DNA of 64,000 nt from contig OZ249436.1 in assembly GCA_965235115.1 (NCBI GenBank), positions 6,388,001 to 6,452,000 on the forward strand, in the 5' to 3' direction. The notes beneath the pieces were generated by a model, which worked only from the letters and a program-made list of their open reading frames with translations, did no database searches and was not told where the DNA came from. The translations under genes were made by a program, and so were the position numbers. Source of the DNA: Laetmonice hystrix. Lineage: Eukaryota. Numbering within the stretch: position 1 is the stretch's first letter; each line of letters begins with the position of its first letter. Positions 1 to 64,000 of the stretch are shown one piece after another.

Positions 1-3000
1 TTGGTGTCTTCCTGAAACACTTCAAGTAAGCTTGATGACCCACCTATACACATAAACGAGGAAGTTTGTTTTCTGAAGAAAAGAAAAGTTGGATTAAGTG
101 TTGATCTAGGCCTGCTGAATGGACTTCGAAATGGGTTTATTATGGAAGCGCTATACCTTCTCAGGTTATAAATATGAAATGGAAGTCGTGACATCTGATC
201 TCTATATTTTATCTGTCTCATTACTTTACAGTACGAGTGACCTGGAGAAGTTCCCGTCAGCTGTCAGACCTGATGTTGGTCGTAAACTGGGAGAGGCCAA
301 CATGAACAGGCAGCCCAAGGCGGAGATTACTCGCCTCAAGAACTTTGCTTTGAAAAATATCGTAAGTGTCATTTTACTAGGAAACTTTAAATGGCAACCT
401 TATGTCTCGAGCTCTGTTTTTGGCATTTGTCAATGAAAAGTCAATCTACAGTTGCAGACATCTTTTTAGAAACATTGAATCCCATTTCCAATTATCCTTT
501 TCCTCATTCAGCTTCGGGACGACACAAGCACCGTCACAGATCGTTCGTCTGCATCTGAACTTGACGATAATGATGTTCGTGACCTTGGAAACCTCTTCCG
601 GGGCCTGGAAAGCAGTGACATTAGCAAACTGAACGAATCGGCCATGGAGAGTAACATGGTGTCAATGAATGGCCAGATCCGGGACAGGCCTTCAATGGAG
701 GCTGTATGGACACGAGTACAGGCCACTGATCCGTAAGTTGTTATAGAATCTCCATCCTGGAGGGTTTGACTTTACTCACAATAGATGCACATTTTCTTTT
801 TATTCTATGGAGGTATGTCCTTAAACATGAACAATAATGACACCTTCACTCCTTGGCACTCGGACGCAACAAAACAACAAAATATAAATGGATAACTAAA
901 ACATGCGCTCACTTTTAAGAGCATGACTTTAATCATTGCTTGCTTCTATCTCTATGTCAGGACGTTCCTGAACAGCGCCGATAATGTAATCACGAGTGCT
1001 GGTCTGGTAGGAGGAATGCCACAGGCCACTATCGACGCCACAGACAAGGTATTATAGCTGTTTTCTTCTACCTGTCAGTACAATACAGATTATGGCAGTA
1101 ATGATGACTTTCATAGTACCAAACTCGTCAACACTGGTCAGTTCTGTAACCATTACCGTCATTCCATTTACAGTCGGTTCTTGGCGAGGCACTCAGTGAC
1201 GCTGCCGAAATGATGCAGCAGCGTAAGGTGAACGATAGAGCACGTGACCAGGCAGGTTTTAGCGGTGAGATATCAGCGGCTGACAAGACAAGCATGGGTG
1301 GGAGTAAATCGAGATTTGTCCTCAGGGCGTTTGAAGGATACCAGGCAGCTCAGACTACCAGCAGTAGGAGAAGGAGAAGGGCAACAAGTGAGTCAATGTT
1401 AATGGGTAACCTACTTCTATCATGATATCGTTTCAAATATAGAAACTAAACCACCGTTAGTTCTACTTTCCTTTAAGAAATCTGGTCATGCAATATGAAG
1501 ACTAGTTTGCTGGGGTGGGATACTTTATCAAAGACGGTAAATCAGCGTTCTGAAATATTCTGACTCTGTTGGCAAATGCATGGACATGATTTCAAGTGAC
1601 CTCTCGTTGGCCCACAGCTGCCATCACTTGTTCGGACATTCAAGTGCTGGGTTCGAACGCTGTCCAACTGACCACCTCCCAGCTGGACACGTTGACCTCG
1701 GCGGAGTACACTGACTGTACCGAGACCCTGGGCGGAATCACAGACTGGAGCTCGGAACAACTCACATCGCTCGCAACAAAGGCTAAATCCGTAAGTTTCT
1801 ATACTATGCCAGACTATGGTTAAGCGTTTAAAAGTCCGTAATAAGTCTGACCTCCTAATGCCCTAGTTTATATAAACGAATTATATTTTAATACTTTTTT
1901 CTGGATGAACTAAAGAATTTGATTTTTTCCAGACATATGGGACACCATCGACGTGGACGTCGACAGAGATCAAGCTGTGTGGATCCGTCGTAGCTGGACT
2001 GTCTGTCTCTGAGATCGGAACCCTCAACTTAAACTCCTCCTCCGTCATGGCAGCCATAGGGGCCACCACGGCTTACAGCTCAGCCCAGGTCCGTACTGAT
2101 TGGCTGACACTTTGTTTGTTAACCATTGCTGGTGCATGTGTACCATTCGTACATTGCTTGTTGTTCAGTAATTAATTCATTTTCTCCTGACTTGATTACA
2201 GTTGAAGACCGGGTTCGCTCGCTACCTGTCTGTGGCCAAGTCTGACACCGCCTCGTCAGTAACAGGGGACGAGCTCATGACTATGGGTAACTTCGCATGT
2301 GGTGCCGAGACCAGCCACATCAGTAGCTTCTCCACGTCCACTTACAGGTAGGTCTGGGGGACGGATCCCAACACGAAATGTCCTATTACAAATGTGAACT
2401 TAGGTCCTGGTCCAACAATCATGTACGACTGAATGACTGTACAGATAAGGTTCTAAGCCTGTACTATAAGACTGAAAAAGACGGAGATCTACAATTAAAA
2501 GCAGAAGGATATAGAAGAGATATATAAAATGGAGAAGTGGCAAATCTAATTTGGCCTACATTATTTCCATTTATCACAGCACTGCCGCAAGTAGTATCGG
2601 TGCCTTGACTACATGTGACAGTGGCCAGTTGTCGGGCTACGCCACGAAGGCCAAGGCCGTCTACGGGGCCACCTCCACCTGGGATTCCACTACCATCACC
2701 ACAGTTGGAAGCGTCATTGGTACGTATAACAAGTCTGTCAAAGAAATATAAGATACTTATGAGACTCGTTCAAAGGCCTCCATGTAGATCTAATCCTGTT
2801 AGAATCAACAACTCCCCCGACGATCTTACATTTTTATGGTGTGTTTTTCAGGAGGTCTCACCTCTTCTGAGTTGGCTGCCCTAACGTCTGCCCAGTTGGC
2901 GTCCGTATCAGCTACTTCCATCGCTCAAATCCCGCCAGCAACCTTCGCCGTAAGTTGACACATACCATTGTAATACCATTATACCCTTATTGGTATGGTT

Positions 3001-3600
3001 ATACGATGTCGATGTTGATAGTTATGTACACAAATGGTCACCGACCATTAAATGGTCACCGATGAGGATTGAACCATCCCTAACCGGCTATACTCCTCCC
3101 TCCAGGGTCTGACGTCATCCCAGCTGGCTGGACTTTCAACGGCTCAGGCTAACTCTGTGACAGGCAACCAGCAGGCAGCCCTCAGTACGGTCCAGCTCAA
3201 CAGTCTCTTCTCGGCAGGAGCCAGTCAGAAACCAGCCACGACAGGTTCGAACAGCGGGACGGGTGAGCATTCATTATTACTTTACTCGATATATTTTAGT
3301 TTATACAGTTGTAAGTGGCAGTATAGTCATGGTATGTTATAGGTAAAGAAATATTCTGATATCAAGCCAAGTATTGGTAAACAACAATACTCAGGAAGCC
3401 ATATTGCCAGAGAGTGTCTCACAACACAGTACTTTTTCATAAGGCCTCACGAGGCAGTAGGCCTACTGCAATGTTGAACTGAACGCGTGCCTGTAGGTCA
3501 GTGTGTCAGATGTTCTCATGATTGCTTTGTTATTCTTCCAGCCACTGTACGATTCTCCATCTTCATGGTTCTACCCATCATCCTCCACAAGCTGCTGTAA
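1..3600 (+). CDS. Otoancorin/stereocilin/mesothelin-family GPI-anchored protein, 3' part (5' end lies outside the window)
   Basis: Phase-consistent GT-AG exons: <1-25, 232-361, 512-732, 961-1048, 1174-1387, 1618-1790, 1933-2088, 2202-2347, 2580-2719, 2852-2949, 3106-3262, 3542-3600 (TAA). Translation (ITCSDIQVLG...TLGGITDWSSEQLTSLATKAKSTYGTPSTW...MGNFACG...IGALTTC...KAKAVYGATSTWDSTTITTVGSVIGGLTSSELAAL) follows the otoancorin C-terminal pattern as I recall it and ends in a hydrophobic GPI-type tail (FSIFMVLPIILHKLL*). Confidence 0.85.
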
Positions 3601-4131
3601 ACCATGCCAGAGATGATCATTTCCGTTACGATGCGGATTCTAGCTATTATAATGGTTCCTTGCTCCACTCGGCGCGAGCAGTTTGACCAGTTATCATCCT
3701 GACAGCCTGCCCCGTATACCTGGAGATATCAACGATCATTGTACAACATCATTTAACATATACAATCATTGTATTAAACACTGCTGTATATTATCCAGGA
3801 TCACTGTACGAACTGTTGTAAGATTTCTAAATCAATGGAAGGTTCCCACAGTCTTTGTGCCAATTACTGTAAGGATTCAAAAGTCAGTGCAAAACTTTGT
3901 TAGAGCTCCACAGTAACTGCCCATGTGGCTGAAAATATTACCTATATGCTACAACATGCTTTAAGATCTTCGCAACCAATCTTTGCGTTGGTCAGAAACC
4001 ATGGTCTCAGGCCAGAAGCGTGCAGTCAACTATGTTTTCTTGTTAATAGTCATATTCGCTCATGTCCATCAACTTGTACAGTTTCACCTTGATCTCAGTT
4101 GTGGCATTTATGTCTTTTAATTTTATATGAA

Positions 4132-4137
4132 AATAAA
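4132..4137 (+). terminator. Polyadenylation signal of the otoancorin-like gene
   Basis: AATAAA about 530 nt after the stop codon, in AT-rich context. Confidence 0.55.
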
Positions 4138-4326
4138 TATATTTTAAAATGAGAAACGGTGTAATATGTTACTGCTGTGAATGTCCCAACCTATAGTTTA
4201 TTAATGCATGCCTACATGCATGGGGATACTATAACATCGCCGTCTCTCTTCAAACCCTTTCATAAACTTTTAGTGCATGGCATGGCATTTCCTGGCGCGG
4301 GGCAATTCAGTGTTAGAGCCCCTTAA

Positions 4327-4880
4327 AGGGAAATGTGAGTGTTCAAAGCGCCACCTAGTGAGTCGCGTTGGTACCACTGGGGAAATGTGAGTATTCAAAG
4401 CGCCGCGTAGTGAGCTTTAACAGAAAAATGTTTGGCATATTTATGCAGTCAACTATAGTTTGATGTGGAAATCAGTAGTATTTTTTAAACCATGAACCAA
4501 ACTGTGTGCCAGAACTTGTCTGCTCCATTGAATGCTAGAGTTGGCAGGCTGTAACTTTTTTTTTTTGATACGGCGACCCCCAATTTTTTTTGTTTTAAAC
4601 TATTAGTCCTGTTCCACTTTATCTTGTCACCGAGTTTTAGGAAAAAATTGGTGGTCATTTTTTAACTATTAGTCAAAATGTCTGAAAAATCCTGTTTTTC
4701 CCATTAAAACCTATAGCAAAGACGCATTTTTTACGGAGGCCTGTATAAAAAAATCTCATTCGGTAACATATGATTTTTTTGGGGGTTCTTTGTACTCCTA
4801 AGAACAAAGGCTATCCCCCATAAAAGTATTTTGAAAATTTTAGTGGTCAATCAAATTCCGTCGAACACTCACATTTCCCT
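4327..4880. mobile_element. Kolobok-like non-autonomous DNA transposon (MITE)
   Basis: TIR AGGGAAATGTGAGTGTTC / GAACACTCACATTTCCCT flanked by TTAA on both sides (4323-4326, 4881-4884). A TTAA TSD with 5'-AG ends fits Kolobok rather than piggyBac (CCC). Confidence 0.75.
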
Positions 4881-5702
4881 TTAAAGAAAGAGTATATGCT
4901 TTGGCAGGTGGGATTTGACAGATTTACGTCAATCAGGCATAGTGGAACTAACCTGCGGCACCACGTTAACTACTCCGGTACGGCATTGCAATTTTTGACA
5001 TGTAGTTTTAAAAAGACATTATTTTTAGACGTTTTGACCTATTTATCTGAAATTTGTTCCACATGCAGGCCCCAAATAACCACTTGATATCATATGGAAA
5101 ATAATATAATGATATTGGGATAAAAAGAAATGATGAAGTTATGGTCAAGAAAAAAGGCTTCCAATTTTTTTTTTTTTGGGGGGGGGGGGCGATAGGCTAT
5201 ATTACAGATACGATCCAGCATTTCTTGTTTCATTGTGTAAAAACAAAGGAATTTTGGGAGCACTTATTGCATTGGCTTATGACCATCACCGATGTTCATA
5301 TAAATTTTAGTTAAGGGCAAATGTTATTTGGTATCCTGCAAGAAGGGTCCAATAACGACCCCCTTTTAAAAAAGTTAAATTATGTTATACTAAATGCCAA
5401 ATTCTTTATATATTTATAAACAGAAAATGAATAACTGTGAAACGTTATATCTATGCAAGTTTAAAAACTTTTAAAAAACTAAATTAACAATACAGAAAGG
5501 TCTATTCTTCAAAGAGATGGCAGATTAAAGTGTTTCGTCAAATTCGATCACCTGCTGTAGATCTATGTTAATATATAATCTGTCACTATCATCCCTGGGC
5601 ACACAAACCGTAATAACCTTGTGATATTGTAAAATAATAATACTTACTATGTTGACAATAAACGTGATATAAAATTTAAAAAAAGCATGCAGAAACATTA
5701 TC

Positions 5703-6118
5703 CTACGGTGGCCCACAAGGGACATTTAATTTTATTTTAGTACTTATTGTATTTTTATCACTTTCCACCGTGGAGAAAATATTTTCTACGGGGAAATAAA
5801 CTTTCCGCCGCGGAAAAAATTCTATTCTCCGAGGGGAAAATGTTTCTCCGCTGAATTATAGGCCTACTTTTCTCCGCGGAATTATACTTTTCTCCGCGGA
5901 AATAAACTTTCCACCGCTAAAGGAAATACTTTTTTCCGCGGAATAAGAAGGACATAACTTTCCGCCGCGGAAAAAATTCTATTCTCCGAGGGGAAAATGT
6001 TTCTCCGCTGAATTATAGGCCTACTTTTCTCCGCGGAATTATACTTTTCTCCGCGGAAATAAACTTTCCACCGCTAAAGGAAATACTTTTTTCCGCGGAA
6101 TAAGAAGGACATAACTTT
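5703..6118. repeat. MITE-derived segment with CCGCGG-rich subrepeats and an internal ~157-bp tandem duplication
   Basis: Starts CTACGGTGGCCCAC (same end as the element at ~30110); 5798-5955 is repeated at 5956-6118. Confidence 0.55.
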
Positions 6119-6888
6119 GATGATCAAATGTCATTTTGGTTAAAAACAATTTTAATGGAAAAATGGAAGTTTATTCGTTATAATTTGATGATTTCACTGT
6201 CACGGAGCGGACATTTCTTTAGATTTAGCATACCCCCTGCCCCCAGAGAAGAGAGTAGACTTAGGGCCCTATAGGCCTAAGATGATATGTTTGTTGGGGA
6301 ACCTATAATTACGATGTTGAGATCACCAACCAGCCCTGGGCGGATTCAGGATTTTGGAAAGGGGGGGGGGGGCGGTTGGAATTAAAGGGGGCCGAGCCCT
6401 GGTAGGGGATCTGGGGGCATGCCCCCGGACAATTTTGAACATCTAGAGTCTCTGAAATGGCATTTCCTGAAATTTCCTGGCATTCTGAGAAAGTAAAATG
6501 TTTGCCTTTAGATCTACAGTTGCAAACAACAAAATGTTGCCTTTTTTCTGATTAGTAGGCCTACCCGACGAAAGAGGGGGCCGCAGCCCCCTCGGCCCCC
6601 CTAAATCCGCTCCAACTGGTGCGATTGATCACTGATCGCCACCCCTAGTTGCATGATTATCTACGATTGATCTTCCCCAATCAAGGTGGGTTTATTGGGC
6701 CTAAGCCTAATGCTCTAACAAGTAGACAACGTGGTCTAAGGCTGGTGGCGCCATCTGTCCGTATAGGATCCCCCGTTCTAAACACAAGGTGGCGCTGCAG
6801 TCAGTCTCGTTGTGATCCTCATCAGACAGCCACGTCATTTTCTCCGTAGATCCACATCCTGTTTGGTGGAAACAGAACGGGATCAGAA

Positions 6889-9800
6889 ATGGCGTTAACG
6901 ATGAGGGTGATATGCGGCGTGATTTTAATCTCAATATTACACTATGCTGTAGTGTATTGTGCACCAACTTTACCGGAGAAGCCTAAGACCGAAGGTAAAG
7001 TTTTGTGGTTGATCGCTAACGTTATTTTAGTACACCTCTCTGCTCTAACGTTAGGCCTAGGCCTAGGCTACTCGAACGCGTTATGAAAGATCTAGGATGG
7101 AACTGGAGTGGAAGTGCTTAGACTACTGACTACTGTTAGACGTCTAGTACTAGTACATTAACAATATAACGTTAGTAGGCCTACTGTAGTACTAGTAGGG
7201 CTACTGTCTGATGCAGACTGTAGCGTGTTCTGTTAATGTTATAATAACCATAATGTTCAGTGTTTAACAGTGTTACTGTTAGACTACTGACACTGTGACA
7301 GTGTTACTGTTACCGTACTGTGTTACTGTTAGCCTACTGAGTACTGTTGGACATGACACTACTTGCTAAGACACGACAGTTGAGTTGCTATTTTCCCGGA
7401 TTCCCAGTTAAAGTCTGACACGTGCACACTTCTACACCATTGTTGTTGGGCCCCGATTCATTTTGTTAATCGTATGACTCTCGCCGACTCGAAACTCGTC
7501 GTAATGCCCAGTGCACACTACGGTACACAATTTTCAGTCGGGATTGGCTATCTGAACAATTGCCGATAACTTGAGACTGACACTAGTGACAGTCGTGTAG
7601 TGTGCACCGGGCATAAGACTCCCGGTTGCCGACTTAAAACTCATCGTAACTTGTCTAAGTACCGTATCTAGTCGCCGAAAACTTTTAGGCCCTACCCTAA
7701 CTTCAGGCATACTTTCACGCACTTCCGTGAACGCACTTTGGCAACTTTGTCTTTGTGCACCTTGCAGCTGTTGCTGGGTGGATATCTTCTCTTGAATCAT
7801 TCTGACACTGCCTGACCCTTGACCTAAGAACAAGGTCAATCGGATGCATTAAAATAAAACTGCTATTCTTGTGCAGCAAAATAAGGCTGAGAGGCATAGG
7901 TGTGTGAAGTTAGGGCCTACAGTACAGTTAATATGTTTGGTTTGAACCTTGCATGCAGAAAAAAAAATTGTTTTACGAGTGCTCCCGCCGGCCAAAAGAA
8001 CGTTAACAACAGACAAGCGCGATTTCTTCTTGCAGACCACTTGAAAGTTTCAGTCTGAGTATTTTATGAGCATCAAAAATATAGATAAATTATAAGTATT
8101 ACCCCGGTACTTGACCTTTGACCGGGTAGCTGAGATGTTGGAAGAAGCCAATAACTTCTTTCTCCAATCAAAACTGAGTCATCCAGTATCATACCTGTCA
8201 TGTAAGGGGCTATGGTGATATTTGCTATGTGTGAGCTCAGGGCTGGTATGATTTAAATCAGTTGATTTAAATCATGATTTAAATCATGATTTAAATCACA
8301 GTAAAAAATTCAAAAAAATCATCAAAAATGATTTTTTTAAACAAAATCGAATGAAAAAGCAATATTTAAGACTGCAAGGGATGTCAAACATAGTATTATT
8401 AGACATACAGTACTAACTAGACCATTCTGACCAGATGTTTCCTGCCTGGATGCTCCTTATTAGTGATGGCAGAGAATAGGAGCCTCAGAGTTATCAGATT
8501 TTACCTCTTATCAGCTGGTAGAAATTTTTGCTGAGAGCAAGTAACAAACTCAACATAGCATACCCGGTAATAGAATTATTTTTAGGCCAATGTATTGTTT
8601 ATATTTAAAATATTGATAAATTCTCACTTTCAGAAACTAATAAATGTTTGTAGAATGGATATCTCATCAAGGCTTGATTTAAATCAAAAAAGTCGATTTA
8701 AATCAAAAAAATCAAAAATCATGATTTTTTACAAAAAAGTCGACTTTTTTACCAGCCCTGTGTGAGCTGGAAATGAGGCTCTGTTGGCCCCTGCTTGAAA
8801 TCCCTATATGGTTGCCTGTCATTTTGGATGATGCTATAGTAGGGACACCTGTGGTTGTGCTGTGTCCACTTGGAGCTGGGGACCAGAGAAAGTTCCGCGT
8901 TCGTCCAATCAGCTCCCTGTGCTATGACAGAAACATCATGGCCGCCTTCCTCTGAACTAGATAAACCATTGTCTCCAGACCCTTTTTCCGAGCGGCGAGC
9001 GACCTCTAGCGAGAAAAAAAGTCTGGTGATCAAGACTAGGTGCCATAATAATGCCAACAGCTTTGATGAAACACAGGGTTTGAATCAGTTCTCTTCTGTG
9101 TTCCACACTTGATGAGTGAAATAATGCTTATTTTTCGGCATGTGAACATAATATACACCACTTCCCTTGAATTTGTAACACATAGAAATCTCCAAAATGT
9201 GTTTTGTAATTTATCAACAGGATTACAAGACCCATCAGGACTAAAACATCAGGTAGAACCACAAACCCCAGGAGGACCTCAAAATCCAATGACACCACAA
9301 AACCACGCAGATCTGCCATCTCAAGCAGGCTCACAACCCCAACTAGGACCCCAAGGTCAAGTAAAACTGCCAAATCCAGCAGTACCACAAACCCCAGGAG
9401 GACCTCAAAATCCAATGAGATCACAAAACCACGCAGATCTGCCATCTCAAGCAGGCTCACAACCCCAACTAGGACCCCAAGGTCAAGTAAAACTGCCAAA
9501 TGCAGCAGTACCACAAACCCCAGGAGGACCTCAAAATCCAATGAGATCACAAAACCAAGGAGATCTCCCATCTCCAGCAGGCTCACAACCCCAACTAGGA
9601 CCCCAAGGTCAAGGAAAACTGCCAAATCCAGCAGTACCACAAACCCCAGGAGGACCGCAAAATCTAATGACACCACAAAACCATGCAGATCTGCCATCTC
9701 AAGCAGGCTCACAACCCCAACTAGGACCCCAAGGTCAAGGAAAACTGCCAAATGCAGCAGTACCACAAACCCCAGGAGGACCTCAAAATCCAATAACACC

Positions 9801-12800
9801 GCAAAACCAAGGAGATCTGCCATCTCAAGCAGGCTCACAACCCCAACTAGGACCCCAAGGTCAAGTAAAACTGCCAAATCGAGCAGTACCACAAACCCCA
9901 GGAGGACCTCAAAATCCAATGAGACCACAAAACCAAGCAGGTCTGCCATCTCAAGCAGACTCACAAACCCAACTAGGACCCCAAGGTCAAGGAAAACTGC
10001 CAAATCCAGCAGTACCACAAACCCCAGGAGGACCTCAAAATCCAATGACACCACAAAACCACGCAGATCTGCCATCTCAAGCAGGCTCACAACCCCAACT
10101 AGGACCCCAAGGTCAAGGAAAACTGCCAAATCCAGCAGTACCACAAACCCCAGGAGGACCTCAAAATCCAATGAGATCACAAAACCAAGCAGATCTGCCA
10201 TCTTCAGCAGGCTCACAACCCCAACTAGGACCCCAAGGTCAAGTAAAACTGCCAAATCCAGCAGTACCACAAACCCCAGGGGGACCTCAAAATCCAATGA
10301 GATCACAAAACCAAGGAGATCTCCCATCTCCAGCAGGCTCACAACCCCAACTAGGACCCCAAGGTCAACTGCCAAATCCACAAAACAAAGATAAACCGCA
10401 AAATTCAGCAGAACCACAAAACCGAGAGGGACCGCCAAATCCAATAAGACAACAAAACCAAGCAGATCTGCAAAAAAAACAAGTAGGACAGGAGAGCCCT
10501 CCCAAATATCCAGACCAGAATGGCAATCAGAACCAAGTACAAATACCAAATTCACAAGGACAAGGCAATTCTCAAGATCTACCAAGACTGCCAAATCTAG
10601 CAAATCTACCCACATCTTATGAACAGTCTAATTTGGAAAGGAATCCAGGTAAGTGATGGTGATCTTTTTATAAATTTACTATGTATACCAGGTAATTCTT
10701 TATTATATTTTTGATACACAGCCGAAGTTTTTCTCAAGTTCTATTGGCACTAGATCATCATCAAATTCAAAATGTCTGTTATTTATTCTATTCTGTAGTG
10801 TAGGCCTCGTAATGTTATTAGTATCAATTACAAAGATTCAAAATTCTATAAAGTTATGTGAATGTTGTCAGAATGAACAGGGTTGGAGTGCATTTTTCAA
10901 GACTCAAAAAACGTCTACTTTTTTTATTTTAGTGAATTCAATCGCATCATGGCAATGGTGGATGGGTTAGGTTTAAACCATATCAGATCTCTAGGTGATC
11001 AGTAAATATGAGTACACCATACCTATCATTGTAAGCATTTGAATTTTGAATCGTTTTATTTCCAGGTCAAGAGGGAAGCCAAGGTCAGAGGGTTCCTAAT
11101 TATGGTAAGTAATACTGGGTAATTAACATAACGTCTTCAATGGTTGATAACCTACAGGTAAAATTACAGGTTCACACACAGAATACTTCATGGGGAAGTG
11201 ACTGCGAGTTGATGACCTGTAAAATTACAGGGTCACACACAGAATACTTCATGGAGAAGTGACTGCGAGTTGATGACCTGTAAAATTACAGGTTCACACA
11301 CAGAATACTTCATGGGGAAGTGACTGCGAGTTGATGACCTGTAAAATTACAGGTTCACACACAGAATACTTCATGGGGAAGTGACTGCGAGTTGATGACC
11401 TGTAAAATTACAGGTTCACACACAGAATACTTCATGGGGAAGTGACTGCGAGTTGATGACCTGTAAAATTACAGGTTCACACACAGAATACTTCATGGGG
11501 AAGTGACTGCGAGTTGATGACCTGTAAAATTACAGGTTCACACACAGAATGCTTCATGGAGAAGTGACTGCGAGTTGATGACCTGTAAAATTACAGGTTC
11601 ACACACAGAATGCTTCATGGGGAAGTGACTGCGAGTTGATGACCTGTAAAATTACAGGTTCACACACAGAATACTTCATGGGGAAGTAAGTGACTGCTAG
11701 TGCCCTATCTGAAAGATGCTGTGACAAAAAAAAATCTGTCATGGCCATCTAACTTGTGAATCTGGGTCCCGTTTCTCATCTCCTTGTCGTGCGTTAACTG
11801 CTTGCTTGTCGTAAACTTAGAAATTAACGACAAGGTCTACGATACCCGTTTCTCATCCCTTGTCGTGCATTAGCTTGTCGTGCGCCTGCATATCACTGTT
11901 GCTAACGTCACAAATCTCTCAGCGGAGATCATTGTTCAATACAACGTCGTGACACAGTGAGCGTAAACCGGATGGAGCTGTTGTTTACGTTTACTGATTA
12001 TACGCAAATGCTGAATTTTTTGACAGTATAAATACTTACACTCCTAATCACGTCTGAAACAAATCATGTGATGACCTAAAAGTGTTTTTGCTTCGTTTTG
12101 TGTCTTTGCCGCCGACGATTGCGAAGCCCTCTAACATTAGAATGCAGCATCTATGCTCGACCCTAGTCGACTGTCAGTGAGATGCTTGGTCGGAATCAGC
12201 CACCCTACTTGGTATTTGGTTCTTTTTGGAGATTTTTGCCCATGCAATTCTTAAAAGAGGCCATATGGAGCCGAAAACATCAGTATTTACATGCCAGAGA
12301 AGTGGATTGACAAATTTTTGAGTCGTTGCGACAGCTTAACTACAGGGTCAGAGATGTCTTTATTTTGGCCTTGGTGGATGACACCATCATACAGGTTTTA
12401 ACACACGACAGGGGGTGAGAAACGCAATTTGTCTTTACTTGACAGTCTACGACAAACTTAACGCACGACAAGGGATGAGAAACGCACCCCTGTTGGCATC
12501 ACTTATAATATAAGCATTTCAGTGTCGAAACAATGTGCTTAGGACATGAGAAGGGCTCAGGTTAGACTTGGAGGAAACCTACAGTTGCTCTACAAAATAT
12601 GATGGTTATCTTTAAGACCAACTGAGCAAACACAATGTGATTTCTCGCAACTGTTGCACGATGGTTGCAGAACAGTCTGTCACAATAAGAATGAGTGGCC
12701 TGCAACAGCCTGCGACTGTTGCAGACATACAGTGCCAGAACTTCTGTGACTGTCGCAAGACTCCATTGTGTTGTGTGTAGATGAGCTGGGCTGAAATACT

Positions 12801-15800
12801 AGGTCACGACAGTCGCGCTGTAAGGGCTTGCAAGCAGTTGCAGAGGCTAATCCATCAAGAAAAATGACATTGCGAAAACCATTTGACTTTAAACTTAAAG
12901 CCACTCATTTATTTTATTGTGATTTTGAGGATCAAGGATGAAAGCAGTGATGGGCACTCAACCCAGCACAAATTACAGAGTGAAATTCCATCTTTTAATT
13001 AAAAACTCCATGGCTGCTGCAAGGGTATAAACGTTGGTGAATTCAGCCTCTTAGTTTTCATCTTAAAAGTATTATCTTATGTTCTGCATAATTCTACCTT
13101 ACCTTTTCGATAATGGGTCAACTCAAGATCATCACATGTTGACTGGACCTTGAAAACAAGGACCAGTTGCCTTTGCTTGGTGCAGTTTTCTTAGATTGTG
13201 GTATCGAGACACATACATCGGATTGTTAGTCTTAGTACAGTTTAGTTGTAAGTTGACATTGAAAGCTTTTCCTGAAGTATCAACTTACTGACAAAGCTAG
13301 GGGAAAACAAAATGTGTTTGAGCCTCATGTTTCAAATTATAGTTAGCGGGGGATCTGCCCCCAACCCCTTTTAATATTCCTAGAAGCAGCACTGAATGAC
13401 ACTGTTGGAGTAGGGATAAGCCTGCCACAGTGGCCCGTCAAGAGCACCAGTAGTGGGGGTATGCCCTCTACAAACCCTCCCACCACCAGGAAGACATCAG
13501 TGTCCACCAGTACCACCAGGGGGACAGGTTTGTAGGAAACCCATGGTTTGGCACAGTCTAGTATCTATGATCAAGTCTCTGAAATCTCTCTCTGTTGCTA
13601 CCTACTGGTTTTTCTTCAACATCTCTACATATATTGTGCTGTTGTGGTTTTCTACTAACTGAGGCTGGATTTAACTATTCGTACTTCAAAGGGCCATGGT
13701 TTGTTTGTACCGGTACTGGTTCGGATGACAAATAACAGGCCAAGCCTGGGAGCTAATTTTCTTTTATAAAGTTATACAGTTGATCATTTGAATCCATCAA
13801 CACTTGGAACACATTTTAGTGAAAGCACAAAAATCTGTAAAAGAGTTCTGTTGATTTAAAACCCGTTAATTTATGAGGTAAAAAAAGTCGGTCTGAGAAA
13901 AGTAGCGTGTAGGAATTGAATCCTGAGAACAGGCACAGATGGCATAAAAGAAAATACTACCTGGAATACGGCTGATGTTTATTATTAATGTGTTTTATTT
14001 TAAGTGGTTCATAAGAATTAAAAATTCGGGTTAAAGTTTCTCTTAATCTATTAGTCAAGTTTCCATTAAATTTGAAATGTTGCTCATAATTACTCTTCTC
14101 CTACTCGTAATAGTCATATTCTAATTATAGAATAATAAATAAATTAAGCTGTATGGATTTATTCCTGTTTTGGTCTCTCAGCTGTGAAAATATAAATTTA
14201 CAAATTTCAAGGCTTTTCATACTTCATATTTTATGATTTTCAAGATATCTCTTTTCTCAACCAAAAGTTAAGCCTAATCAGGATTAAGAAAATACACAGA
14301 ACAGAATTATGGTATACATGTGTACCGGTAAATATGTCATTTAGTTCTGGATTTCTCTTCAGGAGCTTATATATTTCAGCTACTGTTGTATTCAGATGGC
14401 ATCTTATCATCGTGAGCACCTTGATTTCAATGTCTTCATTATATATTCTCTGCCCTAAAACAGGAGAAAAATCCTATGGCCCATTGAGCTTTGTTGACTT
14501 TTGTAGAAAAAACTGCCACGGGTCCGGACAATCGGCCTCGCAAACCACAACCGCACATGGGGAAGACTGGCATAGGTTTGTTTCCGTATTCTTTTCTCTG
14601 TTATTTTCTGTTCTCAGAGCACAATTTTTGTATGGCATTACAGGGTTCGGGTACAGGGTTCCATTTGGACCTTACCTTTGACATAATCACAGCTATGGAG
14701 ATCATGGCATACAGTCTGAGCTGTAGCTTCAAAGCCTTCTATCACAGAAATAAGAGTAGGCCGCCCATGCAGTGATCCCCTGTAAAGTCGTTGTGTGGTT
14801 TAGGAGTCTTCAGGATTTGCATTGTACGGTCTTCCTGTGTAATTTCAGGGTCATAATTTTTGCTTTACATGTATATAAAAAACAGAAAGCAATGCCCCCA
14901 GCAGGTCTGTGGTCCATGACAGGCTAACTAATAATTATTTAAATAATGTTGTTCAAGGGAATTTCCCCCCAGTAATATATTTGATTTACTTCACCCTACA
15001 AGGAAAGGGTACTAATTGAGGTCAGTTACCCAAAGGCACAGGTACTAAATGCTTCAATGCCTTAGGCCTCTGCTTGCCCATAATCATGGCGAGAAACTGT
15101 GGTAGTAGATGATGTGGTGTTCAAAATGCTGGGCTAATAGATTGATATTTACCAAAAACTGACAGTTTTATTTGTTGTCTCTTACCTGTAGATATGGACT
15201 CGAATCGTGAACCTGGCCAGTTTCAAGGTGAGATGCCAGGGCCTTTCAAAGGTGAGAACCCAGCACAAATCATACTCTACAGGATATATCCTGGAAATTT
15301 TGGAAGGACTTGGGGACGTTTAGGGGGCACCTAGGACTGGCATTCTCAGGGAGGATATAGGAGGAAGTAGCCAATTTTTTGTTGGGAGGAGGGGGCGGTG
15401 GGGGCAGGTGAGACTCCCTGGCCGAGGTGAGTATTCAACACAAACCATCATTATTTTATAGGGGGTTGCGGTGCATCATAATAAGCTTAGGGCAGTTTTC
15501 TTCTCCCAAATAAGGACTTTTAATGTGGCCATTTTATGATTAATTAAGGTGACCTAAAGTGGCCAACCTTGCCAGCACTGGTGACTGAAATATCCATTAT
15601 CTCTTGTTAAATCATTTTATCCATTATGTTATCTGGCACTTTTATGATTATGAACAGATGAATTTATTCAAAGTTATACTTAAAATGGGTCAATTGCTTT
15701 AGGTCCAACAGAGGCACCACCAAAACCACAAGAAAAAGGTTTGTGGATTTTTGCCAATATGTAACTTCTTCAGGAATTATTTCACTAACACAGTTTATGA

Positions 15801-18800
15801 GTTAACAGAAAATGGTGGTGGGCACTGAACTTTCTTACAGATATTAGTCATGCATCTTTTAAAATAAACGGTTCCTCCATTCCGAATATGAGTGAAAACT
15901 AAAAGATAAAAGGTATGAATTCGGAAAAAGTAAGAACAATTTTATTGCCATGAAGGGAACAGCCGACAAAAGGAAAACGTCGTTATTGTTTATATGTGAA
16001 TATTTCTCATACCTTGGAACGTGCTGTTATCATACTTTGGAACAGGTGATATTTTCTGTGAGAAACTTGTTTAGAATTGACACTGTTTATTAAGCTTACA
16101 CGTAGTTTTGATGGTTTCTGATAAATGCACATTGTTTGGTGGCAGTCAACATGAGATAAACCTGAAGGATAGTCTACATCTCGTTTAACCTATAGTAACT
16201 GGGCCCGACATAGTCTAATTTGATTTATTTTCACGGTGGTTATATTTTCATGCAAAGGTGAATAATTGCATGAAACTAAGTCTGCCGGGTTACAAGTTGC
16301 ATGAATTTGGAGATTCATATTGATTTCCATGCTGGCCCCAGCATATTTTGTACTGGTATCTGTGTGCAGTGGCATGGGGCAGGACTATGATCAGAACAAT
16401 TAAAGGCAGTCGTCAGATCAAAATCAACAAAAGTGGCTTTTCTACAGAGTAGTAATTCTTTCTAGTACTTTGAAAAGTACCTAAAGTGGGCATGTCAACA
16501 TGGTTGCAGTGCAAGTTTCTACTTGTTCTTGGTTTGAATACCTAACTCCTGGTGATTACTCACTTAGAGGTGTTTACTGAGTCTAAGCTTTTACTCACCG
16601 CCATTTGACAAAGTCAGTTGACAAACTATAAAACTGCCTTGGGCTGGGTGAAAGGATCAGGCTGGATTCTAGGACTTGACTGTGTTTGGAAGGTGCTTTG
16701 TCTAATCTAATTAACAACCATGGATTTACTTGAAGATAAAGGAGGATCAACCCCGTTGTCAAGCTTTGTCATGCAGTAGGCTTTATTTTAACCTTGTGAT
16801 TGCAATGTGTATAATGCCTGCTGTTTTAAAGCTAGCGCCAATGACAGTTATGGTATCGCACCTGGGGGTCCGGGCAAAGATCCATTTAGGCCTGATCCCT
16901 TTGACCCCGACGAATTTGACCAGGAAGAGTTCGCAAACTTAGATGATCAGACAGATCTTGATGATGATGGATGGGATGACCGCGTTCCGAAACCCAAAGC
17001 ACCGGGTAAATGACCTCTACGTTTTTGTTTGAGAAACAGATGACCATATATTAATACTGGGGTATATGCAGTGCCCATAGTCGTCACTGATTGACACTAT
17101 ATTCAGGGTTCCCAGGGGTTTCAGGGAAACCAGATGAAGTCTGGGGTTTAAAAAAAGAAAGTCAAATCCTCGGAGAGTAATTCATGGTCAGGATGCCATT
17201 CTTCATAGCTGATGCTAGGTGAAAATGGACGGAGTCCTGAACCGGAAAAGTCTGGGAATGTTGTTAATCTGATGGCTTGGGAACCCTGATATATTGTATT
17301 CAAGGATGAGAGTATTCCGATTTTCCTTGGAAATCCGTGTTTTACCAGCTTATGTTTAGTCACCGTCAGTCGGCACACACATACCTGTGTACACATCTTC
17401 ATACACATAGAACACTTCCTTGAATTTTTACATCTACCAGGGACATTTTATCGGGGGGGCATTGCCCCCCCCCCTTGAATTTTGACAACCCCAAAAGGTC
17501 CAGAATTTGGGAGGCATATGTCGGAAAGAAAGGTCCACAATTATGGATGCTTTGTAAAATATATCAAAATTGGTACACCCAAAAAGTTTCTTATCTTTCT
17601 ATTTGCTGGTTTACCAGAGTTAAACCCTCCCCAGAATTCTTCCAAAGGCCCCCTCCAAAAAAAAAAAATCTCCCCGAAACAGAGTATCATCTCCTGGTGT
17701 GCAGGTTTCGTCTGGGTATCATCCGTATTATCGTCACCAGGACGGGACTGAAAGTGTAAAATACTCTCCCTGAAGACTGCCGGTGGAACCAGCATGTATC
17801 AGTGTTACGTTGGAGTGCTTAGAGACACTCGCTTATACTTTAGTTTCACTCCTTTATTCTAGCCACGATGTTACAAGGCTAATGGTAATCCACGGAGTGT
17901 CCGTATGTCCTCCCGGCAACTAACTAATGTCGGGGGTGCAGGCGGGGGCTTGTGGTGCCCCCCACAGTTCACTTAAGTCGCTTACAGGGTATAGCTTTTT
18001 AATGACACCTCCTTTGATTAATATATGAAAACCATATGTGCTGATATGATGGGCCATGTGGCCGTATCATCAGTGCAAAGAAATGTCAAGTGCACAATGC
18101 AGCAAAGCTAGAAATATTGCAAACATGCTTCCAAGCAGATTGGCTGTGCTAAATGTTGTAAGTTGAAGCAGTGCGCAGTCTGTCTCCATGTCACCATGAT
18201 AAGACTCAGGGCTGTGAAGTTTGTGGCTGTGCTGGGGCATCGTTTGGAGAAGGCTGTGACACTCTTCCATCTGTGGGTGTCGGATACATTGTTCCCTGCG
18301 TGGGTTTAAATGACTCGTGTTTCTTGTAGAAGATCTCGTGTTTGATCGTCCTGAAGACCAGATGGAAGATGATGACTCTTTCTCACAGCTTAATCAAGTT
18401 GATGGTAGGCCATGTGGTACCCTAGCTTTGGAAAGTCAACAACCTGCATGTTGGCCTCTTAGGGCATTATCAGTTTGTCTGGTAGGTCGAGCCATGTGGT
18501 ACCCTAGCTTTGGAAAGACCACAACCTGCATGTTGGCCTCTTAGGGCATTGTCAGTTTGTCTGGTAGGTCGAGCCATGTGGTACCCGAGCTTTGGAAAGT
18601 CCACAACCTGCATGTTGGCCTCTTAGGGCATTGTCAGTTTGTCTGGTAGGTCGAGCCATGTGGTACCCTAGCTTTGGAAAGACCACAACCTGCATGTTGG
18701 CCTCTTAGGGCATTGTCAGTTTGTCTGGTAGGTCGAGCCATGTGGTAACCTAGCTTTGGAAACTCAGTAATCTGCATGTTGGCCTCTTAGTACGTTGTCA

Positions 18801-21755
18801 ATTTGTCTGGTAGATGTGTGCATTCAAAGCATCATGGTCATGTATCTGGTAGCTTAGTGCATTTAACAGATTGTATGTTGTAAAAGGGCAATTTTTCTAT
18901 TCAATAATTATTTCAGTTTTATAAGGTAGTAGGTCTTTACATTTATTATAGGATTGCCTTGCGTTTTAACGTGTGGTGGCTCGTAACAGTAATTGGTATA
19001 TTGAATATAATTTGTTGGTTCTTTACTTGTTGGTGCCTGCATGGTCAGTACCTGTGTTGCACGTTGGCAGTACTGTTGGGGTAGAACAACATTGGCCAAT
19101 AGATGCAGGTCATCCTGTAGAGGGTGTAAGTGGTAGCTTCGAATATTACCGTTCGTGCCCGTGTCACCGTTACTGAAATCTCTGAGTGCTTTGTGAATAA
19201 GCCAACCCTTTGAGTCGTCGTATTTGAGATACCAGCGAGATCGAATCAAGTCCTATTGTAAGGTGGTAGGTCTGGTCTAGTTGTCTTGGTAGAAAGGTGT
19301 TGAAGGTGACAGCATGTTGTAACGGAGGCGTACATCTGCGTTAAAAACACTGTTTTCAGTTGCATGGTTGTAGCTCAACATTTCAGGAAGAACATGCTTT
19401 TACTTGCTCTACATATATCTGCATGCTTCGAATGTGAAAACGAGGCATAACTCGCAAATTGTCTAACATGATCGCAAAAAGAGAAGTAAATAAATATAAC
19501 ATATTTTGCAATAGCTTTTTGAATAAGGGTTTATTCTTCACATAGCTGTTAGTATTCGTTCAGAAACCGTTATTTTCGTTGTTGTAAAGATGTATATTTG
19601 TCATTTTTTAAACATCTTTATCCAAGCTTCAAGTAAGATTTTCGCTCACCATGCACATACATGTATCTCTTTCGCTGGCGCTTAAAATGTAATGTTGGCC
19701 ATAAAAACCCATCATTGTCTTTTCCTGTTAACGTTTTCAATTTTTATAAACTTGACATTTTTTTACAGGCCAACAGAATTCTCAGCCATCGAAAGGTCAG
19801 ATGAGTAATCCATATGGTAAGACGCCATCTAGCGGTCACTTCATGGCCTACTTCATCACTGCTGGTGTCTTCGTCATCATTGGATATCTTGCCTTCCACA
19901 ACAAACAAAAGGTGGGAAATTTGACCTTTGACATAGCCTAACCAAACCGACCCCGAGCCGGACTTACTGAACCCTTGTTAAAGTTCTACAAAAGCTGGTC
20001 TAGGACGCTATTTTAACTGGGTAAAGCATTCATCTTCAATGTCCTTAGTCTGGTAATCGTAATATAGTTGAAAGGAGAATGAGAAGTAAGAGTAAATTCT
20101 GAGCATGCTGGGAAAATGATGCATTTCAGATCCTGGCTGTAATCGTGGAGGGTCGCCAAGGGGACAGTCGTCGCCATGGCAACAAGGAATATAAAAGTCT
20201 TTCCTCCGATGACGCAAAGCCTCTTGTTGGATACTAGGTACATGAATGCAGTAAGGGGACTGTGTGATGGCAACTCTGGCCAGTAACCGGCACATAATCC
20301 ATCCTTAGGCTTACAACGTGTGCTCCAATCCTATGCTATGGCATCCAATAAAACTGATCGCAATAATTATAAATTATCGTGGGCTCAGACATTTAATATC
20401 TCAGAAATTTTGAAAATGAAAACTCGCTAGATTATACATTATGTCACACGTAGCACACCTCCCACTGAGCTGTATTTTATTTTGTCCCCGCTTTATAAGT
20501 GTTGAGTAGAAAAATAGCAGTTTTTTTCTGGTTGGATACAATAACGTGGAGGGCATGCCATTTGCTTTCAACTGCTGCTAACTTCATGACCATCCCTAAC
20601 CTCTCTCGCTTTTCATGATTCGTTTTATTGTATATCACTTTGTGAACTCCAACTTTGGTTTTACTATTTTTGTGTGTGTATGTTATTTTTCCTATTTCAC
20701 ACTTACACTTCATTTCCAAACAGTTTAAATTTTAAGTTTAAAAGTTTGAGCATATCGCTCCAGTATTGGAACTGGACTTATTTTACAGCTATATCAATTA
20801 TGTCTACTGAGCATAACGCATAAACAAATTGATTGAAAAATTGCTACATGTAGACCTATTGCTGACATTAAAAAATACACGTGTAATATGCTCAGAGGTG
20901 ATCTTTAAAAACAAAGGCTTGTTAAAAATTACATTTGGACCGCCGCAAGGCCTCCATGTATACTCACCTTTCACAGTACTGGTTGGAAATAAATGTCCCC
21001 CCCCCCCCCATTCCAATAAGTCGTATGTCGAACATGACAACCATGTCAAAATCACCGGAAAATCCAGGAGTTTTAGTTCCTCCCAAACTGAAGAGCAGTC
21101 GTGCTGTGATTGGTCACAGCACGATAACGTCAAATTAGCAGACGCTATGGCTGCATCCACACGCTGAGCAGGCTCTGGCACCAAAATGCTTATAACTTAA
21201 CTATTTGAAGCCCAATTCTGTTCAAATCCTTTTAAACTTGCTTAAAATTTCACGGCCTTTGTGCCTGGCCATGTGCCAACTGGGGCGTTATAATTGAGGT
21301 GAGATACAAGGTGTCGGGGATGGGCATAGTCGGAGCTGCCTCTAGTTCATCCTGTTTGACAAGTCGGTATGATTCGGAGTTTGAGTAACACGCACCATGA
21401 CTAATTCACATCAAACCTACTGATGATAACTTTACCAGTCTCAACCGTAAAGCCAGTCTGTAGAACTGATGAGATCCTGCAGTCCCCTTATGCATTCATT
21501 CACCTGGATCTCGGTGTATGCAGTCGATAAACGTGCACAAACCTGTGCAGTGGTGTTTCCAACATCTTGTGTTATCCAATTTGTATGATTTGTTTTTAGA
21601 TCATGGCATTCATCATCGAGGGCCGTGGTTCAAACAAGGGCAGACGGAGAGGAAGCTCAAACAGTACTACCGAATATCGCAGGTTAAAAAACAACGTCGA
21701 GGAAGCAATGCCAAGTCTAGACAAAAGTGCATCCACACAAAACTACGTCTATTGA
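6889..21755 (+). CDS. TGN46 (TGOLN2)/KCT2 (C5orf15)-family type I membrane protein, distal-tail isoform
   Basis: Exons 6889-6994 (signal peptide), 9221-10648, 11066-11104, 13384-13527, 15192-15227 or -15251, 15703-15738, 16832-17005 (acidic), 18330-18404 (acidic), 19769-19911 (TM: SGHFMAYFITAGVFVIIGYLAFHNKQK), 21600-21755 (IMAFIIEGR...EYRRLKNNVEEAMPSL...NYVY*). All phases fit. HF..Y......TM..HNK.K-I is the family signature; YRRL is a YxxPhi motif. Confidence 0.88.
7505..7613. mobile_element. Small PIF/Harbinger-like MITE
   Basis: TIR TGCCC(A/G)GTGCACACTAC with TAA on both flanks. Confidence 0.65.
8238..8760. mobile_element. hAT-type MITE
   Basis: Ends CAGGGCTGGT...ACCAGCCCTG; perfect 8-bp TSD TGTGAGCT (8230-8237, 8761-8768); subterminal GATTTAAATC palindromes. 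Confidence 0.85.
9259..10380 (+). repeat. Coding tandem repeat, 126 nt / 42 aa x about 9
   Basis: PQTPGGPQNPMTPQNHADLPSQAGSQPQLGPQGQVKLPNPAV units start at 9259, 9385, 9511 ... 10267 within exon 2. Confidence 0.95.
11149..11697. repeat. Intronic minisatellite, 59 bp x about 9
   Basis: Unit GATGACCTGTAAAATTACAGGTTCACACACAGAATACTTCATGGGGAAGTGACTGCGAGTT, copies near-identical. Confidence 0.95.
11765..12489. mobile_element. Harbinger-like MITE with CTG TSD
   Basis: Ends GGTCCCGTTTCTCATC...GATGAGAAACGCACCC, inverted subterminal CTTGTCGTGCGTTAA / TTAACGCACGACAAG, CTG on both flanks. Confidence 0.65.
18403..18812. repeat. Minisatellite, 82 bp x 5, starting at an exon donor
   Basis: TGGTAG-starting units at 18403, 18480, 18562, 18644, 18726 (remnant at 18808). 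Confidence 0.9.
20130..20237 (+). CDS. Alternative (proximal) terminal exon of the TGN46/KCT2-like gene encoding a second cytoplasmic tail
   Basis: tttcag acceptor, phase 0 matching the TM exon; encodes ILAVIVEGRQGDSRRHGNKEYKSLSSDDAKPLVGY*, homologous to the distal exon IMAFIIEGR...RR...EYRRL; own AATAAA at 20347-20352. Confidence 0.8.
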   Translation: MLAVIVEGRQGDSRRHGNKEYKSLSSDDAKPLVGY

Positions 21756-22185
21756 CAATATTTCAGTCGCAAGTTTACTTCTTGTGTGTAAATTATTTGA
21801 AGTGATGAGGCTGTCGGGTGAATTCAGCTGGTTACTGGGGGAAAAAACAATGAAAAAATTGGCCTTCTGTACCGTCAGCATATGAAAAGTAAGCATGATG
21901 GTTGTTATATACTGTATGACATGGCGCGGCCAATACAAAACATGAAATGGGAATTACTAGATATTGTGATGCATGTACCCTTTCGTAGTCCACGGGTCTG
22001 TTTTCTCACGTTTCGGGTGGAAAACACTGGTGATCGTAGGCTTGTGTACAGTGAAGGCACGTCACCTATAATTGAGGGGATCTCACATCTTCCTGGCCTA
22101 CTTATGGGGCGTCATGGAAGTGAGCATATACAAAGTGTGGAATTGGTTAAGGTATGGGACAGTAAAGATACAGATATCATTGGAA

Positions 22186-22630
22186 CAATTGTTGATATAT
22201 GTATCAATGGTTTGACAATTGTTGATATATGTATCAATGGTTTGACAATTGTTGATAAATGTATCAATGGTTTGACAATTGTTGATATATGTATCAATGG
22301 TTTGACAATTGTTGATATATGTATCAATGGTTTGACAATTGTTGATGTGTGTATCAATGGTTTGACAATTGTTGATGTGTGTATCAATGGTTTGACAATT
22401 GTTGATGTGTGTATCAATGGTTTGACAATTGTTGATGTGTGTATCAATGGTTTGACAATTGTTGATGTGTGTATCAATGGTTTGACAATTGTTGATGTGT
22501 GTATCAATGGTTTGACAATTGTTGATGTATGTATCAATGTTTTGACAATTGTTGATGTATGTATCAATGGTTTGACAATTGTTGATATATGTATCAATGG
22601 TTTGACGTTGATATATGTATCAATGGTTTG
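22186..22630. repeat. Minisatellite, 30 bp x about 14 (probable 3' UTR)
   Basis: Unit ACAATTGTTGATRTRTGTATCAATGGTTTG; explains the spurious repetitive ORFs 21882-22649 and 22112-22777. Confidence 0.95.
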
Positions 22631-23468
22631 CCATAATTGGTGTGTGTAGAGGGTTGTGACTGGGTTTCCCAGTGCATTGTGTATATTTCCGTTTTGAGGA
22701 GGGATATAATAATTTAATGAAGTGATACAATGATGAGTCTGTAGTCCCTGGCCGACAGCGCTGAGGGCAGCAGTCAAACCGATTTATTGCCCGTCACTGA
22801 GAGGTAACAGTGAAGGGAAAATGATGTTTCACATACTGAAAATGTTTTCAAAAACCATGTGATAATGATAGGACCGTAATTGTTTTTCCTGTGATCGATT
22901 AGTCCAAGGTTTGTTATTGGAACCCAGTGGAGTGTGTGAAAGGGCGTGTATGTTTGTATATATCTCTGTTACGAGCATGCGATGGCCATTCTGATCATCA
23001 TGCTGGAGAGCTTTTATCGAGATTTTGTGATCTAGAAGAAGGACTTTTCCGAAAACAATATAATGCTTGGTCCGCTTTCAAGCATTGTATCTTCGAGCAC
23101 TAATTACGTGTCTGTACTCACATAACATGAGAGGATTCCAATTATAATATATGAGTTCACATGACCTAGAATGCTGACCGTTTAGATGAAAGGAATATAA
23201 TTATGTAATGGAGTTAATTCGAGTTATTAATAGCGGCACGTTAGAATATGCGAGTAGCTAATTGAAGATAGTAATGTAGGCCTGAATGCGCCGCACATCT
23301 GCATTCCTGTGTGGAGATATTCACCCATTATGAGGTGGTTGTTGAGCATTGTATCCCAGAGATATTACGAGCAGAGTAAAAGGCACGTATTAATGAATAT
23401 CTTTGTTCGACGCTCACGCTCAGTAGATATTGAGTCACTTTTAGTCCCTCCACTTCTTTATATTCCAT

Positions 23469-23484
23469 CCACTAGGGGGCGCTA
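23469..23484 (+). promoter_or_regulatory. CTCF-like motif
   Basis: CCACTAGGGGGCGCTA matches the CTCF core consensus; motif only, no binding data. Confidence 0.4.
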
Positions 23485-23529
23485 ACAACATGGTCACGTG
23501 TGCCCGCCATTCATAGAGTTACAGTTCTT

Positions 23530-23858
23530 CCCCTATCACTGGTACAGTGTACCTCCCCTACCACTGGTACAGTGTACCTCCCCTACCACTGGTACAGTGT
23601 TCCTTCCCTACCACTGGTACAGTGTACCTCCCCTACCACTGGTACAGTGTATACCTCCCCTACCACTGGTACAGTGTTCCTCGATCCCCTACCACTGGTA
23701 CAGTGTTCCTCCCCTACCACTGGTACAGTGTTCCTCCCCTACCACTGGTTCAGTGTACCTCCCCTACCACTGGTACAGTGTACCTCCCCTACCACTGGTA
23801 CAGTGTACCTCCCCTACCACTGGTACAGTGTGCCTTCCCTACCACTGCTACAGTGTAC
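23530..23858. repeat. Minisatellite, about 25 bp x 13
   Basis: Unit CCTCCCCTACCACTGGTACAGTGTA with internal CACTG-GTA-CAGTG hairpin. Confidence 0.95.
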
Positions 23859-24485
23859 TGAGTTTGGACAGATCAGTGGGACATCAAGACACTGAATCAT
23901 GCTGCATATCATGTAGAACTAAGACACAGTCCCGGAGAGTTTGTATAGACAATATTAGAAATACGATCAATCCTAATTTACTGGGGTTATTTTTGACAAT
24001 GAATCTAATTTCTCTATGCAGCAAAAGAATCATCAGGATAGATGTTTGACCTTTGTAGGCGACAGTCATCAAGAGAAACGACCGCCGTGTCTTTGAGCTA
24101 AAGTGACAAATTACGGCTAATCTTGTTCAACCTGGAGGTCGAGACGGGGGGGGGTGCTAGTAAATATCCGACAGCATACAGGAGTTTGGATACACGAGGA
24201 AAGTCGCAGGCACACTGTCGGGTTAGCCGATATACAACTGTTGTGGTGAAATGTAGGTTTTCTATCACTGGTACTTTGGTTTATTAATTCAAATTCATTC
24301 AACTGTAGCCTGTCAGTTTGCGGGCTAACGTAGCTGAAGGAAAGAAGCAACAGTTGTCGGGGATTGCTGAACACGTTGGTTACCAGTCTGAGTCTATCGT
24401 CGAGGTGCAGTCAATGTCGGTCATTTTATACCATGACTGGTGAGTTGTGTACATAGTCTGCAGTCAGATGTTTCTTTTTTTTGTA

Positions 24486-24491
24486 AATAAA
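24486..24491 (+). terminator. Candidate polyadenylation signal for the distal TGN46/KCT2-like isoform
   Basis: AATAAA followed by ATTAAA and a GT/T-rich tract (gtgttttgtttc); implies a 3' UTR of about 2.7 kb. Confidence 0.45.
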
Positions 24492-25009
24492 AGATTAAAA
24501 ATGAAGTGTTTTGTTTCAAGTTCTGTATCGACCATCATGATCCGGATATCTCGTGAAAGCAGTCCAGATTGAAGTGAATTTACATTTAGAATCACAATTT
24601 GATGTCATCTCGGCCCGAACAACAGTAGCTCCCTCTATCAACCAGCTGTTCAGCCGTGTAGAAAAAATACCAGAAAGATGTTAAAGATATCTGCATGAAC
24701 CAAACGGGCGTGTTTTAGCAAGCCGTTTTAAAAATAATTTATCCAGCGGCTATTTCAGTAAAAAAAAAAAACTCCCTTTAAATCCACTCTAGGTCAGATC
24801 AAAAATCTGGTCGTGATAGGTCACGGCCTGTAGTCACAAACGTCCTGAAACGAGAACAGCCGAGGGCGGGTGATGTCTCTCTGACATGTCGGCCGACCGT
24901 GTCGGCAGGTCGCAGTAGGCCTACAGTGATGACCTCATCAAGAGATCCCACCCGACATCGGGGGCAACTGAACGTCAGCATACACCTGAGCTGGATTTTT
25001 GTTTAGGTC

Positions 25010-25621
25010 CAGGCGCGTGTCTGGGGGGGGGGGGGGGTCCAGGGGGTCATGACCCCCCACCTGCTACCCCGGACATAGATGTTTTCTCTTAGAGTACAAC
25101 TGACATCACATAGGTAACTTTCCTGATCTAGATAGATCACTTTGAGTTGTAGACGTGCCCCTGATAGGTTTTCTGAGAAGTCCTCTCAATTTAGAAAAAT
25201 ATTGAAAATTCGAATCACGTGCCACATCACAGTCTCACTCCCGCCTATGCTTTACCATTGCCCCTGATGACGTCATCAGGGGAGTTAGTCTTCAAAACAG
25301 CTTACACACAGTTCATGTTCTTGTATAGTAACCGCTCCTTGAAGTTAAACAACAACAAATTACATGTATCATCAAGATCTGGCACTAAATTTCATTTAAT
25401 TTTGATGTCTGTTGGACTTTAGATTCAACGGATTAACATCGAAAGAACCAGTGTGAAGGATTGCCGCCGTTTTGAAACGGCCGGGCGATGAATCCACAAA
25501 ATATAATGCTGTAAAATGGATCCTAAATGGATGAAATCGCGTCTCAGACCTTCTAATTTTTTAAAATTTCCTGAGCGCCCCCCCCCCCTCCCACCCGCTA
25601 GAAATCCTGGACATGCGCCTA
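25010..25621. mobile_element. G-run-rich MITE, probably hAT-like
   Basis: Ends AGGCGCGTGTCTGG / CCTGGACATGCGCCT are imperfect inverted repeats; no clean TSD. Similar elements at about 6335-6617 and 59251-59503. Confidence 0.45.
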
Positions 25622-26388
25622 TATCAAGACATGGGCAAGGGTCACTCAGTAGGGGGGGGACCAGAACCCTACTTTGAAAAAATCGGGGGGGGGGGAGGCG
25701 GCCCCCCTAAATCCGCCACTGATGAATGTGCGAAAGCAACCCGACAGATGGATGACGGTTGGGAAGCCTTTGAGGGGTTTCCTTGTCCCACATGCAACAT
25801 CCCCCTCTAAGAGGCTGCCCATGCATGTCACCTAAATACCCAGCCGAGGGTACCTGGCCCGACCTGCCCGCAATATCTCGAGATCTGGACAGTTGTAATG
25901 TTGAAATCCCCGTCGATCTGTGGAAGCGTGAAGACAACGCCATCCTGCATCAAACATTGGTATCTGTGTCGATTGTTGGGACGTTGGAATGCTGATTGAG
26001 ATCCCCGTGGAGTACGGGAGCGTCAAGACAACGCCATCCAGACCCGACAATTTGAGGCAGACCAACGACAGACTGGCCTGACTCTGGGATATACGTACGG
26101 CAGTCAACTGAACGCATACCTGGGTGCGAAGGTAAGATCCCTGTATTTACGTCTGGCAGGGTCGCCCTAGGGATCACGCAGTTTTCAGATTCCTTATGGA
26201 TTCCCGACCCTTCATGTAGGCATACAGTGGCGGATCGGGGGGGGGGGGGGGGGGTGAGGGTATGAACAGAGTCAGAGTGGTGCGCAGGATTTTTTGAGGG
26301 GGTTTACACTTTGGCCGGGGGAAGCCTTTGCTAGGGGGTCTCAGGGCTGTCAACATTTAAGAACAAGAATGCGGGAGACACCCACGCA

Positions 26389-27050
26389 CACGCTAAAAAC
26401 TAAATAGTTTAAATTAGACTCGCATTTAACTCTTAAAGAGCTGGTACAGAGTTGCTGCAACTCTTCCAGTGTCAGTGGTTTAAACCTTTACAGAACATCA
26501 AGAGTTGTGTTTAACTCTTTCAACGAGTTCACTGTATTTTACACTTTAGGAGTAGAAAAGGAGTTATTTAAACCTTTAAAAGGGTCAGTTTGATTGATCA
26601 CGTGTTGACTCTTACCTGTCCTTTTCTTTGACTCTATACCCCGCGTGTCATATACCTGTGACAGCCGGTTAATGAGACCGTGAGCATAAATTAACAATAA
26701 TAATCTATTTGATGATGACTAGAGTGGAATGTCCAACAGGGGCCTAATGAAGTGTGATTTGTTAACATTGCTTATGGAAACACCATCTTTGGGGGCAAGA
26801 GAACATTTTTTTTATAAATATTTATTACAATGAAACAAAATACATAATGATAACTCCTTGGTAAAGACATTCGACCTTTTCATATGCGGAGTATATATAG
26901 CCTCTTAGGCTGCAAACGTCTGAACTTTACACGATTACACGTTAATGTACCGGTAACGCTCAAAGAGCAGTCACCGTATTATATAGGCTGTTTGAAGGAG
27001 TTGCACGCAGCTCTTTACGAGCACTCTGCAACTCTTTAGTTTTTAGAGTG
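26389..27050. mobile_element. CMC/EnSpm-like MITE
   Basis: TIR CAC(G/T)CTAAAAACTAAA at both ends, 2-bp CA TSD, internal AACTCTT/AAGAGTT subrepeats. Confidence 0.65.
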
Positions 27051-27835
27051 CAACCATCCCCATCCCCCAAAGTCCGCCAAATTTTGAAATTTAAGGTGTA
27101 ATTTGCTGGCATTTGGCGCATCTTAGAGCACAAAATAAGGTCACTCTAGCCACAGACTCTGACTTCTCCTAGTGGAGGAACTTACCTGCGTGAAAGGATC
27201 AAAATAAGGTCTGAAATGACATGTCAAAACTTCAAGAATTTTTTTTTTTTTTTTGGGGGGGGGGGGGTAGGCTACGAGGTGGCAGACATTCGGATGGGAC
27301 TTTTATACTTTGAGTTGAGGAGACATACCATTCACAGATAGAGTGATTCATAACACTCTCCCACCGAAACCACAAGACTTTAAACATTCAACATCAAAAG
27401 AAGAGGAGTAGGCATCTGTAGGGCATATGCCGAAGTTGAAAATCTAGTAGGACCGTGCCAACTTTCCCTTAAAGGGTCAATTCTCTCCAAATTCCAAACG
27501 TACCTTTCATCCTTAGCAACATTACATTTAAACATGGCGATCAATTAATAATGGTAACAAATGTAAGAAAATTACAAGTTCAGTCGCCCGAGCACGGTCC
27601 TTGGAGTTTACAAACCACCGCCATGACAAACCGGCGCTGTGATGATGACGTGAATCGTGGAGCGAAGGAAGACAATTACCGATGCTCCGTATTACAAATT
27701 ACATGCGCAGTTGTTTTGCTTCCAATTTATTATGAGATTGCAGGTAAATCAAGGTTGTTTAATATTAGAGGGGGTCGATTTTGTGGCTTTTAATTGACGG
27801 GGCCCCTTTAACTAATTTCAGTCACGTTTTGAGCC

Positions 27836-30800
27836 ATGCAGTCCGGTGTGTTATGTGCGCTTGGCCTGCTTCTAGTCAGCAGGGTGGACCATGTCGTCAC
27901 TCAGTGTGGGTCACAAAGTCCCGACATGACAGTCGATTGTTCCCAGAGACGACTGAAAGAGATTCCTGGTACCATTCCAAACACAACCGTCCAACTGTAG
28001 GTGGTATTTTTCTCTCAGCCTTTTCAACTATTGTCTCTCAGAGCTGATGAATAAACGTGGATCCAGGACCCGCGTCTCGGTAGCACCTCAAAGAAACCTT
28101 CTGCATGTTTTTTTTTCAGTAATCTGAACGGCAACAGTATTTCTGAGATACCTGATCTGGCATTTTCAGGCTTCATATCATTACAATTTCTGTGAGTATA
28201 GCCCTTGTTCATTGCATGTATTTAATACAATGTGAAAAATAAAATATCAGTAACAGTTAAGTTTTCAAACAAAATATTACCTTTTTTTCTTATTGATAAA
28301 TATTTCCATTTCTCTTCATACTGGAACATGCCATTGGTTGTTTTAAGGGATTTAAGCAACTGTTCCATACGTCAAATCGAGCCGAACGCATTCAATGGAT
28401 TAGGAAGTCTGAGAACTCTGTAAGTATGTCCTTTTCTTACTTCTGGGAAGTCTAGGTGTCTCAGAAAATTGAATGAAATATGAACATTATCCAGTGGGTG
28501 AAATGAAGGTGCTTTCACTATTGATTGTTAATTAATCTAATGTGATAATCTCTCCTCTCCGCCGACCTACCCTTGCACCCCTCCACCTTCGCCTCGCCCT
28601 CGACAAATCGACATGTATGATTGCAAGGCTGCTCTCCGATAATCAGCTGACCAGTATTCAACCGCAGACATTCCACAGCTTGACGTTTCTTCAGTTTCTG
28701 TAAGCCTCAGACCTAATTATCCCTATTACAAATAGCCTATAGTCTGCATGGCTCGATTTTATCAAAGGGTAAAACACAACATGCAAAAATACGGCTCCGT
28801 CATTAGTCACGTTAATTACCTAAAGATACAGTATAACCAGCAGTTGTTTTCTTGGGCCAGCTATGCGAGAGTCGTTATCTCTGCACTAACAAAAGATCTT
28901 GTTACACTCTGTTAAATATCTAGGTGGCTATTTAACAATCCGTTGACTGAGCTCAAAGCGGGGACGTTTTCAAGACTGGGCCATCTTAATTATCTGTAAG
29001 TGTATCAGGTCTTTTTACTTTAATGGTGGTGAGCATGGCTAACCATGCTTTGTAGAAGAAGAAAATTTGCCGATATCATCAGACTCCTTTCAGATCCGCA
29101 TTGGTGGTATACAATAATTATGATATTATATATGTTTTGTGTGCACATAGCTTTAAAATCAATGAAGTTAAACGACAGATCAATCTGACTGGATTGCTAC
29201 TCTCACACAATACATCGTGTTTCTACAGTATCAGTTTATTAAACCACAATACATCGTGTTTCTACAGTATCACAGTTTATTAAACCACAATACATCGTGT
29301 TTCTACAGTATCACAGTTTATTAAACCACAATACATCGTGTTTCTACAGTATCACAGTTTATTAAACCACAATACATCGTGTTTCTACAGTATCACAGTT
29401 TATTAAACCACAATACATCGTGTTTCTACAGTATCACAGTTTATTAAACCACAATACATCGTGTTTCTACAGTATCACAGTTTATTAAACCACAATACAT
29501 CGTGTTTCTACAGTATCACAGTTTATTAAACCACAATACATCGTGTTTCTACAGTATCACAGTTTATTAAACCACAATACATCGTGTTTCTACAGTATCA
29601 GTTTATTAAACCACAATACATCGTGTTTCTACAGTAGCACAGTTTATTAAACCACAATACATCGTGTTTCTACAGTAGCACAGTTTATTAAACCACAATA
29701 CATCGTGTTTCTACAGTATCACAGTTTATTAAACCACAATACATCGTGTTTCTACAGTATCACAGTTTATTAAACCACAATACATCGTGTTTCTACAGTA
29801 TCACAGTTTATTGAACCTCTTTACGACGTGTCAATAATTATAATAAGCTCACAAAGAGTTATACTCATATACCGGGGTAGGCCCCTACATAATAGTATAT
29901 TATTAGACCCAATGATAGGCTTTAACCGGCTTGTTTATCATCTCCTTTCTCCTCCCCAGATCATTAAGTCATAATAACATTCGCCAATTACATCAAGATG
30001 TATTTTCCGGATTGAGGAACCTTAAAACACTGTAAGTATCATTCTGGTAGAGAACACTTAAAGTCGACCAGGCCCCAGTTTCAGAAAAGCTCTAAGCAGC
30101 AAGCTTTATGCTAAGCAGGGCTACGGTGGCCCACGAGGACACAAGCACTTGAACTTTCTACATTGATTTTCAAGAATATTTTTTTACGGCAGTGGAAATA
30201 ACACCGCGGTCCAAATATTACCACCATGGTTAAATTATTATCACTGTGAAAAATTAATTTAGGAAGTTTAAAAAGTATCTGTGTCCCTGGGCTGCCGTAG
30301 CCCTGCTTAGCTTATTTAGAGCCCAGGCCAGGGCACGAGATCGGTTTCGCTCGAGCAGGGGCAGATTGAGACTAAAGGTAGATTGGAGGGCGCGTATAAA
30401 AATCAACATCAGCTATAGATCTAAGGCCAAGGCAGCATGGTAGATCTAGAATACATGCGGATTGGTCTTTAATCGTCGGAAACCTTTTTCTTATTAGCTA
30501 AAGCGTAAAATCATTTTCCCATTCTGGTCGCGTGCGGATGGTGGTTCAGAGGCCAGGCCGTGCGCATGCGAGCGTATAGATATCTATACCTACTTGGCCT
30601 CTTTAAAATATAACACGTGCACCTTCAATTTGTTTATAGAACACTCAACGACTGTTTAGTTAAAGACATCAATATTGGGGCGTTCTCAGGTTTACAAAAA
30701 CTTCGTCACCTGTAAGTATCTCGTTCCTATCAAAGTCATGCAGCTTACATTTTAGGGTCCTTCTGTCATTAAATATATGTATGTGTATTTTGTTATAATA

Positions 30801-33800
30801 TATATAAAAACATAATGATAATCAACCAACTATCTCATATTCATTGTGAATAAGCACGTTTCTCACAGGCACCTGCAAAACAACGGACTGAGGATGAGAC
30901 GTAGTGGCGTCTTTGCGGATCTCAAGAATCTTCTAAACTTGTAAGTACAGATACGCAACTGAAATACGCAATTTTAAAGTTAATTTGTCTGATTAATTTA
31001 CTTATCGAAGGCCGTATTGTCTTGCTGTTATCAGCACTAAAAGTTATTACCTATCTTCGAGGAGAAAACGTTATAGGTTACGATTTTCATATTGAATGTA
31101 TGCATGGTTTTTTTTGCAGGGACCTAAGGGGCAATGAACTTATTCTTGTAAATGAAGCCGACATTAGTATCGTCAGAATGGCCAAACTGTGAGTATGAGT
31201 ATTAAAATTAACGGATTAATATCATAACCAAGGATGTTGTGTTCTCTAGGCACGCAATTAGCATTCGTTTTGATGCTATACACAGGGGATTCGTCAAGTT
31301 GAAAATGGAAGACAAATCAAAGACAACAAAATAGCAAAATCTGATTAATTGACGTGATCCACTTGCGTTGCGATGCTTCCGATTCACACCTTGCGCGGTC
31401 TTACGAGTTCTTCCGAGGACAAAATTCCAAATCGGGAATACACGCAAGCATTTTAAGTGAATCACGCATTACGAGAGTTCACGAGTGTTCCGAGGGCTTC
31501 AGGGGTCCGTTCCACTAAGCCCGAAAGACGTCTTTGAAATGGTCGCTGAGCCCAAAGAGGTCTTTGCGGCGACGGGTGTTCCACTAAGCTCCTATTCTTT
31601 AACATTGGCGCCGCAAAGACGTCTTTCCAAAGACGTCTTTGCTAAAGACGTCTTTCGTTAGTGGAACGGACCCCAGACGTCTTACGAGTGCCAGAGCGCT
31701 CTCGGGACCTCCTTACGAGCAGATCAAAAAGATATTATCAGAAGAGTGCATAGTGCGCGTGGCGTCGCGTAAGATATGGGAAGATGCATAAAGAGTTCGT
31801 AAGCACTCGGAAAAGCGCGGAAGGTCTAAAGCGAACCCAAAAACTTCTTCCAATTCTTGTTCCTCACCTTCGCGGGTGCTTTCGCGGGTTACGCAAGCCT
31901 ACGATTCCTTACGCGGCCTAAAGCGTGAAGCGGCCTAAAGCGGTGTTTCCATTAACGCGGCTGCGGCCCGGCTGCGGTCCGGACACGGGTACGGCTGATA
32001 AAGCGGTGTTTCCATTAACGCGGCTGCGGCCCGGCTGCGGCCCGGCTGCGGTCCGGGCACGGGTACGGCTGATATCGCACGTCGTTGTTTTTAATGTAGG
32101 TGTTTCCATTAATGCGATCTCCGTACGGGGCCCGTACGGGCGTCGCATGCGGCTGTTCCCGATCGCGTCATGGAGCGATTCGAGAACAGCCGCAGATGAG
32201 CCGCATGAGGGATCCCCTTGATCCTAGGTGGTCACGTGCATGTTGTTCACTCAAAAAATGGATGGCACCATGCCTCACGTTGTCAGCAAGCAAGATATCC
32301 AAAAACTTAACGAAAAACTTATCGATTCGGCAGGTGTATGGCCTATGACCTTATACCAACAACATTGAGACGCAGCCGGGACGCACCTTTAAAAACAACG
32401 ACGTGTCTTATCAGCCGTACCCGTGCCCGCACCGCAGCCGGGCCGCAGCCGCGTTAATGGAAACACCGCTTTAAGCGGCCCGTCCGGGCGTCGCATGCGG
32501 CTCTTCCCGATCGCGTCATGGAGCGATTCGAGCACAGCCGCAGATGAGCCGCATGAGGGATCCCCTTGATCCTAGGTGGTCACGTGCATGTTCTTCCGCA
32601 TCCGACGCCCGGACGGGCGCCGTACGGAGATCGCATTAATGGAAACACTTACATTAAAAACAACGACGTGCGATATCAGCCGTACCCGTGCCCGGACCGC
32701 AGCCGGACCGCAGCCGCGTTAATGGAAACACCGCTTTATCAGCCGTACCCGTGCCCGGACCGCAGCCGGGCCGCAGCCGCGTTAATGGAAACACCGCTTT
32801 AAGCGGTGTTTCCATTAACGCGGCTGCGGTCCGGGCACGGGTACGGCTGATATCGTACGTCGTTGTTTTTAATGTAGGTGTTTCCATTAATGCGATCTCC
32901 ATACGGGGCCCGTACGGGCGTCGCATGCGGCTCTTCCCGATCGCGTCATGGAGCGATTCGAGCACAGCCGCAGACGAGCCGCATGAGGGATCCCCTTGAT
33001 CCTAGGTGGTCACGTGCATGTTCTTCACTCAAAAAAGGGATGGCACCATGCCTCACGTGGTCAGCAAGCAAGATATCCAAAAACTTAACAAAAAACTTAT
33101 AGATTCGGCACGTGGCTGTCCTATGACTCTATACCAACAGCATTGGGACGCAGCCGGGCCGCACCTTTAAAAACAACGACGTGCCATATCAGCCGTACCC
33201 GTGCCCGCACCGCAGCCGGGCCGCAGCCGCGTTAATGGAAACACCGCTTAAAGCGGTGTTTCCATCGCATGCGACGTCCGGACGGGCGCCGTACGGAGAT
33301 CGCATTAATGGAAACACTTACATTAAAAACAACGACGTGCGATATCAGCCGTACCCGTGCCCGGACCGCAGCCGGGCCGCAGCCGCGTTAATGGAAACAC
33401 CGCTTTACGAGTACTTTTACGTACTTCCGAAGCTTCCGAGAGAGAAAAAGTCGTAGACGCGCAGAAGCCATCGCAACGCAAGTGGATCACGTCCATTAGT
33501 CTTGATCACCAGACCCTTGTGAATAGGACCTTTTACCTTTTGAATTCGATTATGTTTTCTTCGTTGTAATCACACCCAGGGCCGTACTCGGGGGGGGGGG
33601 GGCGGGAACCCCCTGGCGTTCATTGGAAAAATATTGTAAATTGCATCAGAATATACCATTTCAAAATTAGAATTCAAAATTTTCCGAAGAAGCTACCTCT
33701 CTGCCCTGACACCTTCCCCGTTCATAGTGGGAATTGTAGATCCTCTAACCCTCACAATGACAAAATATGGACTCCACGTGTTACTATATATAGCTACTGG

Positions 33801-36800
33801 GTCTGTTATGTAATGCTAGGGGTGAAACGGAAGTCTGCTCGTGTGGTGTATCGTGGCGTATCGGCCGAGTGCAGCGCTGCAGTCTCTCCACGTGTCTGGG
33901 TAAGTCAAGGTCACTCCAGACATTATCTAGGCCAGCTTGCCCTAGATAAACGCCCCGTTAACTGCAGATTCTCTCAACTTTCTGCATATCCATCTTTCTA
34001 TGGCGTAAAGGTATCATATGTAGCAAAACCTCGTCCAATGGGAGCAGTCATTATATCTAGGCCTTGGATGACACCAGGCCCTGAATTTTCTGTTACTGCA
34101 GGTCTCCCGCCTATCTGTAGACAATTACAGATTAACACTTTTTCAAGGCCCCATAAGACTGCAGTAACATAATTGCATCTAATTTCGTTATAATGCCGGT
34201 ATGTGTGCATTCCATGTCTCTGTCTTCTTTTTGATGTTGCTTTATTATAACACTTAATTACGGGCTCATTATGCTTACTTTGAAATCATTCATATTTGAT
34301 GGAGATATCGTGACTCACCAAAAGATTATAGATCTATACACTCGCCTTGTTTCAGAGGAATTTCTTGCTGGTGTGATTGAGGCAGCCGACCGAGGCGATG
34401 GAAGTAAGTAGGCGCCAACTTAGCCTATTGTGCATGGCGATAGATCTAAGGCGTATGACTTTAGAATGAAGTAGACGCTCGCCCCCAAGAGGGTTCATGC
34501 CATTCAATCTGTTAATTAGCGTAATTAGGGTGCGTAGTTGGGCAGTGAACTTGATCAAGTAACCTTGTCCACAGTAAGGCAGAGACGCCAATATAAGGGT
34601 GGGGTATTCCTGAATCGGCGTTTTTTTCTAAGCAACGCTCCTGTTGATAAGCCATAAATCTTGCTCTAGCTGCAGTATGTGTTGTGCTAGCCCGGTTGAA
34701 CTACACCCTATTGGTCGATAGCCATAGCGTGACTCAGGTCCATATCCGCACCGTGGCCGAGATGCTTGACGTCGTTACGTCAGCCAACATAACGTTTCAT
34801 CCCTTCTTGACGTCATGGTTATTGGATACCATCGACAGTGTTCTCAAGGTCTACCCGGAGCAGTTTAATGACAGGAATGACAACACGTCCCAAAGGTAGG
34901 CCCACAGGTCTATATTGTCATGGCGGCCTCATGCTGGTCAAACAAAGTGGGTATAGGTCTGTTATAGGTGATAATCAGGGCCGGGGGAGGGGGGGGCAGC
35001 AGATCTAATCACGGTGAAAAAGGTGCCCTCTTTACGAGCAGATTCCACTTTTAAGGGTGTGAATTCATCCTTGTGATCAGGGTGCCCTTCTGACCGTAGA
35101 TCTGCCTCCGCCAGCAAATTTAGCTATCGCCCGCCCCTGATTATTCATGCAGTTGGTAGGCCTATACCTATACCTATACCTATACCTATACCATTGGTCG
35201 GGGCTAACAACCGATAACAGAACATCGCTATGAAAACCAGGTCATGTCCATTTTGAATAGGACATGCTGAGCTGTTTGAAATTTGAAATTTTATGCGCTA
35301 GGGAGTAGGACAGGTGAGTGGGGGATTAAGGTATATAGGCCTATATGCTATTAATAGGCGCCTGATATTAGACTGTGTCGTTTAAGTGAAATTTATGCTG
35401 ATTGAAAATGGAGTATCTATTTGATCTTGAATTATTTGCACTTACAAGTATAAAGCAAGGTTCTTTTAATTCTATTAAATACAGATTCCTTAAAAGTTTG
35501 GACCGCCTTGGGAGGAACCTGCAACTGAGAGAAAACGATACTTCTGTGACCTTCAAAAAACAGGAGATTGCTCTGACTGTTGTAAAGTTGTCTCCCGGGA
35601 TGCCGGGACTCCATTATGCTGTCGAGGAACCTGGTGGCAACAGTACTGACAATTTCATCGTAAGTACGCTAACGTTATAGCTGACAAACATCAAAGAGTT
35701 TAGAAGTAGACCCCCTCGGTCGTCCCAAATGCCAGACCGTCTTTGCCGCACCCTTATATCTTACTACAGATTCTCCGACATAATAACGATGGAATCGTAT
35801 CGAGATGACCTGCTCCATGTAGATGTGTTTCCTAATCACAGTATGGCATCTATAGAGTCAAATAAACGCAATAAATCTATAAATCTACGGGTCAAATAAC
35901 GGCAATAGAATTATCAAGGTACCAGGGCCCGGTTTTTTGGTTGAGCTTGAGTTAAGTTTGAGACGAAAACCTTGTCTCAAGCTCACGGCCCTATGAGTCG
36001 ACTCATAGGGCCGTGAGCTTGAAACGAGGTTTTCGTCTCAAACTTGACTCAAGCTCAACCAAAAAACCGGGCCCTATATGCATTCGGCCATAGGGCCATC
36101 ATTGGGCCATCTTCGGCTTTGAAGGAAGAAAAGTTGACAATTTCAGTGAATACATACTACTTCCGGTGACAGACTCCGACTGTCATTTAGATGTCATTCA
36201 ATTCTAATCTACACTTGTCCTGTGTCAGATCAATGTAAACACCCTCGACAACCGGACAGTATGGACCGACCAGCCCACTAATGGCCGGCCACTGTCTCTG
36301 GCTGCCGTCGAGGTAACACCATCAGTCTTACAACAGTATGGAGGCAATGCTTATTTTCTCGTCTACAAGTCGCTTGCCCTGTTTAAGGTGAGATATTTTG
36401 GCCAAGTAATTAGGCATTCATTCTGAGTTAACTTAGATAATACCAAGAATCTGAATGTTGGCTTTCGTTACCGTTCTAGTGAGACCCTTCTAGCCAGCCT
36501 ATAGGCTACTGTCTGGTAAAGTATCGAATTGCTGGACCTTTTTCAAAATCCCATAAATGATCAAAACCAAAACGTCATGAATTCGTGCGTAACTATATAG
36601 GCCTACGGAATTTTGGAAAGGTGTTAGCCCTTCTCAGATGTTGGGTGCCCCCCTTCCCAGCCTCGCTGGCTATACCGGGGGTTTAAAAATTTAGACCCGC
36701 TGATGTGATAGTGTCATCATATCGCCTCAGGATGAGAACACTACGGACAGTGATATACCCGTCAACAGTTTAGTTATTGGTGCATCAGTTGGTACCACTA

Positions 36801-39670
36801 CACGAGAAACCAACCAACTCTCCGAACACGTCACCATACAGTTACGTCACAACGTGGTAAAGTACATACATAATCATCAAAGCCATCACCTAATCCATAG
36901 AGGTATATCTTTAATTAATTCAACTTTAAATAGGCTTCCAACTCCTCAATGTGGTATATATTGTAGGCAACGTTTGACATTTTGTCCTTACAGGTTCCCG
37001 AGGCGCCCTCTGGCTGTGTGTTCTGGGACTTCTCTCTGGCCGGCGGGCAGGGTGGCTGGTCTAACCAAGGCTGTAGAAACGTTAATCAAACTATTTACTC
37101 GACCATCTGTCAGTGTGACCACCTCACCAATTTCGCCCTTCTTTTGGTAGGTATACCAAATTACGAATTATGGATGCTGTTGGTTGGGCCCATTTAAAAT
37201 AGAATCGAAGTGAGCCTTGAGAAAATAGGCGATGACATAAGATCAATGCATGGGCAGATGCGCCCCGCCCTCTGGGTCCGCCCATAGACCCACATATTAC
37301 CTGTATACTGGTCTAATATATGCAGATATAGGCCCACCTCTACTCTGTTTTTGGTACTCATTCATACGATGTATGATATTGCCGTAGGATGTCGAGGTAA
37401 GGATGGGAGAAACGGCCGTAGCCGTAACGCAGGGTCTCACCTATGTGTCTTACATCGGCTGTGGTCTGTCCATCATCGGCCTCCTGGCAGTTTTAATAAC
37501 ACACCTGGTTTTCGGGTAAGGCAGGTTTAGGCGCCTATGTACCTCACCAGAAAACTCCGAAAGTTAAGAAATCTGGAGCCTTAAGCTACATCGTCATCGT
37601 AGTCTTCTCCTCCTTTTGATTTTCCTGTCGGAGGTCATGAGTTCTTGTAAAGAAGTAACTCCAGCGGTAAATTGCAGGAAGTTTCGTCGCCAGCCGTCAA
37701 TTCGGATACTTTTACATTTGTGCGTGGCACTGCTTGGACTGTGTATTGGGTTTATCGTGATAGCTAACGTTGAAGGCAATATCATATGCAAGGTAAGTGG
37801 CCAGCCTAGAGACCTCCTAGCTGCTGAAACACTGCTCAATTCCTCTCCCTGATGAACTCGGGGCAAACACTGAGTAAACGCTGGGGGAATTGAAGAGGGC
37901 CTGTTTTGGGGACCTGCCGAAGTTGCTTGATTCTACTTCTGTCACTGCTAAGTAGTTCTGCAGTAGGCCTACGTTACTCGGAATACTTCAGTGCTAACAG
38001 TAGTTCTGTGGTATGCCTACCGTTACTCGGTTTTCTTACACAAGGTATCCGCTGCTGTGACTCACTTTTTCCTGCTGGCAACCTTCACGTGGATGGTGGT
38101 TGGAGCATATCACCTCTTCAGGAGTATCGTCATCATCGACATTGGCCTCGACCAAGGCAGATTTGTCCTCAAGAGCTCTTTTATCGCCTGGGGCAAGTTG
38201 TACACATCCTCATCATTGATGGGTTTTGTTTTTGTGCCTAGAAAAGTATAACTTTCCTTTGTATATAAATATAGGCCACGAACAAAGTTGGCCTAAATAT
38301 ATATATCGAACCCAATCTACTTAAAATTAAATATTGGTATTTCGCGTCTCTCTCGGCTGTGCCAGTGCGGTCTACGCTTCATACCTAGTGTGGGGCGCAT
38401 GCGAAATAACTTATCAAATTTTAATTAGATTGATATCAAGTCATTCTGTTTAATGTTAGTTTACTTACCATTTTGTTTGGTACACGTACATAGGCCTACC
38501 TGGTTATAAACAAGTTCTGGCAGGGGAGCGTGTCCTTACGTCTCCTCATTCATTAGATGTAAGTTGCCCTTTTGATTTTTGCTGTAAGAAAATCGGTAGG
38601 GCCTATATCTGTGTTCCATTTCAGGCTTGCCGGTTCTGGTTGTTATAGCGACTGGCGCAAGTCGTTCCGATAATTATGGGGCGCAGGCTCTCGGCATGTG
38701 AGTTACTTTGTTACCTCAGTCTTACTACGATTTATTAAGTGGCTGTGATTTTTACTATTTCAAAACTGGAAGCATTCTCCTCCAGATCACTTGGTCCTGT
38801 GTGTCAATGTCCTCATCACTTGGTCCTGTGTGTCAATGTCCTCATCACTTGGTCCTGTGTGTCAATGTCCTCATCACTTGGTCCTGTGTGTCAATGTCCT
38901 CATCACTTGGTCCTGTGTGTCAATGTCCTCATCACTTGGTCCTGTGTGTCAATGTCCTCATCACTTGGTCCTGTGTGTCAATGTCCTCTTGTAGATGCTG
39001 GTTGTCACGGATACCATTATACGCGGCGTGTCTGGCTCCTGCTGCACTTACACTTCTCATCAACTTCGCCATATTTATCGCCATCATTGTCCGTCAATGT
39101 ACCCAGAAGAAACGGTTCAGCGGTGACATGAGCTCCTCCTCCAGTCGTAGGATGGGACTCAAAGGTTACATGACGGTAACCGTCTTACTCGGCCTCACCT
39201 GGCTATTCGCTTTCTTCAGCTTTGGAGGAGCCTCGGATGTGTTCGACTTTTTGTTTGTTATTTTCAACAGTCTACAAGGCCTGTTCATTAGTTTTACACA
39301 GTGCTTTCTCAGGAAAGACGTCAGGGATGCATGGAAGGCTCTCTGCTGTAAACCTCCTAGAAGGCCATCGACAAAGGTCAGTGTTGTAGAGAAGTTAAAA
39401 AAGAAACCTTCGATTCTGCCCACCTTACTGTGTTTTAAGCTGATTTGGCTAAAGGCCCCGATCACTTTAATTTGAATCGGCCTTACATTTTTATAGTCTT
39501 CTCATTTCATATCGTGACAACAGTCTCCAAAGGAAGAAACTGATTTCGACGCAGGCGGGACAGGACGACAGCAGTCCACAGACGAGCTATCCGATATTGA
39601 CGAGGAAGTAGGCAGTATCTCGTCGTCCATGCACACGCCGACAGAGCTTGTCAGTTCCAATGACACTTAA
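27836..39670 (+). CDS. Adhesion GPCR with LRR-NT, 8 LRRs, GAIN/GPS domain and secretin-like 7TM
   Basis: Exons 27836-27996 (signal, VDCSQRRLKEIP), seven 72-nt LRR exons (28120, 28348, 28628, 28924, 29960, 30640, 30869 starts), 31120-31188, 33820-33899, 34356-34403, 34691-34895, 35485-35659, 36229-36387, 36731-36856, 36994-37146 (CVFWD..GGWSNQGC..CQCDHLTNFALLL), 37388-37515, 37678-37792, 38045-38192, 38625-38697, 38995-39376 (LLGLTWLF..FNSLQGLFI), 39524-39670. Phases fit; the LRR-CT exon choice and the last acceptor are uncertain. Confidence 0.88.
29207..29813. repeat. Intronic minisatellite, 41 bp x about 15
   Basis: Unit CCACAATACATCGTGTTTCTACAGTATCACAGTTTATTAAA. Confidence 0.95.
30110..30311. 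mobile_element. MITE with about 23-bp inverted ends
   Basis: GCTAAGCAGGGCTACGGTGGCCC ... GGGCTGCCGTAGCCCTGCTTAGC. Confidence 0.55.
31503..31673. mobile_element. Nested Harbinger-like MITE with CAG TSD
   Basis: GGGTCCGTTCCACTAA...TTAGTGGAACGGACCC flanked by CAG on both sides; AAAGACGTCTTT palindromes inside. Confidence 0.75.
31939..33404. mobile_element. Tandem/nested cluster of one Harbinger-like MITE family
   Basis: TIR AGCGGTGTTTCCATTAACGCGGCTGCGG...; units 32002-32470, 32474-32735, 32802-33248, 33252-33404 plus extra TIRs at 31939-32000 and 32737-32798, joined by single TTA/TAA triplets. Confidence 0.8.
35924..36075. mobile_element. Fold-back palindromic MITE derivative (152 bp)
   Basis: 76-bp arms with 3 mismatches and no spacer, centre GAGTC|GACTC; the same end (CCAAAAAACCGGGCCCT) occurs at about 52087-52104. 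Confidence 0.75.
38786..38988. repeat. Minisatellite, 29 bp x 7, abutting a 3' splice site
   Basis: ATCACTTGGTCCTGTGTGTCAATGTCCTC x7 followed by TTGTAG|exon 38995. Confidence 0.95.
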
Positions 39671-42600
39671 CCATGTAGAGCATTTTTTATCGACTGTGTT
39701 GACAGTCGAAAGGCCAGGGAGAGAAAAGCCTTGAATTGTGTTTGGAAGGAAAGAACGTACCCGTGCCATGGCTTGAGAGGCATAGGCTTTAGTATGGCAA
39801 GGTAGACACCTTACTAGTAGTCTATACAGAGGAGTACAGCCGTTTCCCAAGTCATTAATATGAACTACAGAGAACACCAGTCCTGTTCAGCCTTGCTCCC
39901 GTTCCACTAAAAACCCGGTGATTTCAGTCCGATTATAACGGTGATGGATCTCAAATAGCAAAACGTTTTAAAAATAGGTCCTATACAAAGGACTGACATC
40001 AACGGTCCAACGCGCGCGATTGTTTAAGTGAGGGTGAGGCTTTTCTTGCTGACTTTTAGTCACGACCCTCAAGTTAGGCCATTTGTGTACCAGTTACATA
40101 TACCTGGGGACATGAGGGGACGAGGGAGAGGACTAGTTACTTGTAAGAGGGTAAGGGAGAGCGAATTGTATGCGGCCTGGTTTCTACCGATACTTGGTAA
40201 AGGAAAAAGACAGGGTACTGTGACAAGAAATGTAGGAAGACCTTCAGTCCCCTCCTGTAAAGGCTTGTAAAGGACGAAGGTTGGGCCTTCACTTATCAGG
40301 TCCGGCGGAGGCCCAATCGGCTGGCCGCTTCGTGAAATCTCGTGCCCAACGAAATGTCACGGAGAATTGACGGCGTGAAGTTCGTGAATTTCTAGCCAAG
40401 ATGGCGTGCAATGGGCCCCGTCCGGTATGAAAAATTACCGAAATGTGCCGAAATATAAATAAGAATTACCGAAATCTACCGAAATATAAATAAGGATCTA
40501 CTGGAATCTATACCGAAATCGACCGCCAAACGGGTGTGACTAATTACCGAAGTCGGAAATCGATCTCTACCTACTGAAATCGACCCCAATCGTAATGGAA
40601 GCAGCGTGTATAGATTTCGGTAATTGGTCAATTATTGAAATAAAATATTTCTCACCTTAATTTAAGGATAGAAATGCAGAGATAGAGACATACTATTAGG
40701 CTAGCGATTAAAATGGTCAAAGTATGCTACATCATGTTCCTTCAATGACATAGGGCAAGGAACCGTGGATCGCTGTGGTCTGGTAAGTATCTTTGCTGAA
40801 ACTGGCCGACCTTGACCTTATCAAGGCGTATGCGAGGTGAATCTGTGAAGCACGATATCATTCGAGTGGCTGCACTGCGTTAAGTAACTTTTCAGAAACT
40901 AGGTCACTACACAGATGAAACTTTACTTCAAAAAAACGGCCAGTCGAATGGGCCTAATGATAAATCGATGTGAGCCCTAGTGTAAAGAACTGGAGAAGTC
41001 TAGTCATGAGTGATTGTGTGTGGGGACATCTGCTCTCGGAGTTGGGTGGACATCTGGACGTTGATGCTAGCAGAAAACGTGCACCCTCTGTGGGACCGGC
41101 CATGGTTGGTCGATGGCGAAAATAACGGGTCAGAAACAATCTGTGCCCGTCTTTCAACATACGTATACGCTGCCTTGGCCTCTCAACGAACCAATTCAAA
41201 CACCCGCTGATCTTGTTTCCTTGTTTTTATTGCAGGTATGCCCTTTTTATCCGGTGACTGAACGTATTTCTAGCTCCATTATAGTATTGCATGACAGTTC
41301 ACTGATCACATTTTTTATGACATACGAAATAATATCTACTATGTGAACATATCACACGCAAATATGTGTTCTCCGAAATGCTATATAAGCAGAGTAGGCC
41401 TATAGAGTATACGGACGGCGTATCGACAGAATGTCTAACCAGAATGAAACGTGTATTTATGCCTGACTTATTATTACTATTACAAATGTATATGTGCCTG
41501 TATGCAATAAGATATTTTTAATCCATAAGTCTATACGTGTACATGCGACTATTTTTGGCCAGCCACTGACATTTTCTCTCTAATCAAAATATACTAACTC
41601 TAAAAAGGACAGTACATTTAGTTTTACAGTGAAATATTCCGTACAAAAGGTTAAAACTGATCCCTCGGTACTACTTCTAAATATACGGGGCGGCCCGAAT
41701 ATTACGCTGGTAAACATCTTTAAATTTGTTATTTTATGAACGCATCTTTCATATAGGTTTTTGTATCAAAGATTTTTGTTTTATCAAACAGACTATATAT
41801 TTTTACTGAAACACAATACTGACGTATGAAATATTGCTTTTTAAGTCTTCACAACAAGGAGACACATCCAACACATATTTATACAAAAGTCGCCTTCTGA
41901 AATTGTATAATGACCTGGACAATACAAAATGTAAGCAATGGACCTAATTTGCTACAATTATTTTAGATTTGGCCAGTTTATACAATGAGGCAAGTCAGGA
42001 AAACATAATGGTAGCGCTGCTACTATCAACTCCTTCAACATGTACAAACTTGTAACAAAGTGATAGAAGATCCCGACGCCTAATAGAAATCACTAATCAT
42101 GAGTAAATTTAACCTCCGTTCCCTCACTGACATACTTGTATGTTCTCTATAACTGTCTCTCGACATATTAATCACACACGTATGTCTGATCTAAGTCTAA
42201 CCAGTTCAAATTGTCAATGTCACCTTCAGCTCGAGGCCAGCCTCTGTCTCGCTCATAACCTACCCCCACCCCTCCCACCGTTACTCCACTCTTACTGCAA
42301 TGTAGTGGTAATCTCTGTCATGCCCAGTGAGTAGCAGATGCAATAAACATGTATGAGCAACAACAAAATATTTAAATATTTGATGAAGCAGGATGCGCCT
42401 TTACAACTCGGCTCCTGGTTTGGCTAATTTCAATTTATAAATTATTGACCTTTGCAAAAATTACAAGACGATTTTCTATGCAAGTTTTAGTTACCGAAGT
42501 AACGATATACTCTCCTATCCTTGGCTTCTTATTAATCAACTTAATACACATGAAAACGTTCATGTAATGCCACGGTAAAACCGTTCAACCGTTCCTTGGC

Positions 42601-43481
42601 CAGCTAAGTACCTACGGCTGTAGGCAATGCTTATAAGTAAATCTTTCATAAGTTATCTGCTAAACATGATTACATGGAATGTTCCTATAACCATAATTCC
42701 CATAACATACAAGGCTACTACTACTTTTACCGCGGAGTTATACTGAGGAGTTTTAAGACCGTCAAACTAGGGTCTGGCACCACCAGAGCCACAAACCTCC
42801 TGTGGTGCACCATGGCTGAATAAAAACTATATAAGTACATCTGCCATAAAATAACACCATATAGAGCAAAGGTTGAGCTACCTAACCCTCCTAAACTTGA
42901 CATATTTTCTATAACCATGACGAATCATTTTTACTGTGTATGTGTACTGCCTTCTGTTCCCTTGATATGTGATCTGTAAATTCGTACTCAAATAAATCAA
43001 CTTTCCCTTAACCTGGTAAGATACTTGGTTCACATTACTTGGGTATGTCATATTTAAAGAGTGCACGCGTACGTTAAAATGGATAAAATCGTTTCTGTAG
43101 ATTTCATAATCTTTTGTTCACGTTACCGTATTTATATATGAAGCCCATATGAACATCGTTCAGGTTATAACTCAGACCTTCTCCGCCCTCTCACAAAATG
43201 ATACAGATTGTCCCACCGAAATCATACAATGGCAGGTTTCATGATCATATCTCTAAGACTGATAATGTCTTAAAACGTGCTCTAGTTTTTTTGCAAAGCT
43301 ATGTATGAAGCTGTAAAGACTACTACCAACGTGTCAACGCTACTGACTTAGAAGCTAGATTACAGTCAAGACAAAAAAAACATATTTTAACATAACGTAC
43401 ATATGAACATTATTGCATGAAATTGTCTTTCTTTGGCCCGATTTACTCTGCTTGCACTATGTTTGGGCAAAATGTGTCCAA

Positions 43482-46400
43482 TTAGATTGCAATGAAAACG
43501 CCTTTCAGATAGAGTGCTATCGATACAATGAGCCAGAGGGCAGCACCATACATGTTCATGGCCAGCAATGTAGCATGGTTGGACGCCACGTGAAACTGGA
43601 TCGGGAAACACCGGTGTAGGAATTCATGACCCAGGTATACGAGGATAGAGTTCATACCTGTAATATAAGATTGCACAATTTCTGATTCTCACCGTACAAA
43701 ATATTCTTACTCCCCTCAGAGATTATATTTTAATAGAACAAAATCTATACCAAAGTTACTTACATGTTTTAAATAATGCTTGTCCCTATGCTGAATATTG
43801 ACTAGAAACCATTGTCTTGTAACTAACCTGGGTAGAAGAAAGGAGTTCCGCTCCAGACGTGCCACACATCACAGAGTAGGAAACAGACAATGAGTAAGAC
43901 GAACGCCATGCTCGCCAGGGCCAGGATGAAAGACACCGACCTGATAACACAAGGTCATCCAAAATCAAGTCAGGCTACCTCAAAAAAATAGGTGGGTTTT
44001 TTCACTGAAATAATTGAGATGTTGAATTCTTGAATGAAAAATTTGGAAAAGGACACTAAGTTTTATAGACCTACACCTTGGGAATTCAGATGTTAGAATA
44101 TGATAAAATTATGCACAATATCAATCTAACGACAGGATACTTACCACAAGTTTTTATTGACAGGGATCCACCCATCATTCTGGGAGAACTTACACAGGAC
44201 CCCTGCCACAAGACCCTACAAAAGGTACACATTTAAAATACATTACATGTTGTAATACAACGGGCAGGATTTCAAGGGTCAGGCATTGAAGATCATTCAC
44301 ATTACATCTGCTTCCCAAAAGTTCAGATTTACAAACTTGTCAAGGACAAACTTCCACTTGACTTTATTATACACAACTTATCACTACACTCACTAAGGTT
44401 TGCCTGATAAGCTATAAACACTAGGAGGTGATTTTTCTAACATGACCAATCTTGACAATTATACTGACAGTGATTAATGCCCACACGAGCCATCGACTGA
44501 GACGAGATACTGTGCCCTGGTATGTGGTGAATATCTTTCCAGCCTGAAGGAATAAAAAATAGATTAATAAATTATTGATATGTGGGCTGTCAGTCCCTCC
44601 AAACTGTAATATGTCTATAAATCTATAACGCACGGACATGAAATTATGGTTTTCTAATCCTTCACACCTGGAAGCACTTCATCAATTCATGTACAACTGA
44701 AACTAAAAGTTTGATATTCTTTATGCAGCCTTTGACTTATTCTAGTCTCCTCTGGAACATGAGCAGGTATGTACTGATGGTCAACATCAGTCCTGATCAC
44801 AAGGTATTCTATGAGGAGATCTACCAGTTGTCATACCTGCAAACCCAGGAAACAAATGAAGATAGAAGTCAATGTTCCAAGAGTTCCCTCTGGATCATAT
44901 GGAGTTTCAGTCAGATATATTTTCTGGAAACAAATCACTCATCACATCATTATCATCATCATCATTATCGCCATTATCATCATATAGCTGCTATACAAGT
45001 GTACTGTTACACAGTAGATGTGAGGTGTCACAGTGTGGGGAATTACAAGTTCGATCAATCTCAGTCTTTCCACTAACAAGATCCTATGAAGAACAGGGTG
45101 ATAGAAAAGGTTCCCCACTACAGATAGCTGGTGACCTGTACTTACCCTACAGGTGGGGGTTTTATAGATGTGGCTGTCACCGAACAACACCCTGTCTATG
45201 TACCCTGCTGCCCCGCCAGTACAGTTCCAGTGGCTGCCATTCTCATGAAGTCCTCCAGGTCCTAGGTAACCCCTGCCAGGTCAAACAATCAATCATATAC
45301 AGTCCTCCAGGTCCTAGGTAACCCCTGCCAGGTCAAACAATCAATCATATTGAGTCCTCCAGGTCCTAGGTAACCCCTGCCAGGTCAAACAATCAATAAT
45401 ATTGGAGTCCTCCAGGTCCTAGGTAACCCCTGCCAGGTCAAACAATCAATCATATTGAGTCCTCCAGGTCCTAGGTAACCCCTGCCAGGTCAAACAATCA
45501 ATCATATACAGTCCTCCCGGTCCTAGGTAACCCCTGCCAGGTCAAACAATCAATCATATTGAGTCCTCCAGGTCCTAGGTAACCCCTGCCAGGTCAAACA
45601 ATCAATCATATTGAGTCCTCCCAGCCCTAGGTAACCCCTGCCAGGTCAAACAATCAATCACATTGAGTCCTCCAGGTCCTAGGTAACCCCTGCCAGGTCA
45701 AACAATCAATCATATTGAGTCCTCCAGGTCCTAGGTAACCCCTGCCAGGTCAAATTTCATATCAAATCATATCATTTCATAAGTTTCATATCAACCTTAC
45801 CTTGGACAGTTAGGAGTTTCATATCACCCTTACCTTGGACAGTTGGGAGTTTCATATCAACCTTACCTTGGTCAGTTAGGAGTTTCATATCACCCTTACC
45901 TTGGACAGTTGGGAGTTTCATATCACCCTTACCTTGGTCAGTTGGGAGTTTCATCAACCTTACCTTGGACAGTTAGCAGTTTCACATCACACTTACCTTA
46001 GACAGTTGGGAGTTTCATATCACCCTTACCTTGGTCAGTTAGCAGTTTCATATCACCCTTACCTTGGTCAGTTGGGAGTTTCATATCACCCTTACCTTGG
46101 TCAGTTGGGAGTTTCATATCACCCTTACCTTGGTCAGTTGGGAGTTTCATATCACCCTTACCTTGGTCAGTTAGGAGTTTCACATCACACTTACCTTGGA
46201 CAGTTAGGGACTGGCAGTAAGAATGTCAGGAAACAGTGGATTGCAAGAATTGACAAAGCAACAAGCCACTCGGCCCAGGATGATAGGACATCTCGTACTG
46301 GTGCCCACCACTTAGCCTGTATCAAACCAATACCAAGAATATTACATTATCAGCCCAAGTATACTATCACTCAAATCGGACTGTACTTACTAGGAGACGA

Positions 46401-49400
46401 ACAGATTACAGATTCTCATATAATGTTGACCAGAAAACTTACCTGATGGTAATCTGCAGCCTGAGCGAAGGCTACCTCCAGCATTGCAATCACAAAGTAG
46501 GACACAGCCAGCCGCTGTAGTACTCCTGGCACACGCAACTCATGGATGTTCACCAAAGCTGGATGGGTTGAAGTGAATGAATCATTTTACTATGTCAGAA
46601 AAGATCATATCAATATGGAGACCTCTTTCTTCCAATTCAAACTTTCTCAAATCGTACTGTTGTTTATGTAATTTTCTTAAATTCCTTCACTTGGACGACA
46701 GAGACAATACGTTGGTTCACAGTAAGCTACCTTTACTGCCCATGTTGCTGATCATGATTCCAAATCCAAAGAGAATGACTGTCCTCCTGATGACCTTCAA
46801 GGCCAGCTGGTGTCTCTGGAAACCTCGCCGCAGGAGGCTCCTGAACGCCAGTGCGATCGACGTACCCATGATGAAGGTGAACCTCAACAACACAACACCA
46901 TCCTAACTACACACATCTGAGATACAAACTGGGCAATTTAACTAAACAATCTCTCCGCAATTTTCTGAGTACTTCCTTTACTTAATAAATAAATAAAATT
47001 AATGCTCTCTTTGATGTGTGATGATACGCTATTTATAAACACAGCATGATGATTGTTTCAAGGTTTATAGATGCTTGTTAAAATCTCACCACGGGAAAAC
47101 CAGGTCGGCCACAGTCAGTCCGTTCCATGGAGAGTGTTTGAAGAACCAGTAACTCCCACCACCATAATTGACAAAGATCATGATCAGCAAGCACAATCTG
47201 GCAAAGACAAAGGCGTAAGTCTCAGGCATAATATGGGAATCAAAGATAAAGGGGTAAGTCTCAGGCATAATATGGGAATCAAAGATAAAGGGGTAAGTCT
47301 CAGGCATAATATGGGAATCAAAGATAAAGGGGTAAGTCTCAGGCATAATATGGGAATCAAAGACAAAGGGGTAAGTCTCAGGCATAATATGGGAATCAAA
47401 GACAAAGGGGTAAGTCTCGGGCATAATATGGGAATCAAAGATAAAGGGGTAAGTCTCAGGCATAATATGGGAATCAAAGATAAAGGGGTAAGTCTCAGGC
47501 ATAATATGGGAATCAAAGACAAAGGGGTAAGTCTCAGGCATAATATGGGAATCAAAGACAACATTCTGCAATGATCACATGGCAGACATACTGTGTATGA
47601 GTACAATAAGTGTTTCCCGACACTCACCCTCTGAAAGTATCCACTGAGCGAAGTCGAGGTTTGGTGATTAGAACAGGCCGGTCACCACCAGAGTGCCCTG
47701 GCTGTGTATCCTCTTGCCCAGAATGGGTCGTTCCAAGATCCTGATTCAATGGCATGATAGAATTATACAGCCCTATGTATTAAGACTGGAAGCTTTTGAC
47801 TAATACATGCACAATTATTATTGATTGAATAAAATTCTTCTTTTTTTATTTTTTATTCATTACAAAACTGTTCTTCTAAGACATACATGTATATGCCCAA
47901 TAAACCTCACTATTAAGTTATTGTTAAGGAGATGCTTGGCAAAGTTCTTGATTCCACTACCCCCTGCAGATATAACTCACTGAGTCAATAAGTCCTTCAG
48001 TGTTACGGCACTGCAGTAGACGTCGTAAAAGTTTCCTCCTACAGAACACAATGTGTACTAATATTATAAAGTGCTGTTTCAAACACATGTCTCATCTCGA
48101 AAGATTAAAAAGAAACACACCCAGACACACACCCTTGTTGGCAGTGAGGAAATCAGTTATCCATACTTCCAGCACTAGGATAACATTTACTGACGGTACA
48201 AACCTCTTTACTTCAGGTTTGTGCGGTCTGTATATAATAAAATCTACTGTTAAAGCATCATACATTATACCAGTACTTTGTCAGGGCTTGGAGTCGGTAG
48301 AGCTCACTGTCACATTCAGTTCATACCTGTGTATTTGATATGCAGCCGTCCAAACCACAGAGAGAAGAATAATAAGACCTATTGCCACATAGATAGCTGC
48401 AATATCAATATTAGCATGAGAAGCAGAGTTTTCACCAGAAATATAGGAAAGCATTGTATTTAGACCCACCTCCCCTTTAGCTCACCATATCCTCCTACTC
48501 ATACATCTAGATTATTAATAATAGAGCGGTCAGTTTAACAGCCACCTCGCCAATCTTTCTGGGAAGGCTTCCTTGGTCACTTCCCACTAGTAGAATGACG
48601 GAATCTAAGGTGAATCTGCCTATCTTCCTCCATAAGGTAAGCTGACCATTTCCTAAACATAGCACCCAAAAATTTAAGTGTCCTCTTATGCCATTACACT
48701 TTAATGGGAACCCTGAGACATCATTTTTTGACATTTAGAGTACTCACTAGTCTTGATTATGATAAGTGCTACATTTCAATCTGTTTACAAAATTGTAGAT
48801 TATGGCTTGCAATTACACAATGGTACTTACGTAAAAAGGAATCAGTCGGAGGTTTGATGGGAACAAAAACACAGGTGTAACTAATCACCTTGGAAACCAC
48901 CAACTGATATTGACCATACTCTCCAAAATGGTAGTCAACACTGAAAGCATAGCATCATCCAAGAAGTTGTATTATCATGCTACTGTTTTCGACTTGTTTT
49001 TAACAGTTTGACAAACATGCAAATTTATAATAATAATTATGCTCCGATATTTTACATAGATCAGTAACTTAGTATTCTAACATCTCTTTTCATATGAAAT
49101 TAAGCTAACTTATATTATTTTTTCATAATTTACCATTAACAATCTACACAGATCATTACTGATAAACTTTTGTACCTGCATATGTTTTCATATGACGTCT
49201 CGTTCCTTTGGTGCACTACGTACATGTTGGTATGCCACCTCGTGTCTACCTGAGCAAGTCCCGTACTGTTTGGTTGTACGGTCATAAGTCTAACCGGTGG
49301 ACACTGTTGGAGAGCACAAACACAGACAGATAGAATTTTTTTCCGTACTGGCATATTTCATGGCAACGTTACCACTGGGGGTCTACTGGGGGGGGGGCAG

Positions 49401-51392
49401 CCATGGGGATCTACTGACAGGAGATTAGGATCGTACCGAGTGGGGCAAGGGGGCAGCCATGGGATCTACTGACAGGAGATCAGTGTCAGACCGAGCAGGG
49501 GGGAGGCAGGGGGGCAGCCATGGGGATCTACTGGCAGGAGATTAGGGTCAGACCAAGCAGAGGGGAGGCAGGGGGCAGCTATGGGGATCTACTGACAGGA
49601 GATTAGGGTCAGACCAAGCAGGGGGGAGGGGGCAGCCACGGGGATCTACTGAAAGGAGATCAGGGTCGTACCGAGTGGGGGGAGGGGGCAGCCATGGGGA
49701 TCTATTGACAGGAGATCAGGGTCATACCGAGTGGGGGGAGGCAGGGGGGCAGCCATGGGGATCTATTGACAGGAGATCAGGGTTGTACCGAGTGGGGGGA
49801 GGGGGCAGCCATGGAGATCTACTGACAGGAGGTCAGGTCCGTACCCAGTGGGGGGAGGGGGCAGCTATGGGGATCTACTGACAGGAGATCAGGGTCATAC
49901 CGAGTGGGGGGAGGGGGCAGCCATGGGGATCTACTGACAGGAGGTCAGGGTCGTACCGAGTGGGGCGAGGGGGCAGCCATGGGGATCTACTGACAGGAGG
50001 TCAGGGTCGAACACAGTGGGGGGAGGCAGGGGGGCAGCTATGGGGATCTACTGACAGGAGATCAGGGTCATACTGAGTGAGGCCAGGAGGCAGCCATGGG
50101 GATCTATCAATACGAGATCAGGATCGTACAGAGTGGGGGAGGGAGGGGGCAGCCATGGGGATCTCTCAATAGATCAGGGTCATACTGGGGGTGGGGGGGG
50201 GGGGGGTAGGGAAGTCATTCTTGTGATCAGGGTGCCCTTCTGAACATATGTGGGGAATGTGGGGTGCATTATCCTGTCACACATTAATAGCCCCATTGAA
50301 AATACATTGGTGTTAATGATATGACAAGCTAACGACAGGTTGTGAAATGCACCCCTGACTTTAGAAAGAAAAACCTGCATACGTTCGTTATTTAGGTCTT
50401 TCATGATGAATAATATCCAGTCTTATTTGTTCTAATAGTGATATCTCACCTTCCAACACTCCTCCGACTGAAAACAGATATCTGCTGTAATGGTCAATGT
50501 GTTGTTAACAACCAACTTGGCATGATCCATCGGAATGGACTTATTTTCCTTGTTCAGTCGCAACTTCTGCATCAGGTATGGGGTGACATCAGTGCGACAC
50601 GGAAAACCTGACTTGTCCGAAGTTGACATCTCCTTTGAACTACTTTCCGGTGGTAGCAGTTCACTTGACACCAGGACAGCAACTCCTAAAGCTGCAACTC
50701 ACAATCACAACCAATCATTTTCAGTTATATGCTTGAAAATTTTGGGCACGGATCCAGGATTTCTTGAACTTTGAAGGGCTGGGTTCAGGGTCTTCTCAAA
50801 GGCTGTATACTGACTGGGATGAGAAGGCGCACTTTGGGGCCCCCATTTTTTGTCAGAATGTTCAATTATTTCCAGTTGTCAGGATATAGCGTTTTTGCCC
50901 TTCAAAATAAAAAGATTCTGGGGGAGGACCTCCCACATGCACGCCTCACTCGCAGTACAACAGCACTGGTAACCAGCCCCCCCCCCCTCCCCCCCCCCAC
51001 CGGCTGTGACATGTGTTATATTTAAACAGATAACGTCCCGTTATGTCTATCATATACGTTTACTTGGCGGTTCAGTCCTGGTTTAGTGATACTATGATAG
51101 CCATTCACACTCCCAGTAAGTATAGTGACAACAAAGTAGGCCGAACCCGACGACGACTGTGTCTGTGTACCGTCCATCGCACCAGACTCAGTCCATGCTC
51201 CAGTACTTTCTAATCTACATGCTTTCATTGCCGTTCACACAAGTGACAGTCTGGACACTGGTATAAATTATTGATTAGTGATACAGATATTACGTACTTT
51301 ACTGAATCAACAACTGAAACAATACACCTACCGGAGATGCATCCGATGATGAAGAAGCCACACATCTGACAGCTGGATGGCTTGTCGGCCAT
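43482..51392 (-). CDS. HGSNAT: Heparan-alpha-glucosaminide N-acetyltransferase
   Basis: 17 phase-consistent exons: 51392-51332, 50691-50450, 49303-49176, 48940-48831, 48396-48327, 48038-47981, 47740-47628 ([10 protein letters not shown]), 47197-47090 ([31 protein letters not shown]), 46882-46731, 46558-46443 (RVPGVLQRL), 46316-46195, 45272-45146 ([19 protein letters not shown]), 44923-44837 (YDPEG), 44543-44469, 44215-44145 (IPVNKNLW), 43940-43828, 43657-43482 ([12 protein letters not shown]). Confidence 0.96.
45251..45754 (-). repeat. 52-bp x 10 array copying the HGSNAT 3' splice site plus the first ~24 nt of the exon
   Basis: Minus-strand unit ATTGATTGTTTGACCTGGCAG|GGGTTACCTAGGACCTGGAGGACTCAATATG; the last copy is the real acceptor at 45273. 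Confidence 0.92.
45783..46207 (-). repeat. 33-bp x 13 array copying the HGSNAT 5' splice site
   Basis: Minus-strand unit AAACTCCCAACTGACCAAG|GTAAGGGTGATATG; the first copy is the real donor at 46194. Confidence 0.92.
47202..47561. repeat. Minisatellite, 39 bp x 9, abutting an HGSNAT acceptor
   Basis: Unit CAAAGATAAAGGGGTAAGTCTCAGGCATAATATGGGAAT; ends a few nt from the AG at 47198-47199. Confidence 0.95.
49387..50190. repeat. Diverged G-rich intronic minisatellite, about 58-62 bp x about 14
   Basis: Recurring GGGGCAGCCATGGGGATCTACTGACAGGAGATCAGGGTC...GAGTGGGGGGAG. Confidence 0.9.
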
Positions 51393-51401
51393 TTTGTTCA
51401 G

Positions 51402-51411
51402 GTCACATGAC
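51402..51411 (-). promoter_or_regulatory. CLEAR/M-box-like MiT/TFE site next to the HGSNAT start
   Basis: GTCATGTGAC on the minus strand, about 10 bp upstream of the ATG of a lysosomal gene. Confidence 0.55.
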
Positions 51412-54400
51412 TTTACAAGTCGGCGTCTATACTCACCAGGTGGCGCGAGTGTGGTCGGCGTCAGGGCGTCAACCATGAAGAAAGAAAAAGAAAGACAGAA
51501 AGTAGGGTAGGTATAAGGCATGTCATTTTTTAGCCTCTAGGAAGTGCATAACCTAGATCCAGGATATCATATTGGAAGGGGGAAGTTAGTCTAGACTTGG
51601 AAAAGAAGACCTAGGCCCTATACTATCTATATCTAGCCAAAGGCTAGCATATAGGCCTACATACTACATTAGAGTCTAGACATAGTCATAGGCCTACATA
51701 GGCTAGGCCCCTATGTCCCTTCTCAGGCTTCTGCTTCACTACAAAGAGCAAAATTCCAAGGGGGCCTGAGACCGCTAGATCTGCCCCCACCCTGCTTTCA
51801 GTTTCAGCCACCCAGTCTACCCCGATCATACCCAGAAAAAGCTGACATGAAAAATCCGCAGGGAGCGCTGCAAGCGCTAGCATCGCTCGTTACCCTTGTT
51901 ACGTCACAATGGACTGGTGATTGTTGCACCCATTGTGTCGTCACGATTATTCTATTTTCGGCCAGTGAGACGACTGAACCAAAGCTCAATCTCAACTAAA
52001 CAAAACGATTTGAGCTCCGTCTCCACTGAGATCATCTCAAACTCACCATGGCATGAGATGAGATGAGCATGAGTCTGAGACGATGACCAAAAAACCGGGC
52101 CCTAGTCTTGAAACGAATTTATTTTAGCTTTTTTTCTGAAGCGGGACTCCAGTTTCTTCCATACCTAACATGTTTCATGTCAGTAAAAACAGCTCAACTT
52201 CAACCCCCCCATGTAAACGAAAAAATTTCCTCGGAATTCCTTGGAACATACCCTGACGGGTACAGTACAATGTCGCCATCTGTCTATTAATCGTGCAACT
52301 AGAGTATCTCCCATATTGTGGTGCTGAGCACCGTTGATAATGTTGTGACATGCGGAAAATATCCTCGCCTTAGCGTTAAAAGGCTCGTTTGGGTCCTCAT
52401 ACTTCAACTACACCATGTAAATAGGGAAAAATGGTCAGATTGCTACGATTTTTTGAGAGAATACCTATAAAACCTCTCTGGTTCGAACAGCGATCAGGCA
52501 AATGGCACTGCTATACTTTACCGCCCTCTACAGGCAATTTAAATAATCTCTCCATTCGATTTGGCTGTGGGCCCAATGGGCCGGAACTGCGCATGCGCAA
52601 GGCGCCAGTCATGAATTTCTGGACATGTATCACCCCAATACCCCTATAATATCCCACCCCCAAATACTTTACGTTGTACTATGGGCTGACATCACTTTAC
52701 GTCACTATACGTACAGCAGCCGAGCTCACTACACTACATTCCATTAATGTACAGACTAAACAGAGTGGTGACAGCACATCACCCTGTTTTACACCATTAT
52801 ACTTACTGCCAATGTGACTAACTGCACATGAATCTCTCATCACAGTGCGCCCTCTGTTAGGTGGCTACGCGCAAATAGCCCTAGCGGAGAAAGTGGGAAC
52901 CAAACTACATAATGATGCTGTCTGGTGCAGGTTGCTTGCTGTGTTTCATACTAGAGGGCAGCACCATCATCATGACTAGCCCTGTCGTCCAGGGGGCGTG
53001 AAAGTAGGCCTATGACAAGCTTAAAATTTCCCGTTTTGGCTATAGGCAAGGGCGTAGATAAGGGGTTGGGGGGGGGGGCGAGCCCCCCTCCCAGACCTTT
53101 GTGCCCCAGGTTGTTTTCTAGCACAGTCTTCAAGTTAACAACCATCCATAGCCCCCGCAGATTTTACAACTTGTTTACGCCCCTAAAAGGGGCATGCGGG
53201 GACGTTTATATTGGAATTAGGCTTAGTGCAAATTGGCGGTCGGGTGGGGTAGCGATTTTCATTTAGGCTAGCCTCCTCATGAACCCCCGCCTCAATAGGC
53301 CTATTCCGAGGCATGCTATTCTTAAAAGCCAGGAACAGTATCAGGATTATGTTGTCTACATGAATGGGTCGCTACCACGGTACAGTTTTTATCCTTCAAG
53401 CTGATCAATCTATAGGCCCCACGAAATGTTTCTATTTCCGAATACAATCCACCATAAAGAATACAGACTTCCTGTGTGAGTCCAGTGCCTCGTAAAACCG
53501 AATATCTGCTCAGTGAACTGGTCTGAATATAGGTTAACCTGTACCGGAAAAAACTTTATTCTTGAACTACTCCATCTCTATAAGAGGCTTAGACCTATTC
53601 TATTTGCTACCGTCAATATGAAAATACATAATCTTAAAAACAAAATCTGTATAATGAGTTAACAGATAAATCTGGTGTTTGTCGACATCGACCATGAGGC
53701 CGCGTGCCATCAATATGCATTGATTGACCTAGTGACCGGCTTGGGCCTTAGTGATGAATGAGGTGGTGGGATTTGTACGTACACGTCAGCAGACGACACC
53801 AGGCTCTGACTCCCGGAAATAGGGCAACAGATGTATGTAACTCATATTGCCATGCACGAACTTGTAACAGGTCTTGGTTCATTTCAAATCACCATAAATC
53901 GAATGCTATGAATCATGTCATCAAGCCAGGAGGTTCGCTATAAATCCGATGGAATTTGGTGTGCACTAGAAGCGATGTTCATGTTGAATTCGGTTATCAG
54001 TTGATTATGGGAGGATACATCCTCCCGCGCTCGGGTTTGAACCGCTTAGAGCGACCCCCCCCCCCCCCCCCACGACAGCCAGCATTTTTTCGCCGGAAAA
54101 AAGATCGCAGCGCCATCTGCTTACGACCTAATACTTGAATTGATATACAGTACGCCCAGTCAGCAGCTCCGTTAGAGAGACCTTTAGGTTTTTCCAGAGC
54201 TGTTCGCCAAGTTAGAAGTTCTCGCAACATGTCTTCCGTGCTCTTTTGACCCCCTCTCATTCACAGTGAGGCTGGCGCGAGTTTCAATCCCCAAAGGGAG
54301 GTCCTATCATCTGCAGTCAGGGCGACAGGGTTCCACGGTCACGTAAGATCCGGCGTGACTCTTCCTACACGACCAAAACTGACTTCTACCCAGAACTGAC

Positions 54401-56754
54401 AACCACGACCTTGAAGTAGTCACGTGAGAAGCGAACCTTACGCTCGGCATTCGCTCGACCAACCAAACGACACTTTCGGCAAGGTCTTTATGCAGAGGTC
54501 GTACAAAGAAACGCCATTAACCATAATGGCCCCCTCATTGTCGTCGAAAGCTGTCTTTGTCTTGTCGGACTGCTGACCTTATCGGGGTCGTTCTCACAGA
54601 CAAAGACACAGATGGATGGCCACAAAAGTCAGGCTTAATTAATTCTGGTCGCAGCTGCGACCTGACGTTTGGATTAGCCTATAATTAAATTTTGCCATTT
54701 GCCATGTTGTGACATACCTTTGTCTACCGTTAATAGGACTTAACACTAGTCGGAATATACTTTAGGTCTATAAGTATTAGGCCTATATTAGACCTATGAT
54801 TGGAAACGTGACTACTGTATCATGTTACATACGTGTTCTGAACATGCTTCATTATGGAGGAGTTCTTGCCAGAGAGACTCATTCGGGGTCGATTTACATA
54901 GGCTACTTTGACGATCTGGATATTTGGATTTTGGAATCGATCCTGATTGTCCAGACCGTAGACACCTAAATGCGTCAAACCTTTATCTTTTGTGAACATT
55001 TCCACTCATGCAAGCCTTCAGCAGGCACGTTTTACTAAACACCTAGGCTTATGTCAATTTTCAATTTTTCAATGGATCGATTGATTAAATGCTTATCGAC
55101 ATTAGCCAATTCCGTCTTTACTGCGTATCTTTTTAATTCATTTCCTACGGTACGGGCTGTATGTAAAATCGACGCCTACCGTCTGCCTCAGTACTTTGCC
55201 ATTGGCCTATAAGTAACGTGGCATGTCAACATTCTTTTGGTCAGAGCTGCTCCTTCACCATTTTGACCGGCGACAAACGAATTTATGCCGATTCCTTTAG
55301 CGGTCTGTGCCACCTGAAGGACGTAAATATACTGCGTCTATCGGGCACGCAATGAGACCAGAGGCCTCAACCGCTACATCGCTGATCGCCAGCGACAGCA
55401 GGCGATCAGGCAGACAAATCCCCCTTCTTCGAGACAAAGTCTGTCAGATCGCATATTCAAATATGGAAGTGATAGACCAAATCAAGTCTCGCAATTCATG
55501 TCCGAATTAGAGCTATTAGGTAAAGGGCGAGAGTGGTTGGACCCAATATGTCACCCCCTGTCATTGGTATGCAAATTCAAAGGATGAGAAAGCTGGATAC
55601 AACCCTCTCTCAGTGCGTAGTTAGGTCATGCGTAATAAAAATTGAGAAAATCTGGCATAATTTAATGACATGCAGTGGATACTACTAGGCATAAGCCTTA
55701 TACTTTCCTTCCTGCAGGTCTATACATGGGGGAGCAATTAAGACTTCTTCTTCTGCTTCTTCCTCTTTTTCTTCCTCCAGGGCAGTTCGTTACGTTGCAT
55801 CGTCAGATATTCAAACAGAATCTTCAGTTCCCACAAAAAGCTCGGTGAGTGTTAAAAGACATACGAAAACGTACTTTCGTTATCGTTCCTCGAAATGTGA
55901 CAATGCCATCGAAATCTTCTTTTTGGTCAAATATATAGTGTATGTCGTCTATATATCATAGGCTACTTTTAAAAAGATGACTAAAATTGAAACCCCGAGA
56001 ACCAGATATCCATAGGCCTATGTGCGCAGCCATTTGGTTGTTCATTGAGCACCCCAGGACAAGCCGACGACCACGGGTTGACCGAGGGCCCCGCGGATTC
56101 CAGCGAACAACGGCCCCGCACGGCGACCACTGCAATTTAACTGTAGTCTGGACATTGGCATTGATGGATCAGGGCCAACGTGGTTTCTACAAGACGTCTT
56201 GATCTCAACATTTGCCTCCACTGAATGCCCCAAGGATCTAGATCCGATACATTGTGTTTGCATGGTAACGATTGATGAGAGTGGCCCCGGTCTCGCGTCC
56301 ACATCCGCCCCCGTGAGCCCGCGAGACTGACCGCTGTGCACGACGGGAAGTACGCTTGTCCAAGTCGCGAGAATGGCGCGTGTGACTGCTGATTCTGTCC
56401 TGATGAAGTCACGTATACCCGCCTTTCAGCCCACCTAGGCAATTGGCATTAGCGGCAACTGTAGTGTATTGAGTAATTTACCAATGGCGGTCCTAATCTG
56501 ACGAGAGTGAATGACACAAGCTTGATCCGAGTCCTAGTCCTGATCTTAGCTCTGTGTCCAGCGGCGGTACGAATCGTGGCTTAGATTCTGACTCTTTCCT
56601 AAATGGTCATGACCCCATGGTCAACGGCGCCATATAGGTACAGCAATAGAAAGCTTAAAGTGTACTCAGAAAAATGGGCAGGCCTTATTTCTAATGTAGC
56701 CTACGTATGTTGAAGAAAGGTCTTACAACTGGTGCGCCATTGTCAAAACTTGTA

Positions 56755-56756
56755 TC

Positions 56757-56790
<34 letters not shown>

Positions 56791-56845
56791 AGAGACAGAC
56801 ACACAGACAGACACACCCCGGCATACAGACAGACGGACAGACAAG
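56755..56845. repeat. (GA)n / GACA microsatellite
   Basis: Directly visible. Confidence 0.9.
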
Positions 56846-57319
56846 CGCAGCAGCGCGGGAGAAAGATACGGACAGAGATGGGATGAGGCATATTATACGG
56901 TCCTTCAGGATCAATCACGAATTTAACACAGCCGAGGTGCCAAACAAAGGCAAGGAAAAAATTGATCCCATACGGAGAACAATAACTACAACGTCTGCGG
57001 TTTAATCTTTTCAAGACATGTAATTTTAACACTAAATGTACAATAATATGCAAGGTCTAGGTCTAATCTTTACGTCTAATCTTGAATTATACAGCGATAT
57101 TAAATCTTTTGAGCATGCACGCCATTTAAAACTTGACCTTGATAAACTTACACGGCAGTCTTATTATTAAATTAGATTCATGGGGTGGAGGTCGAAACCA
57201 CTACCAGTAACACAAACAAAGGAAAGTAAAATATTATATCATGTTTCATTTGTATTTTATCTTTAGTGCGTCCTCGTGGAGTCGCAGAAAAGCCGCAGTC
57301 TTTGGATCGGAACAATCGG

Positions 57320-57553
57320 ATACCTCAGTTTCCAACACAATACCTGTTTCCAACACAATACCTGTTTCCAATACAATACCTTAGTTTCCAACACAATACC
57401 TCAGTTTCCAACACAATACCTCAGTTTCCAACACAATACCTCAGTTTCCAACACAATACCTCAGTTTCCAACACAATACCTCAGTTTCCAACACAATACC
57501 TCAGTTTCCAACACAATACCTCAGTTTCCAACACAATACCTCAGTTTCCAACA
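57320..57553. repeat. Minisatellite, 20 bp x about 11
   Basis: Unit CCTCAGTTTCCAACACAATA. Confidence 0.95.
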
Positions 57554-59522
57554 TAAAACTGGTCAGCTGATCTAAAGGTCATGCACTGATTAGATAGATC
57601 CGTTAGCATCAGTATAACATGGGAGTCGAAAGGAGGCAGTTCCCGTACCATCTCACGGATCATTATCTCGCGTTTACATCAGTCACATGGATGGGCTGCA
57701 CCGGAAGTGTAATAACCCATCTCTTCCGGTCTAAACATGCTGAGAACGAGTTAAACGATGGGCGGTCTTAGATCTCAAGTTGCTCTAGTTCCTGGCATCG
57801 TATCAGATAGGCCTCCTCATCTTCTGTTAATCAGTGCCAGAATAAGGATTGTCAAGTGGCATTTCCACGGATTTTCGCTTTTTACGGGGCATGTTGATGG
57901 AAACGTCTATTTCAGTTTGAATTTTGGTGCCGAGTCAGACAAGAGCTTAGAGTCTATGATTTGCAAATCATTGGACGATTGGGTCTTTTGTGCGAGCCTT
58001 TCCTCGTACGAAAGTTCACGAAGCCCTGAGGCTGGAGATGAAAGTTGGGGCGGGGGGGGGGGCATTCCTCCGTCAATAATTTATTATCACCTTTTAGCTA
58101 CAGACCTTTGAGAAACGTTCTTTACGCATGTCACGTTTTCTGTGGCCGTGTTGTCGTGCATAGTTTTATGGTACGAGCCTAATTATTCGGTATGACAAGT
58201 TTTGTCCGAATTGCCTGCTTGAAGACCTCGTCTGTTGTGATACGTACCCCAAACAGTGCTCCAGCCGATTGTTTTTATTACATTCTTTATCCACTTCCTC
58301 TTCATTACAACAAAATGTATCCGAGTTTGGCGTAAACTTGACTCCATGTTGCCGTCGGCTGTACCCTTATCTCAGCGTACCATGCCTGACGTTGTAACAA
58401 AGCCATTAACTCGCCATGGTTTCCTGAAAAGGCACGTTCGCCCGGCCTTTGAGCGGACGACTATTAATAACGGTTTTCTTTGAGGTAGTCGGCTCTAAAG
58501 GCTAGGGACGCCAGTGGCGGGGTTTTGTGGTTGGAATGCCACAATCTGTGTGAACGGCTGAGCGAGCAGTGAGACGGCGGCTGGAGGCGGAGCGCCCGGT
58601 CCCCATCTGGACCCGATCGACACTAGACCTCCTGATCGACCTCGGTACCCGGTCCGTCATGGCGGTCCGCCCACTCTGTGCCGGCCACCTCTCGGCCGGC
58701 ATCGGGTGCCCGACAGGGCCGTTCATCGACTCTCAGCTTAGACTCCACCGCCATGGTCTTGATTCACTCAGTCACCTTAAGTGTCCTCTTTCTCATGTGT
58801 CCCACGTGTGCTCACGAAGTGTGCTGCCGTCATTACCACCTCGTTCTCTGCAATGTCTTTGGTTAACGATTCTCCGATATTTGTCTCCTTCCTTTCAGTG
58901 TGTGCCACATTCCGGTTACCCCCTATTTCTAGACAAAACATGATTTCAGGCTGTAACTCCAACCTATAGCTAGGAATGTAGCAAAGTTTCCAATTAGCGC
59001 CGAGCTATGAATTTCACTGTTTCCGCCTTGAGGATGGCCAATCATTCAATCCTGACCACCTGCTATGACAGGCTTCTTAACCTAGAACAATCCGTCATGG
59101 AGCTCAGCTTTCAAGCGTAGTTCTTTAGCACCTTTCACTTCACTCTGTCCGACTCCACTCCATCGGTCTCCCCTCTCATTGTGGTCCGTTAAAATAAGTC
59201 ATCAGACACAGCGTTACGGATGTCGGTACCTGACACGGAACCTCTAATACTAGGCGGATCTAGGGGGGGGCAGGCCCCCCCCCCCTAAATTTTGGACAAG
59301 TATAGTATAACTTAGGCCCAAATGAACCCAGCCACCCCTTTCGAGCAGTAACGTAAGGTCTAACAGTAAACCTGGTGATTTATGAAGATTGAAATTTGTA
59401 TAAAACATGATTTAGTTATCAGCAGTTCAGGACCAGCCACCCCTTTCCGACTTCGTCCCGGTGCCCCCCCCCCCCCTAAGCCAAAATCCTGGATCCGCCC
59501 CTGAATACGGCCACAGGTAGCC

Positions 59523-59820
59523 AATCTCCCGTAGGCTATATATACCTACGTGTGAAGAACACGCCCGATCTCCCGTATATACCTACGTGTGAAGAACACG
59601 CCCGATCTCCCGTATATACCTACGTGTGAAGAACACGCCCGATCTCCCGTATATACCTACGTGTGAAGAACACGCCCGATCTCCCGTATATACCTACGTG
59701 TGAAGAACACGCCTAATCTCCCGTATATACCTACGTGTGAAGAACACGCCCGATCTCCCGTATATACCTACGTGTGAAGAACACGCACGATCTCCCGTAT
59801 ATACCTACATGTGAAGAACA
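59523..59820. repeat. Minisatellite, 37 bp x about 8
   Basis: Unit ATCTCCCGTATATACCTACGTGTGAAGAACACGCCCG. Confidence 0.95.
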
Positions 59821-60338
59821 GCTAGCGCTATATACTTCCTCCACTATTTCCTCTCATTCTACTCGAGTGAACCTTTTGGTCTGTACCGGGTACTTTCGAG
59901 TGCTGTTGAGGTTCCAAGTGGCCATCAGTCATTTGCTTGCATGCCTCTTTGATTGTTGCCCGCCTACTTCATCCAACAGGCACGTACACACCCAGTGTCA
60001 TTGACTATAAGGGAATGGGAATGTCGCACTGTCATCTGACGCTGAATGTGACACTATAGTGTAGGCGATGTGTTGTAATGTCTTTGTAGCCTCTCATCTT
60101 CAAAACAATGGGATCAGAGATACAGAACTGTTTCAATAAACTCTTGTATTATGGAAACTTCTCGGTTTAGTATTTATGACAGTGATCGATTAGAGAAGGT
60201 CAGACAGAAGAAATACAATTCTTACTGTTTGAATCTGTATGCGCTCTGGTAATCTGTCTGTTGACAATAGTAGTGTTCACAATAATGTGAAAATACGATT
60301 TGGGAGAAGGTGCCTTGACAGTACGCGAGCAGTTGTAA

Positions 60339-60748
60339 TAAGTAGTATATGAAAAGTGTAATTTGTATGAGTAGTATAGGGAAAGTGTAATTTATATAAG
60401 TAGTATATGAAAAGTGTAATTTATATAAGTAGTATATGAAAAGTGTAATTTGTATGAGTAGTATAGGGAAAGTGTAATTTATATAAGTAGTATATGAAAA
60501 GTGTAATTTATATAAGTAGTATATGAAAAGTGTAATTTGTATGAGTAGTATATGAAAAGTGTAATTTGTATGAGTAGTATAGGGAAAGTGTAATTTATAT
60601 AAGTACTATATGAAAAGTGTAATTTGTATGAGTAGTAGACTCTATAGGAAAAGTGTAATTTATATCAGTAGTATAGGAAAAGTGTAATTTGTATGAGTAG
60701 TATAGGAAAAGTGTAATTTATATCAGTAGTATAGAAAAAGTTTAATTT
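60339..60748. repeat. Minisatellite, 29 bp x about 14
   Basis: Unit AGTAGTATATGAAAAGTGTAATTTRTATR. Confidence 0.93.
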
Positions 60749-61529
60749 TGGGGTGAAGTCATACGAAGTTCAACAGTTCATTTCTGATCCCTGGTTGCTG
60801 ATGTCTGTGTCGAAGCAGCAGGTACTACTGTACTACTTTCGTTGAATCATGGTAGCTATTTGGTGATTTTTACATAAAATCCTTGAGATCATGACAATCT
60901 GTGTAAATTGCTCTTAAATTGACATGGATCGTCAAGCAGCTGGGGACCTGTATTTCGTTAGTCGTCCCTGACCCATTTCCGACTCATTTTGATGAAAGCT
61001 ATGGGAACAACGTCTGTAATTCTATATGCCGGTTAGTTTTTCTTACAGACATGTTTCTTTGTCGGGCCCTGGACATCATAGGAGGGATGCTTTCAAGGGA
61101 TGTGGGTAAGGCGTTTCGGATGTCGATAATGGCATGTACCTTGTTCTGGGCCAATCTGGGTCATTGGGGGATACAAATAACACTTAGATACCGAAGTAAT
61201 GATCGAAGATAGAAACGAAGGTAATATTGTGCCGCATTGGGCACAAATCATGAGGGCAATAATAATTAGATTAAACTGAGTGGATTTGCGAATTCTAAAG
61301 TGACAGACCTGTACAGTGTGTTGCCGAAGGTGCTCCCACACACAGTAAAAGGGTTCGATTTTAGGCTAAATTGATGTCATCCCTACATTTGTAGGTCTAC
61401 TATGGTTCATTTGATAAAATCGGGAATAACTGCTATAAAATAGTTTTAACGTACGTTTGTAATATCAATACCGTGTTAGACATTAGACCTATGACTTATT
61501 GGAATACTTCCTCGTCAAGGACATCTCAG

Positions 61530-62062
61530 CGGTCTCCACCATACAACCCTCATCCACTCAGCTGTGACGGTCTCCACCATACAACCCTCATCCACTCAGC
61601 TGTGACGGTCTCTACCATACAACCCTCATCCACTCAGCTGTGACGGTCTCCACCATACAACCCTCATCCACTCAGCTGTGACGGTCTCCACCATACAACC
61701 CTCATCCACTCAGCTGTGACGGTCTCTACCATACAACCCTCATCCACTCAGCTGTGACGGTTTCCACCATACAACCCTCATCCACTCAGCTGTGACGGTC
61801 TCCACCATACAACCCTCATCCACTCAGCTGTGACGGTCTCCACCATACAACCCTCATCCACTCAGCTGTGACGGTCTCTACCATACAACCCTCATCCACT
61901 CAGCTGTGACGGTCTCCACCATACAACCCTCATCCACTCAGCTGTGACGGTCTCCACCATACAACCCTCATCCCCTCAGCTGTGACTGTCTCCCCCATAC
62001 AACCCTCATCCACTCAGCTGTGACGGTCTCCACCATACAATCCTCATCCACTCAGCTGTGAC
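61530..62062. repeat. Minisatellite, 38 bp x 14
   Basis: Unit CGGTCTCCACCATACAACCCTCATCCACTCAGCTGTGA. Confidence 0.95.
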
Positions 62063-62520
62063 ACCTTTCAATCCACATAAGATTGAGAGAGAGCCGGAAC
62101 CATGCTTGGCTTCACCCGCTTGATCACGTGACCAAGCCCATTTCCTTTTAGCATAACTCGCGAGATCTCGTTGCTCGATGCCGGAACAATCAGTGGCCAG
62201 GCGGTGAGTGGAGGCCGGGTGACCAGCACCTTGGTTGAATACTAATTCTACATGTATAGACGTTCAGAGTGATAGTCCAACGATACCAACGTCGACCGAC
62301 GTTTCTCATGAAGATAATTTCTCTTAAGAATATTTCAGAATAAGAAAGTAAAATGTCTCGGCAGCAGACTCAGCTGGACGGCCAGAGACAGATGACGTGC
62401 TGCAGGTGTGTGGCTACCATGTTAGCGTGTAATTGTTGGCGACCACCGTCCCTTTGCTGTTAGCTAAATCATTTAGTGGAGCCGGAAGGACGCTCGATTC
62501 AGTGGGAAGAGCTTTACAAG

Positions 62521-62815
62521 ACGTTCTGTGTTGACGGACAGGACGCTGGACGTCTGTACGTTCTGTGTTCACGGACAGGACGCTGGACGTCTGTACGTTC
62601 TGTGTTCACGGACAGGACGCTGGACGTCTGTACGTTCTGTGTTCACGGACAGGACGCTGTACGTTCTGTGTTCACGGACAGGACGCTGGATGTCTGTACG
62701 TTCTGTGTTCACGGACAGGACGGTGGGCGTCTGTACGTTCTGTGTTCACGGACAGGACGGTGGGCGTCTGTACGTTCTGTGTTCACGGACAGGACGCTGG
62801 ACGTCTGTACGTTCT
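62521..62815. repeat. Minisatellite, 37 bp x about 8
   Basis: Unit ACGTTCTGTGTTCACGGACAGGACGCTGGACGTCTGT. Confidence 0.93.
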
Positions 62816-64000
62816 ACCGTCATGACAGGACTGTCGTCCTATTGTCAATCTCCACGGCCCTTGATTACTTCTGACCCGACTTCTATAGCACACCCACCGT
62901 TATATAATCCTGCATTGTGTGTCTGTGGACTGTAATTAGAACATATAAAATGAAATATTACAATAACCACCGTAGTTATAGGTATTAAAGGATAGGTTAC
63001 CCCATCTTAATTATTTTTGTTATGATAATTTATACGTATTTCAATGTTATTGCAAGCTTCAAAACGCCATTTCAAAGTGACAACTTGTGTGTATGATACG
63101 TTGGTAGGCGTCAACAAAACATCGCATTACATTTGTCCTTCACATCCGTACCAAACGAGGAATTTTAGTACGTTTTCCCCATGCTATGTACCGGCTCGTA
63201 ACAAAAATGTCCCGGTAGACTAATACCTAGAGTCGGGAAACTCTGATCGTTGGCAGAGAGTTGTTCTGCCTCCCCCAGACTTGGCAGACGTCTTGCCAGA
63301 TATGCTCCAGCCTTGTCATTACCTCGTGCACGCGCCATTGATGGCTGAACACACGAGTCGGTCGACAGAGGCGTTAGACCCTGAGAGCTACTCCCTGTGG
63401 TCCGATCGAGCCAGTCAGAAAGTGCTCTTTAACCATTTTTATAGGACACTGACTAACATATTGGTTGGTCTCGACCATCCAGCAAATACTAGGGCACCGG
63501 AGAGTACGCTCCTGGTGGGCATGTTGTCGGCTGGAGCAGACCGTTGAAAGTGTAGAGGGGGCGCAATTGAACAGACGGTGCGTCGACTTCGTCAGAGAGC
63601 AGAGTCTTCCATCCGTCTAGATTAACAAGAGAAGAAAAACTTCAATTTCCAATTTCAGACTCCAATTTCGGCACCACATTACAAATCTTGCTGAAGTTGG
63701 TGTCAAGTACCTTAACCCCCGTCCCTCCGATCCTTGGCGTGACCCTTCTAGCAGTCTAAAACGATGCCTGTGATGTATCTACCCTCTATGAAGGACCTTG
63801 TGGTCCAAGCTATAAATGAGTAAGAACGTGGTCGCACATGTCTCAGACACACGTGCAAAAAGACAATAGATTGCGCTTGATGACAGAGACTCGGAAGCCA
63901 TGAGGGAAATCCATAGTGTATGAAAAGCCCTGATTGTGCATAACGATTGTTCTCAGAGACGTACGTGTCTGCAGACAGTGGCTAATTCCCTCTAGGAAGG

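What the first reader, a model, noticed from the sequence alone, without database searches (positions are those of the whole stretch)
19912..21755. Duplicated alternative last exons give the TGN46/KCT2-like protein two different sorting tails
Seen: after the TM exon there are two homologous phase-0 terminal exons, each with a stop and a candidate downstream AATAAA. 20130-20237 gives ILAVIVEGRQGDSRRHGNKEYKSLSSDDAKPLVGY*; 21600-21755 gives IMAFIIEGRGSNKGRRRGSSNSTTEYRRLKNNVEEAMPSLDKSASTQNYVY*. The proximal exon is absent from the ORF track. Established: YxxPhi motifs bind AP mu subunits (TGN38 SDYQRL) and [DE]xxxL[LI] motifs direct endo-lysosomal sorting. The proximal tail has YKSL plus a dileucine-like DAKPLV; the distal has YRRL plus the KCT2-like EAMPSL..Y end. 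Inference: a LAMP2-like tail switch routes one luminal domain to different compartments.
Basis: partly seen in the sequence, partly recalled or inferred. Interest (0 to 1): 0.75.

Follow-up and report, generated by a model that had tools for sequence, protein, structure and literature searches.

The report
Stop-exon switch shortens TGN46 tail
In this invertebrate, a Golgi membrane-protein gene of the TGN46/KCT2 family has a duplicated tail exon that is either spliced in, giving a short tail, or skipped, giving the ancestral long tail; this likely changes how the protein is recycled, and a predicted long-range RNA helix over the exon's splice site may set the ratio.

Summary
Both tails are real, but the proximal exon is not a last exon. 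One spliced run (X4) shows three GT-AG joints: 19911>20130, 20237>21600 and the skip 19911>21600, at depths 56.6, 56.6 and 42.9 against 99.6 on the distal exon. So exon A (20130-20237) is an internal cassette whose donor directly follows its stop codon. Both mRNAs share the distal exon as 3' end, and the stop lies 0 nt from the junction, so NMD is not expected. A is an old duplicate of B (family HMM E=5e-7; 8 of 14 identical residues use different codons). B is the conserved family tail. A keeps the YxxL core but lacks the 22-residue extension that ends [FYVIL][IV]Y in 22 of 24 homolog tails. New here: a predicted single-copy 29-bp helix (-42.8 kcal/mol; 0 of 300 shuffles) pairs A's stop and donor with a site 90-120 nt before B. 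Another animal's locus (L009) has the same short-then-long exon pair but not the helix; three abalones annotate short and long tails. Different sorting is untested; DAKPLV is not a canonical dileucine signal. Verdict: new variant of a known kind.

The parts
6889..6994 (+). Exon 1: start codon and signal-peptide-like hydrophobic stretch
   Evidence: Sequence; in frame with the downstream chain, no stop in 627 codons. Not covered by the laid RNA stretch.
9221..10648 (+). Exon 2: P/Q/G-rich luminal repeats (126-bp unit, 8.8 copies)
11066..11104 (+). Exon 3 (39 nt), luminal
   Evidence: Its sequence is the loose end of the X4 contig before 14507
14507..14575 (+). Luminal exon (69 nt)
   Evidence: X4 joint 14575>15192
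15192..15251 (+). Luminal exon (60 nt)
   Evidence: X4 joints
15703..15738 (+). Luminal exon (36 nt)
   Evidence: X4 joints 15251>15703 and 15738>19769
19769..19911 (+). Transmembrane exon ending HNKQK, phase-0 donor
   Evidence: X4 joints; 39 of 50 phmmer hits share the TM-HNKxK pattern
20130..20237 (+). Exon A: duplicated tail exon, internal cassette, 35 codons plus TAG as its last three bases; short tail with YKSL
   Evidence: Joints 19911>20130 and 20237>21600 in one 163-nt contig, depth 56.6; HMM E=5e-7
20230..20262 (+). Helix arm 1: covers exon A's stop codon and 5' splice site (-8 to +25)
   Evidence: single copy in the genome at up to 2 mismatches
20347..20352 (+). Intronic AATAAA inside the helix loop; no sign of use in X4
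   Evidence: an X4 contig joins across it
21480..21510 (+). Helix arm 2: 90-120 nt upstream of exon B's acceptor
   Evidence: single copy at up to 2 mismatches
21600..21755 (+). Exon B coding part: ancestral long tail with YRRL and the conserved C-terminal extension; becomes 3' UTR when A is included
   Evidence: Skip joint 19911>21600, depth 42.9; PF17818 E=3.8e-5; HMM E=7.5e-23
21756..22190 (+). Shared 3' UTR (at least this far; end not mapped)
   Evidence: One X4 contig covers 21598-22190 without a joint, depth 99.6

Best explanation
A TGN46/KCT2-family gene makes a short-tail and a long-tail form by including or skipping a duplicated, stop-ending cassette exon, and the two forms likely differ in post-Golgi recycling, with a predicted RNA helix over the cassette's donor likely acting as the brake on inclusion. 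Shown: with exon A in, translation ends at A's last three bases and exon B becomes 3' UTR (662 aa); with A out, B gives the tail (678 aa); both occur in one sample at about 57:43. From established rules: a stop 0 nt before the junction is not an NMD target, so both mRNAs should be translated, and they share one 3' end. Inferred for the protein: both tails keep the YxxL signal for AP-mu-dependent uptake and return to the TGN; only B has Arg at Y+2, which mu2 prefers, and the 22-residue extension ending [FYVIL][IV]Y, probably a binding site for a second sorting factor (PDZ-type or NxxY-reading FERM/PTB adaptor; motif classes recalled). The short form would thus cycle with less retrieval or another recycling route, rather than go to lysosomes. 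Inferred for the RNA: A has the weakest acceptor and donor of the gene; its donor is free until polymerase has made arm 2 about 1.2 kb further on, then the helix buries it, so inclusion would be a race between U1 binding and helix formation.
For: Three GT-AG joints with additive depths, absent from the three DNA-like runs. Contig lengths fit one bubble (163 = 55 + 108). A is under protein-level constraint: 8 of 14 identical residues use other codons, flanking introns show no long shared repeat, and A scores higher against a Mytilus tail (75) than against B (43). 22 of 24 distinct homolog tails end [FYVIL][IV]Y, 14 of 24 NxxY. Short/long pairs recur: L009 has a 31-aa proximal exon with YQRL and a GC-type donor-like site right after its TAG, then a 48-aa long exon, and no AATAAA between them; L007 has a 35-aa short exon with a donor-like site about 25 nt past its stop; three Haliotis species have X1 long and X2 short tails. 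Helix: 29 pairs, -42.8 kcal/mol, 0 of 300 shuffles, the other 7 donors -15.8 to -27.7; 25 of 29 pairs at probability 0.9 or more in the whole-intron fold, and the cost of opening the U1 site rises from 5.4 to 11.6 kcal/mol once arm 2 exists; both arms single-copy. A acceptor 9 of 20 pyrimidines, lowest of 8; A donor-U1 duplex -5.5, weakest of 8 used donors. mu2 preference and YXX-phi roles: PMC2133128 passages. 50-nt rule: PMC13187750 abstract. Donor masking by pairing: PMC6191721 sections 10 and 14.
Against: One RNA-like run, one sample, contigs only; depth is a rough measure and two joints have under 31 letters on one side. No protein or localisation data. The helix is not at the matching place in L009 (-25.5; 327 of 500 shuffles as low), and no close relative was available for compensatory changes. 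It was noticed after a repeat scan, and 29 of 1,897 other 33-mers in the window pair as strongly within 1.3 kb (18 in a satellite block, 7 in G/C-run elements, 4 others). Exon A is included in about 57% of transcripts despite the helix, so it is at most a partial block and could instead help splicing. No A-type tail among the 24 spliced homolog tails; 1 of the 2 genomic loci that reach a long exon (L012) has no proximal copy. No splicing evidence for L009 or L007. Most family members have Lys, not Arg, at Y+2. In human TGN46, TGN export depends mainly on the luminal domain (PMC10928510 passages).
Confidence: 0.6

Rival explanations
1. Same two-tail cassette, but the helix works as a bridge: it holds A's weak donor near B's acceptor and loops out the intronic AATAAA sites (20347, 20988), so that A-containing transcripts are spliced on to the shared 3' end instead of being cut in the intron.
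For: Arm 2 ends 90 nt before the acceptor and the loop holds both AATAAA sites; no A-terminal form seen; this role is proposed as a hypothesis in PMC8052449 (passages).
Against: The helix covers the U1 site itself and doubles its opening cost; L009 has neither the helix nor an AATAAA there, which fits but does not test it.
Confidence: 0.2
2. One reading: A is a composite exon that in other tissues ends at the 20347 signal, giving LAMP2-like alternative last exons and a lysosome-bound short form through DAKPLV.
For: AATAAA 110 nt after the stop; a masked donor could favour a terminal form, as for PGRP-LC; only one sample was seen.
Against: In X4 inclusion plus skipping accounts for the distal depth; DAKPLV is non-canonical and not shared by other short tails; no C-terminal GYxx-phi; LAMP2 exons swap the TM too (PMC10549195 passages).
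Confidence: 0.1
3. The short tail is a tolerated, functionally equivalent leftover of an exon duplication, and the helix is chance.
For: Both tails keep the same YxxL; the helix is not conserved in L009; about 1.5% of window 33-mers pair as strongly.
Against: Synonymous-biased divergence and kept motifs in A; about 57% inclusion; short/long pairs in other animals; single-copy arms sitting exactly on the alternative donor.
Confidence: 0.1

Closest known systems
Human TGN46 (TGOLN2) / rat TGN38 and isoforms TGN48, TGN51
   Same: Type I membrane protein, disordered repeat-rich luminal domain, tail with YXX-phi; human TGN46 has a 35-aa tail with YQRL four residues from the end (PMC10928510 passages), i.e. 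the short type. Isoforms TGN48 and TGN51 are listed in PMC9988951 (passages); that they differ in the tail is recalled.
   Different: Here the two tails come from two homologous exons, and the long one is the conserved form across molluscs, Lingula and other invertebrates.
KCT2 / C5orf15 (Pfam PF17818)
   Same: Tail B matches the last 32 positions of the profile (155-186 of 187, E=3.8e-5); homologs pass the cut-off.
   Different: Tail A has no Pfam match and lacks the extension; only one PF17818 match in this genome, so one gene supplies both tail types.
LAMP2A/B/C alternative exon 9
   Same: One luminal domain, homologous alternative C-termini.
   Different: LAMP2 uses alternative last exons that also swap the TM; here the TM is shared, the proximal exon is internal and the 3' end is shared.
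RNA-structure-controlled 3' variable regions (Drosophila PGRP-LC, CG42235, Pip) and conserved long-range pairings (PCCRs)
   Same: Long-range pairing that masks a 5' splice site near duplicated 3' exons.
   Different: One helix, no second strong partner for either arm; no conservation or mutational proof; the exon is a stop-ending cassette, not a terminal cassette.

Membership tests
TGN46/KCT2 family | Signal peptide, long low-complexity luminal domain, one TM, short tail | tested here: met
   Open chain of 627 codons plus tail; repeats in exon 2; signal peptide judged by eye
TGN46/KCT2 family | TM-HNKxK then IxAxxxEG..YxxL, homologous to named members | tested here: met
   Hits named TGN integral membrane protein in Haliotis, Octopus, Pomacea, Mytilus, Lingula
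TGN46/KCT2 family | Pfam PF17818 gathering score 26.2 bits | tested here: inconclusive
   Tail B alone 24.4 bits; the spliced protein was not scanned; homologs with TM plus long tail pass (29.6-36.7 bits)
TGN46/KCT2 family | TGN localisation and cycling via the surface | not testable with these tools
   Needs cell experiments
Tandemly duplicated alternative exon | Homologous neighbouring exons in the same phase, both used | tested here: met
LAMP2-type alternative last exons | Each exon is terminal with its own 3' end, mutually exclusive in the mRNA | tested here: not met
   A is spliced on to B in X4; other tissues not seen
LAMP2-type alternative last exons | Alternative exon carries the TM and a C-terminal GYxx-phi | tested here: not met
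   TM exon is shared; no GYxx-phi in A or B
Acidic dileucine signal | [DE]xxxL[LI] | tested here: not met
   Only the relaxed form DAKPLV; none in the other short tails
Poison (NMD) exon | Stop more than 50 nt upstream of a junction | tested here: not met
RNA-structure-regulated splicing (PGRP-LC / PCCR type) | Strong complementary arms overlapping a splice site | tested here: met
RNA-structure-regulated splicing (PGRP-LC / PCCR type) | Conservation with compensatory changes | tested here: inconclusive
   Absent in the distant locus L009; no close relative held
RNA-structure-regulated splicing (PGRP-LC / PCCR type) | Disrupt-and-restore mutations change splicing | not testable with these tools
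   Needs a minigene

The most novel reading that the evidence does not exclude
Short (TGN46-type) and long (KCT2-type) tails are an ancient functional pair: invertebrates make both from one gene by splicing, by an exon duplication here and in L009 and by another route in abalones, while vertebrates split them between the paralogs TGOLN2 and C5orf15. In this animal the choice is timed by a co-transcriptional RNA helix that buries the donor next to the stop codon. The long tail's C-terminal [FY][IV]Y would be an undescribed sorting signal that also explains what KCT2 does.
Probability: 0.2. Interest if true: 0.75.

Novelty: new variant of a known kind. Interest (0 to 1): 0.55.

Why it matters
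TGN46 is a standard trans-Golgi marker and a cargo sorter; its relative KCT2/C5orf15 has little functional literature (search listing only). A natural on/off switch for the family's conserved C-terminal extension, seen spliced both ways and recurring in other animals, singles that extension out as a separable sorting module and gives ready-made chimeras to test it. The design itself (duplicated exon ending in a stop at the donor, shared 3' end, helix over the donor) is a compact way to swap C-termini without changing the 3' end or triggering NMD, and would be missed by annotation that expects alternative last exons.

Tried and rejected
Run search listed no holder on record as RNA; X4 was taken as RNA from its spliced joints. 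X4 has no cover at 20302-20849, noted only together with the contig that joins across it. Word-index protein searches with the TM exon and with tail B found nothing; the HMMER search and an alignment query did. ESM Atlas gave no usable hit. PDB: two chance hits at E 0.46 and 1.3, none with alignment A1. Rfam: one weak hit, E=0.7. Transposon end for the helix arms: rejected, each arm core occurs once in 627 Mb at up to 2 mismatches and DNA depth there is single-copy, while the intron middle (20850-21400) is a high-copy repeat; an extinct family cannot be excluded. Competing helices: next-best partners are -27.2 for arm 2 (inside exon A) and -21.2 for arm 1, near background. One ancient versus several duplications: the 32-column tree is unresolved; L009 and L007 proximal exons group at 87/92, exon A does not join them, and neither one origin (p-AU 0.26) nor a lineage-specific copy (p-AU 0.09) is rejected (Haliotis X2 left out, tails cut 6 residues after YxxL). 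Paralog elsewhere in the genome: only exon B matched PF17818. Literature: ten searches showed no paper on invertebrate TGN46 tail exons or on TGOLN2/C5orf15 isoform separation; PMC4494069 has 0 occurrences of either name in its main text (supplements not read); subscription papers are not held. Earlier scan findings: four look-ups, nothing. No complex prediction was run: a YxxL peptide on a mu subunit is a textbook pair.

Full report
Setting. The window lies on contig C1 of a 627-Mb, 35-contig genome with no relatives held. Its mitochondrial COX1 reads AAA as lysine (9 AAA, 0 AAG), which fits the invertebrate code and not the echinoderm/flatworm one; the COX1 motifs look annelid-like to me (recalled, not tested). 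The gene runs from an ATG at 6889 through seven exons to the TM exon at 19769-19911 without a stop in 627 codons. [quoted passage not shown]

The observation. Both translations are exact. A and B are homologous: score 43, reached by 1 of 10,000 shuffles; 0 of 1,419 other AG-anchored peptides reach the anchored scores. An HMM built from 22 homolog tails finds B (E=7.5e-23) and A (5e-7) among 5,201 six-frame segments of the window and eight loci, the best unrelated segment scoring E=7.8. Of 14 identical residues, 8 use different codons, and the flanking introns share no long repeat: an old duplicate kept at the protein level.

RNA. Four runs of one sample hold the stretch; none is on record as RNA. 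Three behave as DNA. The fourth, X4, skips GT-AG introns and shows six joints, among them 19911>20130 and 20237>21600 in one 163-nt contig (depth 56.6) and 19911>21600 (depth 42.9); the distal exon has depth 99.6. Exon A is therefore used, but as an internal cassette: its donor follows the TAG directly, and B becomes 3' UTR. The depths add up, so a form ending at the 20347 AATAAA is not sizeable in this sample. Limits: one sample, unknown tissue, contigs only, rough depths, and sides of 25, 25 and 31 letters at the joints. A stop counts as premature when a junction lies more than 50 nt downstream (PMC13187750, abstract and outline); here the distance is 0 and no further joint appears to 22190, so NMD is not expected.

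What differs between the tails. Among 24 distinct spliced homolog tails, all have YxxL/V, 22 end in [FYVIL][IV]Y and 14 in NxxY; in the long tails aligned the end lies 20-24 residues after the motif. B is this form. A keeps ILAxxxEGR, a basic patch and EYKSL, then stops 11 residues later. DAKPLV is not [DE]xxxL[LI] and sits on the family's E-x-M-P-S-L stretch. mu2 prefers Arg at the second X (PMC2133128, passages): B has it, A has Ser, though most homologs have Lys. Human TGN46 has a 35-residue tail with YQRL four residues from the end, needed for return to the TGN, while its export depends mainly on the luminal domain (PMC10928510, passages). So A is of the TGN46-like short kind and B of the KCT2-like long kind. 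That they sort differently is inferred.

Other animals. A metagenome scan gave 20 loci from 133 pattern matches: by my reading 13 genomic, 5 spliced with long tails, 2 unrelated. Three genomic loci show a tail exon. L009 has a short exon (31 aa, YQRL, E=1.1e-4) followed directly by a GC-type donor-like site, then a long exon (48 aa), with no AATAAA between. L007 has a short exon (35 aa, E=4.7e-8) with a donor-like site about 25 nt past the stop, and the contig ends there. L012 has only the long exon 2.5 kb after the TM. The other 10 show no tail exon in the DNA held. No splicing data exist for these loci and their hosts are unnamed. Three Haliotis species annotate a long X1 and a short X2 that share the tail up to NVEE, probably by an internal donor (inferred). 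No protein with an A-type tail was found. The tail tree cannot tell one origin from several.

An unexpected helix. A repeat scan showed an inverted pair at A's donor. Positions 20230-20262 pair with 21480-21510 in 29 base pairs at -42.8 kcal/mol; 0 of 300 shuffles reach this (mean -24.3, sd 2.5), 1 of 282 nearby real 33-mers exceeds it, and the gene's other 7 donors give -15.8 to -27.7. Window-wide, 29 of 1,897 other 33-mers are as strong, 25 of them in a satellite block or G/C-run elements. The helix forms in the minimum-energy and centroid folds of the whole intron, 25 pairs have probability 0.9 or more, and opening the U1 site costs 11.6 kcal/mol with arm 2 against 5.4 without. Both arm cores are single-copy, and neither has a second strong partner. 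A has the poorest acceptor (9 of 20 pyrimidines) and the weakest donor-U1 duplex (-5.5) of the eight tested. Against: the find is post hoc, L009 lacks it (-25.5; 327 of 500 shuffles), and inclusion is still about 57%. Masking of a donor by long-range pairing is shown for PGRP-LC (PMC6191721, abstract, sections 10 and 14); bridging and suppression of intronic poly(A) are discussed, the latter as a hypothesis, in PMC8052449 (passages). I favour a timed brake over a bridge because the helix covers the U1 site.

Comparison and verdict. It is a TGN46/KCT2-family gene with a tandemly duplicated alternative exon, a known class (PMC9013439, passages). It is not a LAMP2-type system: LAMP2 swaps last exons including the TM (PMC10549195, passages). 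TGN46 isoforms are listed in PMC9988951 (passages). Separation of homologous exons into paralogs is a known process, and PMC4494069 does not name this pair in its main text (passages; supplements not read). Ten literature searches showed no description of this switch; other papers were seen as listings only. Shown: two tails, cassette splicing, shared 3' end, homology. Predicted: the helix. Inferred: NMD escape, sorting difference, kinetic control, and the link to the vertebrate paralogs. New variant of a known kind; interest 0.55.

Noticed in passing
window 13384-13527, 16832-17005, 18330-18404 (+): Three further in-frame phase-1 candidate cassette exons for the luminal domain (S/T-rich with an N-glycosylation sequon; two acidic D/E-rich), all skipped in X4. 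The luminal domain may be alternatively spliced too.
   Followed up: partly
window 9258-10368: Coding tandem repeat, 126 bp (42 aa) x 8.8 at 94% identity, in the luminal exon; Haliotis P0053 has unrelated luminal repeats.
   Followed up: no
window 20850-21400: Very high-copy repeat inside the A-B intron (DNA depth up to about 70,000 against about 55); it lengthens the helix loop.
   Followed up: no
window 31945-33370: GC-rich block of inverted and direct repeats giving duplexes of -49 to -79 kcal/mol.
   Followed up: no
window 14414-14646: Dense cluster of other letters read at full depth in all three DNA-like runs, and within the exon also in X4: a divergent allele or a window haplotype that the contigs do not carry.
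   Followed up: no
P0045/P0053, P0046/P0054, P0074/P0098 (Haliotis): Annotated X1/X2 pairs differ only by loss of the conserved C-terminal extension (34 versus 48 residues of tail), a separate route to a short tail.
   Followed up: partly
L009:2677-2699: Weak local hairpin (pair probability about 0.5) over the GC-type donor-like site after the proximal stop.
   Followed up: partly

Follow-up and report, generated by a model that had tools for sequence, protein, structure and literature searches.

Two minisatellites spanning the borders of one HGSNAT intron in Laetmonice hystrix, and its probable splicing between the outermost sites

Introduction

In a 64,000-nt window of Laetmonice hystrix DNA (the whole stretch analyzed), one intron of an HGSNAT gene carries a repeat array at each border, one multiplying its donor and the other its acceptor, and this locus raises the question of how the right pair of sites is chosen. 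An earlier note on this DNA had offered three answers: selection of the outermost sites, stepwise “Russian-doll” removal starting from a short inner intron, or loss of many transcripts to nonsense-mediated decay (NMD), such that repeat number would tune expression. Recursive and nested splicing systems use multiple internal donors and acceptors. The Adh3 repeat was first reported by Canestro (2002).

Minisatellites whose units lie across exon–intron borders have been named “mirages” in amphioxus, where they are described in Adh3, the globins BflGb6 and BflGb9, troponin C and PGBD5 (PMC3087553; PMC3902484). There, 5′ and 3′ borders can both be affected, and Adh3 data together with globin RT-PCR suggest undisturbed splicing, an acceptor-side case included (PMC3087553). 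In human F7, intron 7 contains a 37-bp VNTR with 5–9 identical donors, the most upstream of which is the only one used; the same paper reports the same for lamin B2 and PDGF, use of the proximal copy of duplicated globin sites in one study and, in human 6-16 and CBS intron 13, use of two decoy donors beside the true donor (PMC1557585, Borensztajn 2006).

Results

Eleven exons joined by GT-AG introns throughout yield a 420-aa frame without internal stop for the 3′ two-thirds of the gene (Table 1). The downstream exon of the intron under study retrieved HGSNAT proteins (751 of 755 candidates at E <= 0.001), with up to 81% identity to lophotrochozoan HGSNAT, and has a single match in the 627-Mb genome, while tblastn links the exons into a chain. 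As Pfam matched none of three short HGSNAT exons, the identity rests on the protein matches, the tblastn chain and the exon model, which agree with the name that the gene had first been given. In a quick one-gene tree of 51 proteins, Lamellibrachia and Ridgeia group with this HGSNAT (SH-aLRT 95) in an annelid group (97), and Branchiostoma is distant, with an identity of 52–53%; an amphioxus host was rejected on both counts. The gene is an intact HGSNAT, placed among annelids by that tree.

The anatomy first described, a 922-nt intron with 13 donors, 10 acceptors and a 59-nt GT...AG core, was borne out by minus-strand splice-site mapping, which puts the intron in phase 2, and by TRF. The first intron bases of the donors run from 46194 and 46161 to 45800 in steps of 33 nt (one step of 31), the last intron bases of the acceptors from 45742 to 45273 in steps of 52 nt (one of 53), and TRF reports the arrays as 33 nt × 13.0 with 90% matches and 52 nt × 9.7 with 95% matches. 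The dinucleotide is intact in every inner copy (GT in 12/12, AG in 9/9), which makes 21 surplus splice signals beyond the true pair (12 decoy donors and 9 decoy acceptors), and AG/GT is present at all 13 donor copies. The feature is a pair of independent minisatellites, each spanning one border of the intron.

Table 1. Positions in the window of the HGSNAT exons, splice sites and repeat arrays
Feature	Position	Strand	Remarks
HGSNAT exons (n = 11)	43482..47740	-	3′ two-thirds of gene; 5′ exons outside the model
Upstream HGSNAT exon	46195..46316	-	122 nt; final 14 nt form the exonic portion of the donor repeat
Donor-spanning minisatellite	45782..46210	-	33 nt × 13; about 14 nt of exon end and 19 nt of intron start
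True donor	46194	-	In copy 1 of the donor array; 12 decoys behind
Whole intron	45273..46194	-	922 nt, phase 2; sole open-frame pairing out of 130
Core, innermost donor to innermost acceptor	45742..45800	-	59 nt, GT...AG; about 27 nt outside both arrays
Acceptor-spanning minisatellite	45249..45754	-	52 nt × 9.7; intron end and about 24 nt of exon start
True acceptor	45273	-	In last copy of the acceptor array; 9 decoys before
Downstream HGSNAT exon	45146..45272	-	127 nt

We compared the assembly with contigs of three public runs, which come from one sample, possibly the assembly's own. The interior of the donor array (45830–45925) showed 0 differences, and the acceptor unit was collapsed, with a depth of 416–434 against 51–59 beside the upstream exon, about 7–8 times, a contig depth that does not equal a copy number. 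Because the contigs match the donor interior and collapse the acceptor unit at high depth, an assembly artefact, which had been entertained at the outset, is an unlikely source of the arrays. The contigs are without cover at 45760–45809 and the 59-nt core is known from the assembly alone; allele copy number is seen solely through collapsed contigs of this one sample, in which no piece spans either array. In contigs of runs X1 and X2, the exonic portion of donor copy 1 has a synonymous allele at position 46206, identical to a variant found in 7 of the 12 decoys, and the conserved cysteine codon is a stop in 7/12 decoys; sequence exchange between decoys and the exon at the first donor copy would pose a mutational hazard.

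Translation of all 130 donor–acceptor pairings left a single open, in-frame junction, that of the outermost donor with the outermost acceptor. Every pairing of an inner donor (120/120) reaches a stop one codon past the exon end, and the outer donor joined to an inner acceptor reaches one within the downstream exon in 9/9 cases, and the earlier note's description is accurate; the premature stops of the 129 wrong pairings all lie upstream of further introns. There is nothing unusual in the in-frame stop that follows the first donor, since the donor consensus in phase 2 yields it: of 192 donors called in kinase genes of this genome (see below), 130 begin GTAA, GTAG or GTGA, any of which would give an equal stop in that phase.

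The two borders differ in what distinguishes the true site. With a matrix trained on this genome, the score is 12.6 for the outer donor and 9.5 for 11 of the 12 decoys, and the pairing energy with a U1 motif is −12.5 for the former against −10.0 kcal/mol; donor 7 equals the true donor. Acceptors 2–10 all score 9.8. Use of acceptor 10 gives an exon of 127 nt and use of the others exons of 179–596 nt, among which acceptors 9 and 8 would yield ordinary lengths (179 and 231 nt). Given this tie and these ordinary exons, the choice of acceptor has no explanation at the level of the sequence.

We then surveyed such repeats around kinase exons in 80 stretches of 10 kb each, with 400 kb adjoining the window and another 400 kb distributed over 18 large contigs as comparison DNA. 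Minisatellite coverage is 11.9% in the window, 20.7% in the neighboring 400 kb, 11.0% in the 800 kb near kinase genes and 16.1% in the 400 kb on the large contigs. From 202 kinase exon matches (246 at a looser cut-off), with those inside arrays left out, 361 splice sites were called (192 donors and 169 acceptors). An array spans 7 of the 361 (8 were flagged, one being a miscall on inspection), namely 4/192 donors and 3/169 acceptors, and the true site occupies the outermost copy in 7/7. Spanning by chance, as gauged at random positions, amounts to 0.96%, which makes the observed sites about twofold enriched (p = 0.06); abutting arrays, at 0.65% of random positions, were seen at 9–10 of the 361 sites, about fourfold (p = 0.0002 for 10). 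The placement of arrays relative to splice sites is not wholly random. Splice motifs in repeat units near kinase genes are about twofold in excess (22 donors against 13.2 ± 3.7 and 11 acceptors against 5.3 ± 1.9), an excess that for donor motifs is absent in the neighboring DNA (6 against 12.3) and in the evenly spread DNA (7 against 8.9).

Pfam supported 11 of 19 candidate flanking exons, and 8 of the 80 stretches hold between them 11 mirages with inner GT or AG intact and flanking exons backed by Pfam or the kinase profile. Kinase genes L100 and L088 have 42 and 29 identical decoy donors, and L073 has four border-spanning arrays. In 25 hand-picked arrays, consisting of the two HGSNAT arrays and 23 others, some without exon confirmation, the outer site is equal to its decoys in 15, stronger in 8 and weaker in 2; systematic weakening of decoys is not a general rule. 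Border-spanning mirages cluster within genes: L073 (878–6664), L100 (1218–3917), L088 (5932–9125) and L043 (3271–7536) contain two to four arrays each. One donor array of L073, with a 29-nt unit, runs to about 95 copies, of which just 13 keep GT intact.

Under independent placement, the product of the donor and acceptor rates predicts double mirages at 3.7e-4 per intron, or 37–74 cases genome-wide if 100,000–200,000 introns are assumed. In 1.66 Mb, 14 donor-then-acceptor array pairs were flagged, the HGSNAT intron included, and 5 of the 14 were resolved, also counting HGSNAT; those in L043, L070, L088 and L100 have an exon between the arrays. With these 5/14 resolved, no second double mirage was confirmed in the 1.66 Mb, as the expected rate of 3.7e-4 per intron would explain.

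Other repeats accompany these in the window and beyond. A third HGSNAT array (47202–47558, 39 nt × 9.2) stops a few bases short of the acceptor at 47198; its units include the pyrimidine tract and leave out the terminal AG. On the plus strand, a gene at 36704–39475, which we take to resemble an adhesion-type GPCR, holds a 29 nt × 7 array (38786–38988) adjoining an apparent acceptor. An array of 61 nt × 8.7 (11158–11687) lies directly behind an apparent donor, has AG and GT motifs in its units and ends donor-like in its last copy. A 126-nt repeat × 8.8 (9258–10368) forms part of a 528-codon open frame, with a Pro/Gln/Gly-rich unit of 42 residues. At 31930–33407 we found GC-rich interleaved inverted repeats with arms of up to 121 nt and 94–98% complementarity, and at 35924–36075 a 76-nt inverted repeat (96%) that has perfectly abutting arms and looks like a miniature transposon. 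Elsewhere in the genome (G000:C4:25253376-25298170), some nine kinase-exon matches about 5.5 kb apart form a tandem array of gene segments.

Discussion

In both HGSNAT arrays the repeat unit lies across an exon–intron border and the outermost copy contains the true site, the gene is intact (one open pairing out of 130; 420-aa frame), and we regard the double array as an unusually tidy example of a described, ordinary class. As in the amphioxus mirages, the border-spanning units repeat GT or AG with the true site outermost, and the unit sizes overlap (33 and 52 nt in HGSNAT, 10–72 bp in Adh3). The host differs, an annelid by the one-gene tree against a cephalochordate, and in HGSNAT both borders of one intron are amplified, while the passages on amphioxus mirages describe no such case. 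The F7 donor unit is close in size (37 against 33 nt) and likewise repeats the donor in each copy; the F7-type cases are donor-side only, whereas HGSNAT has an acceptor array too, which 5′-to-3′ scanning alone leaves unexplained. Intronic minisatellites have been described in earthworm, the border-spanning type being absent from the passages of that paper (PMC12783039). In searches of the open-access literature we found no annelid mirage and no paper on choosing the last among nine acceptors of equal score.

The best explanation, to which we give a probability of about 0.68, is that two near-neutral mirages arose independently on one intron, which is spliced from the outermost donor to the outermost acceptor. 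A short duplication across each border would have grown by slippage or unequal exchange, and would have been tolerated because the surplus copies fall on the intron side. The intron would be removed in a single ordinary step, from first donor to last acceptor. The first donor is probably favored by being the most upstream, as in human F7, and by matching the consensus better than 11 of the 12 decoys; upstream-first selection of the F7 kind would suffice on the donor side, and weakened decoys are not required, given the 15/25 arrays with equal sites. Scanning from the 5′ side, in contrast, would choose an inner acceptor in HGSNAT. Here exon definition is the likely rule, because acceptor 10 gives the 127-nt exon and the others longer ones: the last acceptor, nearest the next donor and joined to the full exon, would be chosen, and this is the least certain step of the model. 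Acceptor selection is the step most prone to leakage, and any leakage to inner sites would lead to premature stops and products that are likely degraded, leaving both arrays near-neutral. Of the three answers first offered, selection of the outermost sites is the supported one, with experimental precedents in F7 and in amphioxus Adh3 and globins, and we infer it for HGSNAT.

The main rival to this outermost-to-outermost splicing is leaky choice at a cost, in which inner sites (mainly acceptors 9 and 8, donors 2 and 7) would be used noticeably, NMD would destroy the products and repeat number would shift HGSNAT output as a side effect. The nine acceptors of equal score speak for such leakage, as do the premature stops ahead of later introns in all 129 wrong pairings and the leak to decoy donors in human 6-16 and CBS (PMC1557585); the amphioxus RT-PCR would, moreover, probably be blind to degraded products. 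However, many conserved kinase genes bear as many identical decoys or more, selection should not tolerate a large cost in a gene with four arrays such as L073, and decoys are unweakened in 15 of 25 arrays, which makes appreciable leakage unlikely. Tuning of expression through NMD by repeat number is likewise less likely than first proposed, because such arrays are common in ordinary conserved genes here. A bolder version, which we consider improbable, sees in the double array a splicing trap of natural variability, in which the nine acceptors would compete measurably, re-splicing would bring partial rescue and the two copy numbers would set HGSNAT dosage, the arrays being by now indispensable, since a core of 59 nt would no longer be long enough for splicing.

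Nested or repeated splicing, either as stepwise peeling from inner pairs or as ratcheting through the AG/GT of the donor copies, is geometrically possible, as outer donors and acceptors survive each splice of an inner pair, and AG/GT stands at every donor copy. Internal donors and acceptors, with AG/GT at the donor copies, are what the intron shares with recursive splicing. Unlike in those systems, the inner AG/GT of HGSNAT has neither pyrimidine tract nor acceptor score ahead: as an acceptor, the AG ahead of the inner donors scores between −3.8 and 0.7, whereas the lower quartile of true acceptors is 7.3, and no strong acceptor was found just before an internal donor. Nor does the inner intron appear to be of spliceable size. 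Among 89 kinase introns the shortest is 101 nt (median 341 nt) and the other nine modeled HGSNAT introns measure 126–430 nt, so that both the core and the next pairing (92 nt) fall below the measured minimum and the core is shorter than 98/98 other introns, in a small sample beside which rare short introns may exist. Strict one-by-one peeling stops at donor 4 and acceptor 10 with a dead product, random re-splicing succeeds in 23% of cases, and, again unlike recursive or nested systems, intermediates that use an outermost site early are dead ends. One-sided arrays elsewhere cannot nest, and an outermost-site rule is therefore required anyway. The “Russian-doll” route, for which the core appears too short and the inner AG too poor, finds no support, and we consider it very improbable. 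The core had been put forward as the ancestral intron, but below the minimum intron size it hardly qualifies as one that works or is complete, and it is more likely a remnant.

Just as improbable is a coupling of the arrays by RNA or DNA structure, in which the donor region would pair with the downstream exon start and thereby mask decoys or seed both duplications: that duplex reaches −14.6 kcal/mol, a value also found in one of the 89 kinase introns and in 1.25% of random pairs, but the test is post hoc, −16.6 kcal/mol is reached by another HGSNAT intron that has no repeats across its borders, the whole 922-nt intron folds worse than 20/20 shuffles (z = +2.95) and pairing in the model is equally strong for the true donor and the innermost decoy, so that intron folding and duplex comparisons leave structural masking unsupported.

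As a discovery the intron is of small value, the repeat class being already described and this genome being rich in it. Its value is that of a reagent, one 922-nt intron in which 13 donors and 10 acceptors compete with a single productive outcome. The F7 scanning model leaves acceptor choice uncovered, and the HGSNAT intron offers a compact system for asking how, among nine acceptors of equal score, the last is picked. If the splicing-trap reading were true, annelid mirages would constitute a mutable, genome-wide layer controlling expression.
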